Assembly (NCBI GenBank): GCA_016124675.1
Contig: WGNG01000010.1
Span: 12,634 to 76,633, forward strand
From: Alphaproteobacteria bacterium
GTDB taxonomy: Bacteria; Pseudomonadota; Alphaproteobacteria; Caulobacterales; Maricaulaceae
Length of the DNA stretch: 64,000 nucleotides
Reading direction: 5' to 3'
This document shows, piece after piece, positions 1 through 64,000 of this stretch. The translations under genes were made by a program, and so were the position numbers. How positions within the stretch are numbered: position 1 is the stretch's first letter; every line of letters starts with the position of its first letter. The notes under the pieces are model-generated. The model did not search any database and had not been told where the DNA came from. It was given only the letters and a program-made list of their open reading frames with translations.

Positions 1-270
1 CGCGGCCATCAGAAACTCGCTGTAAGCGATGGCGCAAAGCCAGGCCCTGAAGCTGCCCTCGGCGCGGAAGGACCCGATGCGCGTCCAGGCCTTGAGGAAG
101 GTTTCCTGCGCCAGATCGTCCGCCAGCGCGCTCTGGCGCGTCAGGCGGATCAGCAAGGCGCGCACCGCCTGCTGGTGGCGGGCGACCAGCGCCCCGAAGG
201 CGCGCCGGTCGCCGGCGGCCATGACGGCCGCCGCCAGGTCAGCATCCGGCGCGTTGAGCGGGACCGCCAT
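1..270 (-). CDS. ECF-type sigma-70 family RNA polymerase sigma factor, N-terminal 90 codons only (gene continues past the left window edge)
   Basis: Own translation of the reverse strand from ATG at 268-270: MAVPLNAPDADLAAAVMAAGDRRAFGALVARHQQAVRALLIRLTRQSALADDLAQETFLKAWTRIGSFRAEGSFRAWLCAIAYSEFLMAA. DLAQETFLKAW...FRAW is the region-2 signature of ECF sigma factors. Not in the ORF track because it has no stop in the window. Confidence 0.75.
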   Translation of the reverse strand, partial: MAVPLNAPDADLAAAVMAAGDRRAFGALVARHQQAVRALLIRLTRQSALADDLAQETFLKAWTRIGSFRAEGSFRAWLCAIAYSEFLMAA

Positions 271-280
271 GGATGCCGCC

Positions 281-685
281 TTACTGATCGGCGCCGGTGG
301 CTTTTTTCCTGCCGATGCGCGCCAGGCCAAACCCGGTGAGCACCAGGCCGATGAAGCCTGGAAACGCGGCCACGCCCGTCAGGATGTAAAGCGGTTCCGG
401 ATCGCCGGCGTCCATCGGGACGGTATTGGTGATCACCCAGCCCAGCACGACCAGCGCGAGCGCGACGGCGATGAGGATCAGCCCCGTTTTGAGGTCGCCA
501 TTGCCTTCCTTCTTTGCGGGCACGCCCAGCGCCTTGATGGTTTCGGGATCCAGCGTCTGGCCATTGCGGATGGCCTCGCGCATGGTTTCGAGCACTTCGC
601 GGCGGTCGCGCGAGGAGAAGAAATAGACCGTCGCCACAATGAGGACGACCATGATGAACGGGGCTAGCGGGATAAGCTCTTGCAT
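281..685 (-). CDS. small integral membrane protein, co-oriented with and 10 nt upstream of the ECF sigma gene (possible sigma-associated partner)
   Basis: 134-aa ORF with three hydrophobic segments (LIPLAPFIMVVLIVATVYFF, GLILIAVALALVVLGWVI, LYILTGVAAFPGFIGLVLTGFGL). Tight spacing to the sigma start. Confidence 0.6.
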   Translation of the reverse strand: MQELIPLAPFIMVVLIVATVYFFSSRDRREVLETMREAIRNGQTLDPETIKALGVPAKKEGNGDLKTGLILIAVALALVVLGWVITNTVPMDAGDPEPLYILTGVAAFPGFIGLVLTGFGLARIGRKKATGADQ

Positions 686-732
686 GGGTCTGCTCCTGGC
701 CGGGCCGCCCCCGATGGGCGGCTCGTCAACAG

Positions 733-1317
733 CTAGATGCCCGGAGCGCCCGGTTCGGATGCAAACTCGAACACCGCGACACCAAACAGCTGCATGTGAA
801 AGTAGGCGAATAGCGCCGCGAGCGCGGCGCCGGTGACCAGCGCGCCGATATCCGCACTCCAGCGGCCCGGCCGGTCAAACGCCCCGCCGCGGGCGTAGAC
901 GTCGATCAGAATGACAGCCGACCAGGCGAAAAAGCTCCCGAACAGCACCATCGACGCCAGCGAGCCATTGGCCATCAGATGGGCGCCCGCCCACAGGAAT
1001 ACGGCCAGCGTCATGGGGTGGCGCGTGAAAGAGCGGATGTGGCTGGGCAGATAGGCCGCCACCAGCAGCACCAGGCTCGCCGGCACGGCGAACAGCGCCA
1101 GCGTGCGCGTCCATTCCGGCGGCGTCCAGATGACCGGCGAGGGATGGGCGAGGATGTGGCCGTAAATGATGAGCGCGACGCCAACGGCGCTGATCACCGA
1201 ATAGAAGACGGCATAGAGCGGCTCGCTGAGCACGCGCACCAGCGGCCCGCGCAGGCCGACGACACGGGTGAGATGCACGCCCAGCAGCAGGACCAGACCG
1301 ATGACCAAGACGTCCAT
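733..1317 (-). CDS. NnrU family membrane protein
   Basis: ORF 733..1449. The internal ATG at 1317 (MDVLVIGLVLLLGVHL...) gives a polytopic membrane protein with NnrU-like segments (HPMTLAVFLWAGAHLMANG). The upstream 44 codons are Arg/Ala-rich and unlikely to be coding. Confidence 0.7.
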   Translation of the reverse strand: MDVLVIGLVLLLGVHLTRVVGLRGPLVRVLSEPLYAVFYSVISAVGVALIIYGHILAHPSPVIWTPPEWTRTLALFAVPASLVLLVAAYLPSHIRSFTRHPMTLAVFLWAGAHLMANGSLASMVLFGSFFAWSAVILIDVYARGGAFDRPGRWSADIGALVTGAALAALFAYFHMQLFGVAVFEFASEPGAPGI

Positions 1318-1444
1318 GATGTTCCTCCCCGCCTGCCCAAGCATCCGGCGCTGACGACGATAGCCTGAGTCCGCGAACAAGGGCGAGCCTGCGCGCAGCG
1401 CGCCGCTCCGGGCACAGGCCTGATCCGCCGGGATTGACTCCCTG

Positions 1445-1473
1445 TTCAATATTTTTTACTAGATGAATATAAT
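1445..1473 (+). promoter_or_regulatory. sigma-70-like promoter candidate (TTCAAT-N17-TATAAT) in an A/T-rich divergent gap
   Basis: TTCAAT at 1445-1450, 17-nt spacer, TATAAT at 1468-1473, about 30 nt before the GAGGG RBS and ATG at 1504. This is the only strongly A/T-rich stretch in this gap. Confidence 0.35.
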
Positions 1474-1503
1474 TTTTAACATCAGACGCAATGAGGGCAT
1501 CCC

Positions 1504-1932
1504 ATGAGCGAACGTGAGCAGTTTTCCTGGGTGTGGCTGGGGGCCCTGATCGTCTTCTACGGGGCTTATTTTGTGGTGATTACGGTCCTCGAAGCCGCTG
1601 GAGAGATTGGCCTGGTCACACGCCTTGGTCTGCTGACGGCAGCCGCGGCGGCGTCCGGGCTCGTTCTGGCGATCAGCGCCCTGGTGGCGCTCAGCCGCCG
1701 CGAACCCGGCGAACGGGTCACCCCTGACGAACGGGACCGGGCCATCCAGAGACAGGCCCGCTCGCTAGCCTACGGGGTCCTGCTGGTGGGCATGATCTTT
1801 GTGGGATGTGTGATGCCCTTCGAGGCGACGCCCTGGGAGATTGCAAACGCCACCATATTCGTGATCGTCTTTGCCGAGACCGTCAGCTGTGGCGCAGTCA
1901 TCGCCGCCTACCGCAGAAGCTGGCGTGGCTGA
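1504..1932 (+). CDS. membrane protein (DUF2178-like, 4 TM) paired with a small XRE regulator
   Basis: 142-aa ORF with GAGGG RBS. Hydrophobic segments flank a cytoplasmic ...[13 protein letters not shown]... loop, typical of the membrane partner of YozG-type HTH genes. Its stop overlaps the next start. Confidence 0.6.
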
Positions 1933-2137
1933 GCCCAGGCTGACCAACACGATCCGCACCCTGCGCTTTCTCGCCGGCGAGATGACGCAGGCTGAACTGG
2001 GCCGCCGGGTCGGTCTCACCCGCCAGACCATCGCCGCCATCGAGGCGGGCAAATACTCGCCCACCCTGGAGACCGCCTACCGCATCGCCGACGTTTTCGA
2101 AAAGCGCCTTGAGGACGTGTTTGCCTGGGAGACATAG
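1925..2137 (+). CDS. XRE/Cro-family helix-turn-helix transcriptional regulator (about 70 aa)
   Basis: [47 protein letters not shown] is a canonical HTH_3 core. The in-frame GTG at 1925 overlaps the upstream stop (GTGGCTGA), which suggests coupling. Confidence 0.8.
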
Positions 2138-2168
2138 CAAGCGCGCAGCGCACACCCTGCCCCGAGCA

Positions 2169-2258
2169 AGGCTGCGGCTCCTCTGACGGCGCCCTCGGAA
2201 GCCCTGCCTTCAGGCCCGCCTTGCGGTCGTCCGACTGCATCAGCCGCGCCTTCAGCCG
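2169..2258 (-). pseudogene. slyX-like 3' fragment (remnant copy)
   Basis: The reverse-strand frame reads RLKARLMQSDDRKAGLKAGLPRAPSEEPQP. Intact SlyX (3127..3327) reads RLRARLMQSDDRIAELEAGLAPASGEKPPHY. Nucleotide similarity is visible (gcggtcgtccgactgcatcag vs gcggtcatcggactgcatcag). There is no credible start or N-terminal half. Confidence 0.35.
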
Positions 2259-2356
2259 CCCGGTGTGCTTGTGCCCAAAGCCCAGCGCCCCGGTCGGATC
2301 ATTCCATCAGCGGCTCATGCGGGTGATATGGCTTACCGTGCGTCAGCAGTCGTCAG

Positions 2357-3052
2357 TCATTGCAGGCACGCACGCGGCTGCGTGCCGGTCCAGCAACCAT
2401 TCCGATCGACGCCGTAACGCATGCCTGACGGCACATGGAACGTCTGAAGATCGGCGCCCTCAAGCTTGTATTGACGCCAGTAGACCGCCACCGAATCGCG
2501 CGCATAGCCCGCGCCGAGCAGCTCGAAACTCGCCCGGTCCTCGACCGGGACCCTGAAACTGCCGGCGAAAACGCACTGGTCATCGACCCCGAAAGAGTCG
2601 ATTCCCTCGCCGATGACCCTGAAGGTGGGATGATCGCACACCTCGATCCTCAACCGGCCGGAATAGGCATTATACGCATCGATCGCATAAGGATTGCCGA
2701 GCAGACGGAAGCTCTCCGGGTCGGCCCCGTCAACCGGTTCGCCGTGGAGCCAGACCGTTTCGCGGTCCGCGGCGAGCGCGTTGCTGCGGGCCGAGAAGCT
2801 GACCTGGTCCACCGGCCCGATCGCACGTCCCCTGAAGTAGGCCTGGTGGCGGTCGGACGCCCAGTCCCTGAACCGCTCCTGGCGGAACGTCGCCGCATCA
2901 GCCTCGATCTGCCGCTCGACACGCTCCAGCGTGGGATGAGCCGAACTCCCGGGATAGGCCGCCCAGTATACGCGGCCTTCGCGCTCGATATACCCGGTCG
3001 GCCCGCATGCGGCGCAGAGCAGGAGCGGTAGAAACAACGCCAAGATGCGCAT
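2357..3052 (-). CDS. DKNYY-repeat family lipoprotein
   Basis: ORF 2357..3091. Start taken at MRILALFLPLLLCAACG (lipobox LLCAAC). Repeated D-x3-[VA]-[YW]-x-x-G-x-x-[IV/L]-x-G-A-D-x-x-[ST]-F modules (DRETVWLHGEPVDGADPESF, RDSVAVYWRQYKLEGADLQTF) match the DKNYY repeat pattern. Confidence 0.7.
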   Translation of the reverse strand: MRILALFLPLLLCAACGPTGYIEREGRVYWAAYPGSSAHPTLERVERQIEADAATFRQERFRDWASDRHQAYFRGRAIGPVDQVSFSARSNALAADRETVWLHGEPVDGADPESFRLLGNPYAIDAYNAYSGRLRIEVCDHPTFRVIGEGIDSFGVDDQCVFAGSFRVPVEDRASFELLGAGYARDSVAVYWRQYKLEGADLQTFHVPSGMRYGVDRNGCWTGTQPRACLQ

Positions 3053-3126
3053 TCGATGCCTCGCCAGAAAACCCGCCGGATACGCTGCCACCGCCAGCGC
3101 GCCGCGGCAAGCGGGTCGTGAGCGGC

Positions 3127-3327
3127 TCAGTAATGCGGCGGCTTCTCGCCCGACGCCGGCGCCAATCCCGCCTCCAGTTCGGCGATGCGGTCATCGGACT
3201 GCATCAGGCGGGCTCTCAGTCGCTCGATATCCTTCTGCTGCAGCGCCAGCGCCTCTGACAGATCATCAATCACCCGCTGCTGCTCGGCGATATGGGCTTC
3301 CAGCCGGTCGAGACGGTCGGTGGTCAT
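3127..3327 (-). CDS. slyX: SlyX family protein
   Basis: 66-aa coiled-coil ORF: MTTDRLDRLEAHIAEQQRVIDDLSEALALQQKDIERLRARL...EKPPHY, the typical SlyX sequence and length. Confidence 0.85.
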   Translation of the reverse strand: MTTDRLDRLEAHIAEQQRVIDDLSEALALQQKDIERLRARLMQSDDRIAELEAGLAPASGEKPPHY

Positions 3328-3428
3328 GGTTGGTCCATTCGTTCAGCAGGTCAGGGCGCGCACAGTGGGCAAGGCGGGAGCGGGAGGCAAGCGCCGGGGC
3401 CGCGCCGGCCCGTCATAAGCTGCGCCCG

Positions 3429-4634
3429 TCAGGCGCGAGGCAGGCGCAAATCGACCTGCAGACCGCGCGATTCAAGGCCCGGGGTTTGAAAGGTCAAGGT
3501 ACCGCCATGGCTCGCGACGGCCTGCTGGACCAGGCTGAGCCCGATCCCCGCCCCGCCTGGCTTGGTTGAGAAGAACGGCTTGAGCAAAGTCTCCGGCGCC
3601 AGGCCGTCGAGCCCGATCCCATTGTCCGCCACCGTGATGACGACCGCGTCCGGCCCGCAAGCCTGGGCAGTCAGGCTCACACGGGCCGGCATGTGCGGGA
3701 CGGGCGAGTCGATCGCCGCCTCGGCGGCGTTGGCGAGCAGGTTCAACAACACCTGGCTCATCAGGTCCGCATCAATCCGAACCTCGATATCCGGCGCAGG
3801 CCCGGTCTCCAGCGTAACCGCCCGTCCGTCCCAGCGCTCGCGAAACAAGCGCCCGGCGTCCTCCAGCACGAGACCGAGGGTGACAGGCCGCAGGTCCGGC
3901 TCGGGAAGGCGCGCCAGCTGGCGATAGCCGTCAACAAAGCGCAGCAGACCGCGCGCGCGCCGCTCCAGCGTCATCAGCGCGCGCGCTGCGTCCTGGTGCG
4001 CGCCATCGGCCAGCAGCGCCGCCGATGTCTGCGCCAGCGACGTCACGGGCGTCAGCGAGTTCATGATTTCATGGGAAAGCACGTCCAGGGTTTGCTTCAG
4101 GATCGCGGTTTCGCGCGCGTTCAGCTCGGCCTCGATATCCGCCAAGGAGAGCAGGCGGGCCAGGCCGTCCGGCCCGATGATTTCGGCGCTCGTCAGGGCG
4201 TAAGCGCGCGCTGCCCCCTCCCCCAGCCTGACAATGCGGGGCTCGCCGGCGCGCAGCCCCGCCAGTGCTTCGTGCAAGGCCTGCGGCGGCGGGGCGAGGC
4301 GCCCATCCGTGGCGAACAGCGTGCGCGCCGCGCGGTTAACCGCCACCAACCCGCCTTGAGTGGTTTCCATAAGCAGCGGCGCCGGCGCGTGATCGAGCAA
4401 ATGGGCAAGACGCCTGTCCTGCATCGGGTCAACGCCTTGCGCCGGACCTGGACGCATGGCGCCTGCGGGCGTGCGCAGGCGAGCGAGCGTGGGAGCCGCA
4501 GCGACAAACGCCAGCAGCGCTGCTGCCACAGCGCTCGCCCACAGGCCCCGCTCCCAGGCGGCCCAGAAGCCCGCCCCGAAACCGAACGTCAGAGCGAAGC
4601 CCAGCCCCGCCAGAACAAATCGCCTAAAGCCCAT
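3429..4634 (-). CDS. sensor histidine kinase (NtrB/AtoS-like, two N-terminal TM segments)
   Basis: H-box LSHEIMNSLTPV, N-box LLNLLANAAEA, G-boxes DNGIGL and GGAGIGLSLV. Overlaps the stop of the regulator gene by 11 nt. Confidence 0.85.
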   Translation of the reverse strand: MGFRRFVLAGLGFALTFGFGAGFWAAWERGLWASAVAAALLAFVAAAPTLARLRTPAGAMRPGPAQGVDPMQDRRLAHLLDHAPAPLLMETTQGGLVAVNRAARTLFATDGRLAPPPQALHEALAGLRAGEPRIVRLGEGAARAYALTSAEIIGPDGLARLLSLADIEAELNARETAILKQTLDVLSHEIMNSLTPVTSLAQTSAALLADGAHQDAARALMTLERRARGLLRFVDGYRQLARLPEPDLRPVTLGLVLEDAGRLFRERWDGRAVTLETGPAPDIEVRIDADLMSQVLLNLLANAAEAAIDSPVPHMPARVSLTAQACGPDAVVITVADNGIGLDGLAPETLLKPFFSTKPGGAGIGLSLVQQAVASHGGTLTFQTPGLESRGLQVDLRLPRA

Positions 4635-5898
4635 GCTTGTCCATCCGCCGGTAAAGCGCGGCGCGGGTTATGCCCAGATCGCGCGCCGCATGACTCACAT
4701 TATGCCGGTGGCGCGCGAGGGCTGCCTCGATCAGCCGCTTCTCGGCGCGATCCAGATTGAGATCGCCGCCTTCGGGCGCACCTTTGGCGTGCTCAGCCGG
4801 GCCGCGATGGAAGTCCTGCGGCCGGTAATGATCGCCGTCGCAGACAAGGACAGCCTGCGCCGCGGCGGCGCGCAGTTCACGCACATTCCCCGGCCAGGGC
4901 TGCGCAGCCAGGAAGGCTTCGGCGCTGGCGCCTATCGGCCTTGCTGCGCCCCCCGTCTGACGTTCTTCAAGACGGACAAAGTGCTCTGCCAGAGGGATGA
5001 TATCGCCCCGCCGCGCGCGCAGGGGAGCAATCATGATCCGCGCTGCGCCCAGCGTGTGACGCAAATCCTCGCGCCACCCGTCCAGGCTGGCCGGCTCGGG
5101 AGCGCCGGCCAGCAAACGCACAGGCGGCGCCTCGCGCGCGAGCAGGTCCGCCAGCCGGTCCTGGACAGGCCGCGCCAGGTGCTCGGCAGCCTTGAGATAA
5201 AGCGTGCCGCCTGCAGCCCTGACCACGGCGCCGTCTGCCGGGCCGAACAGGCGCGAGTCCTGAGCCGGACCTGACAAGCCGGAGAGGTCAATCGAAACGA
5301 AGGCCTCGGCGCGCCGGACGGATGCGGCGTGAACGGCGCGCGCGGCGAGCATCTTGCCTGCTCCGGGCTCGCCGCACAGAAGGGCGGGCGCGTCTGTCTG
5401 CGCAAGGCGCTCAACCTGGGCCCGCAGCCGCCCTATCGCCGGTGACCGGCCCAGCAGGACGGGCAGCCCCGCAGCAGGCTTTGGCCCCGCCCGGCGCTGC
5501 CGGTGCAGCGCCACACTGTCAGTCACCACCGAGACCAGGCGGTCATTCTTCCAGGGTTTCATAATGAAGTCGTTCGCACCGGCGCGCATCGCCGCCACGG
5601 CGATGTTGACGCCGCTGTGGCCGGTGAGAACAGCCACCACCGCATCCGGATCCATGCTTAGTATACGGCCAAGGCAGGCCAGGCCTTCATCACCGCTGCG
5701 GGCGCCAGGACTGAAATTGAGATCCAGCAGGATTGCGTCCGGCGGGGCGCTGGCCATGACGCTCCATGCCTCATCGGGTCCTGGCGCCGTGGCGACGTCA
5801 AACCCGTGCCGGCGCAAGAGCAGCGCCCCGGCTTCCAGGACGTCCTGATCATCATCGATGAACAGGACGCGGGCGGCGGTCTGATCAGCAGGGTGCAT
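4624..5898 (-). CDS. NtrC-family response regulator (REC + degenerate AAA+ + Fis-type HTH)
   Basis: Receiver (VLFIDDDQDV...ILLDLNF...KPW), Walker A GEPGAGKMLAARAVH, WPGNVRELRAAA, C-terminal HTH NVSHAARDLGITRAALYRRMDKHGL. No GAFTGA loop, and the Walker B position reads GGTLYLKAAE instead of GGTLFLDEI. Confidence 0.85.
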   Translation of the reverse strand: MHPADQTAARVLFIDDDQDVLEAGALLLRRHGFDVATAPGPDEAWSVMASAPPDAILLDLNFSPGARSGDEGLACLGRILSMDPDAVVAVLTGHSGVNIAVAAMRAGANDFIMKPWKNDRLVSVVTDSVALHRQRRAGPKPAAGLPVLLGRSPAIGRLRAQVERLAQTDAPALLCGEPGAGKMLAARAVHAASVRRAEAFVSIDLSGLSGPAQDSRLFGPADGAVVRAAGGTLYLKAAEHLARPVQDRLADLLAREAPPVRLLAGAPEPASLDGWREDLRHTLGAARIMIAPLRARRGDIIPLAEHFVRLEERQTGGAARPIGASAEAFLAAQPWPGNVRELRAAAAQAVLVCDGDHYRPQDFHRGPAEHAKGAPEGGDLNLDRAEKRLIEAALARHRHNVSHAARDLGITRAALYRRMDKHGL

Positions 5899-5911
5899 CG
5901 GCGGCCTTCAA

Positions 5912-5929
5912 GTGTTCGAAATCGGACAC
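5912..5929. promoter_or_regulatory. imperfect palindrome GTGTTC-N6-GGACAC in the divergent regulator/exporter gap (candidate operator)
   Basis: gtgttcgaaatcggacac read directly; 5 of 6 arm positions are complementary. It lies between the regulator start (5898) and the HlyD start (6009). Confidence 0.2.
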
Positions 5930-6008
5930 ACTATAGCCGCGCTCAACTCAAACTACCAGATCGTGCAGTGATTTAGGGCGATGGCATCAGGCTGGGTAAA
6001 CTTCCGGT

Positions 6009-7307
6009 GTGATGATGAAGACCGTGTCCAGTCCGCGCGCCGGCCCGCCCGGCATGGATCGCCCGTTGCGCCGCCCCCGCTTCAGGGCAGGCCGTCTCCT
6101 TGTCGCCGCTGGCGCGGTGGCGGCTGTTGCAGCGCTGGCGGCGCTTGTCTGGCGCACATTGCCGGGCGGCGCAGATCTGGTGGTGCGCAGCGCCGACATC
6201 GTGTTCGCCGAGGTCGTGGAAGGCCCTTTTGAGGACGCCCTGCCGGCCCGAGGGGTCGTGGCGCCCCTGCGCACGGTTCAGGTCGCCTCTATCGAGGGCG
6301 GACAGGTTCAGGCCGTTCTGGTGGAGGACGGCGCCCGCGTGGAAGCCGGTCAGCCGCTGGCCGAGCTGTCGAACCCGCGCCTGCGCATGGAGGTCGTCGC
6401 AAGCGAGGCCCAGATCGCATCCCAGCTTGGCAATGCGCGCGCGCAGGCCCTGCAGATTGCGCGCAACCGTCTTGAGCGTGAGCGCGAGATCGGCGATGCC
6501 GGGTTCAATCTGCAGACGGCGCGGCGCGAGCTGGGCATACGCAGCCGCCTGCACGCCAGCGGGGTGGTCTCCGACGCCGGGCTGGCGGATGCGCAAAGCC
6601 AGGTGGATTACTTCCAGTCGCGCCTGGACATGCTCAATGAAGCCCGGCGCGCTGAAGACCGGCTCGCTTCAGCGCAGTCAGCCGAAATCGCCGAGTCCAT
6701 CGACCGGTTGCAAAGCAATCTTGACGGCGTGCGCGCCAGTCTCGATGCGCTGGTCATTCACGCTCCGGCGTCGGGGCGGCTGACGGCGTTCGACCTTGTG
6801 CCCGGTCAGCCGCTGACGGCGGGCGCGATTGTCGGGCAGGTGGACTCCGAGGACGCATTCAAGCTCGTCGCCGAGATCGACGAGTTCTATCTGGCGCGCA
6901 TCGAGCCTGGCCAATCGGCCCAGGTGCGCATTGGCGCAGACGACTGGCCGCTCGGCGTGGCCCGGGTGCTGCCCCAGGTGACCGCGGGCCGGTTCAGAGC
7001 CGAGCTTGTATTCGCCGGCGCGACGCCGCCCGGCCTGCGGCGTGGCCAGACGCTGGATGTCCGCCTGATGCTGGGGGACACACGTGAAGCGCTGTTTCTG
7101 CCAACCGGGCCGTGGCTCAGCTCTGCAGGCGGCACCCGCGCCTATGTTCTGGACGCGCAGGGGCGCACCGCAACGCTGCGCGACATCCGCACCGGCCGGC
7201 GCAGCCCTACTCACGTCGAAATTCTCGACGGCGTCGCGCCGGGCGAACGGGTGGTCACCTCGTCCTATGACCGTTTCAACGCCCGGCCCCGCCTGGTTTT
7301 GCGCTGA
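6009..7307 (+). CDS. HlyD-family periplasmic adaptor (membrane fusion) protein of a MacAB-type efflux system
   Basis: 432-aa ORF with an N-terminal TM anchor, then lipoyl/coiled-coil/beta-barrel type sequence (VEAGQPLAELSNPRL..., ...HAPASGRLTAFDLVPGQPL...). GTG at 6009, ATG at 6012. Confidence 0.85.
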   Translation: MMMKTVSSPRAGPPGMDRPLRRPRFRAGRLLVAAGAVAAVAALAALVWRTLPGGADLVVRSADIVFAEVVEGPFEDALPARGVVAPLRTVQVASIEGGQVQAVLVEDGARVEAGQPLAELSNPRLRMEVVASEAQIASQLGNARAQALQIARNRLEREREIGDAGFNLQTARRELGIRSRLHASGVVSDAGLADAQSQVDYFQSRLDMLNEARRAEDRLASAQSAEIAESIDRLQSNLDGVRASLDALVIHAPASGRLTAFDLVPGQPLTAGAIVGQVDSEDAFKLVAEIDEFYLARIEPGQSAQVRIGADDWPLGVARVLPQVTAGRFRAELVFAGATPPGLRRGQTLDVRLMLGDTREALFLPTGPWLSSAGGTRAYVLDAQGRTATLRDIRTGRRSPTHVEILDGVAPGERVVTSSYDRFNARPRLVLR

Positions 7308-7319
7308 AGGAGACACCCC

Positions 7320-8003
7320 ATGATCGCCTTGTCCGGCATTGAACGCCTGTATCGAACAGAAGAGGTGGAGACGGCAGCGCTGGGCCAGATCGCCCTGGAG
7401 ATCAGCCAGGGAGAGTTCGTGGCGGTCACCGGCCCGTCGGGCTGCGGGAAATCCACCTTGCTCAATGTGATCGGGATGATCGATCGCCCCACGGCCGGGC
7501 GCTACATGTTTTACGATCAAGACGTCTGCGCAGCCAGCGAGAGGACCTTGGCCGGACTGCGCGCGCGGCATCTCGGCTTCATTTTCCAGACCTTCAATCT
7601 GATCGACGAGCTGACGATCACGGAGAATGTCGAGCTGGGTCTGGTTTACCGGCGCACCCTGTCCGGGACCGAGCGGCGCATCCGTGTCGCCGAGGCGATG
7701 GACCGGGTCGGGATCGCGCATCGCGCCCGGCATTTCCCGCACCAGTTGTCAGGCGGCCAGCAGCAGCGCGCCGCCATCGCGCGGGCCATCGTTGGACATC
7801 CCGAGCTCATCCTGGCTGACGAACCGACCGGCAATCTCGACAGCCGCAATGGCTCACAGGTGATGGACATTCTTCAGGGCCTGAACGCGCAGGGCGCCAC
7901 CCTCGTGATGGTCACCCACTCGCCGGCTCATGCCGACATGGCCGGGCGGGTGGTGGAGATGCTGGACGGGCGCATCGTCGCCGATGTCCGGCGGCGCGCC
8001 TGA
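7320..8003 (+). CDS. ABC transporter ATP-binding protein (MacB/LolD type)
   Basis: Walker [13 protein letters not shown], signature [14 protein letters not shown], Walker [13 protein letters not shown]-loop VTHS. GGAGA RBS. Confidence 0.92.
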
Positions 8004-8014
8004 GGGAGAACGCC

Positions 8015-10456
8015 ATGCCAGGCCACCACATGCGTACACTTTACCGCACGCTCAACCGCCACCGGCTCTATACAGCCCTCAACATCGCCGGTCTGGCGGT
8101 CGGGATCGCCGTGTTCCTGACCCTGATGCTGACGGTTCGCTTTGAGACCGGCTTCAACCGCTGGATACCGGACGCGGACAATATTCACCGGCTGAACCTG
8201 ACGCTGGCATTTCCCGGGCGTCCGTCCCAGTTCACCAGCAATGTCCAGGCGGTGGCCATGCCAGCGCTGGCGGCAGACTATCCACAGATCGAGGCGTACA
8301 CGCGCCTGATGGGCGCCAGCGTGCGCATCCGGCTGGCTGACCGGACCGTGATGCAGCGTGCAACGCGCGTCGACCCTGACTTCTTTGAGGTGTTCAACCT
8401 GCCTGTCGTGGCGGGAGACGCCAGCACCGCCCTCAGCGATCCAGCCTCGGTCGTCCTGACCGAGACGCTGGCGGGGACGTTCTTCCCGAACGGCCAGGCG
8501 TTGGGCGAAACCCTCACACTGATCGCCGGCGGGCGCGAGAGCGTCTACACGGTCACCGCCGTGATCCGTGATCTGCCACCCCAGACCAGCTTGCGGATCG
8601 AGATGCTGATCCCGCTGAACCGGGCCGATTTTCCACTCGAAGAACAGGCCCGCCTGTTCGATGTCTGGAACAATTTCTCCACTACCGCCTATGCGCGCAT
8701 CAGCGAGCCCGGCGCGGCCGAGGCGATCAACGCTGACATGGAGAACTTCGTCATCCGGCGGGTCAATCCGGATAATCTGCCTGCCCCGCTGGTCGAGGTG
8801 TTGCGATATGATTTGATGGCCCTGCCGCACATTCATTTCGCTGACGCGCGCGGTCATGACGCCGCCGGCGCGGCGGACCCGGCCGTGGTGCGGCTGCTCG
8901 CGCTTGTGGCTGTCATGACCCTGGCCCTGGCGGCGATCAACTACATCAACCTCGCCACCGCGCGGTCGAGCCTCAGGGCGCGTGAGGTTGCCATTCGCAA
9001 GACGCTGGGCGCCACGCGCGGCGCGCTGATCATCCAGTTCCTGTCCGAAGCGATGCTGCTGACCTTGCTGGCGGCGCTGTTCGGTTTGGCCCTCACGGAG
9101 CTGGCCCTGCCGGTGATCAACGCCTATGGCGGAACACAGCTTGCCCTGACCTATGTCGGCCCAGACGGCGTGCTGCCTGTCTTGCTGGGCGCCGTGGTGG
9201 TGGTGGGGCTGGGCGCCGGCGCCTGGCCGGCGCTGGTGATCTCCCGGTTCGCGCCCGCGGCGGTTCTGGCCTCTGCGCGCTCCCCGGGCGGCGGACGCGC
9301 CGGGGCGCGGGTGCGCAGCGCGCTTGTGCTGGCGCAGTTCACCATCGCCCTGATCTTCGCCATGTGCGCGGCGGTGATGCTGGCCCAGAACCATCATATG
9401 CGCCACGCCGACCTTGGATTTGAGCGCGATGGCCTGCTGATCCTTGAGCGCTTTTCCTGGCCCGATCTGGACGGACGCCGCGCCAGCCTTCTTGATCAGT
9501 TCCGCAACACGCCAGGGGTCATCGCCGCCACGGTGTCCGACCGGTCACCCGCCACGGGTTCCATAACCAGCGCCAATGCGGCGCGCCTGGGCCATTCTGG
9601 CGCCGAACCCAGCCTCGTCATGGAGATTGTCGGCGAGGACTATTTCGCCGCCTACGGCCTGCGCCTGGCGGCGGGGCGGTTTTTCGACGCGGACAACCGG
9701 CTTGATGACGCCGCCAGCGAGGTCGACGGCCGCAATGTCATGCTGAACGAGACGGCCGTGCGCACGTTGGGCTTTCCCGATCCGCAAGCGGCGATCGGCG
9801 AACCGGTCTATCTGTTCGGCAACCGGGTGACGGTGACGGGCGTGGTGCGCGACGCGCGCTTCCGGTCGCCGCGTGAAGTCATTCCGCCGGTGCTCTACCG
9901 CTATTCCAGCGGCGATATTGAAGGCGGCGTCGCCGCAGTGCGCCATGCCGGCGACCCGGCCGGAATCCGCGCCCGGCTGGAAGCGCTCTGGCAGGAGGCT
10001 GCGCCTGTTCTGCCCTTTGAAGCCGAAACGGCCGATCAGCTGCTTCATGCCTACTATGCGCCGGAGGATCATCGCAGCCGACTGTTCAGCCTGGGGGCTA
10101 GTGTGGCGATGCTCATCGGCGCCCTCGGCCTGTACGGCATGGCCGCCTTTGTGACGGCGCGCCGCATCCGCGAGATCGGCATCCGCAAGACACTCGGCGC
10201 TTCCACCGGTGATGCGCTGCGGCTGCTGATCGGTCAGTTCCTGAGACCGGTCGTGGCGGCCTCTGTGATCGCAGCCCCGGCCGCATTCTGGATCATGACG
10301 GTGTGGCTGGATCGGTTCGATGACCGCGTCAGCCTGTCAGTGTTGCACTTCACGGTTCCGGTTCTGGGCGCGCTCGTCATCGCCGTGCTGACCGTGCTCG
10401 GACACGCCGTCGCGGCGGCGCGCGCCGAGCCGGCAAGGGCCCTGAGAGCGAACTGA
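8015..10456 (+). CDS. ABC transporter permease with duplicated FtsX/MacB-type domains (813 aa)
   Basis: N-terminal RTLNRHRLYTALNIAGLAVGIAVF motif. Two copies of the FtsX-type 4-TM module (REVAIRKTLGATRG... and REIGIRKTLGASTGD...), each preceded by a large periplasmic domain. Confidence 0.85.
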   Translation: MPGHHMRTLYRTLNRHRLYTALNIAGLAVGIAVFLTLMLTVRFETGFNRWIPDADNIHRLNLTLAFPGRPSQFTSNVQAVAMPALAADYPQIEAYTRLMGASVRIRLADRTVMQRATRVDPDFFEVFNLPVVAGDASTALSDPASVVLTETLAGTFFPNGQALGETLTLIAGGRESVYTVTAVIRDLPPQTSLRIEMLIPLNRADFPLEEQARLFDVWNNFSTTAYARISEPGAAEAINADMENFVIRRVNPDNLPAPLVEVLRYDLMALPHIHFADARGHDAAGAADPAVVRLLALVAVMTLALAAINYINLATARSSLRAREVAIRKTLGATRGALIIQFLSEAMLLTLLAALFGLALTELALPVINAYGGTQLALTYVGPDGVLPVLLGAVVVVGLGAGAWPALVISRFAPAAVLASARSPGGGRAGARVRSALVLAQFTIALIFAMCAAVMLAQNHHMRHADLGFERDGLLILERFSWPDLDGRRASLLDQFRNTPGVIAATVSDRSPATGSITSANAARLGHSGAEPSLVMEIVGEDYFAAYGLRLAAGRFFDADNRLDDAASEVDGRNVMLNETAVRTLGFPDPQAAIGEPVYLFGNRVTVTGVVRDARFRSPREVIPPVLYRYSSGDIEGGVAAVRHAGDPAGIRARLEALWQEAAPVLPFEAETADQLLHAYYAPEDHRSRLFSLGASVAMLIGALGLYGMAAFVTARRIREIGIRKTLGASTGDALRLLIGQFLRPVVAASVIAAPAAFWIMTVWLDRFDDRVSLSVLHFTVPVLGALVIAVLTVLGHAVAAARAEPARALRAN

Positions 10457-10489
10457 ACTGGGCAGGCGCACGAAAGAGCGACACCGCAT

Positions 10490-10519
10490 TTGACTCTAAA
10501 GTTGTATTTAATGTACACT
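10490..10519 (+). promoter_or_regulatory. sigma-70-like promoter candidate TTGACT-N18-TACACT ahead of the poly-Gln peptide gene
   Basis: TTGACT at 10490-10495 and TACACT at 10514-10519, inside the most A/T-rich stretch of this region (tttgactctaaagttgtatttaatgtacactt), about 45 nt upstream of AGGAGA (10560-10565). Confidence 0.4.
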
Positions 10520-10571
10520 TCAGATTGCCGTTCGGCGTTCAGGCTGAGCCGCAAACCAAAAGGAGATGGCT

Positions 10572-10859
10572 ATGAAACTCATGAACTGCGCATCGCTGAT
10601 CGCTCTCGCGGCCGGCGGCCTTTCGATGACCGCGCCCGCTTCTGCGTCACACGTGGAGATGGCAATCAGCCCGGCCTCCCTCTCTGTGAGCCATGATGTT
10701 CTGAAATCCACCGACCTCATCGGTGACGACAGCTTCCTGGCGCAGAGCCAGCAGCAACAGCAGCAGCAGCAACAACAACAGCAGCAGCGGCAGCGCCACC
10801 TTGGCCTGGTCTCGCTGGGCGTTGTGTACGGCATGCCGGCGGACGGGTTCAGCGTGTAA
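10572..10859 (+). CDS. small secreted peptide with Sec-type signal peptide and 13-residue poly-Gln tract (95 aa)
   Basis: AGGAGA RBS 6 nt before ATG 10572. MKLMNCASLIALAAGGLSMTAPASA/SH looks like an n-h-c signal with an AxA site. Mature part: ...DDSFLAQSQ(13)RQRHLGLVSLGVVYGMPADGFSV. Promoter-like site upstream, hairpin downstream. Confidence 0.6.
   Translation: MKLMNCASLIALAAGGLSMTAPASASHVEMAISPASLSVSHDVLKSTDLIGDDSFLAQSQQQQQQQQQQQQQRQRHLGLVSLGVVYGMPADGFSV
10749..10787 (+). repeat. in-frame (CAG/CAA)13 trinucleotide tract encoding Gln13
   Basis: Read directly: cagcagcaacagcagcagcagcaacaacaacagcagcag, in the frame of the 10572 ORF. The other two frames and the reverse strand give the poly-C and poly-L artefact ORFs in the track. 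Confidence 0.95.
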
Positions 10860-10865
10860 CCCCGT

Positions 10866-10894
10866 GGCTGCGGCGCCCGCGCGGCGCCGCAGCC
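10866..10894 (+). terminator. perfect 12-bp GC hairpin between the peptide gene and the HExxH gene (attenuator or processing site; no clear U-tract)
   Basis: ggctgcggcgcc-cgcgc-ggcgccgcagcc, exact reverse complements. Starts 7 nt after the TAA at 10857-10859 and ends 10 nt before the AGGAGA RBS of the next gene. Confidence 0.5.
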
Positions 10895-10915
10895 GCAATC
10901 TTGCAGGAGACCATC

Positions 10916-12037
10916 TTGCGCCAGATCATCTACGCACTGTCAGGAGCTGAAAATTCGCCGCCTGTGCTGGACCGGCAGCTTGAACGCTTCGTTCAGCGCC
11001 TGCGCGACGATGTCGAGGACATTATCTGGGACGCGAGTTTTCGCGGCCATCGCCAGGGGCCGGAACTCTACACCCTGTTCCAGGAGCTCGGCGACGCGGA
11101 CAAGATCCGGCTGTTTCTCTCGCCGCAGGGATTTGAAGCGATTTATGCTGCGGCCCGGCGCTGCTGCGAGGACAATGTCGCCGCGCTGATCGAGACGGCG
11201 CGCAGCTTCACCCGTACCGCGCAGGACGAAATCTGGCCGTGCGATACGCCGGTCGACCCCGGATGCCTGCCCAGCCGGCTGAGGCTGGGTGACACCATCA
11301 TTGTGGACATCGGCACTGAGCTGTGCCGCCGGGTCGATCTGACGAGCCCTATCCTGTTCATGCCCTATGAAGCGCTCACCTGGGCGGAGACCGAGACGGT
11401 CCGGCGCAAGCTGCACGACGCCCTCAGCGAAATTGACGCCTTCGCCCCATCGCTGGCGCGCATGATCCGCAATTACACAAGGACGATTTATGTCCGCAAG
11501 ATTGGCGACCTGCCTCCTTCTTCGGAACAGGTGGACACCGAGCTCGGGGCGATCCGGCTGCGCAATATCCATGGCGACCTGTATCACCATGACCAGATTG
11601 TGGATGACCTGATTCATGAGAGCACCCATAACCTTCTGGGGACGTACGAGTATCTGAACTTTCCCTTCATTCCGGTTGGATTTCGGCCCTCTCCCAATGT
11701 GCGGCCGGTCTCACCCTGGTCGCTGCGCCCGATCCAGGTGCTGCCCTTCATCCATGCCGCGTTTGTCTATTTCGCCATGCTGACCTTCGCCCAGCGGCGC
11801 CTGGACCGCGGCATTGACGATCCGGCCCTGCGCCAGCGTTTCGTCGCCCGGCGCAACCGCTATGCCTCAGGCTTCCTCATGCCAGGTCAGCTGAGTGAGT
11901 TCGCCTCCTCGCTCACCGATATTGATCCACGCGTGGCGCGCGCGATGGACTGGATGCAACAGGCGGTGCGCGCCAGCACGTACGGCGCGATGAATACGCC
12001 GGGGCGCCCCGGCGCCGACGTCAGAAGCGTGGCCTGA
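10916..12037 (+). CDS. HExxH-motif protein (TIGR04267-like peptide-modification enzyme / aKG-HExxH hydroxylase-like, or a zinc peptidase)
   Basis: ORF 10901..12037. TTG at 10916 sits 5 nt after AGGAGA. No signal peptide. DDLIHESTHNLLGTYEYL carries HExxH at 11615-11629, about two-thirds along a ~373-aa protein, matching my recollection of HExxH peptide-modification proteins (L-[IV]-H-E-x-x-H-x-x-L). Confidence 0.65.
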   Translation: MRQIIYALSGAENSPPVLDRQLERFVQRLRDDVEDIIWDASFRGHRQGPELYTLFQELGDADKIRLFLSPQGFEAIYAAARRCCEDNVAALIETARSFTRTAQDEIWPCDTPVDPGCLPSRLRLGDTIIVDIGTELCRRVDLTSPILFMPYEALTWAETETVRRKLHDALSEIDAFAPSLARMIRNYTRTIYVRKIGDLPPSSEQVDTELGAIRLRNIHGDLYHHDQIVDDLIHESTHNLLGTYEYLNFPFIPVGFRPSPNVRPVSPWSLRPIQVLPFIHAAFVYFAMLTFAQRRLDRGIDDPALRQRFVARRNRYASGFLMPGQLSEFASSLTDIDPRVARAMDWMQQAVRASTYGAMNTPGRPGADVRSVA

Positions 12038-12052
12038 AGGAAAGGAACCAAG

Positions 12053-12481
12053 ATGCGCCTTCGAGCGGCACACATATTCGCCTGTATCGGCTTCAGCCTC
12101 CTTGTCTCAGCATCCTTGTCAGGTGAACCGGTCATGGCTCAACCGCAATCCCAGTCTCACAGCACCGGCGTGTTCTCCGCCAGCTCCAGTGCCGGAGAGT
12201 TGTGGATGGTCAGTCAGCCGGGCGGCGTGCGGATCGAACGCCTGCGCCTCGAGACCATGGAAACCCCGCTTCAGGCGGGCGATGTGGCGACACGGGTGGA
12301 CGGCCATGCCGTTGTGACACCCGAAGACATTCTCGACCATATCCGCCAGCGGCCTCGGCTCGGCGTCCTGTCGCTGTCGGTTCGCCGTGACGGCCGCGAC
12401 ATCCGCCTGACAATAGACGCGGACCTGTTTCGCGCCTTCATGCCGCCGCAGCCCCCGGCCCCGCCAACACCACCAGCCTGA
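12053..12481 (+). CDS. secreted PDZ-domain protein with Pro-rich C-terminal tail
   Basis: AAGGAAAGGA RBS. Signal peptide MRLRAAHIFACIGFSLLVSASLSGEPVMA. PDZ-like core GGVRIERLRLETMETPLQAGDVATRVDGHAVVTPEDILDHIRQRPRLGVLSLSVRRDGRDIRLTID. Tail PPQPPAPPTPPA. Confidence 0.7.
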   Translation: MRLRAAHIFACIGFSLLVSASLSGEPVMAQPQSQSHSTGVFSASSSAGELWMVSQPGGVRIERLRLETMETPLQAGDVATRVDGHAVVTPEDILDHIRQRPRLGVLSLSVRRDGRDIRLTIDADLFRAFMPPQPPAPPTPPA

Positions 12482-12493
12482 GCGGAGCGCATC

Positions 12494-13369
12494 ATGACGA
12501 GACTGTCCGGCCGGGAAGAGCCCATGCACAATCTGATTGTCTGCGATGACTTCGTGGATGATCCGCTGGCGCAAGCTGCCGGGGCGCTTGCAGGCAGCAA
12601 CGCGCCTCGACCGGTCAAACTGTCAGAGTTTCTGCAGCTTCAGGGTTTTGGCTTTGACGCCATGACCGGCCAGATGCAGCGCCAGCATCGCCCGCCCGGC
12701 GATTGGCAGGCGCGCATTCTCGACCGGGTGATCGAGGTGTCGCGCAAGACCGTCGAGATGTTTGATGGCGGCGAGGGCGTGCTCGAGCGCGGCCAGATCT
12801 ATGCCTGTTACGAGGACGCGCTGCGTGAGCACGCCGCCGGTTCAGGCGCGGCCAGACAATACTCCACTGTCGGCCGGCTGCTGCCGCTGCCCACGCAATG
12901 GCATCTGATCCAACAGGCCGGGCTGGGCGTCAGCGTCCCCGATTATCTTTACGGCTACGGACCCACGCCGGTGGACGCCAGCAGCTTCACGCGGCCAGTC
13001 TTCAAATCGCCGTTTGACCTCTATCACTGGCGCCCCAACGAGGCTGAGCCGGGCGATATCTGGGACCAGTTCGTCGTCGAGCGCCCGCAAGGCGCAGCCG
13101 TCCTGGTGTATTTCCTCGGGCAGCGCTACTGCGTGTCCGCGCTGCGCGGCGGCGAGGAGGCGGTCGCCCGGGACCAGGCTGCGACGCTGATCGCGCTGTC
13201 ACAGCGCGTGGCGCATACGTTCGGCGCAGAGCTCGGGGAAGTGCTGTGGCATGTCTCGGGCGACGAGATCGTATTCGCCGCCTTCTCCCACTTCCTGATC
13301 GGCGCCGCCCGCACCGACCAGTTCGCCGCCCGCGCCCGGGATTATCTGAGCGAGTATTTCACCGGCTGA
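12494..13369 (+). CDS. hypothetical protein, family not recognised (possible degenerate ATP-grasp-like C-terminal half)
   Basis: 291-aa ORF with GGAG 6 nt upstream and a 12-nt gap to the PDZ gene. No signal peptide or TM segment. See findings for the tentative fold argument. Confidence 0.6.
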   Translation: MTRLSGREEPMHNLIVCDDFVDDPLAQAAGALAGSNAPRPVKLSEFLQLQGFGFDAMTGQMQRQHRPPGDWQARILDRVIEVSRKTVEMFDGGEGVLERGQIYACYEDALREHAAGSGAARQYSTVGRLLPLPTQWHLIQQAGLGVSVPDYLYGYGPTPVDASSFTRPVFKSPFDLYHWRPNEAEPGDIWDQFVVERPQGAAVLVYFLGQRYCVSALRGGEEAVARDQAATLIALSQRVAHTFGAELGEVLWHVSGDEIVFAAFSHFLIGAARTDQFAARARDYLSEYFTG

Positions 13370-13375
13370 GGGCCG

Positions 13376-13397
13376 GGCGCCATTTGGGCCTGGCGCC
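13376..13397 (+). terminator. weak stem-loop after the operon (7-bp stem, no U-tract)
   Basis: ggcgcca-tttgggcc-tggcgcc, starting 7 nt after the TGA at 13367-13369. Confidence 0.2.
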
Positions 13398-13517
13398 ATG
13401 GCCGGAGCGCAATGCTACCGTGCATACGCTCGACCAACGTCTCGCCGAGTCAGGCCCAGCACAGGGCGTGCCCGTGCTGGTGCTGGCGTGATCAGGCGAG
13501 CGGGGCCTGGCTCCCCC

Positions 13518-15092
13518 CTACTCCCACTCGATCGTCCCCGGCGGCTTGCTGGTCACGTCGTAGACCACCCGGTTCACGCCGCGCACTTCGTTGATGAGGC
13601 GGGTTGCCGTGCGGCCGAGGAAGTCGTGGTCGAAGGGAAAATAGTCGGCGGTCATGCCGTCGGTGGAGGTCACCGCGCGCAAGGCCAGCACATTGTCATA
13701 GGTGCGCGCATCGCCCATCACACCCACGGTCTGGACGGGCAGGAGTACGGCGAAGGCCTGCCAGATCGAGTCGTAGAGCCCCGCCTTGCGGATCTCCTCG
13801 ATATAGATGGCGTCGGCCTTGCGCAGGATGTCGGCCTTGTCCTTGGAGACCGCGCCGGGGATGCGGATGGCCAGGCCCGGCCCCGGGAAAGGGTGGCGCC
13901 CGATAAAGCTTTCGGGCAGGCCGAGCTCGCGGCCCAGCGCCCTCACCTCGTCCTTGAAGAGTTCGCGCAAGGGCTCGACCAGCTTCATGTTCATGCGCTC
14001 GGGCAGGCCGCCCACATTGTGGTGGGACTTGATGGTGACGGACGGGCCGCCATCAAACGACACGCTCTCGATCACATCGGGATAGAGCGTGCCCTGGGCC
14101 AGGAAGTCCGCGCCCCCGACAGACTTGGCGTGCTCTTCGAACACGTCGATGAACAGCTTGCCGATGGTCTTGCGCTTGGTTTCGGGATCGCTGACCCGCG
14201 CCAGCGCGGAGAGGAAGCGCTCCTCCTCGTCGGCGGCGACCAGCGGGATGTTGTAGTGCTCGCGAAACAGGGTGACGACCTGATCGGCCTCGCCCGCGCG
14301 CATCAGGCCGGTGTCCACAAACACACAGGTGAGCTGAGACCCGATGGCCTCGTGGATCAGTACGGCGGCGACCGAACTGTCCACCCCGCCCGATAGCCCG
14401 CAGATCACCTTTCCCGAGCCGACCTGGGCGCGGATCTTGGCGATGGCCTCGTCCTTGAACGCGGCCATGGTCCAGTCGCCTTTCATCCCCGCAATGCGGT
14501 GGGTGAAATTGCGCAGGATCAGCGCGCCGCGCGGCGTGTTGGCCACTTCCGGGTGGAATTGCACGCCGTAGAAGCGCCGCGCCTCGTCGGCGATGGCGGC
14601 GAACGGCGCGTGGGTGGTGGCGGCGATGGGGTGGAAGCCTTGCGGGATCGCATTGACGCGGTCGCCATGGCTCATCCACACGCGCTCCAGATGTCCGGCG
14701 CCGCCCAGGCCCTCGAACAGCGGGCTCTCGGCGGTGATCTCGATATCGGCGCGGCCGAACTCGCGCTCGTCGGCGGCCTCCACGCTGCCGCCCAGCTGCG
14801 CGCACATGGTCTGCTCGCCATAGCAAATGCCCAGCACCGGCACGCCCAGCTCGAACACGCCCTGCGCAGCGCGCGGCGTGCCCTCGCCATGCACGCTGGC
14901 CGGTCCGCCCGACAGGATGATGGCCCTGGGCCCGTAGGCGCGCAGGAAGGCGTCATCCACACGGTTGAACGGATGCACCTCGCAATACACCCCGCTCTCG
15001 CGCAGGCGCCGGGCGATAAGCTGGGTCACCTGGCTGCCGAAATCGATGATGAGGGCGCGTTCGTGGGCGTCGGAGGCGTTGATCTGTGTCAT
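13518..15092 (-). CDS. guaA: GMP synthase (glutamine-hydrolysing)
   Basis: 524 aa. GATase N-terminus ([31 protein letters not shown]), ATP-PPase SGGVDSSV, canonical C-terminus KPPGTIEWE. Confidence 0.97.
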
Positions 15093-15152
15093 GGGCGCGC
15101 TTTAGCGCGGATCGGCCGCTTTGCGAAGCCGGTTTCAGTAGCCAGGCAGCCC

Positions 15153-15422
15153 TCAGGCCGCCTGCCCCGCAGGCTTGAGGCGGCCTTGCGCCTCCATGTC
15201 GCGGTGCAGCGCCCAGGGCGCCAGATCAAACCCGTTCGGCCAGGTCGGTGCGCCGTCCTCAAGGAACACGCGCGCGAAATACGCCGGATCGCGCAAAGGC
15301 AGGACCATCGCGCCGGGCCGGGCAATCAATTCGGCCAGATCAAGCTCGCCCGCCTGACCGTCGGAAAAAGTCAGGTGAAGCGCCGCCTGGCCAATGGGCT
15401 TGATGTGAATGATCTTGATCAA
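15153..15422 (-). CDS. DUF2442 domain protein
   Basis: 89 aa: IKIIHIKPIGQAALHLTFSDGQAGELDLAELI...FLEDGAPTWPNGFDLAPWALH fits the DUF2442 pattern. TTG start overlaps the upstream stop (TTGA at 15419-15422). Confidence 0.8.
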   Translation of the reverse strand: MIKIIHIKPIGQAALHLTFSDGQAGELDLAELIARPGAMVLPLRDPAYFARVFLEDGAPTWPNGFDLAPWALHRDMEAQGRLKPAGQAA

Positions 15423-15679
15423 TCTAAACCTTCAATCCGCTCCAGTGGCTCCAGCCGTTCGGCGCGCCGCCAGTTGTCAATTATAGCATCACGTCGCAGC
15501 TCGATCCAATCATCGACAAGTCTGCGGGCGCGGACCGGCAAACTGCCTGCAACCAGCGAACCGTCAGAAATCGCGATCAGCGCCTCATGCCCCTGATAGA
15601 CGACATGAATGTGGGGCGGTGGGTGGTCTCCGAAATACATTCGGATCGTGATGCCGAAGAAGACGGAGATGATCGGCAT
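15419..15679 (-). CDS. DUF4160 domain protein
   Basis: 86 aa: MPIISVFFGITIRMYFGDHPPPHIHVVYQGHEALIAI is the hallmark DUF4160 N-terminus. Confidence 0.85.
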   Translation of the reverse strand: MPIISVFFGITIRMYFGDHPPPHIHVVYQGHEALIAISDGSLVAGSLPVRARRLVDDWIELRRDAIIDNWRRAERLEPLERIEGLD

Positions 15680-15682
15680 ACC

Positions 15683-16996
15683 CTACCCCACCCGCTCAAT
15701 CGCGCACACGTAAAACCCGTCGGTTCCGGTGCGCGCCGGGGTCAGTTGCAGGGCGCCATGCTCGCCCGCGCAGGCGGACAGCGTCAGCGCGCCTTCTTCG
15801 GTGAGCTGGCCCGAGGCCTTGAGGGCGTCCATCACCGGCACGGGGCGGAAGGCCGGGTTGGCGGCGAGGAAGGCGCTGACGCGGTCGGCGTTCTCTTCGG
15901 GCAATACCGAGCAGGTGACATAGACCATCCGTCCGCCGGCCTTGACGTATCTGGCGGCCTTGGCGAGCACCTCGTCCTGCTGCTTGATGCGGGTGGCCAG
16001 AGCGCGCTCTTTCAGGCGCCATTTGGTGTCCGGCCTGCGCCGCCAGGTGCCCGAGCCGGTGCAGGGCGCGTCGATAAAGACCAGATCCATGCGGTCTTCC
16101 AGATCACACAGCGCCTCGGCCTCCTTGCCGGTGCGGACCTGAACATTGCGCACCCCGGCGCGCTCCAGGCGCGGCCAGATGGCGCGCAGGCGCCGCCAGT
16201 CAAAATCCCAGGCATAGAGCTGGCCGGTATTGTTCATCAGCGCGGCCAGCGCCAGCGTCTTGCCCCCCGCGCCAGCGCACAGATCCAGCACCTGCAGGCC
16301 CTCCGCCGGGGCCGCGGCCAGGGCGGCGATCTGGCTGCCGAGATCCTGCACCTCCACCCAGCCCTTGCCATAGGCGGGGATGGAATCGGCCGGCGGCGCC
16401 TTGGCGCGCGGATCGCTGGCGGGGATGCGGATGGCGCTGGTGATCAGCTCGGACGGATCGCAATTGATCTGCGCGCGCACCGCCGAGATGGCTTTTTCCG
16501 CATCGGTCTTGAGCGTGTTGACGCGCAAATCCACCGGCGCACGCGCGGCCATGCCCGCGCCTTCCGTCACCGCATCGGCGCCAAAGCCGCGCACGAAGCT
16601 CGCTTCCAGCCAGTCCGGTATTTCCGCGCGCGCCCACAAAGGCGCGTCCTGCGGCAGGGCGGCGGTCATCCCGGCGCGCTCAGTGTTAGTCAGCGGCGCG
16701 GGCGCGTGTTCGTCGCCGTCGAAAATCGCCGCCACCGCGTCGGGTCGCATCTCCCACTCATGGGCCAGCGTGGCCAGCACCATGGCGCGCGGCGTGTCTT
16801 CACCCATGCGCACGCCGTGCGAGGCGCGCTTGCGCATGGCGTCCAGCACCAGACCGGAAATCCACGCCCGGTCGCCCGACCCGGCATAGCGATTGGCCTT
16901 GCCCCAGTCGCGCAGGGCGTCCTTGACCGGCTGATGCCGGTTGAGAACGGTGTCGAGCACCTCGATGGCGGCGGCAATACGCCCGGCTTCACGCAT
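15683..16996 (-). CDS. rsmB: RsmB/Sun-type SAM-dependent 16S rRNA (cytosine-C5) methyltransferase
   Basis: 437 aa. NusB-like N-terminus, SAM motif VLDLCAGAGGKT, catalytic motifs FIDAPCTGSGTWRRRPD and VYVTCS. Confidence 0.85.
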   Translation of the reverse strand: MREAGRIAAAIEVLDTVLNRHQPVKDALRDWGKANRYAGSGDRAWISGLVLDAMRKRASHGVRMGEDTPRAMVLATLAHEWEMRPDAVAAIFDGDEHAPAPLTNTERAGMTAALPQDAPLWARAEIPDWLEASFVRGFGADAVTEGAGMAARAPVDLRVNTLKTDAEKAISAVRAQINCDPSELITSAIRIPASDPRAKAPPADSIPAYGKGWVEVQDLGSQIAALAAAPAEGLQVLDLCAGAGGKTLALAALMNNTGQLYAWDFDWRRLRAIWPRLERAGVRNVQVRTGKEAEALCDLEDRMDLVFIDAPCTGSGTWRRRPDTKWRLKERALATRIKQQDEVLAKAARYVKAGGRMVYVTCSVLPEENADRVSAFLAANPAFRPVPVMDALKASGQLTEEGALTLSACAGEHGALQLTPARTGTDGFYVCAIERVG

Positions 16997-17122
16997 GTCT
17001 TCGTCTTCCTGTCGGCGTCGAGCGCCACACGGCGCCCGGACTGAACATAATCAAAGTCACAGGCCACATCATGTTTCGCCCGCTTTCGTCTTGTATCGGC
17101 CAGCGCTGGCGGGTGCCGCCCA

Positions 17123-17275
17123 CCCCTCACCTTACCTCTCCCCTCATGGAGGGGAGAGGAGGCTTTGACCTCGCGCCAAGAGCGTCAGGCCAAACGCCTG
17201 GCGGCCCTGTTTATGGCTCAACAACCGAAGCCCCCTCTCCCCCATGGATATGGGGGAGAGGATAGAGGTGAGGGG
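17123..17275. repeat. MITE-like nested palindromic element, copy A (about 153 bp)
   Basis: Left module CCCCTCACCTTACCTCTCCCCtcatggaGGGGAGAGG. Right module in inverse orientation CCTCTCCCCCatggatatGGGGGAGAGGATAGAGGTGAGGGGG. The same module pair recurs at 58793-58947. Confidence 0.7.
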
Positions 17276-17385
17276 GCGGCGGAACGATCAAATTCAACGT
17301 TCCAGAACCCATCCTCTTGCGTCAGATGAGCGGCCAATCAGCGCGCCGATCGATACCCGGTATCGATCCTTGACGCCTCATCCCC

Positions 17386-18858
17386 TCAGCCCGGCGTGGG
17401 ATAGTTCGGCGCTTCGCGGGTGATGGTCACGTCGTGGACATGGCTTTCGCGCAAGCCTGCATTGGTGATGCGCACGAATTGCGCCTTGGCCTGGAACTCT
17501 TCCACGGTCTTCGCGCCGGTATAGCCCATGGCGGCGCGAAGGCCCCCGACCATCTGGTGCAGGATCGGTCCGGCCGGCCCCTTGTAGGGCACCTGGCCTT
17601 CAATGCCTTCGGGCACCAGCTTCATGGCGTCGGTGACTTCCTTCTGGAAATACCGGTCGGCCGAGCCGCGCGCCATGGCGCCCACACTGCCCATGCCGCG
17701 ATAGGATTTGTAGGACCGGCCCTTGAACAGGAACACCTCGCCGGGCGCCTCTTCGGTGCCGGCAAGCATGGAGCCCATCATCACGCAGTCGGCGCCCGCC
17801 GCGATGGCCTTGGCCAGATCGCCCGAATACTTGATGCCGCCATCGGCGATGATCGCGCCGTCAAAGCCTTCACGCGCCCGCGCCGCTTCCATGATGGCGG
17901 TCAGCTGGGGCACGCCCACGCCCGCCACGATCCGCGTGGTGCAGATCGAGCCAGGCCCGATGCCCACTTTCACGCTGTCGGCGCCGGCGTCGAACAAAGC
18001 GCGCGCGCCGTCATAGGTGGCGATATTGCCCGCCATCACCTGGGCCTTGTTGGAGGCGGCCTTGATGCGGCGCACCTGCTCGATGACGCTGGCCGACATG
18101 CCATGGGCGGTGTCGATCACCAGCACGTCCACGCCCGCGTCCAGCAGGGCCTGCGCGCGCTCGAACCCGGCATCGCCCACCGTGGTGGCGGCGGCGACGC
18201 GCAGGCGGCCCTGCTCGTCCTTGGCGGCGCTGGGGTGGGCTTGCGCCTTCTCCATGTCCTTGACGGTCATCAGCCCGACGCAGTGACCCGCCTCGTCGAC
18301 CACCAGAAGACGCTCGATGCGGTGCTTGTGCAAAAGGCGGCGCGCCTCGGCCTGGTCGACGCCCGGCTTCACGGTGACGAGGTTGTCGCGCGTCATCATG
18401 GAGGCGACGCTGGCGCTCATGTCGTCGGCGAAGCGCACATCGCGGTTGGTGATGATTCCCACCAGCCTGCCATTGGGTCCGCCGCGCGCCTCCACCACCG
18501 GAATGCCGGAAATGCGGTGGCGGTCCATCAGGGCGCGCAGGTCCGCCAAAGTGGCGTCGGGCGTGATGGTGATCGGGTTGACCACCATGCCGCTTTCAAA
18601 GCGCTTGACGCGGCGGACCTCTTCGGCCTGCGCGTCATTGGAGAGATTGCGGTGGATCACCCCCATGCCGCCCGCCTGCGCCATGGCGATGGCGAGGCTG
18701 GCTTCGGTCACCGTATCCATGGCGGCCGACAGGATCGGAATGTTGAGCGGGATGGTCGCAGTGGCGCGTGTGCGCACATCGGCCTGGGCGGGCAAAACCT
18801 CGGACGCGCCGGGCTGCAAGAGCACGTCGTCAAAGGTGAGCCCCTCGCGAATCTGCAT
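17386..18858 (-). CDS. guaB: IMP dehydrogenase
   Basis: ORF 17386..19032. True start is ATG 18858 ([17 protein letters not shown]) preceded by GGAGG. CBS pair present; catalytic loop [11 protein letters not shown]. Confidence 0.95.
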
Positions 18859-18925
18859 GGGGAGGCCTCCTTCTCTCTTGCGGGGCCGACTTAGCAGGTC
18901 TTGCCAAAAGGGCAAGGGCGGCGGC

Positions 18926-19123
18926 TCAATCGCGCTCAGTCCCGCCATGGTCTGAGGGCGGCAGATCGGCCGGATCCACCGGCTCGCCAGGCACGGCATA
19001 GGCGCCGGAGAACCAGCGGCCGAGATCAGCATCCGCGCAGCGGCGCGAGCAGAACGGGCGGTAGTCCTTCACCACGGGCCGCCAGCAGATCGGGCAGCCG
19101 GACTTGTGACGCCGGCCGGTCAT
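18926..19123 (-). CDS. yacG: DNA gyrase inhibitor YacG (zinc-finger protein)
   Basis: 65 aa: CPICWRPV...RPFCSRRCADADLGRWF. ATGA overlap with the upstream gene. Confidence 0.85.
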   Translation of the reverse strand: MTGRRHKSGCPICWRPVVKDYRPFCSRRCADADLGRWFSGAYAVPGEPVDPADLPPSDHGGTERD

Positions 19124-20187
19124 GACGCATGCGCCGCGAATGCCCGCCGCCCCAGCGCCGCGTCAAGCTCCAGCACGAAGCGCTCGCCCAGGCGCGCCTT
19201 CATCGCCTTGCGCCAGCCGATGGGGTCAGCGTCGAGCCAGGCATACACCTCACCGCCTGCGCGCAGGGTGATCTGGCGCGCGCCGCGATTGGCCGCGCCT
19301 TCACGCTCCAGCGCGCGCAGGGCGGCCAGCGCCGCCGTCTCCACCGTCTCCACGCCGAACCGCTCCCAGCAGATCTCGTGCAGGCCGCGCCCGATGCGCT
19401 GGCGGGCAAGCTCCACAATGGCAAAGCGCGAGGCCGGGGCGATGTCGACCTTGGCCGGATCATTCTTGAAAGCGCCGCGGATCGCCTGATCCAGCGCGGC
19501 CTGGTCTGCGCGCTTTTTGAGCGGCAGGAAGTCGATGGCCACCACCCCGCCAATGCCGCGCAGGCGGATCTGGCGCGCCGCCTCGCGCGCGGCGCTCCTG
19601 TTGAGCTCGATGGCGAGCTTGCCCGCCCCGCCCGGCGTGGCGCGCGCGCCGGCGTCGACATCGATGGCGGTGAGCGCGGTCACCGGCTCGATCACCAGCT
19701 TCCCGCCGCCGGGCAACGGGACCACTGGGTCCAGCGCGTCCTCGAACAGGGCATTGAGATCAATCTCCGCCTCTTTGGGCGTGCGCACCGGCGCGTCGAA
19801 CATCATGGACAGGCGCTCGGCCAGGGGCGGCGACGGCACGATCACTTGCGGCGCCTCGCCGGGCTCCACCTCGAACAGGGAGAGCGTCGGGCCCTTTTCC
19901 TGAAACGCCTCGCGCTGGATCTGCACGCCCAGCGCCGCGCCCTCGTGCAGCCCGTCAGGACGCCCGGCCTTGCCAAACGGCAGGAAGCCCGCCGGGCCGC
20001 GGCCCAGCTCGCAAAAGGCGCCGTTCAGGCCATTGTCGACCTTGGTGACGCGCGCACGGTACACCTCGCCGCGGATGGCGCGCCTGCCGCGCTCGCTCCA
20101 GCGTTCGAGATGCAGCTCCAGCGCCCGCTCGCCATCGAGCACCGCAGCGCGCGTTTCACCCACATGATCAAAAGCGACAATTCTCAA
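19120..20187 (-). CDS. short ribonuclease E/G family protein (355 aa)
   Basis: ORF 19120..20328 trimmed to TTG 20187, which overlaps the maf stop as TTGA. S1-like IRGEVYRARVTKVDNGLNGAFCELG, then an RNase E/G catalytic-core-like LTAIDVDAG...IGGVVAIDFL. Confidence 0.8.
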   Translation of the reverse strand: MRIVAFDHVGETRAAVLDGERALELHLERWSERGRRAIRGEVYRARVTKVDNGLNGAFCELGRGPAGFLPFGKAGRPDGLHEGAALGVQIQREAFQEKGPTLSLFEVEPGEAPQVIVPSPPLAERLSMMFDAPVRTPKEAEIDLNALFEDALDPVVPLPGGGKLVIEPVTALTAIDVDAGARATPGGAGKLAIELNRSAAREAARQIRLRGIGGVVAIDFLPLKKRADQAALDQAIRGAFKNDPAKVDIAPASRFAIVELARQRIGRGLHEICWERFGVETVETAALAALRALEREGAANRGARQITLRAGGEVYAWLDADPIGWRKAMKARLGERFVLELDAALGRRAFAAHAS

Positions 20188-20762
20188 AACACATATCCCA
20201 GTCCGAGGAGCGCCTGGCGGGTTTCGTAGACCGGCAGACCCATGACGCCGGTATAGGAGCCGGTGAGCGCGATGATGAAGGCGCCAGCCCGGCCCTGAAT
20301 GCCATAGCCGCCCGCCTTGCCGTCCCATTCGCCGCTATCGAGATAGGCGGTTATGTCGGCCTCGCTCAAGGGCTTCATCTTCAGGCGCGTCTCCGACACG
20401 CGGCTTGCCACACGGCCATCGGGCGCGCGCACGGCGAGCCCTGTAAAGACCCGGTGATTGCGACCGGACAGGAGGCGCAGGCACATGCCGGCCTCTTCGC
20501 GGCTTTCCGCCTTGGGCAGGATGCGACGCCCGACCGCCACCACCGTGTCGCTGGCCAGCACATAGCAGCCGGGATGATCGCTGGCGGCCAGCTTGTCTTG
20601 CGCCAGACGCAAGGCCAGCGCCCGCGGCAGCTCGCCGGGGCGTGCAGTCTCGTCGATATCGGCAGGGGCGATCCGGTCGGGCGCGGCGCCGATCTGCGCC
20701 AGCAGGTCGCGTCGTCGCGGCGAGGCGCTCGCCAGCACCAGGGGCGCGCGCGCCTGGGTCAC
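20184..20762 (-). CDS. maf: Maf family nucleoside-triphosphate pyrophosphatase
   Basis: 192 aa: LVLASASPRRRDLLAQIG...DKAGGYGIQG. Confidence 0.9.
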   Translation of the reverse strand: MTQARAPLVLASASPRRRDLLAQIGAAPDRIAPADIDETARPGELPRALALRLAQDKLAASDHPGCYVLASDTVVAVGRRILPKAESREEAGMCLRLLSGRNHRVFTGLAVRAPDGRVASRVSETRLKMKPLSEADITAYLDSGEWDGKAGGYGIQGRAGAFIIALTGSYTGVMGLPVYETRQALLGLGYVF

Positions 20763-20766
20763 CGGC

Positions 20767-20985
20767 TTACTTGAAGCGATAGGTGATGCGCCCTTTGGTC
20801 AGGTCATAGGGCGTCATCTCGACAAGCACCTTGTCGCCCGCCAGGACGCGGATGCGGTTCTTGCGCATCTTGCCAGCCGTATGGGCAATGATCTGGTGTT
20901 CGTTTTCGAGACGGACCTTGAAGGTCGCGTTCGGCAGGAGTTCGACGACCTCGCCGGGAAACTCGAGCAATTCTTCCTTCGCCAT
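20767..20985 (-). CDS. infA: translation initiation factor IF-1
   Basis: 72 aa: [72 protein letters not shown]. Confidence 0.97.
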
Positions 20986-21063
20986 GCGGCTCCTCTTGTT
21001 CCTGCGCCGGACCTGAAATCGTCCTGTCGCGCGCCGGGGCGCTATATAGTCCCCTATGACAGG

Positions 21064-21513
21064 CTACGTCGAGCCTTCAGCACTCTGGCTGTGACGAGCG
21101 CCCCATTGCGCCACCCGCGCCGCGATGGCGTCACGCGCGCTGCGATAGGCGTCAAGGCGGCGTTCGTGCTGGCCCTCGACCCGTGCCGGATCGCCGATGG
21201 GCCAGAATTCATAGGCCGCACCGCGCCGTTCGGCAAAGGCGGACGCGGCTGCGCCGGCCTCCTCGGCCAGGCAGACAACGAGCTCCACCGGCGTGTCGGC
21301 GGTCGCCTCCATGTCGCGGCATTCAAAGCCGGAGAGGTCGAGACCAAGCTCGCCCATCACATTGATCATGAAACCGTCAGGCCAGGGCGCCGGCTCCACG
21401 CCGCACGAGCTGGCCGGCGCGTCCGGTCCGAACCGGCGCCGCCAGAATGTCTCGGCCATGGGCGAACGCACCGCGTTGCGCGCACACACGAACACCACGG
21501 CGGGCGCGCTCAC
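21064..21513 (-). CDS. low-molecular-weight phosphotyrosine phosphatase / ArsC-like family protein
   Basis: 149 aa. P-loop VVFVCARNAVRSPMAE (C-x5-R-S). Confidence 0.8.
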   Translation of the reverse strand: MSAPAVVFVCARNAVRSPMAETFWRRRFGPDAPASSCGVEPAPWPDGFMINVMGELGLDLSGFECRDMEATADTPVELVVCLAEEAGAAASAFAERRGAAYEFWPIGDPARVEGQHERRLDAYRSARDAIAARVAQWGARHSQSAEGST

Positions 21514-21983
21514 GCGCCTCTCCGGTGCAGGGCGCAGATCAGGGTGAAGAGGCGGCGCGCCGTGTCGAAATCCACATCAATCTTGCCGGCCAGGCGCTCG
21601 CGCAGCAGGGTCGAGCCTTCATTGTGCACGCCGCGCCGGCCCATATCGATGGCCTCGATCTGGCCCAGCGGCGCATCGCGCACGGCGGCGTAATAGCTGT
21701 CACACATCAGGAAATAGTCTTTCAGGATGCGCCGCAGCGGCCCCAGCGAGAACACGAACATGCGCACCGGCGCGCCGTCCTGTGATTTCACATCAAACAC
21801 CAGGCGCTGATCCTCGATAGCCAGGCGCAGGGCGTAGGGGCCGTGCTCTGATCCGGCCGGCTCAAACACGTTTGCTTCCAGCAAATCCGCGATCGCCACC
21901 CGGCGCTCATGCTCGACCGCTTCCTCCGCCTTGCCGATGGAGGCCTGGTCCAGCTCCACTGCAATCAGCCTGTGCTCGCTCAT
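21510..21983 (-). CDS. UPF0262 family protein
   Basis: ORF 21510..22061 trimmed to ATG 21983 (MSEHRLIAVELD), which overlaps the upstream stop as ATGA. ...HERRVAIADLLE...FSLGPLRRILKDYFLMCDSYY... matches the conserved alphaproteobacterial UPF0262 pattern. Confidence 0.8.
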   Translation of the reverse strand: MSEHRLIAVELDQASIGKAEEAVEHERRVAIADLLEANVFEPAGSEHGPYALRLAIEDQRLVFDVKSQDGAPVRMFVFSLGPLRRILKDYFLMCDSYYAAVRDAPLGQIEAIDMGRRGVHNEGSTLLRERLAGKIDVDFDTARRLFTLICALHRRGA

Positions 21984-22423
21984 GGATGCGCCTCGCCATG
22001 ATCGGGACGGCGCACTGCCGCCCAGGGCGCCGAGACATCCGCGAGCGTCACGTCCACGCACTCCACGCTCAGGCGCAGCGCCCCGCCGCCGGAAAATGTC
22101 AAAAGCAGCACCCCGCCCGGCGCCTCGCCCGGTTCGAAGGTCAGGGCCAGAAGGCTGACCACCGCATCTGATTCGCCCTGCTTCAGGCGCTGGGAGCTCG
22201 CCTCCAGCACCGAGCTGACCTGCAGCGCGGCGCGCACGCGCTCGCCGCGGCGGTCTTTCGCCGCCTCCCAGCGGAAGCGGTTGAGGGCGATGGTGAAGCG
22301 GCGCGCCCTGGGCTCATAGACGAAATCGCCCAGCTGACCGGCGGCGTCCTGCAACGCCGCCGAGATCACCGGCAGATCGTCTTCGCTCTCGGCGATCAGG
22401 CGCAGGGGACGGTCGGCGGACAT
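21980..22423 (-). CDS. DUF2948 family protein
   Basis: 147 aa: LRLIAESEDDLPVISAALQDA...RFTIALNRFRWE...LLALTFEPGE...LRLSVECVDVTLADVSAPW. Immediately follows murA, as in other alphaproteobacteria. Confidence 0.75.
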   Translation of the reverse strand: MSADRPLRLIAESEDDLPVISAALQDAAGQLGDFVYEPRARRFTIALNRFRWEAAKDRRGERVRAALQVSSVLEASSQRLKQGESDAVVSLLALTFEPGEAPGGVLLLTFSGGGALRLSVECVDVTLADVSAPWAAVRRPDHGEAHP

Positions 22424-23692
22424 TCAGGCGGACTCCTCGGGACGGCGCACGATATCGGCACCGCAGGCGGACAGTTTTTCCTCGAGCCGCTCAAACCCGC
22501 GGTCGAGATGATAGATGCGGCTCACACTCGTTTCACCTTCCGCCGCCAGACCGGCGATGACAAGGCTGACGGACGCGCGCAGATCAGTCGCCATGACAGG
22601 GGCGCCCTTGAGGCGGACCGGGCCGCGCACGATCGCCTCATTGCCGCGCACATCGATGCGCGCGCCCAGACGCGTCAGCTCGGGGGCATGCATGAAGCGG
22701 TTCTCGAAGATCGTCTCGCGAATGACGCTGGCTCCATCCGCCAGCGTCATCAGCGCCATGAACTGCGCCTGCAGATCGGTGGGAAAGCCGGGGAATGGCT
22801 CGGTCTGGATGTCCACGGCGCGAATCGGGCCGCTGCGGGCGATCTCCACTTTGCCGGCGCCGGCGGTGATCTCGGCCCCCGCACGGCGCAGCACATCCCA
22901 CAGGGCGCGATTATGGTCAGGCTCGACCCCCTCCAGCCGCACGCGGCCACCCGCAGCAGCCGCCGCGATGGCGTAGGTGCCGGTCTCCACCCGGTCCGGG
23001 GTCACGGTCCATTGCGCCGCGTGCAGCCGGTCGACGCCGCTGATGGTGATCGTATCGGTTCCGGCCCCGGACACGCGCGCTCCCATGGCGTTGAGGCAGC
23101 TTGCCAGATCGCCGATTTCCGGCTCGCGGGCGCAGTGCTCCAGCACCGTCTCGCCCCTGGCCAGGACGGCGGCCAGCATGGCGTGCTCGGTGGCCCCGAC
23201 CGAGACCATGGGGAACACGATGCGCGCGCCGGTGAGGCCGCGCGGCGCCCGGGCGATCACATAGCCTTCGGACAATTCGATCTCTGCGCCCAGCGCTTCC
23301 AGCGCCATGAGGTGCAGGTTCACGGGCCGCGCGCCAATGGCGCACCCGCCCGGCAGCGAGACCCGCGCCCGGCCCGCGCGGGCGATCAGCGGCCCCAGCA
23401 CGTTGAAGCTCGCGCGCATCTTGCGCACCAGATCGTAGGGCGCTTCGGGCTCGGCGAGCGTGGCGGCGTGCAGGCGCAGGCGCCCTTCGCGCTGATCCTC
23501 CACATCGACCCCGAGCCGGGCCAGCAACTGGCCCAGGAAACGCACATCCGCCAGCGCCGGCACGCGCGACAGCGCCAGGGGCGCATCGGACAACAGCGAG
23601 GCGGCCATCAGCTTCAGGGCCGAATTCTTCGCGCCGGAGATGGTGATGGCCCCGTCAAGGGGGCGTCCGCCGCGAATGAGTATCCGGTCCAT
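22424..23692 (-). CDS. murA: UDP-N-acetylglucosamine 1-carboxyvinyltransferase
   Basis: ORF 22424..23755 trimmed to [28 protein letters not shown] (ATG 23692). 422 aa, typical MurA. Confidence 0.95.
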
Positions 23693-23776
23693 GCGTGCAA
23701 TGTCCGCCCTGTTTGAAGCTTCAAGCGATGTGAGCGGCCACGAGGCCGCGTGCAAGGGGTGGGCGCGCCGGCCCGC

Positions 23777-23965
23777 TCAGTTGTCCTCAGCGCCTTCGCC
23801 GCGCTCGCGCGGGGCATCGGGCCCGCCGGACGGCGCGGCGGCAGGCCTCTGCGGCGCCTTGCGGCGCTTCAGATTGGCGCGCAGCGCCTGCGCCAGGCGC
23901 GCTTCGCGGGCGGCCTGGCCAGGCGCGGGCGCGCCCGCTGCGGGATCGGAGGTGGACCGGGTCAT
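23777..23965 (-). CDS. small basic hypothetical protein (62 aa)
   Basis: Internal ATG 23965 of ORF 23777..24187: MTRSTSDPAAG...EARLAQALRANLKRRKAPQR.... Similar short Arg/Lys-rich ORFs sit upstream of murA in relatives (recollection only). Confidence 0.4.
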   Translation of the reverse strand: MTRSTSDPAAGAPAPGQAAREARLAQALRANLKRRKAPQRPAAAPSGGPDAPRERGEGAEDN

Positions 23966-24008
23966 GTTTTTGGAATGGCGCCGCCTGCGTCCGGGGTCAA
24001 GCCCGGCC

Positions 24009-24037
24009 TTGGCGGGCGTAAAACAATGCGCTATAGC
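24009..24037 (+). promoter_or_regulatory. promoter candidate for tRNA-Thr (TTGGCG-N17-TATAGC)
   Basis: TTGGCG at 24009-24014, 17-nt spacer, TATAGC at 24032-24037 (within the palindrome GCGCTATAGCGC), about 34 nt before the tRNA 5' end. Confidence 0.25.
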
Positions 24038-24070
24038 GCGCTCCTCCGCTGAACGGCGGACGTCTGGCGC

Positions 24071-24145
<75 letters not shown>

Positions 24146-24204
24146 GGACGGGCCGCTTGCGGCCTTGCTGCAACGTCGGCATTCCAATCAAATCAGGCGA
24201 ACCC

Positions 24205-26181
24205 CTACTCCGCAGACCTCGCGCCCTTGCGGCCGGTGCGGCTGCGGGTGCTGGCGCGCGGCTCCAGCTTGACCACGGCGGGTCCTGACAGCGCGTCGGG
24301 ATCGTAACCGATCGCTTCATCGGCGAGCAGCTTGACCATGCCGCCGGCGTCGCCTGCCTCACAAGCCGCCTCGATACGCGCGAGCAAGGCCTGCATCGCG
24401 GTCCAGTCGGGCGCCACGGCCGCCTCGCTCAGGATGCGCGGATGGCGGGTCGGGCTGGCGGACGCGCCGATCAGCAGTTCTTCATGCAGCTTCTCGCCAT
24501 CGCGCAGGCCGCTGAACTCGATCCTGATATCGCCGGTGGTCATGGAATCAGCCAGGTAGGGCCGCAGGCCCGCCAGCCGGACCATCCTGAACGCCAGATC
24601 GACCACCTTGATGGGCTCGCCCATGTCGAGCACATAGACGCCCTCCCCGTCCGAGAGGGCGCTGGCCTGGATCACCAGCTGCGCGGCCTCGCCCAGCGTC
24701 ATGAAATAGCGCGTCACATCCGGGTGGGTGACCGTGACCGGCCCGCCCTGCTCCACCTGCTGGCGGAAGAGCGGCAGCACCGAGCCCGACGAATCGAGCA
24801 CATTGCCAAAGCGCACCACCGTGAACCGGGTCGTGTCCTGCGTCGCCGAGAGGGCGTGACAGGTGAGTTCCGCCAGCCGCTTGGTGGCCCCCATGACGCT
24901 GGACGGGCGCACCGCCTTGTCGGTCGACACCAGGATGAAGGACGTTACGCCCGCCGCTATCGCCTCGCGCGCCAGCGCCAGCGTGCCCAGCGTATTGTTG
25001 CGCACCGCCGCGATGACATTGTTCTCCACCAGCGGCACATGCTTGTAGGCGGCACAGTGGAAGACCGTGTTGACGCCAAATCGCGCCAGCAGGGTGGCCA
25101 CGCGCGACGCGTCGCTGACCGAACCGAGCTTGGCGACCAGCTCGCAATCAACGTTGCGGGAGCGCAGCGCGCGCTCGATCTCGTAGAGCGCAAATTCGGA
25201 CTGGTCGAGCATGACCAGGCGCGCCGGGCCAAGCTTGAGGATTTGCCGGCACAGCTCCGAGCCGATGGACCCGCCAGCCCCCGTCACCATGACGCTGCGC
25301 CCGCGAATCGTCGCCGCCATCAAGGCGGGATCGGGCGCGATGGGATCGCGGCCCAGAAGATCCTCCGCCTTGACAGCGTGAATCTGCGAGATCGGCGCGT
25401 GGCCCGACAGGATGTCATGGATGTCCGGCACGGTCTGGACGCGCAGATCGTAGGGCTCCAGCAGGTCCAGAATGCGCTTGCGCCGGGCGCGCGTGGCGCT
25501 GGGCAGCGCGAGGAACACCGCATCGGCCTGGGTCACATCGGCTGCATGCGCGATATCGGCCGGATTGAACACTTCCAGCCCGCCAATGCGCGCGCCATGC
25601 AGCAGCGTGTCATCATCCAGAAAGCCCACCGGCGCGTGCTCGCCGCGCTCGCGCAACGCCGCCAGAAGCTGGCGCCCGGCATCTCCGGCCCCGTAAATGA
25701 GCACCCGCTCCTTGGCGCGCACCTGATGGTCGCAGAACATGGCGCGCACCACGACCCGCACCCCGCCCGTCAGGCAGACCGCAAGCGCCAGATAGATCAC
25801 CGCCGCGCCCAGAGGGAGGCTCATGGGCATGAGCGCGCTCATCGCCAGCAGGAGAACCGAGGAGATCAGCGCGCCCAGCCCGGAGACGCGCAGGATGTCC
25901 ACGTCCCGCTCGGCGCCCATGGACCCGTAGAGCCGGCCGTTCATGAACACCAGCACGGCCGTCGCAACGACCGCAGCCGTCGCGCCCCAGATGGGCCAGC
26001 CGGCCACGTGAGCAACGCTTTCGGTGGAGAGGATCAGGGCAAGGTGAAGCGCAAAGGTGAGACTTGCTGCGTCAAACAGCACCTTCAGCCAACGTTTTTG
26101 GGAGGCTTTCATCCCGAGCAGGCGGGAGAAGGCGGCGCGTCCCAGCGCGCCGGGTGACATGCTATTTCCAAGACGATTCAT
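24205..26181 (-). CDS. polysaccharide biosynthesis protein, membrane-anchored NDP-sugar 4,6-dehydratase/epimerase (CapD/WbpM/PglF type)
   Basis: ORF 24205..26244. N-terminal TM segments, then two Rossmann motifs (VLIYGAGDAGRQL; VMVTGAGGSIGSELCRQ) and STDKAV. The start is uncertain (ATGs at 26244, 26181, 26160, 26112). Confidence 0.85.
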   Translation of the reverse strand: MNRLGNSMSPGALGRAAFSRLLGMKASQKRWLKVLFDAASLTFALHLALILSTESVAHVAGWPIWGATAAVVATAVLVFMNGRLYGSMGAERDVDILRVSGLGALISSVLLLAMSALMPMSLPLGAAVIYLALAVCLTGGVRVVVRAMFCDHQVRAKERVLIYGAGDAGRQLLAALRERGEHAPVGFLDDDTLLHGARIGGLEVFNPADIAHAADVTQADAVFLALPSATRARRKRILDLLEPYDLRVQTVPDIHDILSGHAPISQIHAVKAEDLLGRDPIAPDPALMAATIRGRSVMVTGAGGSIGSELCRQILKLGPARLVMLDQSEFALYEIERALRSRNVDCELVAKLGSVSDASRVATLLARFGVNTVFHCAAYKHVPLVENNVIAAVRNNTLGTLALAREAIAAGVTSFILVSTDKAVRPSSVMGATKRLAELTCHALSATQDTTRFTVVRFGNVLDSSGSVLPLFRQQVEQGGPVTVTHPDVTRYFMTLGEAAQLVIQASALSDGEGVYVLDMGEPIKVVDLAFRMVRLAGLRPYLADSMTTGDIRIEFSGLRDGEKLHEELLIGASASPTRHPRILSEAAVAPDWTAMQALLARIEAACEAGDAGGMVKLLADEAIGYDPDALSGPAVVKLEPRASTRSRTGRKGARSAE

Positions 26182-26363
26182 GGCGTCCCGACCGGTCGTC
26201 ATCCCCTGCACGGCTGTCATAGCGCGCAAACTGCAAAAGGGCAAAGCGCCAGACGCAAGCCGGACGCAGCGCCGGGAAATTGCCGCATTTGGGCCACACT
26301 AAGGCTGGGGCTGAATCACAGCGTGATCAGCCTGTGGGCGCAAAGCAATGCGGGGAGGGCTGC

Positions 26364-26717
26364 ATGTCACACACGGCGGGCGCAACGCTGGCAGGGTGGG
26401 CCGCGCGCACCCTCATCACGCTGATCGCGATACCCCTGACCACGCTGGGCCTGTTCGTGCTGATCGAGCGCGAGAACCCGGCGCTGCTGTCGGGCCTGTT
26501 GCAAGTCTCCAACTGGCTCAGCGGGCTCATCCTCAACTCCCCTCTGGCCAGCGCCGACGCCGCGCTGCTGACCTTGCACCTGTCCGGCCCGGCCATGGTG
26601 TTCATGCTGCTCATGTTGGCCTCCACCGCGCTGGTGCTGGCGATGCTGTCGCTGGCGCGGGCCGCCGGCTCGGCTTTGAGCGGGCGCGGCGCAAAACCGG
26701 CCGGCAAGACCGTCTAG
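26364..26717 (+). CDS. small hypothetical membrane protein (117 aa)
   Basis: GGAGG RBS before ATG 26364. Three hydrophobic segments (TLITLIAIPLTTLGLFVLI, WLSGLILNSPL, MVFMLLMLASTALVLAMLSL). Confidence 0.5.
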   Translation: MSHTAGATLAGWAARTLITLIAIPLTTLGLFVLIERENPALLSGLLQVSNWLSGLILNSPLASADAALLTLHLSGPAMVFMLLMLASTALVLAMLSLARAAGSALSGRGAKPAGKTV

Positions 26718-28582
26718 AGCGGCCAGACCACCAGCAGCAAGGGCAGGCTTACCGCCACCACCAGCGCCTCCAGCGGCAGCCCGAGCCGCCAGTAATCTCC
26801 AAAGCTGAAGCCCCCGGGGCCGAGGATCAGCGTGTTGTTCTGATGTCCGATCGGGGTGAGGAAGGCGCACGAGGCGCCGATCGCCACCGCCATCAGGAAG
26901 GCGTCCGGATTGACGCCCAGCGCCGTTGCGGCGCCGATGGCGACCGGGCACATCACGGCGGCGGTTGCGGCATTGTTCATCAGGTCCGACAGGAACATCG
27001 TCACGATCAGGATGGCGGCGAGCGCCAGCACGCCATGGCCCCGGGCCACCGTGCCGATCAGACCCTGGGCGATAAGATCGGCGAGGCCAGTGGTCTCCAT
27101 CGCGCCCGCGACCGGGATGAGCGCCGCCAGCAACACCACCACCGGCCAGTCAATGGCCTGGTAGACCGTGCGCGGCGGCACGGTGGAGGTGATCATTGAC
27201 GCCATCACGCCCAGCGCGAAGGACACGGCGGCGGGCACGAGCCCGAACGCGGCCCCGCCTACAGCGCCCGCCATGATCACGCTGGCGATGATCGCCTTGC
27301 GCGGCTCGGGCACGCGCAATTCGCGCTCGGCCAGCGGCGCCAGGCCGAAATCGGACGCCAGATCGGACAGCGCCTCGGGCGCGCCTTCCAGCAGCAAAAG
27401 ATCGCCTTCGCGCAGCTTGATCGTGCGCAGCCGCGCGCGCGAGCGCTGACCGTCGCGCGAGACCGCCAGCAAGTTGATGCCGAACCGGGTGCGCAGGTTC
27501 AGATCGGTGGCCGAGCGGCCCGCCAATTGCGCTGAGGGCATGACCACATACTCACGCAGCACGATTTCATCAGACCCGTCATCACGCGCGCGCGCCTCGC
27601 CGCCGCCCTCAGCACCCGGTTTGGCGTCGCGCGCGAGCTGCGCCTGATCAGCGCTCTCGCGCTTCTCGGCGGCGGTGGCGGGCGGCTTCGACGAGCCGCG
27701 CTCTTCCAGCCTGACGCCCAGCGCATTGAGGACATCCGGCAGAGCGCCCACATCGGCTTCCAGCACCAGAACATCCCCCGCCAGCACCTTGCGGCGGCGA
27801 TGGGGCGCGGTGATGCGCACGTCATGGCGCACGATGGCGAGCACCTGGGCGTCTGCATCGCCGAACAATTCCTCCACCTGGCGCAGGGTGAGCCCGGCGG
27901 CCCGGCTCTTCTCGCCGACGCGCGCCTCGGTCATGTAGGCGCCGGTGGAGAACTCGTCCTCTGCGCTGGCGCGCTTGGCGGGCACCAGAAACCGGCTGGT
28001 CAGCACCACAAGCGCCACGCCGGCCGCCGCGACCGCCAGGCCGACGGGGGCGAAGTCGAACATCGCGAACGCCTCGCCCGTCACGTCGGCGCGGAAGCCC
28101 GCGACGATCAGGTTGGGCGGGGTGCCGATCAGCGTCGTCATGCCGCCCAGGATCGTCCCGAAGGCGAGCGGCATCAGCACCTGGCCCGGCGCCAGATCAA
28201 ACCGCCCCGCCAGGCGGACGGCGACCGGCATCAAAAGCGCCATCGCCCCGACATTGTTCATGAAGCCGGACAGCACGGCGCCCAGCGCCACCAGCACGCC
28301 CATGGAGACCATGGGACCTGCGCGTGAGGGCATGGCGCGCCGGGCGATCACATCGACCGCGCCCGAATTCTGCAGCCCCCGGCTCAGCACCAGCACGCAC
28401 GCGACGGTGATCACCGCAGGGTGACCAAAGCCGGCGAATGCCCGGGACGGGTCGATGAGCCCGGCCAGCACGCACGCCAGGAGCGCGCCCAGCGCGACGA
28501 TGTCGTGGCGGAACCGGCCCCACAGGAACAGCGCCATGGCGCTGACGAGGATGAGAAGAATCAAGCCTTGATCGACGGTCAT
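26714..28582 (-). CDS. SLC13/DASS-family anion permease with two central TrkA-C (RCK-C) domains
   Basis: ORF 26714..28645 trimmed to MTVDQGLILLILVSAMALFLWGRF. Polytopic halves flank two TrkA-C-like modules (...VLAGDVLVLEADVGAL..., ...LREGDLLLLEGAPEAL...). Confidence 0.85.
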   Translation of the reverse strand: MTVDQGLILLILVSAMALFLWGRFRHDIVALGALLACVLAGLIDPSRAFAGFGHPAVITVACVLVLSRGLQNSGAVDVIARRAMPSRAGPMVSMGVLVALGAVLSGFMNNVGAMALLMPVAVRLAGRFDLAPGQVLMPLAFGTILGGMTTLIGTPPNLIVAGFRADVTGEAFAMFDFAPVGLAVAAAGVALVVLTSRFLVPAKRASAEDEFSTGAYMTEARVGEKSRAAGLTLRQVEELFGDADAQVLAIVRHDVRITAPHRRRKVLAGDVLVLEADVGALPDVLNALGVRLEERGSSKPPATAAEKRESADQAQLARDAKPGAEGGGEARARDDGSDEIVLREYVVMPSAQLAGRSATDLNLRTRFGINLLAVSRDGQRSRARLRTIKLREGDLLLLEGAPEALSDLASDFGLAPLAERELRVPEPRKAIIASVIMAGAVGGAAFGLVPAAVSFALGVMASMITSTVPPRTVYQAIDWPVVVLLAALIPVAGAMETTGLADLIAQGLIGTVARGHGVLALAAILIVTMFLSDLMNNAATAAVMCPVAIGAATALGVNPDAFLMAVAIGASCAFLTPIGHQNNTLILGPGGFSFGDYWRLGLPLEALVVAVSLPLLLVVWPL

Positions 28583-28657
28583 GGCGCACACCGGTCCAGC
28601 TTGGGATGCGCACACCTTCGCACATCCGCCGCGGCGGCCAAGCATGCAGCGCTGCGC

Positions 28658-28843
28658 TCAGTCGGTATCCGCTGCGGTCGCCGGCGCAATGACCACGGGC
28701 GGCGACGCCCCGTCGCCCTGCACAAGCAGGCGGTAATCGGCGTTGCCAGGCTCTGGCGGAATGAACACCACCCGCCCGTCCCCGCGCTCGGCGCGGATCA
28801 TGGTCTGCTCCTCGTCGGCCCACCGGGCATGGATGAAAATCAT
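28658..28843 (-). CDS. small hypothetical protein coupled to the DUF2793 gene (phage/GTA tail-fibre-associated type)
   Basis: 61 aa. Start is 3 nt after the upstream stop, with GGAG inside the upstream gene. ...RVVFIPPEPGNADYRLLVQGDG...VVIAP resembles the short 'IP-x-D-P-x-N-x-D-Y' ORFs that follow tail-fibre genes in alphaproteobacterial prophages/GTAs (recollection). Confidence 0.5.
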   Translation of the reverse strand: MIFIHARWADEEQTMIRAERGDGRVVFIPPEPGNADYRLLVQGDGASPPVVIAPATAADTD

Positions 28844-28846
28844 CGG

Positions 28847-30460
28847 CTACAGCTCCGCTGAAATGTCGATATGGGCGGTGAGGTCACCGGCAGCGCGCAG
28901 CACGCTGCTCACGCCCATGGCGGCCGTCGCTCCGGTGACATGAGCGATGAGTTCGATCCGTCCGGATGAGGGTCTGCTGAACGCCAGGCTGCTGATCGTC
29001 CCGAAGGTCGAGCTGACAAACTGGAACAGGCCCGACGCGCCATAGCTCGGCGTGGCGCGTTTGGGGTGATGGGTCAGGATCGTGCGCACCTGGGTCGAGT
29101 TCACGACATAGCCCGTGACGAAGACGCCAAAAAAGCCGTGCGTCACGATGCGTTCGAAATAGCGCAGGCACATCTGGTGCTCGAGCGCCTCGGGGCGGTG
29201 CTCGAACACGCTGGCCCAGGTCCCCGCTTCCAGTTGTATGAGATCAAGGTCGTAAGTCTGCGAGGCCGGCCCCGCCTCGCCGCTGAAGCGCACTTCGAGA
29301 TAGCTGCCATCGCTGATCGTCTTGCCGGCGAGGGACGGGATGTCGAACACTACAGCCGCGCGCGTCCAGTCCGTACCCGCCGCCACGGTCTGGTCGCCCA
29401 GATGCACCGCCTCTGATCCGCCCGCGCCGAACACCTGGACAAGGCGGACCGACACAGTGCGCGCAACGTCGCTGCGCACATGAAAGCTCAGCGCGGCTGG
29501 CGCGCCCGACAGCGTGCGCACATCCTCGATGCGCGTGACGAGCTCGGGCGCGCTCGCCGGCTCTCCCGCAATCGTCCAGCGCAGGAACGCCGCGCCGCCG
29601 CCTTGGACTTGCGTCTGCCCGGCGGGATGGAGCTGGCGGGAGGCCGACGCCACGCCGCCGCCATCGCTGAGCAAGCGCCACATGTCCGGCGCCGCCTCCG
29701 GCCCGCGCTGCCAGACATCAAAGCGCCCGTTGATCACGTGATTGCGCAGGCCCGCCAGCGGCCCGCCATTGAGCGCCAGCGTCGTCAGCGCCGGCATGTG
29801 CGCAGCGCCGGTGGCGCGTTCCACGCGCAGCGCGTCAACCCAGCTCGCCCCGTCCGGCGAGACACGCAGCACGACATCATCATCGCCGATGAGGCCCAGC
29901 TCCGCCCGGCCGCCCCAGCCTGACTGCAAAAGCAGGGACAGGACGTTGCCCGCCGCCTCCTTGTTGAGCGTGTAGCGCAGATCGCCCGTGCCCCCTTCGC
30001 CCTGGGTCAATGCCGTCCACAGCGCCGTGTTGAGCTTGGCCGCGAACCGGTTGACCGCATCGGGCGCCGTGCCGACGCCCAGCTGATCAAGGTTGGAAAG
30101 GGAGCGCATCAATGCGTCAAGCGTGCGCCAGGCGGCGCCGTCATGCACCATGAGCGCGCCGGCATCGGCGGCGAACGCCACCAGCCCGGCGCGTGGCGGC
30201 GCGCCATGCCAGGCCCCGTCCTGAAACCAGACCAGCGAACCGGGCTCAAACAGGGCCCAGTCCTCACCCGCGCGGTCATCGGGCAGGATATAGCTGTCGC
30301 CAGGCGCAGGATTGGCGGGCTGACCGCTGAGGCTCGCACTCAGCGCCCGCGCCTGCACCAGACCGTCCAGCCGGCCCAGCGCTTCATTGACCGTCACATG
30401 CTTCTGGGCCTGGGCCGGCATAAGCCAGGGCAGGGACAGGCTGGGGGTCACATCGCTCAT
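28847..30460 (-). CDS. DUF2793 domain protein (phage/GTA tail-fibre-like)
   Basis: ORF 28847..31039 trimmed to ATG 30460 (GGAG RBS). MSDVTPSLSLPWLMPAQAQKHVTVNEALGRLD is the DUF2793 hallmark N-terminus. 537 aa. Confidence 0.8.
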   Translation of the reverse strand: MSDVTPSLSLPWLMPAQAQKHVTVNEALGRLDGLVQARALSASLSGQPANPAPGDSYILPDDRAGEDWALFEPGSLVWFQDGAWHGAPPRAGLVAFAADAGALMVHDGAAWRTLDALMRSLSNLDQLGVGTAPDAVNRFAAKLNTALWTALTQGEGGTGDLRYTLNKEAAGNVLSLLLQSGWGGRAELGLIGDDDVVLRVSPDGASWVDALRVERATGAAHMPALTTLALNGGPLAGLRNHVINGRFDVWQRGPEAAPDMWRLLSDGGGVASASRQLHPAGQTQVQGGGAAFLRWTIAGEPASAPELVTRIEDVRTLSGAPAALSFHVRSDVARTVSVRLVQVFGAGGSEAVHLGDQTVAAGTDWTRAAVVFDIPSLAGKTISDGSYLEVRFSGEAGPASQTYDLDLIQLEAGTWASVFEHRPEALEHQMCLRYFERIVTHGFFGVFVTGYVVNSTQVRTILTHHPKRATPSYGASGLFQFVSSTFGTISSLAFSRPSSGRIELIAHVTGATAAMGVSSVLRAAGDLTAHIDISAEL

Positions 30461-30620
30461 CACATCTCCGCTCAGGCGCAAGGGAAAGGCTTCGCTCAAG
30501 GCTAGAGCGGGCCAGCCAGGGCGGGGACAAGGCCGCGCGCTATCCCCGGCCCCGCGCGCGGGGGTCAGGGCGGGCCATGCGGCTTGGCGGCGCGGCGCAC
30601 GCGGTGTAATCCCGGTGACC

Positions 30621-32459
30621 ATGACGCACTCAATCCGCCCCCTCGCCGATGGATTCCCCGCGCCTTCGGACGCGGACTGGCGCGCCCTGGCCGAGGACGC
30701 GCTCAAAGGCGCGCCGTTTGAAAGCCTGGTGCGCAAGACGCTCGACGGGGTGGCGCGCGGCCCGCTTTTCACGCTGGCCGATCTTGGTGAAGCCTGCGAT
30801 CCCGGCGCGCCGGGCGCGGCGCCCTTCATCCGCGGCGCAAGCCCGGTGCGCGACGCCTTCCTGCCCTGGGGCATCCGCCAGCGCGCGGACCTGGCTGATC
30901 CGGCCCAGGCCAACGCAGCGATCCTTGAAGATCTCAATGGCGGCGCCAGCGAGATCACGCTCGCCATCGATCCGGCCGGCCGGCGCGGCGTTGCCGTGCG
31001 CAGCGCTGACGATCTCGCCCGCACGCTGGACGGCGTCATGGCCGACCTCGCCCCGGTCTGGCTGGCTCCCGCCGCCGAGACCCGCGAGGCGGGCGCGCTG
31101 TTCTTGAACTGGCTCGATGCGCAAGGCTATGACCGCACCGCTGTGCGTGGCGGACTTGGGCTGACCATCCCGGACGGCGCCGGATGTGCGGCGGTGCAGG
31201 ACGCGCTGGCGCGCTATCCTGCGCTGGCGCCCGTCACCGTGCGCGCCCACGCCGTCTACGAAGCGGGAGGCTCGGAAGCACAGGAGCTGGCCTTCCTGTG
31301 CGCGGCGGGCGCCGCCTGGATGCGCGCGCTGATTGATCAGGGACTTGGCCCCGACGCGGCCGCAGGCGCGCTGACCGTCACTTTGGCCGCTGACGCCGAC
31401 GTGCATCTGACCATCGCCAAGCTGCGCGCGGCCCGCCGCCTGTGGTCGCGGATACTGGAAGCGTTCGGCGTCAGTTCGGATCGGCGCGCACTGACGCTTC
31501 ACACCCTGACCGGCGCGCGCATGATGTCGGCCAGCGATCCCTATACCAACCTCATCCGCAATGCCTGCGCCGGGTTTGCAGCCGCCGTCGGCGGCGCCGA
31601 CAGCGTGGAGGTGCGCCCCTTCACCCACGCCATGGGCGGCTCGACGAAATTTGCCCGGCGCCTGTCGCGCAATCTGCAAATCCTGTTGATGGAAGAGAGC
31701 CATGTGGGCCGCACGGCGGACCCGGCAGGCGGCGGCTATCTGCACGAGACCCTCGCCGCGCGCCTGGCCGCAGGGGCGTGGACGCGCTTCCAGGCCATGG
31801 AAGCCGATGGCGGCGCGCGGGCCGTGCTGGCGTCTGGCCGCTTCGCCCAAGACGTCGCCGCCATGAGCGCCAAACGCACGCAGCGCTATGCGTCCGGCGC
31901 TGACAGCCTGATCGGCGTCACGGCCTATCCCGAACTGGACGCCCGCACGGTGGAGACCGGCGTGGCCCATGCGCCCGCCTCGGTCGCTGGCGCCCGCAGC
32001 GATGATCCCCTGCCCTGGCCGAACCTCGCGCCGGTGCGCTTCGCCGCGCCGTTTGAAACCCTGCGCGCTGCGGCTGGTGCGCAAGAACAAAGGCCATCAG
32101 CCTTCCTCGCCACGCTGGGCCCGCGCGCCGCGTTCAGCGCCCGCGCCGGTTTCGCCGCCAACCGCCTCGCTGTCGCTGGCGTCGCCGCTCACCCGGCGGA
32201 TGTCTTCGACACGATTGAGGCGTGCGCCGAAGCCTTCAGACGTTCAGGCGCCCGGCTCGCCGTGATTTGCGGAACCGACGCGGCCTATGAGGCGGACGCC
32301 GCCGCCCTGGCCCAGGCGCTCAAATCCGCCGGCGCAAGCGCCGTCTGGCTTGCGGGCAAGCCGGCGGATATTGCGGGCGTCGACCATTTCATCCATCTGC
32401 GCAGCGACGCCCTCGATGATGGCGCGCGCGCCCATGCCGCACTGGGGATCGGGTCATGA
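30621..32459 (+). CDS. mutA: methylmalonyl-CoA mutase small (beta) subunit
   Basis: ORF 30387..32459 trimmed to ATG 30621 ([25 protein letters not shown]). MCM-family fold without the DxHxxG B12 motif. ATGA overlap with the large-subunit gene. Confidence 0.85.
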
Positions 32460-34585
32460 GCCGCCATCCCGACTTCACAAGGATCGATCTCGGCCAGCCC
32501 GAAACCGCGCCCGCTCCGTCCGTCAACGCCGCGCCGTTCGAGACGGCGGAGCGCCTGCCCATCGCGCCGGTCTATGACCGCTCGAGCGTGAAAGGTCTAG
32601 ACTTCCTCGATCAAAAGCCGGGCGCAGCGCCGTTCCATCGCGGCCCCTACCCCACCATGTTTGTCCAGCGCCCCTGGACCATCCGGCAATATGCCGGCTT
32701 CTCCACGGCGGCTGATTCCAACGCCTTCTACCGGCGCAATCTGGCGGCGGGTCAGAAGGGGCTTTCGGTCGCCTTCGATCTGGCCACCCATCGCGGCTAT
32801 GACAGCGACAATCCGCGCGTGATCGGCGATGTCGGCATGGCGGGCGTGGCCATCGACAGTATTCTGGACATGCGCCAGCTGTTCGACGGCATCCCGCTCG
32901 ATCAGATGAGCGTGTCCATGACCATGAACGGCGCGGTGCTGCCCGTTCTGGCGCTCTATATAGTGGCCGCCGAGGAGCAGGGCGTGCCGGCGGCCAGGCT
33001 GTCGGGCACGATCCAGAACGACATCCTCAAAGAATTCATGGTGCGCAACACCTATATCTACCCGCCTGCGCCCTCCATGCGGATCATCTCCGACATCTTC
33101 GCGTTCACCGCCAAGGAGATGCCGCGCTACAACTCCATCTCCATCTCCGGCTATCACATGCAGGAGGCCGGCGCGCCGGCCGATCTGGAGCTCGCCTACA
33201 CCCTCGCCGACGGGCTCGACTACATCGCAGCCGGGGTGAAGGCGGGCCTCGACGTCGACGCCTTCGCCCCGCGCCTGTCGTTTTTCTGGGGCATTTCCAT
33301 GAATTATTTCATGGAGGTGGCCAAGCTGCGCGCGGCCCGCCTGCTCTGGGCGAGGCTGGTGCGCGAGCGCTTTGCGCCCAAAAGCGACAAGTCTTTGTCC
33401 CTGCGCACCCACTCCCAGACTTCGGGCTGGTCGCTGACGGCGCAGGACGTGTTCAACAATGTGGCGCGCACCACCATCGAGGCCATGGCGGCGGTGGATG
33501 GGCATACCCAGTCGCTGCATACCAATTCGCTGGACGAGGCGCTGGCCCTGCCCACCGATTTTTCCGCCCGCATCGCGCGCAACACCCAGCTTGTGCTCGC
33601 CAGCGAGGCGCGCCTCACCGACGCGATCGATCCCTGGGGCGGGTCGTGGTTCGTCGAGCGCCTGACCCATGATCTGGCCGCCCGCGCGCTGGAGCACATT
33701 GCAGAAATCGACTCTCTGGGGGGCATGACGCGCGCCATCGAGGAAGGGGTCCCGAAGCTGCGCATAGAGGAAGCGGCCGCCCGCACCCAGGCGCGCATCG
33801 ATTCCGGGCTGCAGACCATTGTCGGCGTCAACAAATTCCGCCTGACCGAGCCCGAAGACGTGCCGGTGCTGAAAGTCGACAACCGCAAGGTGTGCGCCGA
33901 GCAACTGGCCAAGCTGGCGCAATTGCGCCGCGAACGCGACGCGGACCAGACACGCGCCGCCCTTGACTCCCTCACCCGCGCCGCGGCCTCAGACGGCAAT
34001 CTTCTGGCGGCGTGTATTGACGCGGCGCGCGCACGCGCCACCGTGGGCGAGATGTCAGACGCCATGGAAAAAGTGTTCGGACGCCACAAGGCGGAGATCC
34101 GCTCGGTCCAGGGGGTGTATTTGAAAGCTGCCGGCAATGACGAGAGCGTGCGCCGCGCCCGCGCCGCCGCAGACCGGTTCGCTGAGGCCGAAGGCCGGCG
34201 TCCGCGCATCCTGATCGCCAAGATGGGACAGGACGGCCATGACCGCGGCCAGAAAGTCGTCGCCAGCGCCTTCGCCGATCTGGGCTGGGACGTGGATATC
34301 GGCCCGCTCTTCCAGACGCCCGAGGAAGCCGCCCGCCAGGCGGTGGAGAACGACGTCCACGTCGTCGCCGCCTCGTCCCTTGCCGCCGGACACCTCACCC
34401 TGGTCCCGGCCCTCAAGGCCGCCCTCGACGCTGACGGCCGCAGCGACATGCTGATCGTGGTCGGCGGCGTCATCCCGCCCGAAGATGTGCCCGAGCTCAA
34501 AGCCATGGGCGCGGCGGCGGTGTATCCCCCCGGGACGGTGATTTCGGATTCAGCGCTGGATCTGATTGCGATGCTGGAGGGGTAG
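32456..34585 (+). CDS. mutB: methylmalonyl-CoA mutase large (alpha) subunit
   Basis: 709 aa: [31 protein letters not shown]-terminal B12-binding [11 protein letters not shown]. Confidence 0.96.
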
Positions 34586-34999
34586 GTTGGCGCCTCCCCC
34601 GACTCTTCACGTCGCTCAGTTGAACGTGCCCAACCCGCTTGCTCCGGCCACTTCCCCCCTCCTCCCCCGCTGTTTAATTGGCTGTAGCCAGCCCCGGCCC
34701 GGCGCAGTGCGGACGGCTGCCGGCGCCGATCCGCAGCCTGTCCCGGCCGGTTGCTCGACTCCCGGGGAGGCCTGCCTGCGAAGGGACGGGCGAGGCCACG
34801 GCCCGGCCGGGAATACGACCGCCCATTAACAAAACATGAATTGCGCCGCCTTCGCGCTGGCGTCACGGTGGACAATGTCTTAACGTCCGGCCCGGGCATT
34901 GCATGTGGCGTGTTGAAAACCGTCACATGAATGTGCTTCATGCGGGTTGGCCTGTGGGAGGGCGCCTATCGGAATGCCAAGGCGAGGCGAGGCGAGCAG

Positions 35000-36241
35000 A
35001 TGGTGAAACGTCTTCTGGCCGGGCCCTGGGAGCATATCAAGCAACGCTTCCCGGACCGGCAGATCTATCACCGCACCGAAGGTCAGGTGCGCTATTTTGC
35101 GATCACCACCGAGATGCAAGTCGCCGCCATTGGCGCGGTGTGCCTGCTGTCGGTCTGGCTGGCGATCACCTCGGTCAACATGGTGCTGAGCGCCCGCGCC
35201 GAAGGCCGCGCCGAACATGAAATCCGGCTTCTGGCCGAGCGTCACCAGCAGGAGCTGGACGAGGCCCGCGCCGCCGAAGCCGCCGCCATCGCCTATGTGG
35301 AATCGCGCACCAGCGCCTTTGACCGCACCGCCGGTGAATTGCAGAGCCGCTCCAACACCCTGCGCCGCCTGCTCGACTTCGCCGATGACCTGTCGCTGAC
35401 GCGCGAAAGCGAAAGCCCGAGCCTGGATGATGGCCGCATCCTGATGGCCGCCACCGAAGGCGACGAGGCGCCGCGCGAACCGCTGGTGGCCACGGCCGCG
35501 CTCGCTCTCGATCCCGACGCCGACCCGGCCGAACAGCGCGTGGCTGCGCTGCTGGCCGATCAGGAAGCCGCCCTGGCCCAGGTGGAGGAAAGCGCCGAGC
35601 AGCGGCTGGAAAAGCTGCGCGCCGTGCTGCGCCTGACCGGCATGCGGGTGGATGACGCGATCAGCGCCGGACCGCTGGACGGCGATGGCGGCACGGGCGG
35701 ACCCTTCATTCCCATCGATCAGGCGCCGGTCTTCTCCGGCGGGCTGGACCTTACCGACCCGTTCAACGCGCGCATCGCCCGCATCACCGCGCGCCTGGTG
35801 GAGGCCGAGCAGGTCGAGCAGCTGCTCACCGCCGCGCCGCTGGCCATGCCCGTCGAAGGACCGCACCGGCGCACCTCGTCCTATGGCACGCGCATCGATC
35901 CCTTCACGCGCCGCCCGGCCTTCCATGCGGGCGCCGATTTCGCCGCCTATCGCGGGGCGCCGATCGTGTCGCCTGCGCCGGGCCGGGTCGTTTACGCGGG
36001 CTGGCGGGCAGGCTATGGTCGGACCGTGGAGGTCGATCACGGGTTCGGTTTCCGCACCCGTTTCGCCCACCTCCATTCCATCGATGTGCGCCGCGGGGAC
36101 GATGTCGAAGGCGGTCAGCGCCTGGGGGGCATGGGCTCGACGGGCCGCTCGACGGCGACCCATCTACACTACGAGATTTGGTTCCGTGGCGCTCACGTGG
36201 ACCCTGAAGATTTCATCAGAGCGGGACGCTATGTTCACTAA
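35000..36241 (+). CDS. M23 family metallopeptidase with N-terminal TM/coiled-coil region
   Basis: ORF 34931..36241, start taken at ATG 35000. LytM motifs HAGADFAA and GSTGRSTATHLHYEI. Confidence 0.85.
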   Translation: MVKRLLAGPWEHIKQRFPDRQIYHRTEGQVRYFAITTEMQVAAIGAVCLLSVWLAITSVNMVLSARAEGRAEHEIRLLAERHQQELDEARAAEAAAIAYVESRTSAFDRTAGELQSRSNTLRRLLDFADDLSLTRESESPSLDDGRILMAATEGDEAPREPLVATAALALDPDADPAEQRVAALLADQEAALAQVEESAEQRLEKLRAVLRLTGMRVDDAISAGPLDGDGGTGGPFIPIDQAPVFSGGLDLTDPFNARIARITARLVEAEQVEQLLTAAPLAMPVEGPHRRTSSYGTRIDPFTRRPAFHAGADFAAYRGAPIVSPAPGRVVYAGWRAGYGRTVEVDHGFGFRTRFAHLHSIDVRRGDDVEGGQRLGGMGSTGRSTATHLHYEIWFRGAHVDPEDFIRAGRYVH

Positions 36242-36836
36242 AAAAGACTCCTCCCCCACCGCACCCGACGCCGGCTTCCAGCAGCCGGCCCCGTCCAAGA
36301 GGTCGTCCTCCATGAAAAGCAAAGCCCCTTCCATTCTCAGCGCCGACCTGGTCATCCACGGCTCGATCGCCTCCGAAGGCGAGATCCAGCTCGATGGCAC
36401 GGTTGAGGGCGACGTGCGCGCCGGATCGCTGACCATTGGCGAGGAAGCCAATGTGAAGGGCGAGATTGTCGCCGAGACCGTCACCATCCGGGGCCGCGTC
36501 CAGGGTTCGGTCCGGGCCCGTCAGGTGCAGCTGACCTCCACAGCCCGCGTGGAAGGCGATGTGGTCCACGCCACCCTCGCCATCGAAAGCGGCGCCTTCT
36601 TCGACGGCCATTGCCGCCGCTCCACCGATCCGATGACCGACAAGGCCGGCGCGCGTCCGGCCGCCCGCAGCGATGCGCCCGCCAGCCGGCCGGCTCCCTC
36701 TGCCGGCGCGCCGCAGAATGCTCCCGAGCCGCAGCCGGTCAGCGCCGGCATGGCCAAGCCCGCCACCCCCGCCGCGCCACCGCCTTCGTCCGGGGCAACG
36801 CCGCCTTCGTCCGGGGCGACGCCGCCGAAAGTCTGA
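36231..36836 (+). CDS. bactofilin family cytoskeletal protein with Pro/Ala-rich tail
   Basis: 3' part of ORF 35652..36836 from ATG 36231, overlapping the M23 stop by 11 nt. Beta-helical core SILSADLVIHGSIASEGEIQLDGTVEGDVRAGSLTIGEEANVKGEIVAETVTIRGRVQGSVRARQVQLTSTARVEGDVVHATLAIESGAFFDG. Confidence 0.85.
   Translation: MFTKKDSSPTAPDAGFQQPAPSKRSSSMKSKAPSILSADLVIHGSIASEGEIQLDGTVEGDVRAGSLTIGEEANVKGEIVAETVTIRGRVQGSVRARQVQLTSTARVEGDVVHATLAIESGAFFDGHCRRSTDPMTDKAGARPAARSDAPASRPAPSAGAPQNAPEPQPVSAGMAKPATPAAPPPSSGATPPSSGATPPKV
36781..36822 (+). repeat. 21-nt tandem duplication (2 copies, 1 mismatch) encoding PSSGATP-PSSGATP in the bactofilin tail
   Basis: cgccttcgtccggggcaacgc / cgccttcgtccggggcgacgc read directly. 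Confidence 0.85.
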
Positions 36837-36863
36837 CGCCTGGCGCCATGGCGCCCTGAATCA

Positions 36864-36896
36864 AAAGGCCGGGCGCGTCCCACGCGTCCGGCCTTT
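36864..36896. terminator. bidirectional Rho-independent terminator between convergent bactofilin and prfB
   Basis: aaaggccgggcgcg-tccca-cgcgtccggccttt: 14-bp stem with one G-U pair, flanked by A-run and T-run, so a U-tract follows on both strands. Confidence 0.7.
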
Positions 36897-36916
36897 GTCT
36901 TGCCATACGCCGGCCA

Positions 36917-38033
36917 TCAGGCCCCGGCCTCCTCCAGACCGACGCGCGCCGCCAGCGCCGCGGCCATGAAGGCGTCAAGATCGCCGTCGAGAACGCCTTG
37001 CGTATCGGAGGTCTCCACCTGGGTGCGCAGATCCTTGACCATCTGGTAGGGCTGCAGGACGTAAGAGCGGATCTGGTGACCCCAGCCGATATCGCTCTTG
37101 GAATCGGCCTCGGCCTGCGCGGCCGCCTCCCGCTTCTGCAATTCCTGCTCGTACAGGCGCGCGCGCAGCATGTCCCAGGCCTTGGCCCGGTTCTTGTGCT
37201 GGGAGCGTTCGGACTGACACGCCACCGCGATCCCGGTCGGGATATGGGTCAGGCGCACGGCGGAATCGGTCTTGTTGACATGCTGGCCGCCGGATCCCGA
37301 CGCGCGATAGGTATCGGTGCGCACATCCTTGTCCAGGATTTCGATATTGATGGTGTCGTCCACCAGCGGGTAGGACCAGACGCTGGCGAAGCTGGTATGT
37401 CGCCGGCCCGAGCTGTCATAGGGCGAGATGCGCACCAGGCGGTGAACGCCCGCCTCGGTCTTCAGCCAGCCATAGGCATTCTCGCCCTTGATCAGTAGCG
37501 TGACCGATTTCAGCCCCGCCTCGTCGCCCGCCTGATAGTCGATAACCTCAACCTTGTAGCCCGACTTTTCCGCCCAGCGCGAATACATGCGCATCATCAT
37601 CTCGGCCCAGTCCTGGGCTTCGGTGCCGCCCGCGCCCGGATGGATTTCGACATAGCAGTCATTGGCGTCCGCCTCGCCCGACAGGAGCGCCTGCAGCTCG
37701 GCCTTGCCGGCGCGTCTGGCCAGCGCGCGCAGCGCTGACAGGGCTTCGTCGTACAGCGCCTCCTCGCCCTCGGCCTCGGCCATGTCGGCGACTTCGATCG
37801 TGTCGGACAGCTCGGTCTCGATCTCGCGCACGTCGCGGATCGCGGCGTCCAGCCGGTTGCGCTCGCGCATCAGCGACTGGGCCTGCTCGGGGTTATTCCA
37901 CAGAGACGGATCTTCGGCCCGCGCGTTCAGCTCGTCCAGGCGTTTACCGGCAGTATCCCAGTCAAAGACGCCTCCGTAACAGGAGGGTGGACTGTTCAAC
38001 GGCCTGTTTCAGATCGGCAATTTCAGCGCGCAT
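36917..38033 (-). CDS. prfB: peptide chain release factor 2 (requires programmed +1 frameshift at 37964)
   Basis: Frame 0: ATG 38033 [23 protein letters not shown] then TGA. Frame +1 continues [22 protein letters not shown]...SPYDS...[20 protein letters not shown]. This joins ORFs 37962..38204 and 36917..37999. Confidence 0.93.
37961..37967 (-). promoter_or_regulatory. prfB +1 frameshift site CTT TGA C with upstream internal Shine-Dalgarno GGAGG
   Basis: The reverse strand reads cgg agg cgt ctt tga ctg gga. GGAGG lies 3 nt before the CTT slippery codon, as in the E. coli paradigm. Confidence 0.9.
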
Positions 38034-38094
38034 GGCGAGGGGACCTTCGAGGACGGTTGATGGAATGGACGAGCGGGATACCGGTTGGAGACGC

Positions 38095-40611
38095 TCAATA
38101 CAACCCGCCCAACGCCTCCTCGTCATCATCCTCGTCATCGGATCTGCGGCGATCGCCAGCCGGTCCGCCGAGCGCGCCGACGCCGAAGCTGAGCGTCTCG
38201 TCAACGGCTGACGCGCCGCGCTGCGGCTCGGTGCCGGGGCGGAACGCCTCCAGAATGGCGCCCGGACGGCCCAGTGCGGACGGTTCGCCCGTTTCGCGGT
38301 TGACCGGCGCGAGGCTCACTCCGTCAGGCAGGCGGAAATTCGACACCGCATAGCCCTGCAGGGCCGGGCGCAGGAAATCGCGCGCGATCGGCGCGGCCAG
38401 CACGCCGCCCGCCTCGCCCTGGCCCAGCGGCATCGGCGTATCAAAGCCCACATAAACGCCAACGATCAGGTCCGGGCTGAAGCCGACAAACCAGGCGTCG
38501 CGAAACTCGTTGGTCGTGCCCGTCTTGCCCGCCAGCGGACGCCCGAGCGCGCGCAGCGCCGTGCCGGTGCCGCGCTCCACGGCGCCTTCCAGCATGCTGA
38601 CAATCTGATAGGCGGTGACCGGATCGGCCGCCTCCTCACCGAGGGGCGCCAGGTCCGGCTCGCCCATGGCGGCGCTCCATTCGTCCGCCTGGCAGCCGGG
38701 GCATTCGCGCTCGTCGGCGACCCATATGGTCCGCCCCGTGCGGTCCTGAACCCGGTCAATGATGGACGGCTCGACCAGCCGCCCGCCATTGACCAGCGCG
38801 CCATAGGCGCCGACCATATCCATGAGCGTCGTCTCGCCCGCGCCCAGCGACATGGCCAGCGTCGGCTGAAGATCGTCATAGATGCCGAACCGGCGGGCGA
38901 GATCGGTGACCGGACCCATGCCCATGTCCTGGGCGAGGCGCACCGTCATCACGTTGCGCGACAGCTCCAGCCCGCGCCGCAGCGTCGAGGGCCCGTAGAA
39001 GACGTTTGAATAATTGGTCGGGCGGTAGAAGCGCATCTCCGCATCGCCTGACGCCACAAAGGGCGCGTCCAGGATGATCGACACCGGCGTATAGCCGTTT
39101 TCCAGCGCTGCGGCGTAGACGAACGGCTTGAACGCGGAGCCCGGCTGGCGGCGCGCCTGGACCGCGCGGTTGAACTGGCTCTGGGCGAAGGAATACCCGC
39201 CCACCATGGCGAGCACCCGTCCGGTGAACGGGTCCATGGCGACAATGCCGCCATTGACCTCGGGGATCTGGCGCAGGCCGTAATGATCCTCGGCCACGGT
39301 CTCGCCGGGCGCGTCTTGCGCCGTCAGGCGCTCCACCAGCACGACATCGCCCAGATTGAGCGCCGCATCGGCGCGCGCGATGGCCGGGCCCAGGCGGGGC
39401 ATGCCGGTCTCGGGATCGCGCGACGGCGCCCGCGCCCAGCTCAGCGCATAGAGCGGGATGCGCCCGCGCGTGCGGTCGGCAAAACCGATCTGCGCCTCGC
39501 GGTCATTAACCTCCAGCACCAGCGCCACAGCCCAGCCTTCATCAATGTCGGCGGGGGGGCGCACCGCGCCCAGGCGCGCAGGCCAGTCGTCGAATGCCTC
39601 AAACCGCGTCAACGGTCCGCGGAAGCCGTGGCGGCGGTCATAGGCTTCCAGCCCGTCGCGCAGCGCCCGGCGCGCCGCCAGCTGCATGCTGGTATCCAGG
39701 GTCGTGCGGATCGACAGCCCGCCTTCGTAAATCTGCTCATCGCCATAGCGGTTGAACACTTCGCGGCGGACCTGTTCGACGAAATACTCCGCCGCCAGAT
39801 AGGTCTCGCCCGCCAGGCGCGTGGTCGCTTCCAGAGGCATCCGGGCGGCGGCGTCGGCGGCCTCGCGTGTAATGTACCCGTTGGCGGCCATGCGCGAGAG
39901 CACCCAGTTGCGCCGGCCCACCGCCTCTTCGGTGCGTTGCTCGGGGTGGTAGTTATTGGGTCCCTTGGGCAGGGCCGCGAGATAGGCGATCTCGTGCAGC
40001 TCCAGCTCGTCCAGCGAGCGGTTGAAGTAGTTCAGCGCCGCCGCCGCCACGCCATAGGCCCGGTTGCCGAGATAGATTTCATTGAGATAAAGCTCGAGAA
40101 TCTGGTCCTTGGTGAAGGCGCGCTCCATGCGCCGCGCCAGCACCATTTCGCGCACCTTGCGGTCCAGCGCCTGCTCGGAGGAAAGCAGGAAGTTCTTGGC
40201 CACCTGCTGGGTGATGGTCGACGCGCCTTCGAGGCGCCGCCCGCCCAGATAATTGCCGATATTGGCGATCGCCGCGCGCAGGATGCCGGCGAAATCAAGC
40301 CCGCCATGCTGGTAGAAATTGCGGTCCTCGGCCGACAGGAAGGCGCTGATCACGTCGGGCGGGATATTCTCGATGGGCACGAATACACGGTGCTCACGTG
40401 CATACTCGGCGATGAGCAGGCCGTCGCCGGCATGCACCCGGCTCATGATCGCCGGCTCGTATTCGGCCAGCTGCGCGTAGTCCGGCAGGTCCTCGGTGAC
40501 CCGCACCACATAAACGATCGAGGCGATCAGCCCGATCACCCCCAGGACGCAGACGGTGACGCCAGCCCAGACCAGCGCACGAAGCGCATTGCCAAAGGTC
40601 AACAGTTTCAT
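38095..40611 (-). CDS. mrcA: penicillin-binding protein 1A (bifunctional transglycosylase/transpeptidase)
   Basis: ORF 38095..40788 trimmed to ATG 40611 (MKLLTFGNALRALVW, GAGGA RBS). GT51 motifs EDRNFYQHGGLD and RKVREM; TP motifs SAFKP and KTGTT. Acidic tail DDEDDDEE. Confidence 0.93.
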   Translation of the reverse strand: MKLLTFGNALRALVWAGVTVCVLGVIGLIASIVYVVRVTEDLPDYAQLAEYEPAIMSRVHAGDGLLIAEYAREHRVFVPIENIPPDVISAFLSAEDRNFYQHGGLDFAGILRAAIANIGNYLGGRRLEGASTITQQVAKNFLLSSEQALDRKVREMVLARRMERAFTKDQILELYLNEIYLGNRAYGVAAAALNYFNRSLDELELHEIAYLAALPKGPNNYHPEQRTEEAVGRRNWVLSRMAANGYITREAADAAARMPLEATTRLAGETYLAAEYFVEQVRREVFNRYGDEQIYEGGLSIRTTLDTSMQLAARRALRDGLEAYDRRHGFRGPLTRFEAFDDWPARLGAVRPPADIDEGWAVALVLEVNDREAQIGFADRTRGRIPLYALSWARAPSRDPETGMPRLGPAIARADAALNLGDVVLVERLTAQDAPGETVAEDHYGLRQIPEVNGGIVAMDPFTGRVLAMVGGYSFAQSQFNRAVQARRQPGSAFKPFVYAAALENGYTPVSIILDAPFVASGDAEMRFYRPTNYSNVFYGPSTLRRGLELSRNVMTVRLAQDMGMGPVTDLARRFGIYDDLQPTLAMSLGAGETTLMDMVGAYGALVNGGRLVEPSIIDRVQDRTGRTIWVADERECPGCQADEWSAAMGEPDLAPLGEEAADPVTAYQIVSMLEGAVERGTGTALRALGRPLAGKTGTTNEFRDAWFVGFSPDLIVGVYVGFDTPMPLGQGEAGGVLAAPIARDFLRPALQGYAVSNFRLPDGVSLAPVNRETGEPSALGRPGAILEAFRPGTEPQRGASAVDETLSFGVGALGGPAGDRRRSDDEDDDEEALGGLY

Positions 40612-40715
40612 CTGATCCTCACCCGGCGCACGGCCCCGCAGACCGCCCGCTCTCTGCCCCCCGAAACGGGCGCTATTATGGCGCAAGCGCCGCGCAAGCC
40701 AACAGGGCGCAGCGG

Positions 40716-41948
40716 TCAGCGGGCGCTGGCCACCGCAGCCGGGGCGCCGGTATTGGCCGCCCAGTAGGTCCACCCTGTCGCGCCGCATCCGGCGAAATGC
40801 GTGTCGATCGCCGCAGCCGCCGCCTGCATCAGGCGCCGGCGCCCGGCCGGGTCATTCATCCGCCGGGAATCCTCGCGATTGGTCAGGAAGCCCATTTCAA
40901 ACAGCACCGCCGGCGTCTCGGCGTCGGTCAGCACCGCGAAATTGGCTTCCATCGGCGTGGAGCGCCACAGCGCCGCCGTGCGTCCGACCTCGGTGCGCAG
41001 CGCCTCGGCGAACAGCTCGGACTGGCTGCGCTTGTTGGCGATCGACATCTCGACGAGGATTCGCGACACCTCTTCCGGACGGCTGATATCCACCCAGTTG
41101 CCGTCCGTGATGGCGCGGTCGCGCGCCCGGCTTTCGGCGCGTGCGTTCATGGAATAGACTGTGGCGCCCTGCGGGCCGCTGTTATCGCCAGCCGAGTCGG
41201 CATGGATGGAGATGAACAGGTCGGCGCGCGCCTCGCGGGCGATGCGCACCCGGTCATACAGGTCGACGAACACATCGGTGTCGCGGGTCATGATCACCTC
41301 GTACCGGCCCGACTCGTTGAGGATGTCGCGCAAGGCCAGTCCCGCCGCCAGCACCACGCCGGATTCATGCATGCCGCCAAAGCGCGCCAGCGCGCCCGGG
41401 TCACGCCCGCCATGGCCCGGATCGATGACCACGCGGATGCGCTCGCAGGATTCGGGCGTAAAGCCCACGCCCGCTTCACGCGCCACCAGCTCGGTGATGG
41501 TCGCCGCCGCTTGCGGGAAGCCGGACACGCTGGCGAAAGCGGCCTGGCTGACCGGTTCAAGGTCGATGACGGTGCGATAGCCGCCGCCGGCCGGGTCGAG
41601 CGACATCTGCTGGCGGATATTGGCCGGACCCGACAGCGAGAACACCAGGCGCGGATGGCTGGCGGCGTCATCAAAGCGGAATGCACCCACAAGCCCGGCG
41701 CCAAGCCCCGCTGCGTCCGGCAGGCCGTCGACGGCCCAGGACGCCGATTCAAACGACAGAACGAGTCGCGCACCCGGTTCGGAGAGGGTGTGGGCGCGCA
41801 CGCGCGCCGGCGTGCGCGTCTCGATCACCACCCGTGTGTGGGTGGCGTGCTCGCCGAAACGGATGGCGGTGATGTCCTGCGCATGCGCGGCTTGCGGCGC
41901 CAGCAGGGCGGCGGCGAACGCCAGGATCAGTGCGAAAATACGCGTCAC
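40716..41948 (-). CDS. N-acetylmuramoyl-L-alanine amidase (AmiC-like, N-terminal AMIN domain, signal peptide)
   Basis: ORF 40716..42059 trimmed to GTG 41948 (TRIFALILAFAAALLAPQAAHA). AMIN-like ITAIRFGEHATHTRVVIE; Amidase_3 VVIDPGHGGRDPGA...SIHADS. Confidence 0.85.
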   Translation of the reverse strand: MTRIFALILAFAAALLAPQAAHAQDITAIRFGEHATHTRVVIETRTPARVRAHTLSEPGARLVLSFESASWAVDGLPDAAGLGAGLVGAFRFDDAASHPRLVFSLSGPANIRQQMSLDPAGGGYRTVIDLEPVSQAAFASVSGFPQAAATITELVAREAGVGFTPESCERIRVVIDPGHGGRDPGALARFGGMHESGVVLAAGLALRDILNESGRYEVIMTRDTDVFVDLYDRVRIAREARADLFISIHADSAGDNSGPQGATVYSMNARAESRARDRAITDGNWVDISRPEEVSRILVEMSIANKRSQSELFAEALRTEVGRTAALWRSTPMEANFAVLTDAETPAVLFEMGFLTNREDSRRMNDPAGRRRLMQAAAAAIDTHFAGCGATGWTYWAANTGAPAAVASAR

Positions 41949-42059
41949 CCTTACACCCTCATCATCCCGTGCGCCTTGTCCCGCATTTTGCAGGCAGACG
42001 TCTTGAAGCCCATCATAAGGGGGTCCGCGTTGCGATTCGGTTAGCAGACTGTTGAGCAT

Positions 42060-42453
42060 TCCCTAACATGGACAAGCTTGCTTTTCATCGCCTGAAGAAT
42101 GGTGCAATGTGCGGCGCGTCGGCGTGCGCAGGCTCCGGTGACTCGGTTCCGCGCGCCCGGTGAATAAGCGCCATCGGCCATGCCGGCCGGGCGCGGATGA
42201 AACATGTTCAGGACGACGCGCGCACGGGAATCCGACGCGCCGGCGCCGGAAACACCAGAGAACGGGCGCGTCGCGGAAGGCTGAGGCCATGGCGGGTGCG
42301 CACGGAGGACCAACCCCATGCGCGCTGCGTTCGCGACCGCTTTGATGTCATCAGGCCCTCGCCCCGCTTCGCGCTCCAACGAACGCCGCCACATGTCGCC
42401 GCCCGGTTTGTCGCGGGCTGGAGATGCTGTCGTGCGGCCTGGAGACCGCTCTA
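42060..42453 (+). promoter_or_regulatory. long rne upstream region / 5' leader (about 390 nt, no credible ORF)
   Basis: Divergent gap between amiC-like and rne. RNase E genes are generally preceded by long autoregulatory leaders (established for E. coli). No specific motif recognised here. Confidence 0.3.
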
Positions 42454-45180
42454 ATGTCCCGCAAAATGCTGATCGACGCGGCCCACCCGGAAGAGACCCG
42501 GGTCGTGGTCGTGGAAAACAACCGCGTTGAAGAGTTCGACTTCGAATCCGCCTCCAGAAAGCCGATCCGCGGCAATATCTATCTCGCCAAGGTGACCCGC
42601 GTGGAGCCCTCGCTCCAGGCCGCTTTCGTCGAGTATGGCGGCAACAAGCACGGCTTTCTCGCCTTTAACGAAATCCACCCCGATTATTACCAGATCCCGC
42701 ACGCGGATCGCGAAGCCCTGCGCGCGCAGGAGGCTGAGTTCAGCGCCCAGATGGCGGATGAGGCCGCGGCGTCCAACCAGTCCGACGACGAGAGCGAGAC
42801 GGTCCAGGACGAGGACGATCTGCTGGACGAGGCCTCGCGCCGGCGCCGCAATCTGCTGCGCAAGTACAAAATCCAGGAAGTCATCAAGCGCCGCCAGGTG
42901 CTGCTGGTCCAGGTCGCCAAGGAAGAGCGCGGCAACAAGGGCGCGGCGCTCACCACCTATCTCAGCCTCGCCGGACGGTATTGCGTGCTGATGCCCAACA
43001 CCGCGCGCGGCGGCGGCATCTCGCGCAAGATCACCAATGCGCCCGACCGCAAGCGTCTGAAATCGGCTGTGTCTGAACTCTCCGTGCCGCTGGGCATGGG
43101 GCTGATCATCCGCACCGCCGGCGCCTCGCGCACCAAGACCGAGATCAAGCGCGACTACGAGTATCTGATCCGCCTGTGGGAAAACATCCGCGAGACCACG
43201 CTGAGCTCCATGGCGCCCTCCCTGATCTACGAGGAAGGCAATCTGGTCAAGCGCACGATCCGCGACATGTACGACAAGGACATCGACGAGGTCCTGGTCG
43301 AAGGCGAGGAAGCGTACAAGGAGGCCAAGGCCTTCATGCGCATGCTCATGCCCAGCCACGCCAAGAAAGTGCAGCACTACAGCGAGGATGCGCCGCTCTT
43401 CCTGCGCCACCAGGTGGAAAGCCAGCTTGAAGCGATCCACTCGCCCACCGCCCAGCTCAAGTCAGGCGGGTATATCGTCATCAACCCGACCGAGGCGCTG
43501 GTCGCCATCGACGTGAACTCGGGCAAGTCGACGAAAGAGCGCGGCATCGAGCAGACCGCTCACCGCACCAATATGGAGGCCGCTGAGGAAGCCGCACGCC
43601 AGATGCGGCTGCGCGATCTGGCCGGCCTCATCGTCATCGACTTCATCGACATGGACGAAAGCAAGAATGTTCGCGCCGTCGAGAAGAAGATGAAGGATGC
43701 GCTGGCGCGCGACCGGGCGCGCCTGCAGGTGGGGCGCATCTCCCAGTTCGGCCTGATGGAAATGTCACGTCAGCGCCGTCGCACCTCGCTGGTGGAAGGC
43801 TCCACCGATATCTGCCCGCATTGCTCGGGCACGGGCTATATCCGCTCGGTGGAATCCAGCGCGCTGGTCGTGATGCGCACGCTGGAGGAGGAAGGCGTGC
43901 GCGGGCGTTCGGCCCATGTGCGCCTGAACTGCCCGACGGAGGTGGCGCTCTACGTGCTCAATGAAAAGCGCGACCATCTGCACTCGGTTGAACAGCGCTA
44001 TGCCATGCGCGTGACCATCAAGGCGGACGATTCGCTGATGCGCCCGGCCTGCGCGCTGGAGCGGCTGGAAGCCGCCGCCGAAGGCGCGCGTCCGATGAAG
44101 GCGCGTCCGGCCCCGGTGAGCAAGGTGGACGCCGCAGCGGAAGCCGCTCTGGACGCCGCCGCCGAGGCGGCTGCAGCGGAGGCTGAAGAGGCGGACGCGG
44201 ACGGCGAGCACGATGTCGACGCTGCACCGGCCCCGCGTCCGGCCAGAAAGGCGCCGGAGGGGCCCGCCGCCGCCGCTGCCCCTGCGCCGCGCCCGGCCGC
44301 CGCTGAAACCACGGCCGAGAGCGAAGAGAATGCCCGCAAGCGCCGCCGCCGCGGCCGCCGGGGCGGCCGCAACCGCAAGCGCCGCGACGAGGCCGGGTTC
44401 GAGACCGAAACCGGCGCCGACAACCGTTCGGGCGGCCTCGATGACGGCGCCGGCGCCACGGACGGCGCCGATGTGCTCCCCGTCGTCGAGCCCACGGGCG
44501 GCGACAATTTCGGGTCTGGCGAGGCGCCGCCGCGCCGCACCCGGCCGGCCCGCCGCCGCCGGGGCGCCGGTTCCGGCGAGCGCGCTGAGCCGGACGCGCC
44601 AGCCGCCGGCGATGCGCCGGCCGATGCGCCGTCGCAGGGCGTTGACGCCGAAGCGCCCGCCATCGCGGCTGACGATGGCGGCGCCGAAACGGCGGCGCCC
44701 AAGCGCCGCCGCCGCAAGACGTCCGCCTCTGCTGAGGCCAACGCTGACGCGGCGGCCGTAACCGCTGCGCCCGCTGCCGCTGCCGTTGACGCCAACGCTG
44801 ACGCCGCCCCGCCCGAGCCTGCGCCCGCCAAGACGCCGCGCACACGCGGCCGGCGCAAGGCGGCGCCCGCCGCCGGGGCTGAAGCCGGGACAGAGGCCGC
44901 CGTTTCGGCTGAACCGGAGGCGCAGGCCGCCAAGCCTGACGAGGCCGAAGCGCCTGCAGCCAAAGCCAAGCCGGCCCGCACCCGGCGCAAACCTGCCGCG
45001 AAGGCGCAGCCCGGCGTGGCGCAAGAGGCTGACGCCCGGCCGGAGACCGGCGGGGCGCCTGACAGGCCCGCAGAAGCTGAGGCTGAGGCTGAGGCTGAGG
45101 CGCAGCCCGAGCCCCAGCCCGAGGCGCCTCGCAAGGCCGGCTGGTGGTCGCGCTCCAGCAAGATACTGGGTCTGAAGTAA
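42454..45180 (+). CDS. rne: ribonuclease E
   Basis: ORF 42424..45180, start at MSRKMLIDAAHPEETRVVVVENNRVEEFDFE. S1 domain GNIYLAKVTRVEPSLQAAFVEYG, catalytic core ALVAIDVNSG, Zn-link CPHCSGTG. Arg/Ala/Pro/Glu-rich scaffold tail. Confidence 0.94.
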   Translation: MSRKMLIDAAHPEETRVVVVENNRVEEFDFESASRKPIRGNIYLAKVTRVEPSLQAAFVEYGGNKHGFLAFNEIHPDYYQIPHADREALRAQEAEFSAQMADEAAASNQSDDESETVQDEDDLLDEASRRRRNLLRKYKIQEVIKRRQVLLVQVAKEERGNKGAALTTYLSLAGRYCVLMPNTARGGGISRKITNAPDRKRLKSAVSELSVPLGMGLIIRTAGASRTKTEIKRDYEYLIRLWENIRETTLSSMAPSLIYEEGNLVKRTIRDMYDKDIDEVLVEGEEAYKEAKAFMRMLMPSHAKKVQHYSEDAPLFLRHQVESQLEAIHSPTAQLKSGGYIVINPTEALVAIDVNSGKSTKERGIEQTAHRTNMEAAEEAARQMRLRDLAGLIVIDFIDMDESKNVRAVEKKMKDALARDRARLQVGRISQFGLMEMSRQRRRTSLVEGSTDICPHCSGTGYIRSVESSALVVMRTLEEEGVRGRSAHVRLNCPTEVALYVLNEKRDHLHSVEQRYAMRVTIKADDSLMRPACALERLEAAAEGARPMKARPAPVSKVDAAAEAALDAAAEAAAAEAEEADADGEHDVDAAPAPRPARKAPEGPAAAAAPAPRPAAAETTAESEENARKRRRRGRRGGRNRKRRDEAGFETETGADNRSGGLDDGAGATDGADVLPVVEPTGGDNFGSGEAPPRRTRPARRRRGAGSGERAEPDAPAAGDAPADAPSQGVDAEAPAIAADDGGAETAAPKRRRRKTSASAEANADAAAVTAAPAAAAVDANADAAPPEPAPAKTPRTRGRRKAAPAAGAEAGTEAAVSAEPEAQAAKPDEAEAPAAKAKPARTRRKPAAKAQPGVAQEADARPETGGAPDRPAEAEAEAEAEAQPEPQPEAPRKAGWWSRSSKILGLK
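45076..45099 (+). repeat. (GCTGAG)4 hexanucleotide tandem repeat encoding (AE)4 in the RNase E tail
   Basis: gctgaggctgaggctgaggctgag read directly. Confidence 0.85.
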
Positions 45181-45191
45181 CGATCATGAGA

Positions 45192-45218
45192 GCGGCGCGC
45201 CCGCACTAGGCGCGCCGC
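45192..45218 (+). terminator. 10-bp perfect GC hairpin 12 nt after the rne stop (no U-tract)
   Basis: gcggcgcgcc-cgcacta-ggcgcgccgc. Confidence 0.4.
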
Positions 45219-45284
45219 CTCATATCCGTCTAGATTGCCTTGAAGATCGCTGAGGGGTCAGCCAGAGGGGGAGGGAGAAACGCC

Positions 45285-46685
45285 TTGCCCATAATCTCAT
45301 TCCTGCGCCGGACGGCTGCGGCTTGCGCCGCGCTTGCGCTGGCTTCAGCCCCCGCCCTCGCCCAGGGCCTTGTGCGAGACGCCGAAATCGAAGCGGTGAT
45401 GCGCGCTTATTCCGACCCGCTCATTGAAGCGGCGGGCCTCAATGTCAATTCGGTGGACATCTATCTGGTTGGCGACATGGAGTTCAACGCGTTCGTCACG
45501 CGTGGACAGAACGTGTTCCTGAACACCGGCCTGATCGTCGTTGCGCAGACGCCCAACGAGATCAAGGGCGTGATCGCCCACGAGATCGGCCATATCGAGG
45601 GCGCCCATCTGGTGCGCATGCAGCAGGCCGAGCGCAGCGCCATGGCCGCCATGGCCGCCGCCATCGGGGTGGGCATCATCGCCGCGCTCGCGGGCGCCGG
45701 CGATGCGGGCGCGGCCATCATCGCCTCCTCGCCCCAGTTCGCCACGCTGGACTTCATGACCTATACGCGCTCCCAGGAGGCCGCCGCCGACCAGGCCGCC
45801 GTGCGCTTCATGACCGCCACCGGACAGTCCGCGCGCGGCCTGGTGAGCACATTCGAGCGGCTGGCGCACCAGGAACGCCTGTCCTTCCAGCGCCGCTGGC
45901 AGTATTTCCGCTCCCACCCGCTGTCCTCGGACCGGATCGAGGCGCTGCGCCGCAATGTCGAAGCCTCTCCTTATGCCGACGTTCCCGACACCGACGAGGA
46001 GATCGAGACGCTGCGGCGCATCCAGGCCAAGATCATCGGCTTCATGGCGCCGCCCTCCCAGACCTTCGAGCGCTATCCTGAAAGCGACACCTCCATCCCG
46101 GCGCGCTATGCGCGCGCGGTGGCGTATTACAAGCAGGGCCTGATGGCCCGGGCCGAGGAGGAGGTGCTCACCCTGATCGCGGACGAGCCGGACAATCCCT
46201 ATTTCCATGAGCTGCACGGCCAGATGCTGTTTGAAAGCGGTCAAATCGACCGCGCGATCGCACCCTATCGCCGCTCGCTGGAGCTCGCCGAACGCCAGCC
46301 CCTCTTGCAGATCGGGCTCGCGACCGCTCTGATCGCCTCGGGTGATGAGGCGTCTGTCAACGAGGCGCTGATGCTGCTGACACAGGCGCTCGTGGCCGAG
46401 CCGGACAACGCATTCGGCTGGTTCCAGAAATCCCTCGCCCACACCGCCCTTGGCGACCTGGCCATGGCCGAGCTCGCCACCGCCGAGCGCTATTTCGCTG
46501 TGGGCGATTCCATGCATGCGCACCTGTTTGCACGGCGCGCGCACGAGCGGCTGGAGCGCGGCGCCGAGGCGTGGATTCGGTCGGCCGAACTGCTATACGC
46601 CACCGAGCCGACCGCGCGCGAGGTCCGCGAGTGGAACCGGCGCGAACAAACCCGTCCGAACTTCGCCGGACTGCGATTTAACTGA
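45285..46685 (+). CDS. M48 family metallopeptidase with C-terminal TPR region (BepA-like), signal peptide
   Basis: ORF 45240..46685. TTG 45285 lies 7 nt after GGAGGGAG. Signal AAACAALALASAPALAQG; zinc motif HEIGHIEGAH. Confidence 0.8.
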   Translation: MPIISFLRRTAAACAALALASAPALAQGLVRDAEIEAVMRAYSDPLIEAAGLNVNSVDIYLVGDMEFNAFVTRGQNVFLNTGLIVVAQTPNEIKGVIAHEIGHIEGAHLVRMQQAERSAMAAMAAAIGVGIIAALAGAGDAGAAIIASSPQFATLDFMTYTRSQEAAADQAAVRFMTATGQSARGLVSTFERLAHQERLSFQRRWQYFRSHPLSSDRIEALRRNVEASPYADVPDTDEEIETLRRIQAKIIGFMAPPSQTFERYPESDTSIPARYARAVAYYKQGLMARAEEEVLTLIADEPDNPYFHELHGQMLFESGQIDRAIAPYRRSLELAERQPLLQIGLATALIASGDEASVNEALMLLTQALVAEPDNAFGWFQKSLAHTALGDLAMAELATAERYFAVGDSMHAHLFARRAHERLERGAEAWIRSAELLYATEPTAREVREWNRREQTRPNFAGLRFN

Positions 46686-46701
46686 TTTGACTGGAGAGTT
46701 C

Positions 46702-47469
46702 ATGATCCGTCTCCTCGCCGCCAGTGCGATGGCCGTCCTGATGACCGGCTGCAGCCAGGCCGCCGATCCCGAGCGCGACCGCGCCGAGATTGAAACGATT
46801 GTGCGCGAGTACATCGTGGCCAATCCCGAGCTGATCGAGGACGCGCTGGTGGAGCTGCGCCGCCGCGCCGAAGCGCGCGAGACCCGGCAATTGCGCGACG
46901 CGGCCTCGGCGCTGTCGGATTCCCTGTTCGCCGATGCGCGCGACCCGTTCATCGGCGCATCCGGCGCCATCGTCACCGTGGTGGAGTTCACCGATTACGC
47001 CTGCGGCTTCTGCAAGACCGCCAATGAGTGGAAGCAGATGATGCTCGCGCTGTATCCCGGTCAGGTGCGGTTCGTGCACAAGACCCTGCCCCTGCGCGGC
47101 CAGTCGTCCGAGATGTCGGCGCTCGCCGCCCTGTCGGTGTGGGAGAGCCAGCCCGGCGTCTATGGCGCCTTCCATCAGGGTCTGATGGCCCATCGCGGCG
47201 AGATGGACCCGGCAGTGCTGGACGAGATCGCCACCGAGGCGGGCGTGGATGTCGAGGCCATGCGCGCGGGCATGCTCAGCCCTGCCGTGGAAGGCCATCT
47301 CGAACGCGCCTTCGAGCTCGCCAATCAGCTTGGCCTGCGCGGCACGCCCATGTTCCTGTTCCCGGGCGACGTGGTCATTCCCGGCTACGCCCCGCCCGAG
47401 ATGACGGCGGCGCTTGAAGCGGCGCTGGCGGCGGCCGGCGCAACGCCAGACGCCGAGGCCGACCTATAG
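46702..47469 (+). CDS. DsbA-family thiol:disulfide oxidoreductase lipoprotein
   Basis: Internal ATG 46702 of ORF 46450..47469 (GGAGAG RBS). Lipobox LMTGCS; active site YACGFC; RGTPMF cis-Pro loop. Confidence 0.8.
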   Translation: MIRLLAASAMAVLMTGCSQAADPERDRAEIETIVREYIVANPELIEDALVELRRRAEARETRQLRDAASALSDSLFADARDPFIGASGAIVTVVEFTDYACGFCKTANEWKQMMLALYPGQVRFVHKTLPLRGQSSEMSALAALSVWESQPGVYGAFHQGLMAHRGEMDPAVLDEIATEAGVDVEAMRAGMLSPAVEGHLERAFELANQLGLRGTPMFLFPGDVVIPGYAPPEMTAALEAALAAAGATPDAEADL

Positions 47470-47922
47470 ATCCCTGTGCAGGAACTGGTTGAAGGGGCTC
47501 TCGGCATAGCCGCCGAACGCCTCGCCGCTGGCAAAGCCCCGCTTGCGGTACAGCGCCAGCGACGGCTCGAACGCCGGCCCGCTGCCCGTCTCCAGGCTGA
47601 GCCGGCGCCAGCCGCGCGCGCGCGCCGCGCCGATGATGTGATCGAGCAGCGCTGACCCCACCCCCTGACGCAAATGGTCGGGGTGGGTGCGCATCGACTT
47701 GATCTCGCCGTGATCGGCGCCAAGGCTTTTCAGCGCGCCGACGCCCGCGATGCGCTCGCCCCGCCACGCGGTCCACACCGTGACCTGCGGCGTCTTGAGC
47801 CCAGACAGGTCCAGCGCATGCACCGTTCCAGGCGGCGAGCTGGCGTGCATGCCTTCGAGATGCAGCGCCAGCAAGGCCTGGGTCTGCGCGCCGGAAAGGT
47901 CGTCTTCTCGAATGTTGATCAT
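47464..47922 (-). CDS. GNAT family N-acetyltransferase
   Basis: ORF 47464..48009 trimmed to MINIREDDLSG. Acetyl-CoA motif RQGVGSALLDHIIGAARARG; YRKRGF. Confidence 0.8.
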   Translation of the reverse strand: MINIREDDLSGAQTQALLALHLEGMHASSPPGTVHALDLSGLKTPQVTVWTAWRGERIAGVGALKSLGADHGEIKSMRTHPDHLRQGVGSALLDHIIGAARARGWRRLSLETGSGPAFEPSLALYRKRGFASGEAFGGYAESPFNQFLHRDL

Positions 47923-48055
47923 GGGGTGCGCCTCGCTGGAGGCGTCATCATCCATCACGGACACGCAATCGCGCAATCCTCCGCCGCCCGGATGCGAAAG
48001 GCGCCTCATCTTTCCCTCCCCTTGATGGCGAGGGAAGACGGCCTGCGCGAACCCC

Positions 48056-48868
48056 CTAGATCAACCCGCCCAGCGGGCTGGACGGATCGGCATAGAGCTT
48101 CTTGCGCATCCGGCCGGCCAGATACGCCTCGCGCCCGGCAATGACAGCATGCTTCATCGCACGCGCCATGCGCACCGGGTCGCGGGCTTCGGCGATGGCG
48201 GTGTTCATCAGCACTCCGCCGCAGCCAAGCTCCATGGCGATGGCGGCGTCCGAGGCCGTGCCTACGCCGGCATCCACGATCACCGGCACCCTGGCCGCTT
48301 CGATGATCAGGCGGATATTCACCGGGTTCTGGATGCCCAGGCCCGACCCGATCGGGGCGCCCAGCGGCATGATCGCGCACGCCCCGGCATCCTCCAGCTT
48401 GCGCGCATAGACCGGGTCGTCGGAGCAATACACCATCACATCAAACCCCTCCTTGACCAGCATGTCGGTGGCGCGCAGCGTCTCGGCCATGTCGGGATAG
48501 AGGTGTTTGGGATCGGACAGCACTTCCAGCTTGACCAGCGACCAGCCGCCCGCCGCGCGCGCCAGGCGCAGCGTGCGCACGGCGTCCTCGCCGGTGAAGC
48601 AGCCGGCCGTATTGGGCAGGAAGATGTATTTCTCAGGATCGATGAAATCGACCAGGCGCGGCTGGGACGGGTCGGCCAGGTTCACCCGGCGCATCGCCAC
48701 GGTGATCATCTGCGCCCCGGACGCCTCCAGCGCGCGGGCATTCTGTTCATAGCTTTCATACTTGCCCGTACCGATGATCAGGCGCGAGGACAACGTGCGT
48801 CCCGCCACCACCAGAGGGGCGTCAACGGGGGCGGCGGCAGAAGGCGTGGAGACAGGGTTCTGGGTCAT
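48056..48868 (-). CDS. thiG: thiazole synthase
   Basis: 270 aa: [45 protein letters not shown]. Confidence 0.95.
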
Positions 48869-48966
48869 GGGTCCGTTCTAGCGCCGGGGCGCCGGGGCGT
48901 CATCCATCTGGCGCGGCGCGGTGCAGTGGGGCAAGATCGGCTCCGCTCAGCAAGGGGGAGACGGCC

Positions 48967-49152
48967 ATGCACCCATCCAAGATCGCCGCCAGTCTTATTC
49001 TGGCAATCGTCGGGCTCCTGAACTGGGGCTATGCCGCCCTGCGCACGTTTGACGGCGCGCCGGTTGAAGACAGCCTGCCATTGATCACAGGCGGCCTGGT
49101 CTGCTTCGCCCTGATCGTGGTGTTCGCCGCCCAGGGCCGCAAGAAGCCCTGA
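48967..49152 (+). CDS. small hypothetical membrane protein (61 aa, 2 TM)
   Basis: GGGGGAG RBS 6 nt before the ATG. KIAASLILAIVGLLNWGYAAL and LITGGLVCFALIVVFAA; basic C-terminus GRKKP. Confidence 0.45.
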   Translation: MHPSKIAASLILAIVGLLNWGYAALRTFDGAPVEDSLPLITGGLVCFALIVVFAAQGRKKP

Positions 49153-49176
49153 CGGCGCGGGGCGCCAGGATTGCGT

Positions 49177-49482
49177 CTACGCGCCCAGCGCCTCGGCCCA
49201 GAGTTCAAAGATCCGCCGGGCGTTGGCGGCTTTGAATACATACCCGGCGTCGCTATGGCGAAGCAGGCCTTTGAGCTCGGACGGGCTGGCCCGGTCCAGC
49301 AGGGCGCGAAGCACCGGCCTGAGGCCCTCCTGGTCTTCGGGATCAAGCCATTCAGCCGGCATGCGCGCGATGGCGGCATCAAAACTTCCCGCGCGCTCTA
49401 CGTCGTGCACGAAGTCCTGATGGAAGCCCGCCATCAGCGTTCGCAGGGCGGCGGGCGGATCGCGCAGGATGTTCGACGCCAT
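49177..49482 (-). CDS. contact-dependent-inhibition-type immunity protein-like (orphan)
   Basis: ORF 49177..49503, start taken at ATG 49482, 5 nt after the thiS stop. LRTLMAGFHQDF...FDAAIARM...EDQEGLRPVLRALLDRASPSELKGLL...ARRIFELWAEAL resembles the ~100-aa 'YFHQDW' CdiI-type immunity family (recollection, not searched). Confidence 0.5.
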   Translation of the reverse strand: MASNILRDPPAALRTLMAGFHQDFVHDVERAGSFDAAIARMPAEWLDPEDQEGLRPVLRALLDRASPSELKGLLRHSDAGYVFKAANARRIFELWAEALGA

Positions 49483-49486
49483 TGCC

Positions 49487-49696
49487 TCACCCGCCCCCGA
49501 CAAAGTGCACGATCTCCAGCCGGTCGCCCGCCTCGATGCCGATGGCGGCGTACTGGCCGCGCGGCGCGATCTCCAGATTGCGCTCCACCGCGACCTTGCG
49601 CGGATCCAGCTCCAGCGCCTCGAGAAGGCCGTCCAGCGTCAGCCCGGCGTCCACCTGACGCGTCTCCCCATTGAGCTTGATCGTGATCTTTGGCAT
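49487..49696 (-). CDS. thiS: sulfur carrier protein ThiS
   Basis: ORF 49487..49717 trimmed to MPKITIKLNGETRQV...LEIVHFVGGG. 69 aa, ends in the Gly-Gly required for thiocarboxylation. Confidence 0.85.
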   Translation of the reverse strand: MPKITIKLNGETRQVDAGLTLDGLLEALELDPRKVAVERNLEIAPRGQYAAIGIEAGDRLEIVHFVGGG

Positions 49697-49800
49697 GGCT
49701 GCTGCGCTCTGGGGCAAGGGTTTGCTTGTTCTTCCGCCCCTTCACGTCGTAAAACTGACGCCAGTCGTCAAGGCGCCCCGGCGCCCGGAGCCGGAACATC

Positions 49801-50274
49801 TTGCCAGACCTCAAGCCCGTCCATGTGCTCAACGGTCCCAATCTGAACCTGCTCGGGTCTCGCGAGCCGGAGATTTACGGGCGCGCCACGCTCGGTGATA
49901 TCGAGGCGCTGTGCCGCGAGGCGGGCGCCCGCCACGGCGTGGAGATCGTGTTCGAGCAGACCAATCATGAAGGCGCGCTTGTCGATCTGATCCAGCGGGC
50001 GGGGCGCGAGGCCAGCGCCATCGTCATCAACCCGGCTGCCTACACCCACACCTCGATCGCGCTTCTGGATGCGCTCAAGGGGGTGGACGTTCCGGCTGTG
50101 GAAGTGCATCTGTCGCAACCTGCTGCGCGCGAAGCGTTTCGTGCGCCGTCTTATGTCGCGCGCGCGGCGTCTGGCAGTATTTCCGGTTTCGGCCCCATGG
50201 GTTATGCCTTGGGGATCGAGGCTGCGGTGCAGCTGGCGCGCGCGCGCCAAAACCATCCAGTAAAGGGGAAGTGA
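49801..50274 (+). CDS. aroQ: type II 3-dehydroquinate dehydratase
   Basis: [46 protein letters not shown] start at 49801 (start uncertain). Confidence 0.92.
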
Positions 50275-50278
50275 GCTC

Positions 50279-50782
50279 ATGTCGTCCAACCCGTCCGGCC
50301 CGCAGGGCGATGCGAAGTTCGTCCGAGAACTGGCCAAAATCCTCAAGGATACCGATCTTACCGAGATCGAGGTGGAGCGCGGCGATCTCAAAATCCGCGT
50401 CGCGCGCGAGTTCCCGGCCGCCCCGGCGGTCCACTACGCCCCGGCCCCGGTGCAGCACGCCGCGCCGGCCCCGGCGCCGATGAGCGCGCCGGCTCCGGCC
50501 CTGGCGAGCACGCCCGAAGCGGTCGCCGTCGCCGACCCGAAAAGCCATCCCGGCGCGGTGAACTCACCCATGGTGGGCACCTGCTATTTGCGGCCCAGCC
50601 CTGACGCCGACGTGTTCAAGAAGCCCGGAGACGCGGTGAAGGAGGGCGAGACCATCCTGCTGATCGAGGCGATGAAGACCTTCAACCCGATTACCGCGCC
50701 CAAATCCGGCAAGCTGATTGATATCCTCGTGGCCGAGGCCCAGCCTGTCGAATACGGCGAGCCCCTTTTCATCATCGGCTGA
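50279..50782 (+). CDS. accB: acetyl-CoA carboxylase biotin carboxyl carrier protein
   Basis: 167 aa. Ala/Pro linker, biotinylation motif EAMKTFN. Confidence 0.93.
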
Positions 50783-50795
50783 GGCGGATCTGCGC

Positions 50796-52145
50796 ATGTT
50801 CGACAAGATCCTGATCGCCAACCGGGGCGAGATCGCCCTGCGCATCCACAGGGCCTGCCGTGAGATGGGCATCGCCACCGTGGCGGTGCACTCGGAAGCC
50901 GACGCCAACGCCATGCATGTGCGCCTGGCAGACGAAAGCGTGTGCATCGGTCCGCCGCCCGCCGGGCGCAGCTATCTGCACGTGCCCTCTATCATCGCAG
51001 CCGCCGAAGTCACCGGCGCCCAGGCGATCCACCCTGGCTATGGCTTTCTGTCGGAGAACGCGCGCTTTGCCGAGATCGTCGAGGCCCACGGCCTGACCTT
51101 CATCGGACCCCGGCCTGAAACCATCCGCCTGATGGGCGACAAGATCACCGCCAAACAGGCCGCCGTGGACGCCGGCATTCCCGTCGTGCCCGGCTCTGAC
51201 GGCGCCATCACCGATATGAGCGAGGCGCGAAAAGTCGCCAAGGCCATCGGTTTTCCCGTACTGATCAAGGCCGCAGCCGGCGGCGGCGGTCGTGGCATGA
51301 AGGTCGCCGAAAGCGAGGCCCATCTGGAATCGGCCCTGCAGACCGCCTCCTCCGAAGCCAAGGCCGCGTTCGGTGACGGCTCGGTCTATATCGAGAAATA
51401 TCTCGGCAAGCCCCGCCATATCGAGATCCAGGTCATGGCCGACGAGCATGGCCGTGTCATTCATCTGGGCGAGCGCGACTGCTCGCTGCAGCGCCGCCAC
51501 CAGAAGGTCCTGGAAGAAGCGCCCTCGGTCGCGCTTGACGCGGCTGCCCGCGCCAGGATCGGCGAGACCGTCACCAAGGCGGTCAGCGCCATCGGCTATC
51601 GCGGCGCGGGGACGGTTGAGTTCCTCTACGAGAATGGCGAGTTCTATTTCATCGAGATGAATACCCGCCTGCAGGTGGAGCATCCCGTCACCGAGGCGAT
51701 CACCGGCGTTGACCTCGTGCGTGAGCAGATCCTGGTCGCCGCCGGGCACGAGCTGGGCCTCACCCAGGACCAGGTTAAGATCAATGGTTGGTCCATCGAA
51801 TGCCGCATCAATGCGGAGAACCCCAACACCTTCACCCCTTCGCCGGGCAAGGTGACGGACTTCCATGCGCCCGGCGGTCTCGGCGTGCGCCTCGATTCGG
51901 CGCTGTATGCGGGTTACACGATCCCGCCCTATTACGACTCCATGATCGGCAAGCTGATCGTGCACGGGCGCGACCGCCAGGAGGCGCTGATGCGCCTCAA
52001 GCGTGCGCTGGGCGAAATGGTCGTGGGCGGTGTGGAGACCACCATTCCGCTGCACCAGGCGCTCTTGAACGAGCCCGCCTTCCTGGCGGGTGATTATCAC
52101 ATCCGCTGGCTGGAAAGCTGGCTGGCCGAACGCAACAAGGTCTAG
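50796..52145 (+). CDS. accC: acetyl-CoA carboxylase biotin carboxylase subunit
   Basis: Internal ATG 50796 of ORF 50718..52145: [26 protein letters not shown]..., [21 protein letters not shown]. Confidence 0.97.
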
Positions 52146-52163
52146 ACGGGGAAGGCCTGCGCC

Positions 52164-52814
52164 ATGCGCGGCTTCGGGGTCAGGGAATTGCTGGACTGTT
52201 ATGCGCGCGGCGCGTTTCCCATGGCGGAAACGCGCGACGACCCGCGCATATTCCTGCTCGAACCCGATGTGCGCGGCGTGCTGCCGCTGGACAGCTTCCA
52301 CATCCCGCGCAGCCTGCGCCGCACCGTGCGCCAGGACGTTTTCCACGTCACAGTGAATCGCTGCTTCGAGGCGGTCCTGCGCGGCTGCGCCGCGCCCGCC
52401 CCGGGCCGCGAGGACACCTGGATCAATGAGCGCATCGCCTCGCTCTACCTTGAGCTCCACGCCGCCGGCCACGCCCACTCGGTGGAATGCTGGCGCGACG
52501 GCGCCCTGGCGGGCGGGCTTTACGGAGTGAACCTCGGCGCGGCATTCTTTGGCGAAAGCATGTTCTCGCGCCAGACCGACGCGTCCAAGACGGCGCTCGT
52601 CCATCTGGTCGCACGGCTGAAAACCGGCGGGTTCGAGCTTCTCGACGCCCAGTTCCTCACCGCGCACCTGCAACGCTTCGGCGCGATCGCCACGCCGCGC
52701 GCGCGCTACAAGCTCATGCTGTCAAAGGCTGTGGCGCGGGAGGCCGATTTCTTCGCCCTGCCCGAAGGCCTGCCGGGCGCTCAGCTTCTGCAGTCGATGA
52801 CCCAGACGTCATAG
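52164..52814 (+). CDS. aat: leucyl/phenylalanyl-tRNA--protein transferase
   Basis: 216 aa: [45 protein letters not shown]. Confidence 0.9.
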
Positions 52815-53185
52815 ACCGGGTGCTCGAGCGCATTGAGCCCCGGGCTCGAGGCGAACATCCAGCCTGAGAAAATCTGCTCGCCATCGTCTTCCTCACCGAA
52901 ACCATCGGTGCGCCGGTCATTGACCTGCAGGAAGGCGAACACTTCGGGCGGCTCTTCGGGCGGGCGCTTGCGGCAATACTGCACGGTGATCGACAGCGCG
53001 CCGAACTGCACCGCCTCGCCCACCGGGGCCTCGAAATCGCGGGTGCGCGCCGTGACCTTGTCGAGCCCGCGCAGCACCGCCATCACGCCGGGCCGGGACG
53101 ACAGCTCGCGCATGCCGTCACCCTGCTGGGCGAAAGCGGGCGGCGCGACCAGCACCGATGCGGTCAGGATAAGTGTGCGTATCAT
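52781..53185 (-). CDS. DUF2155 domain protein (secreted)
   Basis: 3' part of ORF 52781..54583 from ATG 53185: [20 protein letters not shown] signal, [42 protein letters not shown]. Convergent 34-nt overlap with aat. Confidence 0.75.
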
Positions 53186-53225
53186 GGCGCGCATCCTGTC
53201 ATGCAATGTGTGGCGGGACCAAGGC

Positions 53226-53639
53226 CTACTCGCCCGGTTTCCACGGTTCATAGTCGGATGAGGTTTCCTGGCGCGCGCGCTGCGATCCATAGGCCAGCGA
53301 GCCCGCCGGCCGATAGGCGCGCAGCGTGCCGGTGAGGTTGGGCTCGTGATCGAGCTCCCACGGGCGGCGCGCCATCGTCGCTTCGGTCGGCGCCTCGTCA
53401 AAGGTGTGATGCAGCCAGCCATGCCAGTCGGACGGCACGCGCGAGGCGTCGGCATAGCCCTTGTACACCACCCAGCGGCGCGTCTTGCCGTCTGCCCCGG
53501 TGCCCGCATGGCGCTCTTGATAATAGCGATTGCCGAACTGGTCCTCGCCCACCTTCTCTCCCGAGCGCCAGATGGTCCAGGCCGCGCCCGCAGACGCGCC
53601 ATTCCACCAGGTGAAGATTTTCGACAGCAAGCCAAGCAT
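53226..53639 (-). CDS. NDUFA12 (B17.2)-like NADH:ubiquinone oxidoreductase subunit family protein
   Basis: 137 aa: FTWWNG...[11 protein letters not shown]...RRWVVY...[14 protein letters not shown]. Confidence 0.85.
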
Positions 53640-53791
53640 GGGCCGTTCCTCATCGATCCATATGCGCCTCGTATATGCCCCCGCCCGGCCCGCCGGTCCA
53701 GAGCCGCAGGCGGGATTCGCGCACAGCCCCTTCCCTCCGGTACGATAGCGGTGATTCGCGCGCTCGCGCGTCCGCCTGCCGAGGAGCCGCC

Positions 53792-56347
53792 ATGACCGTG
53801 ACGCCCCGCCTGACGCTGGCCGAGGCCGGATATGCGTTCGAGAGCCGCCCTTTGCTGGCGGCGGATCCCGATGCGCTGGACGCCCCCGCCGACGCCGCGC
53901 TGCGCGCGCCCGCCAGCTGGAGCCCGCGCGCCTGCGCCGCGTTCGCCGCGCTCACCGGCGCCGGGTTTGACGCCGACATGGATGCGCAGAGCGTTGTGAG
54001 TGATCTGGCGAGCCGCCTCGCCGGCGCCTTCCCCAAGCGCGATGCAGGCCTGGCGCGCGGCGAGATTGCCGCCTCGCTGCTGGCGCGTGAAGCCTGCCCG
54101 GCGCCCGCCTTGTGGCGCGGCGAAGCGCTGGACGCCGCTCCGGCGCCGCTGGCGGCGCGGGTGGAGGACCTCTCCTCCATCCTCCACGATCTCAACGCCG
54201 CCGCCATGGGCCAGGCGGCTGCCGATGTCGGCGCGCGCGTGCTCGCAGAGCGGCTCGAAGCCGTGGCGCTGGCCTGCGTGAACTGCACCGGCGCGGAAGC
54301 CGAGTGTTTTGACCCCCGCCACAACCGGGCGCTGGCGCGCGCCGTGCGCGCCGCCCGCCGCGACGGGGCGCCGGATGCGATGATTGAGCGGGCCATCGCC
54401 CGCGCCCGCCAGGGCGTCACGGCGCCGGAAGCCGGCCTGCACGCCGCCGCGCCCGCCTTCATGACGCCACCTGTCCGGCTCGATGCGCGCTTCTTTGATC
54501 TGGCTGACGCCGACGGCGCGATCGCAACCGGCGAGCCGGCGCGCAAGCTGGCGGCGGATCTCTCCGAAGCCCTGTGGACCCATGGCCTGCCAAGCTTGCG
54601 CTTTTCCGACATCGCCGCAGCGCCCGCGCCTGCGGTGACGCTGGAGCTGACGCGCTTCGTCACCGGCGAGGGCATTGATCTGGCCGCACTGTCCGCCGCC
54701 GCCAGCCTGTGGGGCGCCATTGCAGAAGCCGCCGGCGGGTCGCTGGCCCTGTCCGGTCTCGGCGCGGCGCTGTGCGCCCGCCGGCTCGCCTATGACAGCG
54801 ACGGCGCGCGCGACGCCGCCGCCCGCCTGATCAACGCCGCCAGCGCCAGTCCAGCCCCGCTCTCACTCGCCCGGCCCGACGCCCTGTCCCTGACCTTCCT
54901 GGGCGCCGAATCCATCGGCGTGCATCCGCCCGCCGCGCTGGATTCGCCCGATGCACAGGGCTTTGCCGCCTGCGTCGACACCACTCTGGCCGATTTGCCT
55001 GAAGACACACGGGCGCAGGCCCTTGCTCACGCTCTCGGCGCCCGCTCTCTGAACGGTCACAAGGCCGGCTGGATCGACGCCCTGCGCCGTCAGGGCGTGG
55101 ACGATGGCGCCTTCGCCCGCATCAATGCGGCGCTGGCCGACGGCATTCCGCTGCGCTACGCCATCAATCGCTGGAGCCTGGGGCCCGAGATCGCCCAGCG
55201 TTGCGGCATTAGCCCCGAACGCTTTGACCGCGCAGGCGGAAAGCTTCTGGAGGCGCTGGGCGTCGATGCCGTGGATATCGCCGCCGCCGAGCGTTATGTG
55301 CAAGGCGCCGGGCGCCTCGATGACTGCCCCGCCCTGACGCCGGAGCGCCGCGCCGTCTTCGCCGATCCGGTCCCGCAGGCGCGCCTGGCCATGGCCGTGG
55401 CGGTGGAAGCAGCGCTGGGCGCATCGTGTGCGCTGGAGATCGCCCTGCCCGGCGGCGCCAGCATGGATGAGGCCGGCGCCCTGGCCGCCTCGGCGGCGCG
55501 CCTCGGCCTGCACGCCATCACCATCCGGCGCGAGGGCGAAGCGCTCTATGACCTGCTCAACACGATCGAATTTGAAGGCGGCGATTACGGCCCGCGCGAT
55601 GTGGTCACCGAGGAGCGCATCGTGGAGCGTCTGGTCGAAACCGTCGTCGAGCGCGCCGCCCAGCGCCGCAAGCTGCCCGACCGCAGAAAGGGTTACATCC
55701 AGAAATCCACGGTCGGCGGCCACAAGGTCTATCTGCATACCGGCGAGTTCGATAATGGCGAGCTGGGCGAGATTTTCATCGACATGCACAAGGAAGGCGC
55801 CGCCTTCCGCTCGCTGATGAATAATTTCGCCATCGCCATCTCCATCGGCCTGCAATACGGCGTGCCGCTGGAGGAGTTCGTGGACGCCTATCTGTTCACC
55901 CGCTTCGAGCCTGCCGGACCGGTGGAGGGCAATGATTCCATCACCTACGCCACCTCCATCCTCGACTATCTGTTCCGTGAACTGGCCGTCAGCTATCTCG
56001 GCCGCGAGGATCTTGCCCAGACCGAAGACCCGCGCGCCGACAGCGCCGGCATTGGCCGCGGCGTGGCGCGGGAGAAGCTCGCCGCCCAGGCCGACCCGGC
56101 CAGCCTCATATCGCGCGGATTTTCACGCGGCCAGCTGCCAGACAATGTGGTGATGCTCGCCTCGCGCCCGCGCAAGCCCGCAGGCGAAGCCTCAGCCTCA
56201 GCCTCCGGCGCCGCCGCCCCGGCCCGCGCCCCGGACCCGGAATACTATGGCGAGCCCTGCCCCGAATGCGGTCATTTCACGCTGCTGGAACAGGGCGCGA
56301 GCGTCGCCTGCGACGCCTGCGGCTGGTCGGGCCCGCCGCCAGGGTGA
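53792..56347 (+). CDS. TSCPD-domain protein: class II ribonucleotide reductase (NrdJ)-derived paralogue with degenerate catalytic region
   Basis: ORF 53675..56347 trimmed to ATG 53792 (GAGGAG RBS). The C-terminal ~250 aa are strongly NrdJ-like ([79 protein letters not shown]...[12 protein letters not shown]; Zn-ribbon CPECG...CDACG). The N-terminal ~560 aa are Ala-rich and lack recognisable RNR active-site motifs. Confidence 0.75.
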
Positions 56348-56353
56348 GGCCCC

Positions 56354-57202
56354 CTAAACCGCATCCAGCCCCAGATCGAGCGCCGGCGCTGAATGGGTCA
56401 GGGCGCCGACGCTGATCACGTCCACGCCGGTTTCGGCGATGGCGCGAATGGTCTCCAGCGTCACGCCGCCAGAGGCTTCCAGCGTCAAGCGGCCTTTGGC
56501 GATGGCGACGGCGAGGCGCAGATCGTCCAGCGAAAAATTGTCCAGAAGCACGCTCTCCGCGCCCGCCTCCAATACCTCACCGAGCTGGTCGATACGGTCA
56601 ATCTCCACCGCGATGCGGGTCATGTGACCGCAAAAGGCGCGCGCCCGGCGCACCGCCTCGCCCGCCCCGCCGCAGACCGCCACGTGATTGTCCTTGATCA
56701 GCACGGCGTCATCCAGGCCGAACCGGTGCGACGCCCCGCCCCCGGCGCGCACGGCCTGTAGCTCAAGCGCTCTCAGCCCCGGCGTGGTCTTGCGGGTATG
56801 GGCGACCACGCAGCCGGTACCGGCAATCGCCGCCACATAGCGCCGGGTCAGCGTCGCCACACCCGACAGCCGCCCCAGGAAATTCAAAGCCGCCCGCTCC
56901 GCCGTCAGGATGGACCGGGCCGGGCCGCTGATCCGCGCCAGCGCCGCGCCCGCCTGCAGCTCACCGCCATCGCGCACAAGCCATTGCACGTCGACCGTTT
57001 CATCAACCTGATCGAAGACCTCATCGGCGGCCTGTACGCCCGCCAGCACGCCATCGGTGCGCGCCGCAATGACGAATTTGGCCCGGGCCCCGTCGGGGAT
57101 GGTCGCCAGCGATGTCAGATCGCCCCGCCCGCCCAGATCCTCATCCAGCGTCATCGACACGATTTCCGCGACGATGCCGCGCGGGACAGGCGGTATGTTC
57201 AT
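56354..57202 (-). CDS. nadC: nicotinate-nucleotide diphosphorylase (carboxylating)
   Basis: 282 aa: EDLGGRGDLTS, TRKTTPGLR, IKDNH. ATGA-type overlap with nadB. Confidence 0.93.
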   Translation of the reverse strand: MNIPPVPRGIVAEIVSMTLDEDLGGRGDLTSLATIPDGARAKFVIAARTDGVLAGVQAADEVFDQVDETVDVQWLVRDGGELQAGAALARISGPARSILTAERAALNFLGRLSGVATLTRRYVAAIAGTGCVVAHTRKTTPGLRALELQAVRAGGGASHRFGLDDAVLIKDNHVAVCGGAGEAVRRARAFCGHMTRIAVEIDRIDQLGEVLEAGAESVLLDNFSLDDLRLAVAIAKGRLTLEASGGVTLETIRAIAETGVDVISVGALTHSAPALDLGLDAV

Positions 57203-58722
57203 TCGGCCACTCCGGCGGCAGGCAGGCGCGGCGCAAGGGCGCGCGCCTCGTCAAGGGTCAGGCGGGTGGAGCAGGCCACATCATCCGTCATCGGGAAGTC
57301 CTGACGGAAATGCGCGCCGCGGCTTTCGGTGCGCGCCAGCGCCGCCACAGCGGTCAGGCGCGCGGCGATCAAGGCATGGGCGCCGCCATAGCGCGCTTCA
57401 AGATCATCAATGACGGTGATGAGGCGCGAGAGGCCCGCGCCATCACGCTCCACACCCGCTTGCGCGCTCATCACCTGACGCAGGCGCTGCAGCGCAGGTC
57501 CGGGCAGGACGGGCGCCGGCTCGGCAGGCCCAGCCGTTACGGTGCGCGCAGGCGCATCGCGCAGCGCCTCAGCGGCGCGGCGGCCAAACACCAGCCCGTC
57601 CAGCAGGGAGTTGGACGCCAGACGATTGGCGCCATGCACGCCCGGCGCGGCGCATTCGCCCACTGCATGGAGGCCCGGCACGCCGGTGAACCCGTCCAGA
57701 TCGGTGGCGACGCCGCCCATGTGGTAATGCGCTGCCGGCGCCACCGGGATCGGCGTCACGCGCGGATCAATCCCGCCACTCATGCAGGCGGCGAACGCCG
57801 CCGGAAAGCGCTCGGGGAAAGCCTCGCCCACAGCGGCGCGCGCATCGAGAAACGCGCCCTTGCCGGTGCGGCGCTGACGGTGGACGGCGCGCGCGACCAC
57901 GTCGCGCGGGGCGAGCTCGGCTTGGGGATGCACCGCACGCATGAAGCGCCGGCCTGCCCGGTCGATCAGACTGGCGCCCTCGCCGCGCAGCGCCTCGGTG
58001 GCCAGCGGCGCCGGATCGCGCCCGATATCGATGGCGGTGGGGTGGAACTGGACAAATTCAGGATCGCGGATCACCGCGCCCAGCTGCGCGGCCATGGCCA
58101 GCGCCTGCCCCTGGCTAGACCAGGGCGTGGTGGTCACGGCGTACAGCCCGCACAGCGAGCCGGTGGCCAGCACCACATCGCCCTTGAGCGCCGCCAGAGC
58201 GCCATCGCTCCCGCACGCCAGAACACCCGCGCAGCCGCCATCAGACGCAGGCAGCAAAGCTTCGGCCCGCCAGCCTTCGCGGATGTCGACATGGTCCGCC
58301 GCGCGCACAGCATGGATCAGCGCCGCCAGAATGCCCGCGCCGGCCTGATCGCCCTTCACCCGGGCCACGCGGGCCCGGCCATGCGCCGCTTCGCGCGACA
58401 GCGCCCATTCGCCATCGTCCGCACGTTCGAACGGCGCACCCAGCGCATGGAGCGCCTCGACTTCAGCCGGTCCGGCTTCAGCCAGAATCCGCGCCGCCTC
58501 CGCGTCCACCAGGCCTGCGCCCGCCGCAATGGTATCAGCCGTATGCAGCGCCGGCGCATCATCGCGCCCCAGCGCCGCCGCCACGCCGCCCTGGGCCCAC
58601 GCCGTCGACGCCCCCTGCCCCAACGGTGCGCCGGTGAGCAGAATGACGGGGCGCGGCGCCGCGTGCAGCGCGGTCCAGAGACCCGCAATGCCGGCGCCGG
58701 CGATGATGATGGGGCGGGTCAT
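57199..58722 (-). CDS. nadB: L-aspartate oxidase
   Basis: 507 aa: FAD motif IIAGAGIAGL, AQGG, HYHMGG, ESRGAHFR. Confidence 0.95.
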   Translation of the reverse strand: MTRPIIIAGAGIAGLWTALHAAPRPVILLTGAPLGQGASTAWAQGGVAAALGRDDAPALHTADTIAAGAGLVDAEAARILAEAGPAEVEALHALGAPFERADDGEWALSREAAHGRARVARVKGDQAGAGILAALIHAVRAADHVDIREGWRAEALLPASDGGCAGVLACGSDGALAALKGDVVLATGSLCGLYAVTTTPWSSQGQALAMAAQLGAVIRDPEFVQFHPTAIDIGRDPAPLATEALRGEGASLIDRAGRRFMRAVHPQAELAPRDVVARAVHRQRRTGKGAFLDARAAVGEAFPERFPAAFAACMSGGIDPRVTPIPVAPAAHYHMGGVATDLDGFTGVPGLHAVGECAAPGVHGANRLASNSLLDGLVFGRRAAEALRDAPARTVTAGPAEPAPVLPGPALQRLRQVMSAQAGVERDGAGLSRLITVIDDLEARYGGAHALIAARLTAVAALARTESRGAHFRQDFPMTDDVACSTRLTLDEARALAPRLPAAGVAE

Positions 58723-58792
58723 GATACGTCCCCTTTCAACAGGAACCCGGCATGAGAAGGGCGGGAAGGCCGCGCGAGAATGATTTTCCGCG

Positions 58793-58947
58793 CCCCCTCA
58801 CCTTTATCCTCTCCCCCATGGTCATGGGGGAGAGGAGCGTCTTGCGCCGCGTCATATACGGCGACGCCGGGCGCCTCGTTCAAAGAACACAATGCGGCGC
58901 TGACGCCCCCTCTCCCCTCTTTGAGGGGAGAGGATAAAGGTGAGGGG
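58793..58947. repeat. MITE-like nested palindromic element, copy B (about 155 bp), between nadA and nadB
   Basis: CCCCTCACCTTTATCCTCTCCCCCatggtcatGGGGGAGAGG ... CCTCTCCCCtctttgaGGGGAGAGGATAAAGGTGAGGGG. Same terminal modules and size as 17123-17275. Ends about 10 nt from the nadA stop. Confidence 0.7.
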
Positions 58948-58957
58948 TGGGCACCCA

Positions 58958-60073
58958 TCACACGCTCACATACGGCACGGCGACTGGCGCCTTGCCGGTG
59001 TCGAAGTGCGGCGGCGCAGACAGGCGCGGCAGGTCCAGCATCGCCTGCAGGCTGGCGCGGGCCAGCCTGGCGATTTCAGGGTCCACATGCACCTCGTGCT
59101 TCATGTCGCGCAGCGCCTCGTAAATACCCTTCAGGGTGATGCGCTTCATGTGCGGGCACAGATTGCAGGGCTTCACGAAGGCGACGCCCGGGTTTTCCAC
59201 CGCCACATTGTCGCTCATCGAGCATTCGGTGATCAGGATGGCCTTTGTCGGCGCATGGTCCTTCACATAGGCCGCCATGGCGCCGGTTGAGCCGGCGAAA
59301 TCAGCCTTCGCCATCACCTCGGGCGGGCATTCGGGGTGGGTCAGGATCACCGCGTCGGGGTGGGCGGCGCGCAAGTCATCAATGTCCTGCGCCGTGAATT
59401 GCTCGTGCACCTCGCACGAACCCTTCCAGGTGAAGATCTTGATGCCGGTCTGGGCCGCGACATTCTTGGCGAGATACTCGTCGGGGATCATGATGACGGT
59501 GTCCACGCCCCATTGCGCAGCTGCCGCCTCCACCACCTGCACGGCGTTGGACGAGGTGCAGCAAATGTCGGAATACGCCTTCACCTCGGCCGAGGTGTTC
59601 ACATAGGTCACGATGGGCAGGTGCGGATAGGCCGCCTTGATGGCGCGCACGTCCTCGCCGGTGATGGATGCTGCCAGCGAGCAGCCCGCCGCCATGTCCG
59701 GGATCAGCACCGTCTTGTCCGGCGACAGGATTTTCGCCGTCTCGGCCATGAAATGCACCCCCGCCTGGACGATCACGGCTTCCTTCGCCTCGGCGGCGAC
59801 CTGGGCGAGCTTCAGCGAGTCGCCTGTGATGTCGCCCACGCAGTTGAAGATTTCCGGCGTCATGTAGTTGTGCGCCAGGATGGTCGCGCCGCGCTCGGCC
59901 TTCAGCCGGTTGATGGCGTCGATCAGCGGCGCAAACAGCGGCCACTCCATCGGCGTGACGACATCCTTCACCCGGTCGTAGAGATGATCGGTGCGCGCCT
60001 TGACCGCGTCGTCATAGACCAGCGCCTCGGCCTGGGGCCAGTCGCTGCGGGGCGTGAAATGCATGCCGTCCAT
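58958..60073 (-). CDS. nadA: quinolinate synthase
   Basis: 371 aa; AAGGAGG RBS 5 nt upstream. ILAHNYM, HFMAET, conserved Cys residues (PDMAAGCSL, ITECSMS, CPHMK). Confidence 0.95.
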   Translation of the reverse strand: MDGMHFTPRSDWPQAEALVYDDAVKARTDHLYDRVKDVVTPMEWPLFAPLIDAINRLKAERGATILAHNYMTPEIFNCVGDITGDSLKLAQVAAEAKEAVIVQAGVHFMAETAKILSPDKTVLIPDMAAGCSLAASITGEDVRAIKAAYPHLPIVTYVNTSAEVKAYSDICCTSSNAVQVVEAAAAQWGVDTVIMIPDEYLAKNVAAQTGIKIFTWKGSCEVHEQFTAQDIDDLRAAHPDAVILTHPECPPEVMAKADFAGSTGAMAAYVKDHAPTKAILITECSMSDNVAVENPGVAFVKPCNLCPHMKRITLKGIYEALRDMKHEVHVDPEIARLARASLQAMLDLPRLSAPPHFDTGKAPVAVPYVSV

Positions 60074-60085
60074 GGCCGCCTCCTT

Positions 60086-60102
60086 TTGCTCGAATTGAGC
60101 AT
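60086..60102. promoter_or_regulatory. imperfect palindrome TTGCTCG-AAT-TGAGCAT just upstream of the nadA RBS (candidate NAD-regulon operator)
   Basis: Arms TGCTC/GAGCA are exact complements, 13-29 nt upstream of the nadA ATG. A second A/T-rich inverted repeat TTTCTT-N7-AAGAAA follows at 60102-60120. Confidence 0.3.
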
Positions 60103-60250
60103 TTCTTGGGCCTTAAGAAACGGCGCGTGCTCGGGAGAGGCGCGCCGCACTTTTGCTCTCAGTGAGCCTAAGGTGGAGTGGACTATACGCACGCCAAGGG
60201 GGCTGGCAAGAAAAATATCCGATCCGGGACGGTTTTTTGTACGGCCTCTG

Positions 60251-61261
60251 TCACGAGCGCACGGCCCGTCCCGCCAGCACATGCAGGACGGTCAGGATGA
60301 CGGCCCAGGCGCAGAAGGCCGCAAAGGGCGCGATATCAGGGCCTTGCGCCGCCGCAAGGCCGCTCAGGACGATCAGGGCGGTCAGCCCGCCATAGACGAG
60401 CGCCACGCGCGCATGGCTCCAGCCGCCATCGATCAGGCGCTGATACACATGCTCGCGGTGAGCCTGAAGCGAGAACCGGCCGTGGCGCGCGCGGCGCAGA
60501 AGCGTCAGCAACACATCGGCCAGGAACACGAGGATGAAGAGCGGCGCCAGCCAGAGTGATCCGGGAAAGCCGTGTCCGGCCAGCGCCAGCGCGCCCCCCG
60601 CATACGCCGCCCCGGCCCCCAGCGCACCCACATCACCGGCGAACACGCGCGCCGGATTCCAGTTGAACAGGATGAACCCCGCCAGCCCCGCCGCCAGCGC
60701 CGCGCCGATAATGACGCTCGCCGTCACGCCCGCCACAAGCCCCGCCACCATCAGGCCGAGGCTCGCCGGGATCATCACCGCCGGAAACATGCCGTCCGAC
60801 CCGTCCATGAAATTGACCGCGTTGACCGCGACGAACACGAACAGGGCCGAGCCCGCCCAGCCGAGCCAGACCGGCAGGCTCAGGCCGGCAACGCCATCCA
60901 CCGGAATATGAGTCACCGGCCCCGCCACGGCGGCGAGCGCAATGCACAGGCAGACGCTGGCGACGAATTTACCCAGCTCGCCCAGCGTGATGAGGTCATC
61001 GGCAAAGCCCATCACCGCAAACGCGGCGGCGATGATCAATATCCCCGCCAGCGGCCCGCCCGAAACCGCAAACACGCTTGCCGCCAGCGCGCCTGCGCCC
61101 AGGCCCGCCATCACGCCGAGCCCCCCGGCGCGCGGGGTCGGGTTCACATGGCTGGAGCGCGCATTGGGCATGTCCAGCACGCCGGCGCGCCAGGCGAGCG
61201 CGGTCACGGCGAGGCTGGCCGCGAAGGCCCCCGCCAGGATGGCGAGGATCGCCAGGCTCAT
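60251..61261 (-). CDS. glycosyltransferase family 4 polyprenyl-phosphate sugar-1-phosphate transferase (WecA/WbpL/MraY-like)
   Basis: 336 aa, about 10 TM. NFMDGSDG and VFAGDVGALG motifs. Confidence 0.85.
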   Translation of the reverse strand: MSLAILAILAGAFAASLAVTALAWRAGVLDMPNARSSHVNPTPRAGGLGVMAGLGAGALAASVFAVSGGPLAGILIIAAAFAVMGFADDLITLGELGKFVASVCLCIALAAVAGPVTHIPVDGVAGLSLPVWLGWAGSALFVFVAVNAVNFMDGSDGMFPAVMIPASLGLMVAGLVAGVTASVIIGAALAAGLAGFILFNWNPARVFAGDVGALGAGAAYAGGALALAGHGFPGSLWLAPLFILVFLADVLLTLLRRARHGRFSLQAHREHVYQRLIDGGWSHARVALVYGGLTALIVLSGLAAAQGPDIAPFAAFCAWAVILTVLHVLAGRAVRS

Positions 61262-62148
61262 ACCGCCCCCGCCAGGGTGACCGGCGCCGCAGGCCAGTCC
61301 GGCCGGGCGCGCTGAATGAGCGCTGCGCTCTGGCGCGCGGCGTCCAGGGTTTCAAAGATCGCAAAACAGCTTGCCCCGGAGCCGGACATGCGCGCCAGCC
61401 GGGCGCCGGGCAGGTCCGCCAGCAGGTCCAGCGCCTCACCCACGGCCGGGCACAGGCGCCGGGCCGGGGCCTCAAGATCATTGGCGTCCGCCGCAAGCCG
61501 GCGCAGCGCGGCGTCCAGATCGCCCGCCGCCATGACCGCGCCCGCGCTGAGCGGCGCAGGATCGCCCTCGTCGAACGCCTTGAACACGGGTCCCGTCGAC
61601 AGCGCAGCGCCCGGATGGACGATCAGGGCCGGCAGTGACGGCCAGGCGGCGAGCGGCGCGACAATCTCGCCAATCCCGCTCATGCGGGCGGCGCGGGCAT
61701 GCACGCACACCGGGACGTCCGCGCCCACCGCCGACCCGATCTCGGCGAGCTGGCGCAGCGAAAAATCAAGATCCCAGAGTGCCGTGAGCGCGCGCAGGGC
61801 CGCCGCCGCATCCGACGATCCGCCCCCCAGCCCCGCCGCCACAGGCAGGCGCTTGGTGAGGGTCAGGCGCGCACCCAGTTCGCGCCGGTCCGCCGCCGCG
61901 CGCAGCGCCCAGGCGGCCTTGAGCACCAGATTGTGCGGCTCATCCTTCAGGGCTGCAGCGCCGTCGCCTTCGACAATCAGAGACAATTCGTCAGCCGGCT
62001 CGACGGCGAGCGTGTCGCCCCAATCTGCGAAGACGACCAGGGAATCCAGCGGATGATAGCCGTCGGCGCGCGCGCGCCCGACGCGCAGGGTAAGATTGAC
62101 CTTGGCGGGGGCGAACTGCTCCACGCCGCCGCGCAGAGCCGCACTCAT
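61258..62148 (-). CDS. ispE: 4-(cytidine 5'-diphospho)-2-C-methyl-D-erythritol kinase
   Basis: 296 aa: APAKVNLTLRV, GHMP motif PVAAGLGGGSSDAAA. Confidence 0.92.
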   Translation of the reverse strand: MSAALRGGVEQFAPAKVNLTLRVGRARADGYHPLDSLVVFADWGDTLAVEPADELSLIVEGDGAAALKDEPHNLVLKAAWALRAAADRRELGARLTLTKRLPVAAGLGGGSSDAAAALRALTALWDLDFSLRQLAEIGSAVGADVPVCVHARAARMSGIGEIVAPLAAWPSLPALIVHPGAALSTGPVFKAFDEGDPAPLSAGAVMAAGDLDAALRRLAADANDLEAPARRLCPAVGEALDLLADLPGARLARMSGSGASCFAIFETLDAARQSAALIQRARPDWPAAPVTLAGAV

Positions 62149-63821
62149 GACGCCTCCACAGGTCCGGCCTCAAGGCCCAGCGACAACCGGCGCCTGATCA
62201 GCTCGGCGAGGGCCGGGTCGGGGTCAAGCTCCAGCGCCCGGCGCCAGTGGAAGCCGGCTTCCAGCGCCCTTCCCGTGGCCGCATAGACATCGCCCAGATG
62301 CCAGGTGATGACGGGATTGCCCGGCTCTCGCTCGATCGCGCGCTCCAGCCAGTCAATGGCTTCTTCCGGATAGCCGGCGCGGTAGAACCCCCATCCCACC
62401 GAGTCGAGGAAAGCGGCATTATCCGGCTCCATGGCGGCGGCGCGCTGGACCATGTCGAGGCCGCGCTCCACCTCGCCGCCTTCCACGATGAGCGAATAGC
62501 CCACATCATTGAGCACGGCAGGCTGATCGGGCGCCAGCTCCAGCGCGCGCAGCATCAGCGGCGCCGCCTCGGCCCAGCCCGCGCGCGACAGCTTGCAGCT
62601 GCCGGCGAAATAGGCCAGGCGCCAGTCAGGCTGTTCGCCTGCAGCCTGCGCCTGGTCCATCAGCGTCTGATAGAGCGCCTCGGCGGCCTCGCAATCGCCG
62701 GACGCCTGCAGAAGATTGGCCAGCAACATGCGCAGGGCCGGCGACGCCGTGGAGACGCCCAGCGTGCGCGCGCGCGCCAGAGCGGCATCGGTCCGGCCCG
62801 CTTCAAAGTCGAGCCAGGCGGCCGAGATCGCCGCGCGCTCGGCGAAGGGGCCGCTCATGACGCCTTCATAAGCGCGCCGGGCCGCCGCGGCCAGCTCCAG
62901 CGCCTGCAGCGCATCGGCCACCGCCAGCGTGTTGCGGTCAAACTGCGGATCAAGGCGCTGCGCAAGGCGCAGATAGAGGATGGGAAACTCCACCGGCGCG
63001 CGCGACATCAACAGCACGGCGGGCGCGTGGATCGCGCGCGCGGCGCCCTGCCGGGCCGTCGGAAGGCGCGGGGCGCGGCCGCGCGCCTGAACGCGCGCCA
63101 GGGCGGCGGCGACTTCTGCATCTCCATCCGGACCCGAGCGCGCCATCTGGCGCTCGTACAAAGCCTCAGCCTCATCGCGCCGGCCGCGGCGCTCGAGAAA
63201 CGCGCCCAGCAGCACTGTGGTGTAGTCACGCATGCCCAGCGACGTATCCGCGCCGCGATAGGCGTCCTCGGCCCGGTCAAACTCGCCGGCGGCTTCCAGC
63301 ACCAGCGCCTGGTGGATCAGCAGATACCCTGAGGCGCCCATGGGCAGATCGTGCCCCGACGCCGCCCGCGCCGCCGCGCCGGCCTGTCCGCGCCGCACCA
63401 GATCCCAGTCGCCGAGCATGATGGCGATGATTTCGCCAAACGGGCCATATCCCGCGCTGTCCGCTTCGACAGCGCGCCCGTCAGCCAGATTGGCCGCCAG
63501 CGCGTAAAGCTCCGCCACGCCACCCGCCGCGTCCTCTTGCGCAGCGTCTGAGGCCAACCGGTCAGCCCGCTCGAAATCGCCCGCCATCAGGGAGGTGGAG
63601 AAGGCGCGGTCCGCTACCAGCGCCATGTCCGGCTCACGGCCAAACGCAGCGTCATAATACGCGGCCGAGGCGCCGATATCGCGCATCTGCGCCGCGTAGC
63701 GGGCCGACAGGAAGGCGCCATAGGCGGTTTGCGGCTCATCATCGGGCGGCAGAAAGCGCGGCCCCCCCGCGCAGGACGCGGCGGGCAGGGCCAGGGCCAG
63801 GATGATGATCAGTGTGCGCAT
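62145..63821 (-). CDS. tetratricopeptide-repeat lipoprotein
   Basis: ORF 62145..63935 trimmed to MRTLIIILALALPAASCAG (lipobox). Multiple TPR-like A-x-x-x-Y/F-x-x-A-L repeats. ATGA-type overlap with ispE. Confidence 0.75.
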   Translation of the reverse strand: MRTLIIILALALPAASCAGGPRFLPPDDEPQTAYGAFLSARYAAQMRDIGASAAYYDAAFGREPDMALVADRAFSTSLMAGDFERADRLASDAAQEDAAGGVAELYALAANLADGRAVEADSAGYGPFGEIIAIMLGDWDLVRRGQAGAAARAASGHDLPMGASGYLLIHQALVLEAAGEFDRAEDAYRGADTSLGMRDYTTVLLGAFLERRGRRDEAEALYERQMARSGPDGDAEVAAALARVQARGRAPRLPTARQGAARAIHAPAVLLMSRAPVEFPILYLRLAQRLDPQFDRNTLAVADALQALELAAAARRAYEGVMSGPFAERAAISAAWLDFEAGRTDAALARARTLGVSTASPALRMLLANLLQASGDCEAAEALYQTLMDQAQAAGEQPDWRLAYFAGSCKLSRAGWAEAAPLMLRALELAPDQPAVLNDVGYSLIVEGGEVERGLDMVQRAAAMEPDNAAFLDSVGWGFYRAGYPEEAIDWLERAIEREPGNPVITWHLGDVYAATGRALEAGFHWRRALELDPDPALAELIRRRLSLGLEAGPVEAS

Positions 63822-63853
63822 CGCGCCCGCGGAACGCTTGGACGCTCCACGCC

Positions 63854-64000
63854 TCACATGTTGGGGTAATTGGGTCCGCCCGCGCCTTCCGGCGTGGTCC
63901 AGTTGATATTCTGGTTGGGGTCCTTGATGTCGCATGTCTTGCAGTGCACGCAGTTCTGCGCGTTGATCACAAAGCGCTGGCCGCCGCTCTTCTCGTCGGA
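63854..64000 (-). CDS. electron-transfer flavoprotein:ubiquinone oxidoreductase, C-terminal 48 codons (5' part beyond the right window edge)
   Basis: Own reverse translation: [48 protein letters not shown], the characteristic 4Fe-4S C-terminus of ETF-QO. Confidence 0.9.

Follow-up and report, generated by a model that had tools for sequence, protein, structure and literature searches.

Gene content and organization of the locus

The 64,000-nt stretch of DNA analyzed here (the window) carries four closely packed genes for a 95-aa putative precursor peptide, an HExxH protein, a PDZ protein and a 291-aa protein, preceded by three transporter genes (Table 1). All features listed in the preliminary description were present at their coordinates. 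The HExxH and PDZ genes are separated by 15 nt, and the PDZ gene and the 291-aa ORF by 12 nt. The GC3 of the four genes (0.72-0.80) is lower than that of the flanking housekeeping genes (guaA 0.89, rsmB 0.85), as the earlier reading had suggested by eye, although the difference is modest. The precursor ATG at 10572 is backed by homologue N-termini (MK.xNCA), and the TTG start of the HExxH ORF also agrees with the N-termini of its homologues. The 291-aa protein could be 281 aa long if translated from the ATG at 12524.

Table 1. Coordinates of genes and sequence features in the window.
Feature	Position	Strand	Basis
HlyD-family periplasmic adaptor (membrane fusion protein)	6009..7307	+	Pfam HlyD_3, HlyD_D23
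ABC transporter ATPase	7320..8003	+	Pfam ABC_tran, E 2e-31
MacB-type permease, 813 aa	8015..10456	+	Pfam MacB_PCD and FtsX, two matches each
Putative sigma-70-like promoter TTGACT-N18-TACACT, A/T-rich gap	10490..10519	+	consensus match only
Shine-Dalgarno AGGAGA, precursor ATG 5 nt downstream	10561..10566	+	read from sequence
Precursor gene, 95 aa	10572..10859	+	16-ortholog alignments
Signal-peptide-like segment of precursor, predicted cleavage ASA/SH	10572-10646	+	rule-based check
Precursor spacer	10647-10748	+	
Q13 run of precursor, mixed CAG/CAA codons	10749-10787	+	
Conserved C-terminal G-F-S-V of precursor	10845-10856	+	
GC-rich stem-loop, starts 5 nt past precursor stop codon, no U-tract	10864..10896	+	fold energy
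aKG/Fe(II)-type HExxH oxygenase, 373 aa, no signal peptide	10916..12037	+	HMM, fold, conserved residues
HESTH motif of HExxH protein	11615-11629	+	
Conserved downstream His280 of HExxH protein	11753-11755	+	
Exported stand-alone PDZ protein, 142 aa, N-terminal signal or anchor	12053..12481	+	ortholog Pfam matches
Degenerate ATP-grasp-fold protein, 291 aa, no signal peptide	12494..13369	+	AF2 + Foldseek

The gene set is conserved but rare among bacteria. The order precursor (~90 aa)-HExxH-PDZ-ATP-grasp-like (~285 aa) recurs at some 15 Tier-1 loci belonging to three phyla, and is seen in Alphaproteobacteria, Lysobacter, Novosphingobium, Cystobacter, Myxococcus and metagenomes, so the synteny check proposed earlier gave a positive answer. 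Chance does not account for these features: gene order, poly-Gln run, GFxV terminus and post-precursor stem-loop were seen again in every related Tier-1 locus examined. In a sister clade the precursor cores are rich in His/Asp in place of poly-Gln, the PDZ gene is absent and a methyltransferase gene is usually present. TonB-dependent receptor genes adjoin some modules.

The preliminary description had taken the FtsX permease as the boundary of the set. This boundary did not hold: the adaptor, ATPase and permease genes upstream (6009-10456) are part of the module, which does not start at 10490. In locus L048, the MFP-ABC-FtsX genes are ordered as in the window, with a HlyD-family ortholog at the same position (phmmer E 5e-84). 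ABC ATPase orthologs adjoin the module in L002, L013 and L048. In L047 a permease ortholog (E 1e-156) is placed among the module genes, and in L048 and L013 it precedes them. Nearly all Tier-2 modules are followed by FtsX permease genes; pump genes are found near only about half of the Tier-1 loci. The complete unit would comprise seven genes (6009-13369) that make, modify and expel a ribosomal peptide, a reading that we hold with slightly better than even confidence.

Promoter and stem-loop

The TTGACT-N18-TACACT element is the sole sigma-70-like match in the 3.4 kb between 10300 and 13700 (0.4 expected), and is a putative promoter of the precursor gene. The GC hairpin described earlier as a perfect 12-bp stem is present and was computed as a 14-bp stem including one G-U pair, with a 5-nt loop (-41.3 kcal/mol, z = -3.3). 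Of 19 loci folded from both tiers, all but L032 have a strong stem-loop of unrelated sequence at this position (18 loci), T-tracts are present at several of them, and an Rfam search of the window stem-loop gave no match. The stem-loop is probably a partial terminator or transcript stabilizer.

Precursor peptide and PDZ protein

No family match was found for the precursor in Pfam or NCBIfam. Its N-terminus is hydrophobic with A-S-A at residues 23-25, and by a rule-based check the Sec-like signal proposed for it stands as a prediction. All precursors of the four-gene loci begin with a signal-peptide-like segment, contain a Gln run of Q6-Q20 and end in G-F-x-[V/I/M]. In alignments of 16 orthologs, M1, a run of at least 7 Gln, G92 and F93 are invariant and K2, N5 and V95 near-invariant. 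Precursor copies are in tandem in L048, L031 and L039.

The PDZ assignment is sound at the family level: 13 of 14 orthologs match PDZ_6 and PDZ_2 (best E 3e-6), and the window protein itself falls below the cutoff (PDZ_2, E 0.026). NCBIfam gave weak matches to HtrA and MamE PDZ regions. The N-terminus is hydrophobic and signal-like (rule-based check), and the C-terminal tail PPxPPxPP...PP is invariant in the ortholog alignment. Free carboxy-termini of the F-x-V kind are typical ligands of PDZ domains. The F-x-V end is also kept in the sister clade lacking the PDZ gene; the C-terminal motif therefore cannot serve the PDZ protein alone.

HExxH enzyme

We examined the relationship of the 373-aa protein to TIGR04267, the family put forward in the preliminary description. 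The assignment as a TIGR04267-type enzyme is upheld, with a match (E 5e-8, 33.1 bits) below the curated cutoff of 40 bits; members of the HExxH family score 33-45 bits, and PflC 98 bits. With the AF2 model (pLDDT 92), Foldseek retrieved ChlBHExxH (8s5f, E 1e-9, TM 0.62-0.69) and its relative SjiH (9e-8) as the only significant neighbours. Across 39 homologs there is no variation at H234, E235, H238, R263 or H280. By predicted fold, HMM and the invariant H-E-x-x-H...R...H, the protein is an alpha-ketoglutarate/Fe(II) HExxH oxygenase.

PflC and PosC, two enzymes of this family that have been characterised, carry out beta-hydroxylation on strings of consecutive Gln (PMC12636437, 2025 preprint). 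This activity makes the idea of a poly-Gln substrate much stronger, and from it we infer beta-hydroxylation of the Gln run here. The known aKG-HExxH substrates (His, Asp, Phe, Gln and Pro; PMC13060819) match both the poly-Gln and the His/Asp cores.

ATP-grasp-fold partner

The 291-aa protein had been left unassigned, but its AF2 model (pLDDT 92.9) has an ATP-grasp fold. The top Foldseek matches were PsnB, MdnC, AMdnB, CdnC and PruB (E 2e-8 to 4e-6), followed by ITPK1 kinases; at the sequence level, no ATP-grasp match was found in Pfam, in PDB or by hhalign. Of the 44 related loci scanned, 41 carry the gene downstream of HExxH (40/42 plus 1/2); in the other three (L015, L033, L039) the contig breaks off too early. 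The partner in L044 is a matching 282-aa gene outside the family-model run. The two proteins are fused in P0157 and P0212. Judged from this gene linkage, the ATP-grasp-like protein is an obligate partner of the HExxH enzyme.

In this family the canonical E-x-N (Mg site) is replaced by A/G-F-S, and no more than 60% of members retain the ATP lysine, with S, T, G or A at this position in the other 40% or so. The lysine-to-acid segment (lid/phosphate-loop region) is ~30 residues shorter than in DdlB and RimK. [N/D]77-R78 at the ATP-grasp D-K position and E249 at the first Mg-binding acid position are near-invariant and could still support nucleotide chemistry. The case for an inactive protein was built on a motif-level alignment made by hand with predicted secondary structure as the guide, rather than on structural superposition. 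The protein most likely holds the precursor rather than acting as a ligase.

Comparison with known systems

In the literature searched, no published description of this gene combination was found, in keeping with the earlier statement that it fits no described system. Among the closest parallels are the pfl/pos clusters of Pseudomonas (PflA/PosA, PflC/PosC; PMC12636437), which also have an aKG-HExxH gene beside a roughly 90-aa precursor, a string of consecutive Gln near the precursor C-terminus followed by a short conserved C-terminal motif, and transporter genes; the HExxH...PWS...H-A-x-x-V-Y region is common to both. However, identity between PflC and the window protein is limited to 31% over 72 residues of the motif region (BLASTP E 2e-5), and their TIGR04267 scores differ (98 vs 33 bits). 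PflA/PosA have an NHLP leader and an ARMD tail and lack a signal peptide, whereas the window precursor has a predicted Sec-type signal and GFxV; substrate recognition must therefore differ here. The window module (6009-13369) encodes neither a GNAT nor an MNIO-nitroreductase, and instead has the degenerate ATP-grasp partner, the PDZ protein and a MacB-type pump.

ChlBHExxH (PDB 8s5f, TIGR04267), a triceptide-associated, peptide-modifying beta-hydroxylase, is the best fold match and shares HExxH and the downstream His, but its identity to the window protein is about 17%. ChlBH forms a fusion protein with a radical-SAM cyclophane synthase and requires a pre-installed cyclophane (PMC12636437), whereas the window module has no rSAM gene. 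For the 291-aa protein, the closest folds are graspetide macrocyclases (MdnC, PsnB, AMdnB, CdnC, PruB). These are stand-alone enzymes of about 300 aa that bind RiPP precursor leaders directly. Unlike them, the 291-aa protein has no detectable sequence similarity, has lost the Mg-binding E-x-N, conserves the lysine poorly and is shorter in its central region; window-type cores lack the Thr/Ser/Lys-Asp/Glu patterns of graspetides.

MacB-type pumps collect their substrates in the periplasm; one of these is the enterotoxin STII, which is exported by Sec. The window pump resembles MacAB-type (type VII ABC) tripartite exporters in that genes for an adaptor (HlyD family), an ATPase (ABC) and a permease (MacB_PCD/FtsX) follow one another, but its 813-aa permease is a fusion of two units that lacks a built-in ATPase domain, no gene for an outer-membrane channel turned up near the module, and the peptide is a putative substrate. 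Bufferins are Sec-exported RiPP metallophores modified by MNIO enzymes; in them, precursors carrying a Sec signal undergo modification in the cytoplasm prior to export (PMC11626156). The arrangement of a cytoplasmic iron enzyme with a non-catalytic partner protein, followed by Sec export, is alike. They differ in using MNIO and DUF2063 to convert Cys to thiooxazole, in contrast to the aKG-HExxH and ATP-grasp-like set of the window, and in staying periplasmic; a MacB pump or PDZ protein is not described for them.

Alternative explanations

HExxH is the classical zincin motif, PflC cleaves truncated substrates hydrolytically (PMC12636437) and the module encodes no dedicated protease, so the HExxH protein might be a zinc metallopeptidase that trims the peptide (e.g., its leader or GFxV tail) instead of an oxygenase. 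We consider this very improbable: no zincin protease was significant in the Foldseek search (astacin and selecase E > 1), TIGR04267 matches throughout the family, and the protein has no signal peptide whereas peptide processing is predicted to be periplasmic. Nor, from its TIGR04267 match and fold neighbours, is it a housekeeping peptidase, which had been named as a possible outcome. It could also be argued that the small ORF is not a substrate at all but encodes a Gln-rich protein that goes unmodified, whether periplasmic or secreted (for example an adhesive, a factor prone to aggregation or a signalling ligand bound by the PDZ protein), with the HExxH/ATP-grasp pair acting elsewhere. The proposed enzyme-peptide link is indirect, peptide and enzymes are predicted for different compartments, and the F-x-V end would suit a PDZ ligand. 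This reading is nevertheless improbable, given that the small ORF strictly adjoins the pair in both clades, that its core changes from Gln in one clade to His/Asp in the other (all of them residues that aKG-HExxH enzymes are known to modify; PMC13060819), that RiPP operons typically have tandem precursors and a hairpin behind the precursor gene, and that bufferins provide a precedent for modification ahead of Sec export (PMC11626156).

An active ATP-grasp-fold protein is unlikely, whether as a ligase forming a graspetide-like lactone on HExxH-installed beta-hydroxyls, with the conserved C-terminal carboxylate or an Asp/Glu as carboxylate donor, or as a kinase that, like the ATP-grasp inositol-phosphate kinases, would phosphorylate these hydroxyls. 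A hydroxylase followed by a hydroxyl-using enzyme is chemically logical, the best fold neighbours are RiPP macrolactone/lactam ligases and then ITPK1 kinases, and both the near-invariant [N/D]77-R78 and E249 and the invariant precursor C-terminal motif are compatible with such activity. The altered Mg site, the loss of the ATP lysine in about 40% of members, the shortened lid and phosphate-loop region, the failure of ATP-grasp HMMs and PDB sequences to detect the protein and the absence of a conserved graspetide-type Asp/Glu or Ser/Thr/Lys pattern in the precursors argue against it.

Proposed pathway

The peptide-maturation module postulated earlier is supported by synteny, the TIGR04267/fold match of the HExxH protein and its ATP-grasp-fold partner. 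The precursor would be transcribed from its own promoter, and the stem-loop may let only some of the transcripts reach the enzyme genes. Signal-like N-termini occur on the precursor and PDZ proteins and not on the HExxH and ATP-grasp-like proteins (rule-based check). Working as a cytoplasmic Fe(II)/alpha-ketoglutarate oxygenase in complex with the ATP-grasp-like protein, which most likely holds the precursor, the HExxH protein would beta-hydroxylate residues of the Gln run, as homology and the PflC/PosC precedent suggest. The modified peptide would exit via Sec, with the signal peptide cut after A-S-A; in the periplasm the PDZ protein may bind the free G-F-x-V carboxy-terminus, and the HlyD/ABC/MacB-type pump would expel the peptide across the outer membrane, a role assigned from conserved linkage. 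On balance, we favour by a little a small secreted poly-Gln peptide that is oxidised by an iron enzyme before export and pumped out of the cell. The His/Asp-rich cores of the sister clade, which recall the bufferins in suggesting a possible metal-binding role, and the TonB-dependent receptor genes beside some modules hint that the product may bind metal.

Organization of the gene set and its predicted export pump

The features of the module, all of which lie on the forward strand, are collected in the table below. Every element listed in the preliminary description was recovered in the window in the place assigned to it, with the exception that the module boundary, which had been set at the end of the FtsX permease gene, was not borne out. 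The module is larger, and the upstream adaptor, ATPase and permease genes belong to it. Pfam searches found a MacB_PCD and FtsX permease beside an ABC ATPase and a HlyD-family adaptor, the composition of a MacB-type pump. In the related locus L048 orthologous MFP, ABC and FtsX genes are arranged in the window order and are followed by three precursor genes and by the HExxH, PDZ and ATP-grasp-like genes; in L047 the orthologous permease gene (E 1e-156) is located between the PDZ and ATP-grasp-like genes. FtsX permeases are also encoded in L002, L007, L013 and L016 and in nearly all loci of the sister clade (Tier 2, see below) with enough flanking sequence, and the Frateuria locus L043 carries an OEP gene ~4 kb 3' of its FtsX genes. 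MacB-type pumps take their substrates from the periplasm, which fits a peptide delivered by Sec.

Features of the module in the window
Feature	Position	Strand	Basis or remark
HlyD-family adaptor	6009-7307	+	Pfam
ABC ATPase	7320-8003	+	Pfam
813-aa double MacB_PCD/FtsX permease	8015-10456	+	Pfam
Sigma-70-like TTGACT-N18-TACACT	10490-10519	+	consensus match within A/T-rich gap; sole match in 3.4 kb vs 0.4 expected
AGGAGA	10561-10566	+	read from sequence
Precursor ORF, 95 aa, C-terminus ...GFSV	10572-10859	+	read from sequence
Q13 run of precursor	10749-10787	+	sequence; CAG/CAA codons mixed
GC-rich stem-loop, 14-bp stem	10864-10896	+	-41 kcal/mol, z = -3.3
HExxH ORF, TTG start, 373 aa	10916-12037	+	sequence
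HESTH motif	11615-11629	+	sequence
PDZ ORF, 142 aa	12053-12481	+	gap to HExxH ORF 15 nt
291-aa (ATP-grasp-like) ORF	12494-13369	+	gap to PDZ ORF 12 nt

The GC3 of the four genes from the precursor onward is 0.72-0.80 compared to 0.85-0.89 in rsmB and guaA, so the impression of a lower GC3 was correct, yet the gap is modest. Divergent from the HlyD/ABC/FtsX genes, a sigma-54-dependent response regulator (Response_reg + Sigma54_activat + HTH_8) is encoded on the reverse strand at 4624-5898 and possibly regulates the unit. Two small overlapping ORFs (86 and 89 aa; 15153-15679, reverse strand) between guaA and an rsmB-like gene fall in a patch of lower GC (~0.62); we take them to resemble DUF4160/DUF2442-type pairs.

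Conservation of the module in two tiers

Searching for homologs of the HExxH protein yielded 52 proteins, and an identical protein, annotated as hypothetical, was found in an Alphaproteobacteria MAG. Synteny in other genomes had been proposed as a check, and the same four genes were found in the same order in Lysobacter enzymogenes, Cystobacter fuscus and an alphaproteobacterial metagenome. Pattern scans of 185,579 species (one genome per species) yielded only four loci, indicating that the system is rare; a metagenome pattern scan yielded 34 loci. HMMs were built for the four proteins and run over all ORFs of the found loci, which defined two tiers. Tier 1 consists of the window and about 15 loci with the order precursor-HExxH-PDZ-291 aa. 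Tier 2 comprises about 25 loci (L017-L040, L042 and L043; Frateuria sp. Soil773 is included), whose HExxH proteins are 30-36% identical to that of the window; the gene for the 291-aa homolog directly follows the HExxH gene, frequently with an overlap, and the PDZ gene is missing. Most Tier-2 loci with enough downstream sequence also carry a Methyltransf_24 gene, which was not found in L034, L036, L037, L040 and L043. The Tier-2 locus L021 has the precursor at 7009-7314, the HExxH gene at 7425-8732, the ATP-grasp-like gene at 8720-9574 (a 13-nt overlap with the HExxH gene), the methyltransferase gene at 9564-10337 and FtsX genes at 10348-12899.

Of 43 related loci searched, 38 have a short ORF upstream whose product ends C-terminally in aromatic-x-hydrophobic; most of the remaining five are truncated contigs or gene calls. 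The precursor gene adjoins the genes of the predicted modifying enzymes and is conserved together with them, as in RiPP clusters. Every Tier-1 precursor combines a signal-like N-terminus (MK.xNCA...AxA), a Q6-Q20 run and a C-terminal G-F-x-[V/I/M]. A conserved signal-like N-terminus is likewise present in Tier-2 precursors, whose C-terminus reads [R/K/E/S]-F-[D/N/I]-V, and most of their cores are His/Asp-rich in place of poly-Gln (DGHHHSDSFGSHHHH, DHDHDNHDHE, HDDDDTLTEHHH); in the Frateuria precursor this is reduced to a short GDGHWHYDP segment. Oxidative C-terminal cleavage at the Gly of GFxV, comparable to that by PflC at ARMD, was not adopted as a model, as Tier 2 has R/K/E/S at this position.

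Precursor copies are found in tandem in L031, L039 and L048. In L048 (625-2570 and 7723-8767) there are three almost identical 98-aa poly-Gln precursor genes, and LuxR- and LuxI-type (autoinducer synthase) genes directly 5' of the pump genes, a placement that hints at control by quorum sensing in this organism. The almost identical loci L009 and L010 differ in the Gln run of their precursors (Q10 in L009:841-1143, Q6 in L010:657-947). The variation in run length (Q6-Q20) suggests repeat slippage, with selection for a run but not for a fixed length. In Myxococcus qinghaiensis (L007, ~10700-11000, forward strand) a second ORF with a Q11 run lies 3' of the ATP-grasp-like gene; its N-terminus is different and the GFxV end is missing. 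A complete Tier-1 module is present in L005, a 5.4-kb AT-rich contig of a Firmicute bin (JAGHSJ010000444.1, titled Candidatus Kurthia equi MAG); this contig may be mis-binned, since the signal-peptide and periplasmic logic suits a diderm better.

A TonB-dependent receptor-like gene is located directly 3' of the module in two distinct contexts (L003:8573-11436 and L044:10441-12408), and in L003 it is followed by a glutaminyl cyclase gene (Glu_cyclase_2, E 4e-94); were the peptide cleaved immediately N-terminal to the Gln run, the cyclase would generate pyroglutamate. With two contexts and one context, respectively, the receptor and cyclase genes were rejected as core parts. Fer2_BFD (bacterioferritin-associated ferredoxin) and ferritin genes are found ~3.5 kb 5' of the module in L047 (4762-5579); they may be coincidental, yet are of note for the metal-binding hypothesis discussed below.

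Predicted precursor signal sequence and downstream stem-loop

In a rule-based check the window precursor starts with MK, followed by a 12-aa hydrophobic core (Kyte-Doolittle 2.0) and A-S-A at residues 23-25, i.e., an n-h-c layout with an AxA site, and the aligned orthologs are alike. By the same check the PDZ protein also has a signal-peptide-like N-terminus, and the HExxH and 291-aa proteins have none. A lipobox at the conserved N-C-A (residues 5-7) was rejected: the Cys precedes the hydrophobic core and is missing in Lysobacter and Myxococcus. Poly-Cys and poly-Leu ORFs antisense to the CAG/CAA run were dismissed as mirror artefacts.

Of 19 loci folded, 18 (all but L032) have a strong stem-loop after the precursor stop codon; the stem-loop sequences are unrelated and some have T-tracts. 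Such a stem-loop is a usual device of RiPP operons by which precursor transcript exceeds enzyme transcript. An Rfam search of 10300-13600 matched no RNA family, and the hairpin is thus not a known riboswitch or attenuator family. The window hairpin was rejected as a canonical intrinsic terminator: a terminator scan found none on the forward strand, because the hairpin has no U-tract.

The HExxH protein as a predicted peptide beta-hydroxylase

The window HExxH protein had no match in Pfam. On the NCBIfam model TIGR04267 (aKG-HExxH-type peptide beta-hydroxylase, IPR026337) it scored 33.1 bits (E 5e-8), below the curated cutoff of 40 bits; six relatives scored 34-45 bits, two of them above the cutoff, and PflC scored 98.5 bits. 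Judged by these scores, the family is a divergent TIGR04267 branch that straddles the cutoff. H234, E235, H238, R263 and H280 are invariant among 39 homologs, so that both the HExxH motif and the downstream region are conserved. PflC (sequence from the supplement of PMC12636437) shares 31% identity with the window protein (E 2e-5) over the HExxH...PWS...HAxxVY region.

A PDB sequence search with the HExxH protein found no match. Its AF2 model (pLDDT 92) had only two significant PDB neighbours in Foldseek, the HExxH domain of ChlBHExxH (8s5f; E 1e-9, TM 0.62-0.69), deposited as "a novel alpha-ketoglutarate dependent oxygenase", and SjiH (E 9e-8). No zincin protease matched the model significantly and every protease match had E > 1. 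The modelled fold is of the ChlBHExxH oxygenase type rather than that of a zincin protease; an unrelated housekeeping peptidase, which the preliminary description had named as fatal to its reading, was not encountered, and its idea of a TIGR04267-type enzyme gained support from the sub-cutoff profile match and both fold matches.

The Pseudomonas aKG-HExxH enzymes PflC and PosC beta-hydroxylate a string of consecutive Gln residues in their precursors, from which they also cleave a C-terminal ARMD by oxidation (PMC12636437). Known substrate residues of the family are His, Asp, Phe, Gln and Pro (PMC13060819), which include those making up both the poly-Gln and the His/Asp cores. Given the PflC/PosC precedent and this substrate range, beta-hydroxylation of the Gln run is the best-supported inference for the function of the HExxH protein.

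The 291-aa protein has an ATP-grasp fold

The 291-aa protein could not be assigned in the preliminary description, and sequence searches agreed: Pfam and NCBIfam gave no informative match for the single protein, Pfam gave no ATP-grasp match for 28 family members, phmmer and profile searches of the PDB with the protein or family were uninformative, and hhalign against E. coli DdlB and RimK gave a probability of < 1%. The fold, on the other hand, could be assigned. The AF2 model (pLDDT 92.9) has an ATP-grasp fold, and the top Foldseek matches are the RiPP macrocyclases PsnB, MdnC, AMdnB, CdnC and PruB (probability 1.0, TM 0.47-0.58), followed by ITPK1, Ddl/VanA, LysX and RimK; the ATP-grasp assignment was reached by fold search only. 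A profile search of 1.84 billion representative proteins found only 236 family clusters, nearly all of 270-300 aa. Two are ~715-aa fusions (P0157, 711 aa; P0212, 724 aa) with a full HExxH module at the N-terminus and the ATP-grasp-like protein at the C-terminus, which argues that the two proteins act together (Rosetta-stone argument). The Met at residue 11 aligns with most homolog starts (a column conserved at >=90%), and the true start may be the ATG at 12524 (281 aa); a purine-rich stretch lies 5' of both candidate starts, 12494 and 12524.

The main rival to a degenerate ATP-grasp scaffold, the reading favoured below for this protein, is an active ligase or kinase, as its fold neighbours might suggest. 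The hallmark residues of E. coli DdlB were confirmed at K97, K144, E180, K215, R255, D257, E270 and N272, as were those of RimK, and were mapped onto the 291-aa family manually, by motif and predicted secondary structure and not by structural superposition. In this mapping E249 (conserved at 96%) occupies the position of the first Mg acid, the sole Mg-motif acid kept, and K171 occupies the V-V-K-P lysine position, with Lys in only 60% of 99 members. [N/D]77-R78 is found at the D-K position of ATP-grasp enzymes, the E-x-N site is replaced by A/G/M-F-S (81% Ser), and the lysine-to-acid spacing is 78 residues vs 107-113 in the reference enzymes. The ATP-binding Lys and acid...E-x-N set of graspetide ligases was accordingly not recovered by this motif-based mapping. 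In the precursor ortholog alignment (A10) conservation is confined to the Gln run and GFxV, and the Thr/Ser/Lys-Asp/Glu cross-link pattern of graspetide cores is missing. Since the hallmark residues are largely replaced and the invariant residues of the family are mostly aromatic or proline, we favour a degenerate ATP-grasp protein that would hold the precursor for the oxygenase over an active ligase or kinase.

The PDZ protein and its putative ligand

On PDZ_2 the window protein reached E 0.026 (15 bits), under the 27-bit cutoff, whereas 13 of 14 orthologs matched PDZ_6 and PDZ_2 (best E 3e-6); the original PDZ call draws its profile support from the orthologs, and the window protein alone is sub-threshold. 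Its NCBIfam matches fall in the PDZ regions of HtrA and MamE, and the sequence follows the pattern of HtrA-type PDZ domains. A hydrophobic N-terminus is common to all orthologs, as is an invariant PPxPPxPP...PP tail at the C-terminus. Free hydrophobic carboxy-termini of the F-x-V kind are classical ligands of PDZ domains, from which we infer that the PDZ protein binds the C-terminal end of the exported peptide. Judging from gene content, such binding cannot be the sole role of the F-x-V motif, as Tier 2 keeps the motif without a PDZ gene.

Comparison with known systems and significance

The conserved gene order and the evidence for an HExxH oxygenase family support a peptide-maturation module, as originally proposed. 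A literature search found no direct description of this gene set, in agreement with the claim that it has no described counterpart. In the logic of its enzyme and Gln run the system resembles the pfl/pos clusters, and the Gln-run chemistry would be predictable from them by analogy; in its routing it resembles bufferins, whose Sec-signal RiPP precursors are modified by an iron enzyme and a partner protein (PMC11626156). The HExxH protein would hydroxylate the precursor in the cytoplasm, with Sec export to follow, for which bufferins are the documented precedent (PMC11626156). In place of the NHLP leader and ARMD of pfl/pos, the window precursor has a predicted signal peptide and GFxV. Unlike pfl/pos and bufferins, the module has no MNIO or GNAT gene, and it adds an ATP-grasp-fold partner, a PDZ protein and a MacB-type pump.

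A broader joint reading, to which we give only a slim chance, would make the module the first member of an undescribed RiPP class marked by three new elements. An ATP-grasp fold would have been recruited to an aKG-HExxH oxygenase, sometimes by fusion, either as a substrate-holding subunit or to esterify or phosphorylate the new beta-hydroxyls, a new type of cross-link. After Sec export, a MacB-type pump dedicated to the product would carry it out of the cell. With its interchangeable core of either poly-beta-hydroxy-Gln or hydroxylated His/Asp, the peptide would be a ribosomal metallophore, taken up again in some genomes via the adjoining TonB-dependent receptor.

The aKG-HExxH oxygenases have been recognized recently and few of their substrates are known. 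The module would extend them to Sec-routed precursors, described as rare among bacterial RiPPs in the bufferin study (PMC11626156), and to a cryptic partner family with an ATP-grasp fold (about 236 clusters at 50% identity), which none of the profile libraries or PDB sequence searches tried recognized as ATP-grasp. It would also add a PDZ protein with its likely ligand, the free G-F-x-V end, encoded in the same operon, and a candidate native peptide substrate for a MacB-type pump. The components are all small and amenable to direct tests by co-expression in E. coli. The module provides a natural, conserved bacterial poly-glutamine peptide (Q6-Q20), and the predicted Gln hydroxylation could bear on how cells keep poly-Gln soluble.
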